This document shows, piece after piece, positions 1 to 27,306 of a stretch of 27,306 nucleotides of DNA. Each line of letters starts with the position of its first letter. Within the stretch, counting starts at the first letter, position 1. Under the pieces are notes generated by a model. It saw nothing but the letters and a program-made list of their open reading frames with translations. It had not been told where the DNA came from and ran no database searches. The position numbers and the translations under genes are program-made. Source of the DNA: Candidatus Heimdallarchaeota archaeon (lineage in GTDB: Archaea; Asgardarchaeota; Heimdallarchaeia; Heimdallarchaeales; Heimdallarchaeaceae); assembly GCA_019057375.1 (NCBI GenBank), contig DXJF01000031.1, positions 1 through 27,306 of the forward strand. The letters are read 5' to 3'.

Positions 1-287
1 CCTGTCGCATCTAACATATCGGGATTTACACCTATTCCTGTCATGATCTCATTGTAATATTCATATGGATGTTCTGTTGAAAAAATATACCCATACTCTC
101 CTGATCTTAGACCTTCTGATAGGAAGTTAAGAACAAACGGATCTGCTTCTGCTCCAATTTCGTCTTCAATAAGAACATTAGAACCTGCAGGAATTCCACC
201 ACCTAGAATTTCATCTAGAGTGGGAATACCAAAAGTAAATAATTTCTTTTCTCCAGTACTAGAACTTGGTGAAAACATAAAAGTCAT
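1..287 (-). CDS. KaiC/RAD55-like RecA-superfamily ATPase domain protein, N-terminal part (runs off the window start)
   Basis: Not in the ORF track. Manual translation from ATG 287 (alternative ATG 278) gives MTFMFSPSSSTGEKKLFTFGIPTLDEILGGGIPAGSNVLIEDEIGAEADPFVLNFLSEGLRSGEYGYIFSTEHPYEYYNEIMTGIGVNPDMLDAT, open to the window edge. The (T)GIPxLDxxLGGGIPxGS opening is typical of KaiC/RAD55 proteins. The Walker A position is degenerate. Confidence 0.8.
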   Translation of the reverse strand, partial: MTFMFSPSSSTGEKKLFTFGIPTLDEILGGGIPAGSNVLIEDEIGAEADPFVLNFLSEGLRSGEYGYIFSTEHPYEYYNEIMTGIGVNPDMLDAT

Positions 288-349
288 CTCAATTATTCTA
301 TTCAAATATGTGATTTTTCAGATATTAAAATCTACTGCTCCTATCCAGC

Positions 350-682
350 TTATTTGTAATTTCTAGATAGTTTCTTTCTAAGTTTAACATCCAAGTCATT
401 TGGAGTAACATAATCAAACTCAGAATATTGGTCCCGTTTAGGTTTTTGTGGATGACTTTGATGTTGAGTTTTCATAGGTTTGAAACACATTCCAGAATCA
501 TTCAATTTTCTTTCTCGACAATCAGCATAATTACACATGTACCCTAAGCATTCAGAACCATCATCCATAGCACAGAGAAAGGTTTTCTCCCCGTTCTTTC
601 TAACAATCCTCAGCATTTTTTTACTACAAAAAAAAGATCGACAGGTTAGCGTGCACTCACGATTTCTTGAACTAGAGCTCAT
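350..682 (-). CDS. Small cysteine-rich hypothetical protein (8 Cys, putative metal-binding)
   Basis: 110-aa ORF co-directional with carS and the KaiC-like gene. Cys at 10, 14, 19, 37, 45, 50, 55 and 66, followed by a charged low-complexity tail. Confidence 0.7.
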   Translation of the reverse strand: MSSSSRNRECTLTCRSFFCSKKMLRIVRKNGEKTFLCAMDDGSECLGYMCNYADCRERKLNDSGMCFKPMKTQHQSHPQKPKRDQYSEFDYVTPNDLDVKLRKKLSRNYK

Positions 683-767
683 TTAAAACTACCTGTCAAT
701 TAATATGAATAACTTCCTCAAATTACATATAAATTTTACTTAATGGCTATCAGATAGAGAAATCTAA

Positions 768-1313
768 TTACCATGGAACAGATTTCGCTCCTACTTTATA
801 GGCTAGAACATTTGCTCCAAAATGAAGAAGAGGAGCAATAATCAGTATTGTTACAATAAATTGCCAAGGCATAGACTTGAAGATAGGCCAACTCCACAGT
901 AAACCAAATAAGATATATCCAGATTGGTCAAATACAGGAAAACTCCCGCCAGATTGAATGTTTATCCGTCTTTTAATAAAAGACCCGAACATGTCTCCAA
1001 AGTTACTTCCCCAACCCATTACTAATCCTATCCACATAGGGTACTGTAAACCAATTGCTCCATATCTTAGAATCATAAGGTCATGTACCAGATAGAAGAC
1101 TACAATACTAGCAATCAACCCACTTAATATTCCAGTTATTAACCCCTGAATAGTTTTATGATCACCTAAAATTCTTTTTCCATCGAAGAAATTCTTGTAA
1201 AAATCTACTGGATAACCACCACCAAGTAAAGCTGGAGCAGCATTGGAAACCATCAAGGGAGCTGCGAATAGAAAAGCTAAGCCAACATCTAATAAGAATT
1301 CAACAAAGGACAT
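768..1313 (-). CDS. carS: CDP-archaeol synthase (CDP-2,3-bis-O-geranylgeranyl-sn-glycerol synthase, DUF46)
   Basis: Hydrophobic 181-aa protein with SNAAPALLGGGYPVD, FFDGKRILGDHKT(I)QG and GDMFGSFIKRR...G..FPVFDQ motifs typical of CarS. Confidence 0.9.
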   Translation of the reverse strand: MSFVEFLLDVGLAFLFAAPLMVSNAAPALLGGGYPVDFYKNFFDGKRILGDHKTIQGLITGILSGLIASIVVFYLVHDLMILRYGAIGLQYPMWIGLVMGWGSNFGDMFGSFIKRRINIQSGGSFPVFDQSGYILFGLLWSWPIFKSMPWQFIVTILIIAPLLHFGANVLAYKVGAKSVPW

Positions 1314-1402
1314 TTTTGGAACATCACTTCAACTCTGTTAAGGCTATATAAAATATACGGAAGAATATCACAGAGAAATTTATCCTGTTTGTCATACAAA
1401 AG

Positions 1403-1414
1403 CCTTAATTTATA
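1403..1414 (+). promoter_or_regulatory. Candidate archaeal TATA box for the deacetylase gene (probably leaderless)
   Basis: CCTTAATTTATA preceded by AAAAG, ending about 21 nt upstream of ATG 1436, in the divergent carS/HDAC spacer. Confidence 0.35.
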
Positions 1415-1435
1415 GTTGATGTACATAAAATCTAG

Positions 1436-2488
1436 ATGCTCGATTTAGCAGTAATATATTCAGATTTATTCAAAAAGCATAATATGGACAGAGCTCATCC
1501 AGAATCCTCCCTTAGACTAGATGAAATCATTAAATCATTAAAGAAGATAAAAAAAGAATCTAAGTACTCCATTGAATTTTTTGATCCTGAACCAATAGAG
1601 GAGGAAAATATTCTGTCTGTTCATGTTCCAGATCATATTGCTAAGATTCGAGCAATTTCTCAAGCTGGAGGAGGTATGATTACAATTGACACATCTCTCA
1701 ATGAACATACTTTTGATATTGCAAAGTTATCAGCTGGTGCAACCAAACAAGCTGTAGATTTAGTTGACCAAAATAAAGCTCAGAGAAGTTTCGCAGTTGT
1801 TCGTCCACCTGGTCATCATGCCGAGTATAATTCAGCAGGAGGTTTCTGTTATTTCAACAATGTGGCAATAGCTGCTGAATGGTTAATTCAATACAAGGGT
1901 TATAACCGCATAGCAATTATTGACATCGATCATCATTTTGGGAATGGGACCTCTCATATTTTCTATCACCGTAAAGATGTTTTTTACATATCTTTGCACG
2001 CCCATCCTAATTACTCCTATCCGGGAACTGGTTTTCCTACTGAGATAGGTGTTGTTGAAGGAAAGGGGTATAATGTTAATGTTGCTTTATTACCTGGAAT
2101 AAAAAGTATGGATTGGCTAAAAGCACTGATTTTTTCAATTAATATAGTTAGACAATACAAACCTGAATTTATTCTCGTTTCATTAGGTTTTGATTCTTTA
2201 GCTGGAGACCCAGTAGGTGTTATGAGTGTTGGATCAAATGCGTTTTATGCTGCAGGCTACCTTCTTAATGAAATTGCACAAGAATGTTGCGAAGGTAAAA
2301 TTGCTTGCACTTTAGAAGGTGGATACAAGCTTGACCAATTAGAAGATGTAAGTTCAAAATTCATATTGGGTCTGCTTGGAAACAAGCCATATATATTAGA
2401 TAAATTAGAAGAAACTGAAATTTCTGAACATACTGCTAGTATGTTGAAACAGGTAAGAAAATCGTTACTAGCCCACTGGAGGTTTTAA
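1436..2488 (+). CDS. Zn-dependent histone deacetylase / AcuC-family deacetylase
   Basis: HPES..RL, RPPGHHA, GGFCYFNNVAIAA, IDIDHHFGNGT, SLH, YPGTG, GYNVNV, GFDS..GDP and LEGGY motifs. Confidence 0.93.
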   Translation: MLDLAVIYSDLFKKHNMDRAHPESSLRLDEIIKSLKKIKKESKYSIEFFDPEPIEEENILSVHVPDHIAKIRAISQAGGGMITIDTSLNEHTFDIAKLSAGATKQAVDLVDQNKAQRSFAVVRPPGHHAEYNSAGGFCYFNNVAIAAEWLIQYKGYNRIAIIDIDHHFGNGTSHIFYHRKDVFYISLHAHPNYSYPGTGFPTEIGVVEGKGYNVNVALLPGIKSMDWLKALIFSINIVRQYKPEFILVSLGFDSLAGDPVGVMSVGSNAFYAAGYLLNEIAQECCEGKIACTLEGGYKLDQLEDVSSKFILGLLGNKPYILDKLEETEISEHTASMLKQVRKSLLAHWRF

Positions 2489-2506
2489 CAGCTATTTTCA
2501 TACAAA

Positions 2507-2525
2507 GATGGGAATAATTTTTAAA
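2507..2525 (+). promoter_or_regulatory. Candidate BRE/TATA promoter of the MFS gene
   Basis: Purine-rich GATGGGAATAA followed by TTTTTAAA (2518-2525), 22 nt before ATG 2548. Confidence 0.4.
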
Positions 2526-2547
2526 CATCTATTTTATTTAAAATTCT

Positions 2548-3984
2548 ATGTCTGAAGTTTTCAAAGAAGAGGTTGAATTAGAAACTAAGACTTCCTTAAA
2601 GAATGTCTTTATTTGGTCTTTGTATGACCTTGCTAACACTGTTTATTCTATGGTTATAGTTTCGTTAATTATAAATCAATATGTCCTTATTATTGGTCAA
2701 AGAGTAAACGGTTTTACCTATGCGAAATCAGAATTCATTTTCGCTACAGTTGTAATGGTCATGCAAATAATTATTGCAATTGGAATGCCAATAGCCGGAG
2801 CTTTAAGTGATTATGCGGGCAAACGAAAGCCTTTCGTAATCGTTCTAACTGGAATTATACTGATTTTTGCAAGTCTATTAGGTATATTTCAAAGCCTTTG
2901 GTTGGTTCTATTATTCTATGTGATTGCAAACATGGCATATCAATGGAGTCTTGCTTTCTATGATTCGATGTTACCATTTATTGCAGCACCAAGACATGCT
3001 GGAAAAGTTGGTGGTTTTGGAGTAGCTTTTGGTTACTTAGGAACAATAATTGGTATTGCCGCAATGTTAGTTCTTTCAAGTATTTGGGGATCGCCTAGAA
3101 GTAATCCTGATGACGGATGGGTTAAGTTTGGCTATCTTGATGAATGGTGGACTTATGTAATTGCAATGGGAATTTTCCTGATTTTTGCATTACCTTTCTT
3201 TTTCGTAAAAGAGAGAAAGAAGAAAGGCGAGACACCACCTATGAAGCAAGTTGTAAAAGGATCTTTCAAACAATTAGGAACTACATTTAGAGATATTAGA
3301 CAACACAGAGAGATGTTCAAATTTATCATTGGATATTTCTTAATAGTCGAAGTAGCTAACGTAGTTATTATCAAAATGATTCTTATAGTAACTGATGGAA
3401 TGGGTATGGACTATAGTTTTGCAAATTACTTCATCATTATCGCCACAATATCTGCTGTCCTATTTACGTATCCTGTAGGAATATTCGCTGATAAAAAGGG
3501 TGCAAAAGCAACTTTTGTCATGGTCTGTGGTTTCTGGATAATTGCTTTGGTTATATCAATCATTGCCTCAATTGCTTGGTCTCCAATTGCAGTTCCTGAA
3601 ATGCTTGGCGGTGCTGAAGGTAACGGCTGGTCTTTTCCATTTATCATGGTTTTATTAATGGGCATTTTAGCAGGACCTGCTTTAGGAGGAACTTGGGTTG
3701 CTCAAAGATATATGGTTATTGAACTTGCACCAAAAGAGAAGTTTGGAGAATATATGGGTTTCAGTAAATTATCTGGTAAAGTTTCTGCATCTATTGGACC
3801 AATCATTTGGGCAGCTATTATCGCTTTAAGTGATCCAAATGGTGCCAATTGGGATATGAATGTTACTTATGCTCTAGCTGTTGGTGTTATAGGTCTCATC
3901 ATGTTAGCAGGACTAGTTGTAATTCTCTTTGTTAAACCCACTAAAAGCATATTAAAAGAAGATGGGATGGTAGCAACAAACTAG
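2548..3984 (+). CDS. MFS transporter, UMF1/Atg22(BtlA)-like family
   Basis: About 12 hydrophobic segments; WSLYDLANTVYS, GALSDYAGKRK, FYDSMLPFIA, GIFADKKGAK and PKEKFGEYMGF motifs. Substrate unknown. Confidence 0.85.
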   Translation: MSEVFKEEVELETKTSLKNVFIWSLYDLANTVYSMVIVSLIINQYVLIIGQRVNGFTYAKSEFIFATVVMVMQIIIAIGMPIAGALSDYAGKRKPFVIVLTGIILIFASLLGIFQSLWLVLLFYVIANMAYQWSLAFYDSMLPFIAAPRHAGKVGGFGVAFGYLGTIIGIAAMLVLSSIWGSPRSNPDDGWVKFGYLDEWWTYVIAMGIFLIFALPFFFVKERKKKGETPPMKQVVKGSFKQLGTTFRDIRQHREMFKFIIGYFLIVEVANVVIIKMILIVTDGMGMDYSFANYFIIIATISAVLFTYPVGIFADKKGAKATFVMVCGFWIIALVISIIASIAWSPIAVPEMLGGAEGNGWSFPFIMVLLMGILAGPALGGTWVAQRYMVIELAPKEKFGEYMGFSKLSGKVSASIGPIIWAAIIALSDPNGANWDMNVTYALAVGVIGLIMLAGLVVILFVKPTKSILKEDGMVATN

Positions 3985-4027
3985 CTGCCAATCCTTCACA
4001 TTATTTTTTTCCTTTAAAACACACACA

Positions 4028-4040
4028 ACAAGAGTTTTAA
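4028..4040 (+). promoter_or_regulatory. Candidate BRE/TATA promoter of the AAA+/VWA unit, downstream of a T-rich tract (about 4001-4010) that may terminate the MFS transcript
   Basis: ACAAGAG followed by TTTTAA (4035-4040), 24 nt upstream of ATG 4065. Confidence 0.35.
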
Positions 4041-4064
4041 TTTCTCTTTCTTTATATTAATTTG

Positions 4065-4955
4065 ATGTCTAAAGGAAGTCAGCTTTCAAAAGAAGTTCTA
4101 GATAAAATGTTAAAACTCATCATTGGACGAAAGAAAGAGCTAGAAATGATGGTTAGAGCTATTGAGAAAGATTTACCAATTATTATTGAAGGTCCAGTTG
4201 GAACTGGAAAAACAGAGATGGCTAAAGCTTTAGCAGAGAGTCTTGAGAGACCTTTCATTAGAGTGGATGGTGATGACAGTTTAACCTCTATTAAACTGAA
4301 GGGATGGTATGACCCTCCTCTTGTGCTAGAGAAGGGTTTTTCTAGAGATACATTCATTTCAGGACCTTTAACTGAGGCAATGGAAGAAGGAGGATTATTT
4401 TTCTATAATGAAGTTAATCGTGCACCTTCTGAAACTATTAATGCAGTATTAACAGCTTTGGATGAGAAATTGATAACAATACCTCAGCTAGGAGAAATCA
4501 AAGCACAGAAAGGTTTTATACCCGTTTTCACCTATAACCCTCACGATACTGTAGCTACAAATCCCTTACCAAAAGCATTCTACGATCGTTGCATTTGGAT
4601 TAGTGTTACTCATCAATCTTTGGAAGAAATGATCGAAATTGTAAAACTTCGAACATCTAGCTCAGACAACTTTCTTATTCGAATATCATGTGAGATTGTT
4701 GAAGCTTCATTAAATCATCCTGAGCTTGAATATGGTTCAACTGTTCGTGGTGCAATGCAATTAGTAAATCTCTTTAGAGTAAATGAAAGAATAGATGAGC
4801 TTGAACTTATCGAGAGAGCAATATCCGTTCATTCTCGGAAGATTAGATGTAAAACATCCAGTAGAAAAAGCGAAGTAAAGATTATAGAAGAAATCATCTC
4901 TAAAGTCTTGTCTAAATATGATAAAGATAGGATATCACGAAAAAAAGAAGACTAG
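4065..4955 (+). CDS. MoxR/CoxD-type AAA+ ATPase (AAA_5); short, non-frameshifted product of a putative frameshifted gene
   Basis: Walker A GPVGTGKT, variant Walker B LFFYNEVNRAP, FTYNP and LPKAFYDR (arginine finger region). The ORF track starts at TTG 4062; ATG 4065 is the more likely start. Confidence 0.88.
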   Translation: MSKGSQLSKEVLDKMLKLIIGRKKELEMMVRAIEKDLPIIIEGPVGTGKTEMAKALAESLERPFIRVDGDDSLTSIKLKGWYDPPLVLEKGFSRDTFISGPLTEAMEEGGLFFYNEVNRAPSETINAVLTALDEKLITIPQLGEIKAQKGFIPVFTYNPHDTVATNPLPKAFYDRCIWISVTHQSLEEMIEIVKLRTSSSDNFLIRISCEIVEASLNHPELEYGSTVRGAMQLVNLFRVNERIDELELIERAISVHSRKIRCKTSSRKSEVKIIEEIISKVLSKYDKDRISRKKED

Positions 4956-4989
4956 GTGACCTTACATCATCCATTGTAGGGGATGAACC
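4940..4989 (+). other. Putative -1 programmed ribosomal frameshift signal: A_AAA_AAA heptamer plus downstream hairpin
   Basis: A7 at 4940-4946 is in X_XXY_YYZ register with the AAA+ frame. The 0-frame stop is TAG 4953. The -1 frame opens after TAG 4928-4930 and is stop-free into the VWA ORF. CCTTACA (4960-4966) can pair with TGTAGGG (4975-4981), extended by GGT 4955-4957 with ACC 4987-4989. Confidence 0.6.
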
Positions 4990-5020
4990 GTTTCTTGCTT
5001 TCCCATCAAATGCTGGTCGA

Positions 5021-5977
5021 ATGACTATCAATGAGATTCATCTTGAACTTGGTAAAAAAGAAGATAATATGGCACGTATTATCGAATTGGCTGAAAGAGC
5101 AGCAGAGGAAAGTAATTTGGAGGGTTTAAGGCTTATTGCAACCAATTATCCCATGATAGCAGCTAAAATACTTAATAAAATTGATTTGACTGACGAAATG
5201 TTAGAAAATCTTGCAGGAGAAGATTTGATTCAGCTATATTCTAGAACAAAAAAACATCTTAACTATAATATTCGTAAGAAACTCCTAGAGAAACTTATAC
5301 CATTCATAACTGAAAAAGCCAAAACTATATTCAGACGAGGGATTTCATCATCAGTTTCTAGATATGTAAATTATGAACCTAGTGATTCCTGGGAAATTGA
5401 GATGACTTTTGAGAAAATGTTGAGTAGTGGGAAGCAAGTTCCTGACTATGACAGTATAGTGGTCAAAGAACCTTCAAAAAGAAAGAAAAGTATTGTTATT
5501 TGTATTGATAAAAGTCTTAGTGTTTTACGGTTAATCCATCAGATAGTTTTGATGGCTTCTGTTTTGTCTCTTTCAGTTAAGAGAGACAATTTTGCTATAA
5601 TAGAATTTGACTCAGAAGCTCAATTGTTGAAGCCTATGGCTAAGAGAATCCCACCTGAAGAATTAGTAGAACTAATTTTGAATATTGAAAGCGGAGGGAA
5701 AACAGATTTAAATGAAGCCCTACTATTAGCTACAAAACAGCTGAAAGATAGCTCATCAAGAGAAAAAATCATCTATATCATTAGTGACCTTGAGAGAACT
5801 ATAGGAAGAAATCCACTCCCAACTATTCAACGTATTCCAGATTTAAGAGTAGTTTATGCGAGGACATATAGACGCGTATCTTTTGTTGATGAAATCGTTT
5901 CTCTATCGAATGTAAAGATGGTTGAATTGAATCACAATTCCGATCTAGTGGAATTAACTACCAAATTAGTTTTTTGA
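5021..5977 (+). CDS. von Willebrand factor A (VWA) domain protein, partner of the MoxR ATPase; the frame is open upstream to 4931
   Basis: C-terminal VWA domain with MIDAS IDKSLS (DxSxS), GGKTDL.EAL (Thr) and IISD (Asp). The helical N-terminal region and the WEIEMT...VVKE segment resemble CoxE-like VWA proteins. Confidence 0.85.
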   Translation: MTINEIHLELGKKEDNMARIIELAERAAEESNLEGLRLIATNYPMIAAKILNKIDLTDEMLENLAGEDLIQLYSRTKKHLNYNIRKKLLEKLIPFITEKAKTIFRRGISSSVSRYVNYEPSDSWEIEMTFEKMLSSGKQVPDYDSIVVKEPSKRKKSIVICIDKSLSVLRLIHQIVLMASVLSLSVKRDNFAIIEFDSEAQLLKPMAKRIPPEELVELILNIESGGKTDLNEALLLATKQLKDSSSREKIIYIISDLERTIGRNPLPTIQRIPDLRVVYARTYRRVSFVDEIVSLSNVKMVELNHNSDLVELTTKLVF

Positions 5978-7312
5978 TTTAGTTTTCTTACTCTTTCTAA
6001 GTGCGATTATTTGGTCTGCAATAATTATTACCAACCCAACCCCACTTAATATTCCTCCTTCTATAACTGCTTGTTTTCTATGTATAACATAATTTATAGC
6101 AATTTTAGCTTCATAAATGAAAGATTCAGTTGTGTTCCACTCATCTACAAATGTGATTAAGAAAACTGTTTCTTCTTCCTCAGTTTCATTCATAGTTATA
6201 AGAATACCAGAATCTACTTCTTCTCCAATTAGTTTAGACTCGAAAATACTTTCATCTTTTGCTTGATTAGTAATGTTTGAATAAGAAGCAATCATCTGTC
6301 CATAAGTGATATTTTTATCATAGTAGTTATTCGTCAAATTTTCAAAATTATCAAAAAAACTAATGAAAGTATCATTATTGGTAGTAAGGACTGTAACATT
6401 ATAATCAACTAAACCTGTTTCACTACTAAAGTTAACTAAAGTGGTAGCTTGGGGTTTGTTTACAAGAGCTATACCCAGAGTTGGATCGAAGAATGATTGC
6501 GTACTCTTGTACTCATATGAAATCTCATAATCAACAGATCTATTCAAACCGATAATAGGTCCTAGCATTAGACCTAAGAATATTAGAAATATTCCAAAGA
6601 GTGTGAGTTGTCTCTTTATCAAACTCCACGTTGCTTTTAAATTTGTATAAAATTTCTTCCAGTCTTCTACTGGTTTCTGTTTCTTTCTCCTGAATGCTGG
6701 AAATAGGATTACTATCATCCATACAATAAATAAGAGAACATGAAATGTGAACTGAGCGATGTATAAATCCAGAAATTCTCCATAAATTGATTGAAGTTCT
6801 TCTTGAGATAGATTTATGAAAAATATTCTTTGCCCTTCAGTCATAGTATAAATCGACCAATCTGGAATCAGACCAACAAAGGTCAATGGGAAGAACAACC
6901 ATGCTTCGTTTTTGAATCGAAGGTAAACTGAAAGATCATACAGATTATTATCTAAAGGCCAGAATAACAGAAGAGGCCCCCAGCTGAGGTCCAGAAAAAT
7001 ATGAACTAACCACATCAGTGAAGCCAATTTAACAAATCTTACAGTTTTGTAAGTTGCTGATTCTATTGGACTTGCGTCTTTATTGATTTTATCTATTACT
7101 AGCATACTGAAAAGAATGAAAGTGGGAAGAATCAAGCTGTGCGTGTAAGACCTGTGAAATCCAAAAAGTAAATCTATATCGGGGAGAACCGCTACAAGAT
7201 TAATGAGTATAAACTCCCATCTATGTTCTTTATAATATGTCTTATTCTTCTTTGATAATAATAACCATGCAATAATACCTTGTACAGCTAGATGTGTGGG
7301 TGTATATGTCAT
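5966..7312 (-). CDS. Membrane-bound metal-dependent hydrolase (YdjM/DUF457-like) fused to a C-terminal membrane-flanked domain
   Basis: N-terminal THL...LPDIDL...HRSYTHSL...HIFLD...LLFWP motifs, several TM helices and a C-terminal TM with a basic tail. Overlaps the convergent VWA gene by 12 bp. Confidence 0.75.
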   Translation of the reverse strand: MTYTPTHLAVQGIIAWLLLSKKNKTYYKEHRWEFILINLVAVLPDIDLLFGFHRSYTHSLILPTFILFSMLVIDKINKDASPIESATYKTVRFVKLASLMWLVHIFLDLSWGPLLLFWPLDNNLYDLSVYLRFKNEAWLFFPLTFVGLIPDWSIYTMTEGQRIFFINLSQEELQSIYGEFLDLYIAQFTFHVLLFIVWMIVILFPAFRRKKQKPVEDWKKFYTNLKATWSLIKRQLTLFGIFLIFLGLMLGPIIGLNRSVDYEISYEYKSTQSFFDPTLGIALVNKPQATTLVNFSSETGLVDYNVTVLTTNNDTFISFFDNFENLTNNYYDKNITYGQMIASYSNITNQAKDESIFESKLIGEEVDSGILITMNETEEEETVFLITFVDEWNTTESFIYEAKIAINYVIHRKQAVIEGGILSGVGLVIIIADQIIALRKSKKTKSKN

Positions 7313-7480
7313 TTACTTCACTAATTGTTAGTTTTTTTAAGTTTACACTTGCTTATTTTTATTAATGGTTTTTATACTAATAAATAGTTATTTCTATTGA
7401 AAGTAAATCTAAGACTAATACTAAGTAAGACTTATTACTTTGATTATAAATTGATGTTTGTAGCGATAGGGTAGACACAA

Positions 7481-10400
7481 ATGCACATAGATATGCAATC
7501 CAGTCCAAGCGAAAGATTCAGAGAGTTTTTTCAAGCATATCAAGATGAAAATGGGAGACATATTTATGTTGGACAAGTTCAAAAAATGTCTTTAGAAGGT
7601 CTTTTATCTCTTTTTGTAAATTATGATGATTTATTACGATTTGATCCCGAGTCAGCTAAAAAACTACGCGAAGAACCTGAACTTACAATCAAAGCTGCAG
7701 ATGATGCACTAGTAGAGGTTTTAAAGATTGAAGATTCAATTTATGCGTCTAGTGATGAAACTGAAGGTCTATTTCATGTTCGATTTTCAAATCTTCCAGA
7801 TTTAGTTAATCTACGTCGTTTACGATCAGTTCATTTAGGAAAATTGTTAGCTGTTGAAGGTATTATTATTCGTCAAACTGTAGTTAAACCTCTTTTGATT
7901 CAAGGAGTTTTCCAATGTGCTCGATGTGGAGAAGTTCATTATGTTTCTCAAGAAGGTGGATACTATACAGAACCAACTAAATGTGTTAATCCAAATTGTG
8001 GGAAAAACGGACCATTTAATCTTCTAACAGAAGAATCAACTTATACTGATTTTCAATCTATTACAGTGCAAGAAAAACCTGAAAGTCTTCCTCCAGGCCA
8101 AATTCCCCGTTCGGTTCCAGCTAGATTAATAGGCGATTTAGTTGATACTGTCAGAGCAGGTGATAGAGCAATCGTTTCAGGAATTCTCCGCATGAAAATA
8201 AAAGGAGTGCAAAGGGGAAAGCTGGCAACATTTGACCCTTGGTTAGATGTAAATTTTGTTTCATCTAGAGAAAAGGAGTTTGAAGAGATTGATATTGATC
8301 CAGAAACAGAACAAGAAATTTTAGCTCTTTCTACTGACATCAACATCCATAGAAGAATAATCAGATCTGTTGCCCCGTCGATTTATGGAATGGAGACAAT
8401 AAAAGAAGCTTTAGCTACAGTTCTGTTTGGAGGAGTTTCCAGAGTTGCTCCTGATGGTATGAAACAGAGAGGGGATTCTAATTTATTAATGATAGGAGAT
8501 CCTGGAGTAGCTAAATGTGTGCATGCAGAAACTAAGGTTTTACTAGTAAATGGTGAAACAAAGATAATAAAGAACTTAGTTGAAGAAAATCTAAAAAACA
8601 ATCAACACATAATTGATGATGGATTTTATGCAAAAGGAGCTTGTCCTATTTTAACATTGAACAAAAACGGAAAAATTGAAAATGCAAATGCTAACATTTT
8701 CTGGAAAAGAAAAACTCCAAATGAGATGTTTGAGATTAAAACATCTAGCGGAAAAGAATTAATTGTAACTCCAACTCATCCTTTCTACACAACATTAGGT
8801 GGTTTGATTTTATCAAGAAAAGCTATGAATGTAAAAATAGGAGAATTCATAGCATCTCCCAGAAAAATAAAAACTAATCCAGATGAGAAAATTAGATTGA
8901 GTATTAAAGAAGGAAAAACATCAGCTCAAAAAATTCGAATACCTACAGAAATAACACCTGAATTTTCTAGTTTCTTAGGATATATTTGTGGAGATGGCTA
9001 CTTACAAAAGACCAGCACATCATCATATGTTTGGTTTACAAATAATGAAGAATTTTTAATTAATGATTATATAAGATGTTTAACTAGCACATTTGGTGAT
9101 ATTAACTATACTGTAAGAGATTCACATAAGGGGAAGAGTGCAAAAGATGTTTACGTTTCTTCAATAGAATTAGGAAGAATTTTAGAGAAAATTTCTCCTA
9201 GTTTTTACGAGGGTGCATACAAGAAGATAGTGCCCAATGTTATTATGCGAGCTCCTAAAGGTTCAGTAGAAGCTTTTCTTAGAGCTTATTTTGACACTGA
9301 TGGTACCGTTGGAAGAGACAGATGTACAATATCTGCTACATCCGCAAGTAAACAGCTTTTACAGGATATTCAGCTACTTTTGAATCGGTTTAGTATAATA
9401 TCACAATTAGGATATACTCACTCAAAAAGTCAGTCATCCCCGCTACAGAAATATTATAGACTAAAAATTACATCTATAGAGGAGTTCAAAAGATTTAGAG
9501 ATTTAATAGGTTTTAATTCATACAAGAAAGATAGATTAGCTAGAAATTTAGATTCAAATACTAATATTGATGTAATTCCTGGTCTAAATAAGATTCTTTT
9601 AGAAATTAGAAAGGAATTGAATCTTTCTCAATCTCAAATGGGATTGATACGAAGTACTTACCAACATTATGAAAGAAATGACAGGAAACCTTCAATTCCA
9701 AGTCTTACAAAAATTGTTCGAGAGCTTCAAAAGTATGGACATAATGATAAAGTAGAAAGAATTGAAAAACTTCTAAATGCAGATATTTTCTGGGATAGAA
9801 TAATTTCAATTGAAAGATTTAAACCAGATTTTGAATGGGTTTATGATATACAAGTACCAGAAACTCATAATTTCATAGCTAATGGATTATTTGTTCACAA
9901 TAGTCAATTACTTCAATATGTTCATCGTCTTGCACCTAGAGGGTTACTTACATCAGGAAAGGCAAGTTCTGCGGCTGGTCTAACTGCAGCTGTTATCAGG
10001 GATGCTGAAACTGGAGAGTTTGGTTTAGAAGCAGGAGCTTTAGTATTAGCAGATAGAGGAGTATGTTTAACTGGTGATACAGAAATATTAATGTCTTCAG
10101 GAGAACTACTTCCAATTCAAGAAATAGTAGAAAATGATTTAGAAGGAGAAGTTATTTCCTTTAATCAACTTACATATGATTTGAATACAAACAAAATTGT
10201 TTCAAAATCGAAAAGAGAAAGTGAGAAAGTTTACAATCTAGAATTTTCTTCTGGTGAAATTCTCAAAGCTTCTGAAGAGCATCCTTTTCCAGTCTGGGAT
10301 AATGGTTTAATTTGGAAGAAAGCTGTTGATTTAAAGGAAAATGAAGTCATTATTGATTTCAGAAATTACCCTTTTTCAAAAAAACAGAAAAAAGAAGGGA

Positions 10401-13400
10401 TAGATAAAGAAATTACAGAAGATTTGGCTGAGTTATTAGGGTTAGTTGTATCTGACGGGAATCTATCAAAAGAAAAATATCGAATTACTTTCTATTCAAA
10501 ATCTATTGAATTACTGCAAAGATTCCGTGATCTGGTACATAGTGTATTTAACATAGAAGTTAAAGAATATACTGACAAAAGAAGCAACATTAAAAGGTTG
10601 TATTTTAATGATAAGGAAATACATCAGTTTCTTAAAAGTCTTGGAATTCCTAATGAAAACAAATCAAAAAGTAGGTGTGTACTAAAAGAAATTCAAAATT
10701 CGTCTTCGGATATTGTTCAATCTTTTATAGCAGGAGTAATCAATGGAGATGGATCTATTTCCAACAGAAAATCTGGTGGTATAGTTGACATAGTTATTGG
10801 AAATAAGGAAACAGCTGAATTTTACAAAAAACTATTCAGAAAAATAGGGATTATAGCAAAAATAAATAAAACTATTCAAATGGGAGGAGGAGTTGTTAAG
10901 AAAGGCGTATATCTCACCTATAAAATATCCATAACAGGAGTATCAAATATCCAAAAATTAGACTCATCTAGATTAATCTCATACAAAAAAGATAATTACT
11001 TCAAGATTACAACACGACAAGATAAATTTGATAAGATCTACAAAATTGATAAATTAATCAAGTCTCTTTCAGAACAAATACCACATGGACATAAACACAT
11101 TTTATACAATAATAGCATTAGAAAAAGTCAACTCAGCAAGGTAGGTATTAATAGAAAAAACTTAGTAAATGCATTGGAACAGTTAAGCAAAATTGAGGGT
11201 ATTCAAGAAAGTTCCGAATACAAAAATCTTCAAAGGATAATATCGAAGAATTTGAGTTTTATTATTCTTAGAAAGAAGAAAAAAATACAATCTCAAACAG
11301 TCTATAACATTCAAATAGCAAATGATGAAACATATTTTGCGAACTTTATACTTGTTCATAATTGTATGATAGATGAGTTCGATAAAATGAATCCAACTGA
11401 TAGATCCTCAATTCATGAAGCGATGGAACAACAATCTTATCATCCAAGTTTTGAAATATCATTTCTGGACGGTCAAAAACAACAAATTGGAAGTTTTGTT
11501 GATAATCTTTTCAAAGAAAATGAGGAATCTAAAATCATCGGTAAAGATTGTGAAATACTTCCTGTAGAGAATCATGGTTTCAATGTTTTAACTACAGATT
11601 TCAAGACTATTTATGATACAAATGTCAATAGGATTAGTCGACACCTAGCTGCTGATCATTTTATAAAAATCACATATTCAAATGGTAGAGACATTATAGT
11701 AACTCCTGAACATCCAATTTATACAATGCACAGTGGAGAAATTCAAATTGTCGCTGCAGATAAGGTAATGGAAAATATGTTTGTTCCAGGAGTTCGATAT
11801 TTAGATAATAGAAACAGCTCTTCATTAGTAACAGACTTCTCAAGAGGAAGAAAGAATGTAACACTTCCAGATACTATTACTAATGATTTTGCAAAATTCT
11901 TGGGTTACTATATCGCTGAAGGATATTCGTATAAAGGTTCTTCATTAGAAGTAGGGTTAAGCAATACTGATCCCAAAATAGGAGAGGATATGATCAGTAG
12001 CATTAGAAATACATTCAATACTGAACCAATTAATAATGTTGAACAAAACAGAACAATTCGAATAATTTCTACCGACATTTATAATTATTTAACCGAAAAC
12101 TTCCCTAAAACAATGCAAAAAAGTTATATCAAACGAATTGATAAAAAAATATTTTGCATAGATGAGAGCATGAGAATTGAATTCCTCAAAGCTGCATTTG
12201 CTGGAGATGGTTCTGTAGAAAGCACCTCCATTGCATATTCTACATCATCTAAGGGATTAGCTCATGATTATCAAGATCTACTTTTAACTCTTGGAATTAG
12301 TTCTCGAATTACCAGCGAAGAGTATTCCTTTGGTAAAGACAAGGAGCACCACAGAACTAGATACAAGGTATATATCAGAGGTGATAGTTTGGAAAAGTTC
12401 AGTTCTCAAATAATTGGAGAACCAGAAACAAATCCAAAACTAATGAAACTGCTAATTCAGAATAGAAATTCAAATAGAAAGCATGACGTTCTTCCTCCAG
12501 ATGTTGCCAATATCATTATAGATTCTCTTCATCACCTTGGATTAAGTTATGATGGTTATTTCTATCAACATCTGAAGTACAATTATGGTATAACAGTAGA
12601 GGTCATCAGTAAATACTATGACAAATTAACTAGGAGATATTATCTACTTCTGAGTAAAATTAGACAAACTAAAACACCCAAAGAGCTTAGAGTTCTAGTA
12701 GGGTATTCATTAAGCAAGATGGCTAAGCTTGTTGGAATTTCTAGAGGTACATTATCAAAATATGAACAAATTAATAGGTCAGATTTACTTCCCAAATATA
12801 AACAAGTGATAGAAAATCAGTTAGAAAAGGTGAAAGACGGATTAGTAAGGATTGATTATCTTCGAGATTTCAGATGGTTGAGAATTAAGAAAATTGAAAA
12901 AATAAAGAATGAAGGAGAATATGCAACTAAGTGGGTTTATGATGTCACAATTGAGCCAACAGAGAATTTCATAAGTCACGGACTTGTTCTTCATAATACC
13001 GTCAGTATAGCAAAAGCTGGTATTGTCGCTCAACTCAATGCAAGAACAGCAATTATTGCAGCTGCTAATCCTCGTTTTGGAAGGTATGAAGATTCTCGCC
13101 CTCCTGTTGAGAACATTAATCTCCCCCCAACTATTTTATCGCGTTTTGATTTAATCTATATTATTCGCGATGAACCAGATGTAGAGACAGATAAAAGAAT
13201 GGCTAGACATATCTTGGAATTACGAAGAGGTCATGTTATTGAAGATACTGAACCTACAATTAATATGGATCTGTTAAGAAAGTATATCAGTTATGCAAAA
13301 CAACACGTTCAACCCGCTCTTACTGATGATGCTATGGAGAGAATTGAGCAATTTTACTTAAACCTTAGAAAAGAATCAGATGATTCATCTGCAATTGCCA

Positions 13401-13798
13401 TAACCCCAAGATACCTAGAAGCTATTATTCGTTTATCTGAATCACAAGCAAGAATGGCTCTTAAAGAAGATGTAACCATAGATCATGTTGAAGCAGCTAT
13501 AAATCTCCTAAGAACTTCATTAGAGCAAGCTGGTAAAGACCCAATTACCGGTCGAGTTGATATAGATTATCTTTTGTCTGGTACAACTAAGACTTCACGT
13601 TCTAAAATGCAAATAATCATTGATATTATGAAAGAAGAATCGAGAGTGGGAAGCTCAGACGTTGTTTCGATAAGAAGAATAAAAGAACTAGCTAAAGATC
13701 AGAATATAGATGATGAATTCGTAGACAGAGTAATTAATCAACTTCGTAGTAATGGAGAGATTTATTCTCCAAGTGATGGTTTTGTGAAATTAGCTTGA
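7481..13798 (+). CDS. mcm: Replicative helicase MCM precursor with three inteins (mature protein about 689 aa)
   Basis: N-terminal domain with a C4 zinc finger (CARC...CVNPNC). Exteins reconstruct GDPGVAK|SQ (Walker A), LADRGV|CMIDEFDKM (Walker B), HEAMEQQ|TVSIAKAG, AAANP and ILSRFDL (arginine finger), plus a C-terminal winged-helix-like region. Confidence 0.97.
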   Translation: MHIDMQSSPSERFREFFQAYQDENGRHIYVGQVQKMSLEGLLSLFVNYDDLLRFDPESAKKLREEPELTIKAADDALVEVLKIEDSIYASSDETEGLFHVRFSNLPDLVNLRRLRSVHLGKLLAVEGIIIRQTVVKPLLIQGVFQCARCGEVHYVSQEGGYYTEPTKCVNPNCGKNGPFNLLTEESTYTDFQSITVQEKPESLPPGQIPRSVPARLIGDLVDTVRAGDRAIVSGILRMKIKGVQRGKLATFDPWLDVNFVSSREKEFEEIDIDPETEQEILALSTDINIHRRIIRSVAPSIYGMETIKEALATVLFGGVSRVAPDGMKQRGDSNLLMIGDPGVAKCVHAETKVLLVNGETKIIKNLVEENLKNNQHIIDDGFYAKGACPILTLNKNGKIENANANIFWKRKTPNEMFEIKTSSGKELIVTPTHPFYTTLGGLILSRKAMNVKIGEFIASPRKIKTNPDEKIRLSIKEGKTSAQKIRIPTEITPEFSSFLGYICGDGYLQKTSTSSYVWFTNNEEFLINDYIRCLTSTFGDINYTVRDSHKGKSAKDVYVSSIELGRILEKISPSFYEGAYKKIVPNVIMRAPKGSVEAFLRAYFDTDGTVGRDRCTISATSASKQLLQDIQLLLNRFSIISQLGYTHSKSQSSPLQKYYRLKITSIEEFKRFRDLIGFNSYKKDRLARNLDSNTNIDVIPGLNKILLEIRKELNLSQSQMGLIRSTYQHYERNDRKPSIPSLTKIVRELQKYGHNDKVERIEKLLNADIFWDRIISIERFKPDFEWVYDIQVPETHNFIANGLFVHNSQLLQYVHRLAPRGLLTSGKASSAAGLTAAVIRDAETGEFGLEAGALVLADRGVCLTGDTEILMSSGELLPIQEIVENDLEGEVISFNQLTYDLNTNKIVSKSKRESEKVYNLEFSSGEILKASEEHPFPVWDNGLIWKKAVDLKENEVIIDFRNYPFSKKQKKEGIDKEITEDLAELLGLVVSDGNLSKEKYRITFYSKSIELLQRFRDLVHSVFNIEVKEYTDKRSNIKRLYFNDKEIHQFLKSLGIPNENKSKSRCVLKEIQNSSSDIVQSFIAGVINGDGSISNRKSGGIVDIVIGNKETAEFYKKLFRKIGIIAKINKTIQMGGGVVKKGVYLTYKISITGVSNIQKLDSSRLISYKKDNYFKITTRQDKFDKIYKIDKLIKSLSEQIPHGHKHILYNNSIRKSQLSKVGINRKNLVNALEQLSKIEGIQESSEYKNLQRIISKNLSFIILRKKKKIQSQTVYNIQIANDETYFANFILVHNCMIDEFDKMNPTDRSSIHEAMEQQSYHPSFEISFLDGQKQQIGSFVDNLFKENEESKIIGKDCEILPVENHGFNVLTTDFKTIYDTNVNRISRHLAADHFIKITYSNGRDIIVTPEHPIYTMHSGEIQIVAADKVMENMFVPGVRYLDNRNSSSLVTDFSRGRKNVTLPDTITNDFAKFLGYYIAEGYSYKGSSLEVGLSNTDPKIGEDMISSIRNTFNTEPINNVEQNRTIRIISTDIYNYLTENFPKTMQKSYIKRIDKKIFCIDESMRIEFLKAAFAGDGSVESTSIAYSTSSKGLAHDYQDLLLTLGISSRITSEEYSFGKDKEHHRTRYKVYIRGDSLEKFSSQIIGEPETNPKLMKLLIQNRNSNRKHDVLPPDVANIIIDSLHHLGLSYDGYFYQHLKYNYGITVEVISKYYDKLTRRYYLLLSKIRQTKTPKELRVLVGYSLSKMAKLVGISRGTLSKYEQINRSDLLPKYKQVIENQLEKVKDGLVRIDYLRDFRWLRIKKIEKIKNEGEYATKWVYDVTIEPTENFISHGLVLHNTVSIAKAGIVAQLNARTAIIAAANPRFGRYEDSRPPVENINLPPTILSRFDLIYIIRDEPDVETDKRMARHILELRRGHVIEDTEPTINMDLLRKYISYAKQHVQPALTDDAMERIEQFYLNLRKESDDSSAIAITPRYLEAIIRLSESQARMALKEDVTIDHVEAAINLLRTSLEQAGKDPITGRVDIDYLLSGTTKTSRSKMQIIIDIMKEESRVGSSDVVSIRRIKELAKDQNIDDEFVDRVINQLRSNGEIYSPSDGFVKLA
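8516..9901 (+). mobile_element. MCM intein 1 (462 aa, in Walker A), with LAGLIDADG homing endonuclease and HTH
   Basis: Starts CVHAETKV; block B IVTPTHPF; FLGYICGDG and FLRAYFDTDG endonuclease motifs; ends VYDIQVPETHNFIANGLFVHN; +1 residue is Ser. Confidence 0.95.
10064..11362 (+). mobile_element. MCM intein 2 (433 aa, just before Walker B), with LAGLIDADG homing endonuclease
   Basis: Starts CLTGDTEI; block B KASEEHPF; LLGLVVSDG and FIAGVINGDG motifs; ends VYNIQIANDETYFANFILVHN; +1 residue is Cys. Confidence 0.95.
11435..12997 (+). mobile_element. MCM intein 3 (521 aa, after MEQQ), Ser-initiated, with LAGLIDADG homing endonuclease and HTH
   Basis: Starts SYHPSFEI; block B IVTPEHPI; FLGYYIAEG and FLKAAFAGDG motifs; ends VYDVTIEPTENFISHGLVLHN; +1 residue is Thr. 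Confidence 0.93.
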
Positions 13799-13815
13799 TA
13801 GTACGTGGTTGAATA

Positions 13816-16065
13816 ATGAAAATAGAGGATCTTCCATTACCTGACATTATCAAAGAGAAATTAATCACAGATGGAATATCCTCGCTATACCCACCACAAG
13901 AAGAAGCAATCAAAAAAGGCCTTTTTGATGGAACTAATTTAGTTGTCGCAATCCCTACAGCTTCTGGAAAAACCTTACTTGCATTATTTGCAAGTATCAA
14001 AAAACTTACTGAAACTGGGTTAAAAACACTATATCTCTCACCTTTGAGGGCTTTGGCTTTTGAGAAATATATGGAGTTCAAATCTTTTCTTGATTTGTTA
14101 AATAAAAGAACTATTTTGCTTACAGGAGATTATGATGAGGAAGATACAAGAGCCCAATATGCTGATGTTATTATTGCTACGAATGAAAAAATAGATTCAG
14201 CTATAAGGCATCAAGCACGATGGATTAACAAGATTGGATTAATTGTTTCAGATGAAGTGCATCTAATTAATGATTCATCAAGAGGTCCTACTTTAGAAGT
14301 AGTAATAGCACAATTAAGACAAGTCTGCGATGCACAGATTCTAGCTCTAAGTGCAACTATTCGAAATGCTGATCAAATAGCTCGGTGGTTGGAAGCTGAG
14401 CTTGTTTCAAGTAATTGGAGGCCTGTCAAACTAAATGAAGGAGTCCTTTTTGATAGAACCATAGTTTATGGTGATGGTACTGAAGTTACCATTCCTTCAA
14501 AGCTCAAGGATAGTTTCAATAATCTTACTGATTACATATTAAGCAAGAAAAATCAAGCATTAGTCTTTGCCACAACTAGAAACATGGCAGAATCTACAGC
14601 TAAGAATCTAGCTTCTAGGATAAATAAAACTCTTTCAAAAGAAGAAAAAGTGAAACTAAATGCAACGTCTTCAGAGATTCTAAATACAGGAGAACAAACA
14701 AAACAATCACGAGGTTTAGCACAGCTTGTTAGAAATGGTGTTTCCTATCATCATGCAGGATTAAATTCAGCGCAAAGAAGAATTATTGAACATAACTTCA
14801 AGCAAGGGAATATCAAAATTATTAGTGCTACACCCACGTTGGCAGCTGGAGTCAATTTACCTGCTAGGTATGTTATCATTAAGAGCATCTACAGATATAA
14901 TGTCACTTTAGGAAGTTATCCGATTCCAGTGTTAGAATTTAAACAACAATCAGGAAGAGCTGGAAGACCTCAATATGACAAAGAAGGGGATGCTATTGTT
15001 ATTGCAAAGAATGAATTTGATGCAACTAATCTTTATCAAACCTATATTACTGGAGAAGTAGAAGATATTGAATCCAGAATCGCTGCTGAACCAGCCTTAC
15101 GTAAAATAGTTTTGGGGCAGATTTCGACAGAGAACACTCAAACTATTGAAGAACTACATGAATTCTTTGGTCAAACATTTTATGGATATCAGCAAGATTC
15201 CTCAAATCTAAGTTCTATTCTGAACAAAGTTGTAAGATTTTTACAAGAAGAAGCACTTATAGTCGATGATCCTGATTATTTAATTCCAACAAACTTTGGT
15301 AAAAGAGTGAGTCAACTTTATATCGATCCAAAGAGTGCAATTGTTATACGAGAGGGGCTCATCAAAGGAAATATAAAATCTAAGCATTATTTAACTGACC
15401 TAAGTTTTCTCCAATTAGTTTGTTCAACTCCTGATGTTCGTTTTTTGACCATAAGAAAGGATGAACAGATTAATCTAGTCAACTTCATAAGTGACCATGA
15501 AGAGGAGTTTTTAGCCAACCTCCCGGAAACATCATTTGATTTAGAGTTATTCATGAGTCAATTGAAGACTTCTCTTGTTTTGCAAGATTGGATTAAAGAA
15601 GTTCCTGAAGATATTATGCTAGACAGATACAGAATAGGCAGTGGAGACATTTACATGGTTGTTTCTAATGCAGAATGGCTTCTTTATGCTTCTTCTGAGA
15701 TATCAAAATTATTGGGTTACAAGGATATGGCTATGCAAATTTCAGCAGTTCATAATCGAGTAATAAATGGAATAAAACAAGAATTACTAGACTTGGTTCA
15801 GATTCCAGGAATAGGAAGAGTGAGAGCTAGAGCACTTTATGATAAAGGGTATAGAACAAAAGAAATTCTGAAAGAAACAAATCCAAATAAAATTATGAAG
15901 ATTTCTGGTTTTGGTAAAGAACTCATTAAGAACATCTTTTCTCATCTTTTAGGTGATGGTTTTTCAGAAACTGAACTTGCAGAAGACTCTATGCAAGAAG
16001 AAAGAGCAGAAGAAGATTATAGTACTACACTTCCTCAAAAATTACTAGATGACTTTTTTTCCTAG
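13816..16065 (+). CDS. hel308: Ski2-like superfamily 2 DNA helicase Hel308/Hjm
   Basis: Q motif LYPPQ, AIPTASGKT, DEVH, LSAT, HHAGL, ATPTLAAGVNLPA, QQSGRAGRPQYD, and a C-terminal HhH IPGIGRVRARALY. Acidic tail ends QKLLDDFFS. Confidence 0.95.
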   Translation: MKIEDLPLPDIIKEKLITDGISSLYPPQEEAIKKGLFDGTNLVVAIPTASGKTLLALFASIKKLTETGLKTLYLSPLRALAFEKYMEFKSFLDLLNKRTILLTGDYDEEDTRAQYADVIIATNEKIDSAIRHQARWINKIGLIVSDEVHLINDSSRGPTLEVVIAQLRQVCDAQILALSATIRNADQIARWLEAELVSSNWRPVKLNEGVLFDRTIVYGDGTEVTIPSKLKDSFNNLTDYILSKKNQALVFATTRNMAESTAKNLASRINKTLSKEEKVKLNATSSEILNTGEQTKQSRGLAQLVRNGVSYHHAGLNSAQRRIIEHNFKQGNIKIISATPTLAAGVNLPARYVIIKSIYRYNVTLGSYPIPVLEFKQQSGRAGRPQYDKEGDAIVIAKNEFDATNLYQTYITGEVEDIESRIAAEPALRKIVLGQISTENTQTIEELHEFFGQTFYGYQQDSSNLSSILNKVVRFLQEEALIVDDPDYLIPTNFGKRVSQLYIDPKSAIVIREGLIKGNIKSKHYLTDLSFLQLVCSTPDVRFLTIRKDEQINLVNFISDHEEEFLANLPETSFDLELFMSQLKTSLVLQDWIKEVPEDIMLDRYRIGSGDIYMVVSNAEWLLYASSEISKLLGYKDMAMQISAVHNRVINGIKQELLDLVQIPGIGRVRARALYDKGYRTKEILKETNPNKIMKISGFGKELIKNIFSHLLGDGFSETELAEDSMQEERAEEDYSTTLPQKLLDDFFS

Positions 16066-16102
16066 AGTAAAATAATTTAAAAGGATTGAATTAAGAGTAA
16101 TA

Positions 16103-16675
16103 GTGGTAACATTGACTTCTGATAATCGGATATTAAGTGAGTTGGAAAGAATTCAATATGATTTTGAGGACTTTGATATTCCAGTAAAATGCTTGAAAAC
16201 TATGGGAGAGTTTGACATAGGCGCTAAAAAAGTAAAATTAGTAAAGGGATTGAAAATCAAAATGCCTTTCTGGTTAGCCACATTTCTACAAAAAGAAGGA
16301 TATGTTGAATTGGAAGAAATAGGAGAATTGGATTTTCCCGAACTCTACAAGCTAGCCATAAAGGAAGGAGAAAATATCAATCTTCAGAAGATTAACAATT
16401 TCTTCTATATTCTCATGAAACAATTATTTGATGATTACGAAAAAAAGGGAAAAGCTGTTCCTTATCGTCAAAAAGAATCCCTTGAGATAAAACTTAGAGA
16501 TTTAATGACGATGCGATTATCAAAAATCATCAAGATTGCAGGTAAAGGAAAAAATATCACAACTCAAATCAGAAACATGACACCTGAAGAAAAATGGTTG
16601 TATGACTCTGTTTCTAAATTTATCGAAAAATGGAAAGATATGGTAAAATCATCAACTGAAAATGAGGATAATTAA
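16103..16675 (+). CDS. gins23: GINS complex subunit, Gins23 (Psf2/Psf3-like, B-domain before A-domain)
   Basis: N-terminal beta domain KGLKIKMPFWLATFL..EGYVE, then a helical domain with FFY, RLSKIIKIA and NMTPEEKWLY; located near mcm. GTG start. Confidence 0.75.
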   Translation: MVTLTSDNRILSELERIQYDFEDFDIPVKCLKTMGEFDIGAKKVKLVKGLKIKMPFWLATFLQKEGYVELEEIGELDFPELYKLAIKEGENINLQKINNFFYILMKQLFDDYEKKGKAVPYRQKESLEIKLRDLMTMRLSKIIKIAGKGKNITTQIRNMTPEEKWLYDSVSKFIEKWKDMVKSSTENEDN

Positions 16676-16690
16676 TTAAGCAAAATTTAT

Positions 16691-18325
16691 ATGTCCTATT
16701 TCGATATGCTTTTTGTGCCAAAATATATTTTCGTTTGTGGAGCTTTAATTTCAGGTTTAGGCAAGGGAGTACTAACTTCTTCAATAGGACGTAATCTCCA
16801 AGTTAGAGGTAAAAAAATCAATGTTATCAAGATAGACCCGTATCTGAATATAGATGCAGGAACCATGAATCCTTACGAACATGGAGAGACTTTTGTTACT
16901 GCAGATGGTTATGAACTTGATCTTGATATGGGGACTTATGAAAGGATTCTCAATCTTGAAATGAAAGGTGACCAAAATATTACAACTGGTCAAGTTTATC
17001 ACAATGTAATTGAACGAGAGAGAAAGGGGGATTTTTTAGGAAAAACTGTTCAAGTAATTCCTCATATAACAGATGAAATTAAAAGAAGAATAAAAGCTGT
17101 TGCTGAACGAGATCCTGAACTGGATTCACTCATCATAGAGGTAGGAGGAACGATAGGTGATATTGAAAGTCAACCCTTTCTAGAAGCTATTAGGCAATTA
17201 CGTCGCGAAGTGCCAAGAGAGGATTCCCTTATAGTTTTAGTAACTTATATTATGGAACCTCCAAATTTAAGAGAACAAAAAACCAAACCTACACAACATG
17301 CAGTTCGTGAAATGCAATCTTTAGGCTTAAGCCCCGATATTATTGTCACAAGGGGTTCTCGTGATTTAACTGATGGTGCTAAACAAAAAATTGTATTGTT
17401 TTGTGATGTTCCAGCGAATGCAGTATTTTCACTTCCTGATTTAGATACTGTCCTTGCAGCTCCAATCTACTTAGATAAACAAGGGTTTGGTTCCACTCTG
17501 AATCTTAAATTAAGACTTGAAGATGTTGTTGCAGATTGGTCTGAAGATGAAAGATTAGTGGAGATTCATACAACTGCTGAAAAAACAGTAAAAATAGCAT
17601 TAACAGGCAAATATGCAGAATTGATAGATTCATATATCAGCGTAAAAGAAGCTTTGAATCATGCAGCTGCTCATAATAATGTGAAGATAGACATTAACTT
17701 CATCTCAACTGAAGATTATGAAGAGAATCCAGACAAAATAACAGAATTATCAAAATATGATGGAGTTCTTGTCCCAGGAGGATTTGGTTCTAGAGGAGTA
17801 CAGGGGAAAATAGCAGTGATCAAATATCTAAGAGAGAACAATGTTCCTTTTTTAGGAATTTGTTATGGATTTCAGCTAGCCACAATAGAATACGCGAGAA
17901 ATGTTTGTAACTTATCTGATGCTAATTCAACAGAGATTGATACAGAAACAGCTCATCCCGTGATAGACATTCTTCCTGAACAAAAGCAAATTACTGATTT
18001 GGGAGGAACCATGAGATTGGGAAAACATAAAATACTTCTAGAAAAAGGATCGAAATTTGAGAAAATGTATGAAAATACAATCATCTATGAAAGACATAGA
18101 CATAGATATGAAGTGAATCCTGAATATATAGATATTCTTAGTAAGAATGGTCTTGTTTTCTCTGGGAAGTCTGAGGACAGTATTCGCATGGAAACACTTG
18201 AATTACCAGAACATCCGTGTTTTATAGCTGCACAGTTTCACCCAGAATTTCAATCTCGTCCCATTAAACCATCACCCCCATATTTTGAGTTTGTGAAAGC
18301 TGCTAGTGCTAGAATGTTAAAGTGA
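16691..18325 (+). CDS. pyrG: CTP synthase
   Basis: PKYIFV.G..ISGLGKG, KIDPYLNIDAGTMNPYEHGE, EVGGTIGDIE, KTKPTQH, PGGFGSRG, GICYG, RHRHRYE and QFHPEF. The start could also be ATG 16706 or GTG 16715. Confidence 0.98.
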   Translation: MSYFDMLFVPKYIFVCGALISGLGKGVLTSSIGRNLQVRGKKINVIKIDPYLNIDAGTMNPYEHGETFVTADGYELDLDMGTYERILNLEMKGDQNITTGQVYHNVIERERKGDFLGKTVQVIPHITDEIKRRIKAVAERDPELDSLIIEVGGTIGDIESQPFLEAIRQLRREVPREDSLIVLVTYIMEPPNLREQKTKPTQHAVREMQSLGLSPDIIVTRGSRDLTDGAKQKIVLFCDVPANAVFSLPDLDTVLAAPIYLDKQGFGSTLNLKLRLEDVVADWSEDERLVEIHTTAEKTVKIALTGKYAELIDSYISVKEALNHAAAHNNVKIDINFISTEDYEENPDKITELSKYDGVLVPGGFGSRGVQGKIAVIKYLRENNVPFLGICYGFQLATIEYARNVCNLSDANSTEIDTETAHPVIDILPEQKQITDLGGTMRLGKHKILLEKGSKFEKMYENTIIYERHRHRYEVNPEYIDILSKNGLVFSGKSEDSIRMETLELPEHPCFIAAQFHPEFQSRPIKPSPPYFEFVKAASARMLK

Positions 18326-18343
18326 TTTAGAAGTAAAACTATT

Positions 18344-18354
18344 GCTTTTTAAAT
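18344..18354 (+). promoter_or_regulatory. Candidate TATA box for nurA-herA
   Basis: GCTTTTTAAAT about 34 nt upstream of ATG 18389. The identical 11-mer occurs at 21070-21080 upstream of the Sm gene. Confidence 0.4.
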
Positions 18355-18388
18355 GGAAAAACAGATATTAGTAGTAGTGGTTAGATAA

Positions 18389-19543
18389 ATGGCAGTTCAA
18401 AATAAGATAGATGAAGCCATTGATGAGATCTCAAAACGGATAAGAACCTATAATGAACATAGGAAGTTGTTTCAGGATCTCTTCAGACAAGTTAAGGACA
18501 AGATAAATCCTTCTGATTTTCCTTCAGCTTTTGATATCAAAACTTCAGATAATCTTTTCACAGTGAAAGTTCCTAAAACAAATATAGATGGTTTGAAAAT
18601 TGCAGGAATTGATGGGGGTGTCATCCATAGATCTTTAAATTATTTTGACATCGCATTAATACGTGCAGTAGGAGTGTTGTTCTATCACAGAAAAGATAGC
18701 AAACCAATAGTAAGATATATCCCTGAGGAGCAACCTTTTCCAGATATTCTTACGAGTATTGAACCTTTATCACAAAATGAAATTGAAAGCCTTATTTCAA
18801 TTTGGAGGATGCAGAAAGAGATAAGATGTGGAATTGACCTTCTTGAAGAAGATCATCCAGACATCATTATCCTAGATGGTTCTGTACTCCCTGTAATTGA
18901 TTTTCGTCAAATCAGTCAAAGTGAGTTTCTAGTTAGCCAATATAAGAAGCTGAAAGCTCAATACAGAAGACTATACACTCTATGTCAAAAAAATCGTACT
19001 GCTTTATGTGGAGTGGTCAAAGATTCTCGTTCAGCCATACTAACAAACAAATTATCTGCTATTTTACCACATTTAAGCAAATTACCAGAATTCAGCAAAC
19101 TGGTTGAAATAGATTACAGACCTATAGTAAAACAATTACGAGACACTGATCTGCTCTATCAAGTTCTAGATACTAATGAAAGAACTTTTGAGTTTCAGTT
19201 ATCAAATTTCAATGAGGAATCAGATAAGGATCTTCCAGATTTTAGTATTCATTGTTTCTACATGAAAACTGCAGAATTTGATACTCCTTTAAGAATTGAG
19301 TTTCCTGTACTGTTTTCAACTCAGCATGAACAAGCACAAACTATTTCATCTTTAGTTAATGCTGTTTCAAAATATAATCCAGAATATGGATTACCTAGCG
19401 TTATCATAGAAGCTGATGCTCGAGCAAGATTGCAAGAAACAGATGCTGATATCCTAGTTGATGAAATTGCTTCAAAAATAGGTTACACAAGCTTTTCTCT
19501 TCAAAAGAGGAGAAATAGACTTCCATTTAAAACAGGTGGTTAA
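18389..19543 (+). CDS. nurA: NurA 5'-3' nuclease
   Basis: IAGIDGG, IILDGS, GVVKDS, PLRIEF and YGLPSVIIEAD.RAR motifs; coupled to herA. Confidence 0.88.
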   Translation: MAVQNKIDEAIDEISKRIRTYNEHRKLFQDLFRQVKDKINPSDFPSAFDIKTSDNLFTVKVPKTNIDGLKIAGIDGGVIHRSLNYFDIALIRAVGVLFYHRKDSKPIVRYIPEEQPFPDILTSIEPLSQNEIESLISIWRMQKEIRCGIDLLEEDHPDIIILDGSVLPVIDFRQISQSEFLVSQYKKLKAQYRRLYTLCQKNRTALCGVVKDSRSAILTNKLSAILPHLSKLPEFSKLVEIDYRPIVKQLRDTDLLYQVLDTNERTFEFQLSNFNEESDKDLPDFSIHCFYMKTAEFDTPLRIEFPVLFSTQHEQAQTISSLVNAVSKYNPEYGLPSVIIEADARARLQETDADILVDEIASKIGYTSFSLQKRRNRLPFKTGG

Positions 19544-19544
19544 A

Positions 19545-21038
19545 ATGTCAAAAAAGAATATAGGTACAGTCATTGTTGATGAAGATAATTCACCAAACCC
19601 CGAGCAATTCAGCTTTGTTTTAACAAAAACAGAAGAAGAGTTCCAATTACAAAAAGGGATGTATGTAGTTGTTCCAACAGAAGATGGAGATGTTCTAGCT
19701 AATGTCACAGAACTTTACAAGACTAATAGATATTTCTCTTCACCTTCTGCAGTAAGAGCTTATGAAACTAGCGGTAAAACCTTAGCTTCGATTTTTCCCG
19801 CAGATAGATGGGAATATATTATTGCAAAAGCTAAACCTTTAGGAATTATAACAGAAATTGGTATTCAAAGATTATTATTTCCAGTTTCTCCAGGAGAAAA
19901 TGTTTCAATTCCAGATAATAAAACTTTGATGAAATTTCTAGGTTTAGAGAAAGAAAATGGATTAAACATTGGAAAGATAGAACAGCACGATCTTACAGTT
20001 AAATTGAATCTTACAAGGTTCCTCCAAAAACATGCAGCGATACTTGCTATTTCTGGTGCAGGTAAATCATATACGGTATCTGTTCTCCTTGAAGAATTGC
20101 TTTCCAGGAAAGCTGACCATGGCAGAGTAGCAATTGTTCTTTTCGATGTTCATGGAGAATATAAAGGATTTGGAGATGAAAAATCACCATTTTTCAAAGA
20201 TGTTAATGTCTTTCCAGGTGGATTAATACAATTTGCAACTTCTTCAATGTCTGCTAGACAATTTGCTATTTATCAACCCCAGATAACTACTGCTCAATCA
20301 AGAGATTTATCCAAACTTTTATCCCAGTTCTATCATGACAAAGTTAAACAAGGAAAAAGCTATGTAATCGGAGATATAATTGATGAACTCGAGAAAAATG
20401 AACAGATGAATACTAGAAGTAAAGAAGCATTGATAGGGTGGCTTTACTCTCTTGAAAATACTCGTTTGTTTGGAGCAGCAGAAAATCCAGATCTAAAAAA
20501 TATTTTGAAACCAGGAAAAATCACCATATTTGATTTGAGTGATTTTACAAGTATAAAGCTAAAGCAAATGATAGTTAGCTACTTATTATACAGAATCTTT
20601 GAAATGAGGAAGAAAAACGAAGTTCCTCCTACAACAGTTATTTTAGAGGAAGCTCATCAATTTGTACCTGAAGCTCGTTTAGAATTAGCAATATCCAAAT
20701 CTATTATTGAAACAATAGCTAGAGAAGGAAGAAAATTCTTTACATCATTGATACTTGTAAGTCAAAGACCAGTGAAACTGTCTACAACAGCTCTAAGTCA
20801 ATGTAACACACATGTAATAATGAGAATTCTCAATCCTTATGATTTAGACTATATAGGTCGCTCCTCGGAGGGAATTGACAGATCAACCATGAATTCAATA
20901 ACTTCGTTAGGAGTAGGAGAAGCTATTGTTGTAGGAAATGCAGTTAATCATCCAATATTTGTAAAAGTTCGAAAAAGGAAAACTACAACTTTGGAAACTA
21001 AAACTTTAGAAGAATCAGCCAAGAACTTTGAAGCATGA
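19545..21038 (+). CDS. herA: HerA helicase/translocase (HAS barrel plus FtsK/HerA ATPase)
   Basis: HAAILAISGAGKS, FDVHGEY, ILEEAHQF, REGRKF and SQRP motifs. AGGTGG (19534-19539) sits 5 nt before ATG 19545, which favours this start over GTG 19536. Confidence 0.93.
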   Translation: MSKKNIGTVIVDEDNSPNPEQFSFVLTKTEEEFQLQKGMYVVVPTEDGDVLANVTELYKTNRYFSSPSAVRAYETSGKTLASIFPADRWEYIIAKAKPLGIITEIGIQRLLFPVSPGENVSIPDNKTLMKFLGLEKENGLNIGKIEQHDLTVKLNLTRFLQKHAAILAISGAGKSYTVSVLLEELLSRKADHGRVAIVLFDVHGEYKGFGDEKSPFFKDVNVFPGGLIQFATSSMSARQFAIYQPQITTAQSRDLSKLLSQFYHDKVKQGKSYVIGDIIDELEKNEQMNTRSKEALIGWLYSLENTRLFGAAENPDLKNILKPGKITIFDLSDFTSIKLKQMIVSYLLYRIFEMRKKNEVPPTTVILEEAHQFVPEARLELAISKSIIETIAREGRKFFTSLILVSQRPVKLSTTALSQCNTHVIMRILNPYDLDYIGRSSEGIDRSTMNSITSLGVGEAIVVGNAVNHPIFVKVRKRKTTTLETKTLEESAKNFEA

Positions 21039-21069
21039 TTGTAGAAGCTTAGATAATTATTAAACGCAA

Positions 21070-21080
21070 GCTTTTTAAAT
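21070..21080 (+). promoter_or_regulatory. Candidate TATA box for the Sm/Lsm gene
   Basis: GCTTTTTAAAT, identical to the element upstream of nurA. Confidence 0.35.
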
Positions 21081-21126
21081 TACAATCATCCCGTCGAGAC
21101 AATATTAAATTTAGTTTGTGTTTATT

Positions 21127-21360
21127 ATGAGTAGCATTCCCATTAACTCACTTAGAAAGGTAATTGGCCAATATATAATCATTCGATTAAAAGATAACGT
21201 GAAATACAAAGGCAAACTGCAAAGTTTTGACCAATATATGAACTGTCACTTAAGTGACGCAATTGAAATAATTGCAGACGAAGAAGTCTCAAGATATGGG
21301 AATATCTTTGTTAGAGGGAATAACATCCTATTAGTACAATTAGCCGTGGATGAGCTATAA
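21127..21360 (+). CDS. Sm-like archaeal RNA-binding protein (SmAP/Lsm)
   Basis: Sm1 motif IRLK....KGKLQSFDQYMNCHL and Sm2 motif IFVRGNNI. ATG 21127 is preferred over GTG 21118. Confidence 0.93.
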   Translation: MSSIPINSLRKVIGQYIIIRLKDNVKYKGKLQSFDQYMNCHLSDAIEIIADEEVSRYGNIFVRGNNILLVQLAVDEL

Positions 21361-21361
21361 T

Positions 21362-23494
21362 TTAATCTTCTAACTCACCATTTTCATCATCAAGGCGAGC
21401 TTGATTATTCTTTCTTCTTTCACGAGAAAAAGCTTTGTCCTGTTCTGAAATTTCGATTTCTCGCTCTTTTCTATATTCATCTACTAAATTGTCCAAAAAA
21501 CTCTCTTTTTTCTCTGTTACGATTATGTCAATTTTCTCCTTAGCTTCAGAAATTAATTTGTTTAGATCGTCTTCTTTTATTATAGCAATTTCATCGATTC
21601 TAATAATCTCTGTATCAGCTGGTTTAGCTATAGGTACTTGAGATTCAATAAGTTTTTTCCTTGCATTATATGAAAGGTGATCAACATCCCCAATTATAGC
21701 TTTAATTTTGTAAGAAAATAGTTTTTCAGCTGTTTGACCTCCTCCCCCTGTTGTATCGAGTATAAGAACTATATCTCCAGGTCCTAGTCCATAGTTCTCA
21801 GCTGTCCTTTCGATCTCATCTTGAGTGAATTTTCTTATTACCTTTAGTGGAACCCATCCTTGATGACCTCTGAGCCAAACAACTCTCTTCAGTTCGTCAA
21901 TCCTATCTAAATATCTTTCAATTTCATTTTCTAAAAGGTTGATTCTCTCTTTGGAATGTGAGATTTGATTCTCTTGGATAATATATGCCTTCTCTTTCTG
22001 AATCTTTTCAATATATTCTGATTTATCTTCATCTAACCTAAATTGTAGATTCTCAAGTTTCTCCTCTAAATCTTTGATTTCAGAATAAAGTTCTGTATTT
22101 TTGCTCCTCTCCCAATCTAATTGCTCTTGAAGGACATCAAATTCTTTTTTGATTTCTACTACATCTGGTTCAGGTTTTTGTTTTAATGTTGGTTTGATTA
22201 TTTTTTCTTTGACAATCTTATCACTTGTTAAGTTTTGATTTATTTCTTCAATTGCATCAGTAAGCGTTTTTCCCTTAACTAATAAGTCTTTTATCTCATC
22301 TCTAAGAGATTTATCGTACACATCTCGATAATTTCTTTCTATCTTTTCGAATTCTGATCGAAATTTAGCATATCCTTTGTAAGCTGAAGCGAGAGAATCT
22401 CTCTGATGAGCATTTTTTACATTAATACCTTGTTGCATAGTGAGCTTTCTAGATATCTCATTCTTCTCTGAAACTGTCATCACACTCCTTGGTGTATAAA
22501 GCCTGGAGTTTAGAGCAGCAGAAATTTTCTCAACATAAGCTGGATAAGGATAAACATCAACACAAATTAATGAAGGCTTACCATAATTGGTTATTTCACG
22601 AATTATCTGTCCTCTACTCGCTTCTCGATAACTACTAATTTTTAGTATTCTTCCATTCAAATCCATAATTGATAATCCAATTGTTAAACCGGGATCTATC
22701 CCAACAATTAATCTTCTCAGAGAGGATTTTATTTGTACTTGTTGAGATAGAGGGATGAATTCTACTCTTTCTTTATTAACAGGATGAATGTTAACTCGAC
22801 AGAGTTCTCCCCTCTGTTTTTTTACAATCTTTGTTATCTCAGAGATTGGAGAGTACACACTAAATACAACTTTTTGAGCTCCAAATTTACTTTTAGTTAC
22901 GTTTTTATCGAAATCAAGTCTTCTTTCAATTAAGTTACTTTCTATTTTTTTCGCTTCTTGGTTAATTGTGGTATCATACAGCCTACTATAGCGTTTTTGA
23001 GACCATCCTCCAGATCCTTTAGATCTTGATCTAGATACAATAATCTTTGTTTCATTCTCAAAAGGTTCTACAATGTAACCCAATTTTTTACTCACTAAAA
23101 TAGCACACGCTTCAGCTGCAACTAGTGGAAAAAGTTTCCCAGAAACATTCAAGCCATGTTGTTTCATTAGTTTAGTGAGAGGAGTAAAACCATGAATAGG
23201 AGATCCTGTTATTTGAACTAGTTTTGTATTAGGTTGAAGTTGAAGACATAAATGAGGAATTTGAGATGGATTTTTAACCAATTCATAGATATTGTCGCTA
23301 GCAAGATAGTGAGCCTGAGAACTTCTTACAATACCAATCAATTTCTGTAAGTTAACCTTTTCATATTTCTGAATTATAGTATCATTTGCACAATCATAAA
23401 CACAAACTGAGTATTTGGCTATCGTAGAAGGCGATGTTTGAGGTAAGATATCAACACCAACACTAATGATTTCAGAATCAAAAATTTCAATCAC
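21362..23494 (-). CDS. DUF460 domain protein (COG2433-like; RNase H-like fold plus long coiled coil)
   Basis: LIVGIDPGLTIGLSIMDLNG, HQRDSLASAY, a heptad-rich region around aa 440-540, and a C-terminal GPGDIVLILDTTGGG. The GTG start overlaps the rio2 TGA (GTGA). Confidence 0.85.
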   Translation of the reverse strand: MIEIFDSEIISVGVDILPQTSPSTIAKYSVCVYDCANDTIIQKYEKVNLQKLIGIVRSSQAHYLASDNIYELVKNPSQIPHLCLQLQPNTKLVQITGSPIHGFTPLTKLMKQHGLNVSGKLFPLVAAEACAILVSKKLGYIVEPFENETKIIVSRSRSKGSGGWSQKRYSRLYDTTINQEAKKIESNLIERRLDFDKNVTKSKFGAQKVVFSVYSPISEITKIVKKQRGELCRVNIHPVNKERVEFIPLSQQVQIKSSLRRLIVGIDPGLTIGLSIMDLNGRILKISSYREASRGQIIREITNYGKPSLICVDVYPYPAYVEKISAALNSRLYTPRSVMTVSEKNEISRKLTMQQGINVKNAHQRDSLASAYKGYAKFRSEFEKIERNYRDVYDKSLRDEIKDLLVKGKTLTDAIEEINQNLTSDKIVKEKIIKPTLKQKPEPDVVEIKKEFDVLQEQLDWERSKNTELYSEIKDLEEKLENLQFRLDEDKSEYIEKIQKEKAYIIQENQISHSKERINLLENEIERYLDRIDELKRVVWLRGHQGWVPLKVIRKFTQDEIERTAENYGLGPGDIVLILDTTGGGGQTAEKLFSYKIKAIIGDVDHLSYNARKKLIESQVPIAKPADTEIIRIDEIAIIKEDDLNKLISEAKEKIDIIVTEKKESFLDNLVDEYRKEREIEISEQDKAFSRERRKNNQARLDDENGELED

Positions 23495-24393
23495 CCTAAT
23501 TTATTTCCTACAACATATTCTATAACAGTTTCTACCTCATCTGTAGTAATCCCCCATTTTTTCCCAAAATAGTCTAAAAAATGAGTAAAATCTCTTCTTA
23601 AGAGAACAATAGCTTCAGGATGATCTGTTTGAACAGCTTGGGGGAAGTCAATAACTGTTATCTTTCCATTTTCTTCATCATACATAATATTGTATTCTGT
23701 TAAATCCGCATGTACAATGTTAAAATCCTGATAAAGAGTTTTAGCAAATTCTATTATTCTTTCAAGAGTTTTAATTGGTTTCTTAATATTCTGCACATTT
23801 ACAAGTTCTTTACCTTCAACAAAGTCCATTGCAATGATGTGCCTGTTGTTTCCTTTAACATTAGGTATAGGTAGGTTTTTACCCTTTAAGTCCTCAAGAA
23901 TCTTGTATTCTCTTTTAGCTGCTATTTCAGCAGTTGAAAATATTGAATAGTGAAATCTATTTTCAAGAAAATCTCTTTTTTTCTTTATTTGTTGGAAACT
24001 AGCTCTCCCTGTTCGATTAATCTTAATTATTATTTCATTTTCCTCAAAATCTATTGCATTGTAAATGTCGCTCTCTTTTCCTACTCCCCTAGTTTGTCCT
24101 ACACCATATACTATTTTCTTATTGTAGAGTGTATTGAGTGCTAAAGCATCAAATCCAGACAAAGTTAAGGAAAAACCAACAAATTGTCCTTTCCATCGGC
24201 GAGTCAATTTCAGTTTATTCAATTTAGATAAGATTAGATCAACATCTTTAGCTCTATAACCAGAATAAGTAACAATTTTATCTACGGGAGCATACTCTCC
24301 TTTTCGCAGAAGTGTCTCAATCATGTTCAAAACCCTAAAATCCATATTTGAGAGTTCTTTTAGCACTTTAGCTCCACGCAGTTTAATAGGCAT
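23491..24393 (-). CDS. rio2: RIO2-family atypical Ser/Thr kinase/ATPase
   Basis: N-terminal winged helix (DFRVLNMIE...EYAPV; L..GFDALAL), GVGKESDIY, catalytic VHADLTEYNI and IDFPQ. The ORF-track start 24477 overlaps the divergent gene, so ATG 24393 is preferred. Confidence 0.92.
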   Translation of the reverse strand: MPIKLRGAKVLKELSNMDFRVLNMIETLLRKGEYAPVDKIVTYSGYRAKDVDLILSKLNKLKLTRRWKGQFVGFSLTLSGFDALALNTLYNKKIVYGVGQTRGVGKESDIYNAIDFEENEIIIKINRTGRASFQQIKKKRDFLENRFHYSIFSTAEIAAKREYKILEDLKGKNLPIPNVKGNNRHIIAMDFVEGKELVNVQNIKKPIKTLERIIEFAKTLYQDFNIVHADLTEYNIMYDEENGKITVIDFPQAVQTDHPEAIVLLRRDFTHFLDYFGKKWGITTDEVETVIEYVVGNKLG

Positions 24394-24447
24394 CAATATG
24401 TTGTAAGAGTATGACTTAAAATTCTTTTCTTTCTTATATTTATTTGA

Positions 24448-24987
24448 ATGAGTAATAAGAAGTACGAAGTAAGGCATAAATACGATTCAACTGCAGAGCA
24501 ATATGAGAATAGATACATCGCTATACAGAAACAGAAGTATTTTGATATTTTCTCTGATATCGATATTGAAGAAAAGGCAATTGTTTATGATGTAGGTGGA
24601 GGTACAGGATTACTTCTAAGCTATCTAAAACAGGACAATATAACTATTATTGTAAATGATATATCATTAGAGATGCTGAAAGTTGGGAAAAATAAATATC
24701 CGCTAGGTTTTTTCGTTTGTGCAGATAGTGAATTTCTCCCTTTCAGAGAAGAGAGTGGAGATTTTGTCACTTGCATTTCAGTGGTGCAAAATTTAGTCAA
24801 CCCACAAAAAACGATTGATGAGTGTCATAATATAGTAAGAAAGAAAGGTTATCTTGTTTTAACTGCTCTAAAAAAGATATTTAACATTAAGATTTTAAAA
24901 AATATAGTAAAAAAAAGTGGATTTAGAATAATTAAATCATGGAATCTCCCAATAGAAGATATTGCTATTATAGCTAAAAAGGAATAA
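24448..24987 (+). CDS. Class I SAM-dependent methyltransferase
   Basis: YD..AEQY, motif I VYDVGGGTG, DIS.EML and ADSEFLPF. Divergent from rio2 across 54 bp. Confidence 0.88.
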   Translation: MSNKKYEVRHKYDSTAEQYENRYIAIQKQKYFDIFSDIDIEEKAIVYDVGGGTGLLLSYLKQDNITIIVNDISLEMLKVGKNKYPLGFFVCADSEFLPFREESGDFVTCISVVQNLVNPQKTIDECHNIVRKKGYLVLTALKKIFNIKILKNIVKKSGFRIIKSWNLPIEDIAIIAKKE

Positions 24988-24994
24988 AAAAAAG

Positions 24995-25276
24995 CTAAAG
25001 TATATTTAGAATTATTTTATTCACTTTCGTCTTACAGACCTTCCTGACACCATGAGCACCGGGTTCATAACGTGAATCAAGCACTCCTGCTCGTTCTAAG
25101 TATTTAATCTGTGCTGAAGTATTTGCTTCAGTTTGTTTCATTTTCTTAGCTATACTTGATATATCCATTTCTTTATCAAGAAGCAATTTTACAATGTTAA
25201 ATCGTGTAGGAGACGATAAAGCTTTTGCCAGTGCGATTATTACTTTTTCTTCACTTAATTCAAGTGTTTCAGTCAA
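24995..25276 (-). CDS. ArsR-family winged-helix transcriptional regulator
   Basis: KALSSPTRFNIVKLL...ISSIAK...ANTSAQIKYLERAGVL, with a C-terminal PGAHGVRKVC. The TTG start is supported by an upstream GGGGTGGT SD-like sequence (complement of 25282-25289). Confidence 0.85.
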   Translation of the reverse strand: MTETLELSEEKVIIALAKALSSPTRFNIVKLLLDKEMDISSIAKKMKQTEANTSAQIKYLERAGVLDSRYEPGAHGVRKVCKTKVNKIILNIL

Positions 25277-25532
25277 TTGAAAACCACCCCTAATTTTCAG
25301 TTTGTATTAAAATTTATGATTATTTAAATATAATGTTTGGTTAACGAAAAAATAAGTACAACATTTATATATCAATAATACTTAATGCTATGACATTAGT
25401 TTAATCTATTATAATTTTACTGAATTAATCAGATATTCAATCAACAATGAAAATTCAAGACAACGTTAATCGTTAAATCTAAATACTTTTTATATTCACT
25501 ATAATTAAACTGGCTAGAAACAGGTTTTAGGG

Positions 25533-26645
25533 ATGAGTTCAGCTATAGATGAAAAGATTCTTGACATTGAGGACCAAATTTCGAGAACTCAAAAGAACAA
25601 GTCTACTGAGCATCACCTTGGAGTTCTGAAATCTAAGCTTGCAAAATTGCGTAGGAAGAAACTAGATGCACAATTTTCCAAGTCTGGTGGAGGTAGGCAT
25701 GGTTTTGATGTTAAGAAAGCTGGTGATGGCTCTGCTGTTTTGATTGGATTTCCTTCAACAGGTAAATCCACACTCATTTCAAACATCACTAGTAAAGAAT
25801 CAAAAATCGGGCACTATGCTTTTACAACAACTTCAGCTATTCCAGGAATAATGTTTCACAGGGGGACTCAAATCCAAATAATTGACCTACCTGGTATTAT
25901 AGAAGAGGCAAGTTCAGGTAAAGGGAGAGGCAAAGAAGTCCTAGCTGTTGCTCGAGGAGCAGATATGATTATAATCATAATGGATCCTCAAAAAACTACT
26001 GATTACTATAAGAAAATTATTAGAGAATTGAATAATGTTGCTATTAGACCGGGAAAAACAAAACCCTATATTTCAATAAAAAAGAAAGATAGAGGAGGAA
26101 TTGCTCTCTCCACTTTAACTAAGCTTACACACATGTCTGAAAAAACATTCATGGGTATTTTAAGAGAGTATAAAGTCATGAATGCAGCTGTAACTGTTCG
26201 CAGTGATCCAACAATTGATGAGTTAATAGATGTTTTAGAGGGTAATCGAGTTTATCCAAAGATTCTTATTATTGTGAATAAAGTTGATTTAATTTCGAAA
26301 AAACAAAGAAGGAAAATCAAAGAAAAGTTTCCAGATGCTATGATTATTAGTGCATTAACTGGTGAAAATCTCGAATCCCTCAAAGATGAAATAGTTGAAC
26401 GCCTTGAATTGATAAAAATTTATCTAAAGAAACAGAGACGAAAAACAGACTATGAAGAACCTCTGATTGTTAAACGAAATTCAACTATTAGAGATGTATG
26501 TGATAAAATACATAGAAGTTTTGCATCAGAGTTCCGTTATGCTGTTGTTTCTGGTAAAAGTTCTAAACATCCAAATCAGCGAGTTGGTCTAGACCACGTT
26601 ATTCAAGATGGAGATGTTATTACAATTATTGTTAAAAAATTCTAA
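25533..26645 (+). CDS. drg: DRG/Rbg-type OBG-family GTPase with TGS domain
   Basis: GFDVKKAGD, G1 GFPSTGKST, YAFTT, G3 DLPGII, GKGRGKEVLAVAR, G4 NKVD, SA, and a C-terminal TGS domain (QRVGLDHVIQDGDVITI). Confidence 0.95.
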   Translation: MSSAIDEKILDIEDQISRTQKNKSTEHHLGVLKSKLAKLRRKKLDAQFSKSGGGRHGFDVKKAGDGSAVLIGFPSTGKSTLISNITSKESKIGHYAFTTTSAIPGIMFHRGTQIQIIDLPGIIEEASSGKGRGKEVLAVARGADMIIIIMDPQKTTDYYKKIIRELNNVAIRPGKTKPYISIKKKDRGGIALSTLTKLTHMSEKTFMGILREYKVMNAAVTVRSDPTIDELIDVLEGNRVYPKILIIVNKVDLISKKQRRKIKEKFPDAMIISALTGENLESLKDEIVERLELIKIYLKKQRRKTDYEEPLIVKRNSTIRDVCDKIHRSFASEFRYAVVSGKSSKHPNQRVGLDHVIQDGDVITIIVKKF

Positions 26646-26654
26646 ATAAGAAAA

Positions 26655-27306
26655 TCAATCCCTTTTGTATGATATTTCTCCTCCAACAATAGTGTATAAC
26701 ACTTCAACATCATGAAATCCTTCTAGTTCAATCTCGTCTAAGTTGCGATTTAGAATAACAATATCCGCAAGCATACCTTCCTTTATCATTCCTTTGATCT
26801 TCTCTTCTTCAGATACTACGGCTGGATAGTATGTGTAACATTTTATTGCTTCTTCTAGAGATAATCTTTGCTCTTCATTAGGATGAAATATTGCTCCTTT
26901 AATGCCATATATTGGACCCAAAGGCATACCATCACTCCCGAAAATAAGTAACATATTATTATCGAGAACCCAACGAAAAGGATTATTGATCATGGTTTTT
27001 TCTCTCCCAAGTCTCTGTTCATACATACCAATGACATCAATCATCCCCCACCTCCAAACAAAGTTTGGTTGCATTGACATTACTAATCCATATTCTTTTG
27101 ATCGTATAGCATCTTCTTCTAATAAAAGCTCAGCATGTTCTATCCTATGCAAGGAATTTTTACATTCGACTGGATCTAAATTTCGTTCTATTGCTGAAAT
27201 TAGTTTGGAAATAGCTTTATCACCAATTGCATGTGCAGCAATTTGAAGGCCGGCATTATGAACTTTTAAAACCATCTCATCTAATCTTTGATCATCATAT
27301 AGTGCA
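26655..27306 (-). CDS. Amidohydrolase (YtcJ-like, Amidohydro_3), C-terminal part; runs off the window end
   Basis: HAIGD, RIEHAE, SMQP, FGSD.P and G.IKEG.LADIVIL motifs. The frame stays open past 27275 to the edge (...ALYDDQRLDE-MVLK). Confidence 0.9.
   Translation of the reverse strand, partial: ALYDDQRLDEMVLKVHNAGLQIAAHAIGDKAISKLISAIERNLDPVECKNSLHRIEHAELLLEEDAIRSKEYGLVMSMQPNFVWRWGMIDVIGMYEQRLGREKTMINNPFRWVLDNNMLLIFGSDGMPLGPIYGIKGAIFHPNEEQRLSLEEAIKCYTYYPAVVSEEEKIKGMIKEGMLADIVILNRNLDEIELEGFHDVEVLYTIVGGEISYKRD

Follow-up and report, generated by a model that had tools for sequence, protein, structure and literature searches.

A probable -1 frameshift joining a NorQ-like AAA+ ATPase to its VWA partner in an Asgard archaeon, at an A-run followed by a kink-turn-like hairpin

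Introduction

The closest described relatives of the arrangement considered here, as far as its decoding is concerned, are the frameshifted chlD genes (fs-chlD) of the Mg and Co chelatases, which have been published for archaea too, namely Methanocaldococcus and Methanococcus (Antonov et al. 2013, PMC3711429), and which are also treated by Kuznetsov et al. 2022 (PMC9227772), citing Antonov 2020. From a single fs-chlD locus, a -1 shift at A-rich heptamers gives rise to both an AAA+-only and an AAA+-linker-VWA subunit, and in one such cassette the heptamer A_AAA_AAA supported 10% frameshifting in an E. coli reporter (PMC3711429). A comparable logic is seen in the E. coli dnaX gene, where A_AAA_AAR and a downstream hairpin generate tau and gamma with a shared N-terminus, in a ratio that fits the stoichiometry of the complex (see the summary in PMC3711429). 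On the protein side, the relevant precedents are the NorQ/NorD, CbbQ/CbbO and CoxD/CoxE pairs, in which a ~30-kDa AAA_5 ATPase is followed by a VWA/MIDAS protein; one adaptor serves each hexamer in CbbQ6CbbO1 (PMC4660213), and the NorQ hexamer has a single NorD finger in its pore (PMC13036017). On the RNA side, the k-turns and box C/D-like motifs bound by L7Ae consist of a C stem, a 3-nt bulge ending in U, tandem GA/GA and a short NC stem. Among archaeal genes, the fucA of Sulfolobus solfataricus comprises two ORFs that a -1 shift at A_AAA_AAT links; its product is a glycosidase, as opposed to a two-subunit machine, and we know of neither a k-turn nor a stoichiometric rationale for it.

The locus under study lies in a window of 27,306 nucleotides (the whole stretch of DNA that was analysed) from a member of the Heimdall group of the Asgard archaea. 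It resembles fs-chlD in its two predicted kinds of subunit, the A-rich heptamer with a -1 shift, the annotation of the two halves as adjacent genes, the existence of in-frame fused relatives and the archaeal setting; it differs in that its AAA+ domain is AAA_5/NorQ-like, a helical domain precedes the VWA domain, the downstream element is k-turn-like and the lineage is Asgard. Relative to dnaX, the shift would yield the longer rather than the shorter product, and dnaX is a bacterial gene with an upstream Shine-Dalgarno-like stimulator. The NorQ/NorD, CbbQ/CbbO and CoxD/CoxE partners are separate polypeptides, whereas here the adaptor is predicted to be (also) covalently joined to an ATPase subunit. 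Finally, the RNA element agrees with the k-turn consensus as GUGA ... AUGA(A/G)CC, but unlike known k-turns it sits within a coding region, 8 nt past a slippery site, and its binding by L7Ae is putative. The preliminary description of this DNA knew of no earlier account of such recoding in an archaeal MoxR system; given the published archaeal fs-chlD genes (PMC3711429), the novelty lies in the protein family and the lineage. A search of titles and abstracts for frameshifting in connection with MoxR/VWA proteins or Asgard archaea returned nothing relevant.

Results and Discussion

Reading frames and products of the locus

We propose that the adjacent ATPase and VWA genes are, in all probability, a single recoded gene, in which a -1 frameshift takes place at a strictly conserved A-run preceding a conserved, putatively kinked hairpin. 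The features on which this reading of the sequence rests are as follows:

4062-4955, plus strand: AAA+ ATPase ORF in the 0 frame, from the ORF list, with AAA_5 and AAA_3 Pfam matches
4928-4930, plus strand: TAG closing the -1 frame upstream, which confines a productive shift to 4931-4952
4940-4946, plus strand: slippery heptamer A_AAA_AAA with G as the next base, where a tandem -1 slip of tRNA-Lys is proposed
4947-4954, plus strand: 8-nt spacer between heptamer and structure, holding most of the 0-frame TAG (4953-4955)
4955-4989, plus strand: hairpin with a kink-turn-like internal loop, recognised by its invariant core, covariation and minimum-energy fold
4946-5020, plus strand: linker in the -1 frame, predicted to be read only after the shift (RRLGDLTSSIVGDEPFLAFPSNAGR), with an open frame and indels in multiples of three
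5021-5977, plus strand: helical domain and VWA domain with intact MIDAS, from a VWA_2 Pfam match and the invariant MIDAS residues
5966-7312, minus strand: convergent gene for a YdjM-like membrane protein (Pfam YdjM), overlapping the 3' end of the VWA region by 12 nt

The AAA+ ORF ends in the 0-frame codons CGA (4938) AAA AAA GAA GAC TAG, so that in the 0-frame register the A7 at 4940-4946 fits the X_XXY_YYZ form of a slippery heptamer. From 4931 onwards the -1 frame is open; it runs through ATG 5021, ends at the stop 5975-5977 and thus overlaps the AAA+ frame by 22 nt (4931-4952). Counted from ATG 4065, the likely start, termination in the 0 frame gives 296 aa, and a shift gives an ATPase-linker-VWA fusion of 637 aa with the predicted junction ...ISRKK-RRLGDL..., that is, ...ISRKK followed by RRLGDLTSSIVGDEPF. 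By convention, the VWA ORF is called as a separate gene of 318 aa starting at ATG 5021. All these elements of the preliminary description, namely the end of the AAA+ ORF and the register of its A7, the VWA ORF in a -1 frame that is stop-free after the TAG, and the two product sizes, hold on direct reading of the sequence, and a recount of its GC contrast between 4956-5020 (30/65) and the spacer 2489-2547 (12/59) returned identical figures.

Among the neighbours, which also include a histone-deacetylase-family protein and an MFS transporter (both from Pfam matches), only the YdjM-like gene is conserved: it adjoins the pair in all the loci of the orthologue family that includes this one (f1; L001-L027) and is absent at those of families f2 and f5. 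Its product is a possible client or partner and lies outside the recoding signal.

Affinities of the ATPase and the VWA protein

The AAA+ ORF matches the Pfam models AAA_5 (5e-20) and AAA_3 (4e-12), and the VWA ORF matches VWA_2 (7e-11) along with VWA and VWA_CoxE. The MIDAS signature (D..S.S, T, D) is invariant in 16 sequences as D193, S195, S197, T258 and D286. The preliminary description's assignment of a MoxR-type AAA+ protein with a VWA partner is upheld by an ATPase of about 300 aa with AAA_5/AAA_3 affinity and a VWA protein with a complete MIDAS. Among solved structures, NorQ is the best single-domain match of the ATPase (56 bits). The AlphaFold2 model of the VWA half (pLDDT 83.5) has as its top Foldseek matches the NorD chains of NorQD complexes (TM 0.40/0.56). 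Conversely, the pair has no match to the Mg_chelatase Pfam model at E<=0.01, and its BchD-ChlD (NCBIfam) score of 23.4 bits falls below the cut-off of 499.55; the PF01078 matches in the genome lie away from the locus, and PF02514 (CobN/ChlH) was not found in the 89%-complete host genome. The proteins resemble NorQ/NorD and not the chelatase ChlD. No known client of NorQ/NorD-type systems (NOR, Rubisco or CO dehydrogenase) is encoded among the neighbours of the locus. A special kinship with midasin was considered and set aside, since its PDB score of 135 bits adds up several AAA modules that reach 32-39 bits apiece, against the 56 bits of NorQ in a single domain.

Conservation of the slippery heptamer

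Across the 26 f1 orthologues, whose VWA identity ranges from 96% down to 38%, the string NNA_AAA_AAA_G is invariant and in register (26/26), and a 0-frame stop always follows 3 or 6 nt past the heptamer. The two lysine codons of the heptamer are AAA in all 26, in contrast to the other invariant-lysine columns, every one of which (11/11) mixes AAA and AAG; the codon before the heptamer varies (CGA in 21, AGA in 4, TCA in 1). Nineteen more distant orthologues (f5) all carry A_AAA_AAC/A/T in register. The VWA frame is in the -1 phase in all 45 loci (26 f1 and 19 f5), with the -1 frame of the orthologues opening 9-18 nt upstream of the heptamer. Since the orthologues are related to one another, the counts of 26 and 45 overstate their independence. 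As regards the A-run, the register and the -1 phase, the comparison with relatives to which the preliminary description had looked is accordingly in its favour throughout. Within the window, A7 occurs 23 times over both strands, which is less often than in shuffles; in-register A_AAA_AAA occurs at six sites in the long ORFs, of which only that at 4940 enters a long -1 ORF (345 codons, as against 4-10 at the other five).

One could suppose that the apparent frameshift is a sequencing or assembly indel, the true sequence being an A8 that makes a plain fusion, or else that the locus is a decaying pseudogene; homopolymers are indeed error-prone, and one relative (L028) is fused in frame. This we consider scarcely credible: the A7, the 0-frame stop 3-6 nt on and the -1 phase recur in 26 genomes, and both the AAA+ and the VWA halves are under purifying selection. 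An A8 assembly indel in particular is very unlikely because the A7 site recurs in MAGs that, by the record titles of seven relatives, come from different isolates and assemblies.

A covarying hairpin with a kink-turn-like loop

The heptamer is followed by a spacer whose 8-nt length is fixed across the 24 distinct aligned f1 sequences (from 26 loci, two having duplicate sequences), and then by a hairpin. Its NC stem is formed by GGU 4955-57 and ACC 4987-89, next to which lie GA 4958-59 and GA 4985-86; the C stem pairs 4960-66 with 4975-81 around the loop 4967-74, and a 3-nt bulge, GAU, occupies 4982-84. The pattern GGU-GA-[stem]-GAU-GA-ACC thereby comprises a C stem, a 3-nt bulge, tandem sheared G.A/A.G and an NC stem, and the internal loop, judged by this match to the consensus, is kink-turn-like; Rfam, scanned with 4850-5100 at E<=10, gave no match. 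In the f1 alignment the columns GG.GA / AUGA.CC are invariant, including U at synonymous third positions. The cells of the hairpin are paired in 90% of cases against 27-58% in slid controls, all seven C-stem pairs show compensatory changes on both sides, and the covariation is 0.319 versus 0.212 in shuffles (0/500). The hairpin is the minimum-energy fold of 4955-4989 (-10.2 kcal/mol), and the folding energy is no better than that of shuffles (z -0.24 for 4947-5020 and -0.87 for 4955-4989); its significance thus resides in conservation and covariation rather than in stability. The hairpin of the preliminary description (GGT/ACC and CCTTACA/TGTAGGG, 8 nt past the heptamer) is accordingly retained as a covarying minimum-energy fold, and its competing TCATCC/GGATGA helix is dropped: this helix is not conserved, as it pairs in 61% of cells, lacks compensatory changes and does no better than slid controls.

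In f5, 16/19 orthologues have as its counterpart, 7 nt past the heptamer, the GC-rich hairpin GCGGGA-N6-UCCCGC; a structure within the 5-9 nt typical of stimulatory elements is thus found in both families. A whole-genome covariance-model search with the heptamer and hairpin returned only the locus itself as significant (next match E 0.24), and in this form the cassette occurs once in the genome. The host genome has two genes of the L7Ae family (Pfam PF01248).

These observations bear on whether the shift might arise at the RNA polymerase, which would sometimes add an A at the A7, so that a subset of mRNAs would be in frame and the ribosome would have no need to slip. We regard such transcriptional slippage as improbable. 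Slippage by the polymerase would be indifferent to codon register, yet 45/45 loci preserve that of X_XXY_YYZ; many orthologues have just A6 followed by C or T; and the fixed distance of 7-8 nt to a conserved structure is a hallmark of ribosomal frameshifting. Moreover, A7 is short for efficient slippage, known bacterial cases of which involve runs of 9 or more. What speaks for the polymerase is that the site is a homopolymer, that the run is longer in some distant orthologues (A9 in L065, A10 in L073 and L075), both A10 loci being devoid of the downstream hairpin, and that the yield of the chlD reporter climbed with the length of the A-run (PMC3711429).

The linker, the VWA start codon and fused orthologues

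If ribosomes do shift at the heptamer, the region before the VWA ORF should behave as coding sequence. Over the first 75 nt past the AAA+ stop, stop codons interrupt the -1 frame of 0/45 loci, compared with 38/45 for the 0 frame and 44/45 for the +1 frame. Indels in the linker come in multiples of 3, and its diversity at the three codon positions is.30/.21/.41, the third being the most variable, as in coding sequence. One orthologue (L028, in G031) is a single in-frame ORF of 643 aa with ...FPPKKRF... at the junction, and fused orthologues were located in genomes at L028 and L159. Both the conservation of the linker and the fused relatives that the preliminary description suggested looking for are thus found. 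No ATG, GTG or TTG stands at the position of ATG 5021 in L009, L011, L026, L027, L029 and L030, and the last four of these have no canonical start in the open -1 frame until codon 60-81, which already lies within the conserved N-domain.

A different account would have two ordinary genes, with the VWA protein made only from ATG 5021, the k-turn of the spacer regulating translation or mRNA stability by binding L7Ae, and the A-run and phase as by-products. In its favour, most of the genus, this genome included, has ATG 5021, and linker residues 1-25 are predicted to be disordered. Further, the RNA core GGUGA / AUGAACC falls on the invariant linker 'residues' GD and (D/N)EP, so that the GD...GDEP 'peptide' conservation is partly accounted for by the RNA motif and not by the protein. 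Nevertheless, we rate this account as still less probable than slippage by the polymerase: four orthologues would be left to start within a conserved domain, the -1 frame alone is open in 45/45 loci with indels only in threes, the heptamer is constrained as a nucleotide sequence, an in-frame fusion exists, and f5 keeps the phase and the heptamer while having a different hairpin. The preferred reading, a programmed -1 frameshift as originally proposed, therefore draws its support from the 45-locus conservation, the covarying hairpin, the coding linker and the fused orthologue. It does not require the fusion to be the sole source of the VWA protein, because ATG 5021 could also start a separate one.

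A paralogous family on U-runs

A paralogous pair of the same design, built on U-runs, is found across the Asgard archaea. A strict k-turn scanner matched 6/73 members of this family, and a looser GA-stem-NNN-GA scanner 41/73, versus 7% in control windows. Since a reverse-orientation scanner had a background of 9% and gave dubious matches in the genus itself, we claim no k-turn for the paralogue in the host genome.

Proposed mechanism and significance

We advance the following mechanism of action. One transcript would carry both ORFs. Most ribosomes would read CGA AAA AAA GAA GAC and stop at TAG 4953, releasing the 296-aa NorQ-like AAA+ ATPase. A fraction would pause on A_AAA_AAA, the P and A sites both carrying tRNA-Lys, since the structured element 4955-4989, 8 nt downstream, would then reach the mRNA entry channel; these might slip back by one base, read AGA AGA CUA GGU... 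and cross a flexible linker of ~25 residues into the helical and VWA/MIDAS domains, giving the 637-aa fusion. One locus would in this way supply both AAA+-only and AAA+-linker-VWA products. As the hairpin is only moderately stable, it may need the k-turn-binding L7Ae as a roadblock; and as related MoxR-class hexamers take one VWA adaptor, a low slip rate would provide mostly short subunits and about one tethered adaptor.

Beyond this, it is conceivable, and we say so tentatively, that a k-turn bound by L7Ae or a paralogue stimulates the slip, that together with the Asgard U-run paralogues this amounts to lineage-wide recoding, and that the products form rings with one MIDAS. In the kink-turn/L7Ae literature, as judged from titles and abstracts, we found no paper on a k-turn as a frameshift stimulator. 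To our knowledge, protein-dependent frameshift switches have so far been known mainly from RNA viruses; if the k-turn acts via L7Ae, the locus would be a natural switch of this type in archaea.

Programmed frameshifting in cellular archaeal genes has been documented in very few cases, and none was found for Asgard archaea in the titles and abstracts searched. The locus offers a clean, group-wide test case, with a textbook heptamer, a fixed spacer, an unusual covarying candidate stimulator and a clear stoichiometric rationale, one adaptor to each AAA+ hexamer. Annotation treats such loci as two genes, the VWA half of which is without a usable start in several genomes, and the predicted 637-aa product is therefore missing from protein catalogues. 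If the more tentative proposal is true, L7Ae or a paralogue would clamp a weak hairpin, and a ribosomal protein acting in trans would determine or regulate the frameshift rate and with it the ratio of free ATPase to fusion; the rings, each with a single tethered MIDAS, would reproduce the 6 AAA : 1 MIDAS layout that midasin contains within a single chain; and a lineage-wide recoding system would exist in the closest archaeal relatives of eukaryotes.

Junction of the AAA+ and VWA reading frames

Direct reading of the window bears out exactly the preliminary description of the junction between the AAA+ ATPase and its VWA partner. The features at issue are the following.

4062/4065-4955, + strand: AAA+ ATPase ORF, ending CGA AAA AAA GAA GAC TAG
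4940-4946, + strand: slippery heptamer A7, in the A_AAA_AAA register
4955-4989, + strand: hairpin 5'-GGU-GA-CCUUACA-(8-nt loop)-UGUAGGG-GAU-GA-ACC-3', at a fixed 8-nt spacing after the heptamer
5021-5977, + strand: VWA ORF from ATG 5021, in the -1 frame
5966-7312, - strand: YdjM-like membrane protein, 448 aa, convergent, with a 12-nt overlap with the VWA ORF

The first ORF matches AAA_5/AAA_3 and the second VWA_2/VWA/VWA_CoxE (Pfam). The -1 frame is closed upstream by TAG 4928-4930 and open from 4931; the ORF coordinates agree with the earlier claim that the frames overlap across only 22 nt, with the heptamer inside, and the GC counts given for the apparent spacer 4956-5020 and for spacer 2489-2547 (30/65 vs 12/59) are correct. 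The presence of an A7 by itself means little, since the window holds 23 such runs, fewer than its shuffles. Six A_AAA_AAA sites lie in register within long ORFs, and the one at 4940 alone opens a long -1 ORF (345 codons vs 4-10 at the others).

Upstream, at 1436-3984 (+ strand), are a gene of the histone-deacetylase family and one for an MFS/Atg22-like transporter, the latter adjoining only some orthologous loci, and a 2105-aa ORF lies just 3' of the locus on the same strand (7481-13798, +).

Conservation of the slippery site, phase and linker

Orthologues were sought in 61 related genomes and then in 400 genomes of the phylum; those of the VWA part were found only in f1, the family to which the window belongs (genera g1, g2, g3 and g5), in one genome of family f2 and in 20 of the 22 genomes of family f5. 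As the proposal of a conserved A-tract and -1 phase anticipated, the decamer NNA AAA AAA G is invariant, and always in register, at 26 f1 loci whose VWA identities span 96% to 38%. The codons flanking its Lys pair vary, both before (CGA 21, AGA 4, TCA 1) and after (GAA, GAG, GGA, GCA); the heptamer's two Lys codons are both AAA in 26/26, against a mixture of AAA and AAG in all 11 other invariant-Lys columns of the two ORFs. The 0-frame stop lies 3 or 6 nt past the heptamer, and the -1 frame opens 9-18 nt upstream of it. The distant f5 orthologues (L029, L030, L059-L076; genus g14) carry A_AAA_AAC/A/T sites, likewise in register. The same site recurs in MAGs assembled separately, which speaks against an assembly error at the A-run: the close relatives are MAGs of Candidatus Heimdallarchaeota from different isolates and assemblies, per their records.

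The linker bears the marks of a translated segment. Of 45 loci (26 f1, 19 f5), those with a stop within 75 nt after the AAA+ stop number 0 for the -1 frame, 38 for the 0 frame and 44 for the +1 frame, and the linker's indels are of whole codons only. Nucleotide diversity by codon position (.30/.21/.41, vs.27/.14/.50 in the gene body) points to a coding-like pattern, though one looser than that of the gene body. Between 4931 and 5021 of the window, we found no canonical start in the -1 frame. Six orthologues (L009, L011, L026, L027, L029, L030) lack any ATG, GTG or TTG counterpart of ATG 5021; in the last four, the open -1 frame offers no canonical start before codon 60-81. Those codons fall well within the N-terminal domain, a conserved part that aligns to the window protein from residue 3-16 onwards. 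Judging from these sequences, separate initiation of the VWA protein cannot always be possible. Further, an in-frame fused orthologue, of the kind that the proposal called for, exists: L028, from an f2 genome (G031), is a single ORF of 643 aa whose junction ...NRLFPPKKRFIPKEPDF... matches the predicted frameshift junction ...RISRKK/RRLGD...GDEPF. Two independent genes separated by a regulatory RNA are hence a disfavoured reading, against which stand the start-less orthologues, the -1 frame open at every locus and this fusion. The L028 junction keeps CCG AAA AAA CGC, without the stop and without the hairpin.

A kink-turn-like element downstream

When 24 distinct orthologous sequences are aligned, no variation is seen in the heptamer with its following G, in GG.GA or in AUGA.CC; the fixed bases include third-position U in codons for which C would give the same amino acid. 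Hairpin cells are paired in 90% of cases (27-58% with slid partners), the covariation score is 0.319 vs 0.212 in shuffles (0/500), and the compensatory changes predicted for the hairpin are present in all seven C-stem pairs (e.g., CUCUAUC/GAUAGAG in L024). The competing helix that had also been proposed is not conserved among the orthologues. In sequence the hairpin, a putative kink-turn, matches the consensus of that motif, as do box C/D motifs (GUGA ... AUGA), with two stems (a canonical one and a short one), tandem GA facing GA and a bulge of 3 nt whose last base is U. It has no Rfam match. The element at 4955-4989 is the MFE fold (-10.2 kcal/mol, z -0.87). Its stability is only moderate, which fits the idea that a clamping protein is needed but falls short of proof. 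The genome encodes two L7Ae-family genes.

In 16/19 f5 loci the counterpart is a hairpin, GCGGGA-N6-UCCCGC, 7 nt past the heptamer, whose GC-richness is striking vs genomes of ~33% GC; the two f5 loci L073 and L075 have A10 runs without it. The f5 hairpin sequence encodes the 'conserved' peptide RD..PA.

Transcriptional slippage at the A-run, in place of a ribosomal slip, is likewise disfavoured: the conserved codon register, the A6C/A6T variants and the structure at a fixed distance all weigh against it.

A NorQ/NorD-like pair

The ATPase, an AAA_5-type protein, has NorQ as its best single-domain match among solved structures (56 bits), and the VWA part finds its top fold matches in the NorD chains of NorQD complexes. 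For the linker and VWA part, AlphaFold2 (pLDDT 83.5) predicts disorder over residues 1-25, the linker, followed by a helical domain at 27-138 and then a VWA fold; the first helix starts four residues upstream of Met 5021. None of the MIDAS residues varies among the aligned sequences. The locus is not a chelatase, as its proteins have no Mg_chelatase match (Pfam), the BchD-ChlD score falls far under its cut-off and CobN was not found in the 89%-complete genome. A special kinship with midasin was also rejected, the larger score being a sum over several modules: the ATPases of the window (4062-4952, +) and of a paralogous locus (L078:588-1469) both match several midasin AAA modules (summed 135-138 bits, 32-39 per module), and the VWA part has the MIDAS domain of human MDN1 among its fold matches. 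These matches are consistent only with a general AAA_5/MIDAS kinship. The YdjM-like gene is the sole neighbour kept throughout f1 and is not beside the f2/f5 loci; on this distribution, its product may be a client or partner of the pair.

Proposed mechanism

The case for frameshifting is comparative throughout. Its best reading is that two tRNA-Lys would slip in tandem by -1 at A_AAA_AAA, with the structure 8 nt downstream promoting the slip; the products would be an ATPase of 296 aa and a fusion of 637 aa. In chlD, the production of AAA+ alone and AAA+-VWA by frameshifting is already published, archaeal cases included (PMC3711429, PMC9227772), and chlD reporters with an A_AAA_AAA site showed 10% frameshifting (PMC3711429). 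Our literature searches found no paper on this strategy in MoxR/NorQ-type pairs or in Asgard archaea, nor on a k-turn as its stimulator. The MoxR-related CbbQ6O1 ring has one VWA adaptor per hexamer (PMC4660213) and the NorQ pore holds one NorD finger (PMC13036017); as related MoxR rings bind one adaptor per hexamer, rings formed at a modest slip rate would carry about one tethered adaptor each.

A paralogous U-run family

The same genome encodes a paralogous AAA_5/VWA pair, L078, on contig C12.

588-1472: L078 ATPase ORF, ending GAT TTT TTC TAG
1463-1469: T_TTT_TTC, in register
1454 to 2551: open -1 frame, with the VWA in -1 phase

Of 400 genomes of the phylum, 254 have this paralogue; its junctions are in -1 phase at 73/78 loci from more than 20 families, with a conserved NNU UUU core 0-1 codon upstream of the stop. 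Many of its loci lack a start codon for 140-200 nt, one (L159, in genome G290) is an in-frame fusion of 732 aa, and a GA-stem-NNN-GA hairpin lies 3' of the stop in 41/73 (vs 7% of control windows). Loci L114-L116 of family f6 (genus g15) are in +1 phase; L154 would be a fourth, but its match is weak and partial. The ATPase ORFs of L114-L116 end AAG TTT TTT CGG RCC TAG, where a +1 shift could occur at UUU ahead of the rare CGG codon. Given the paralogue's phase, U-run core and spread, recoding of NorQ/NorD-like pairs looks widespread across Asgard archaea, with differing slippery sites.
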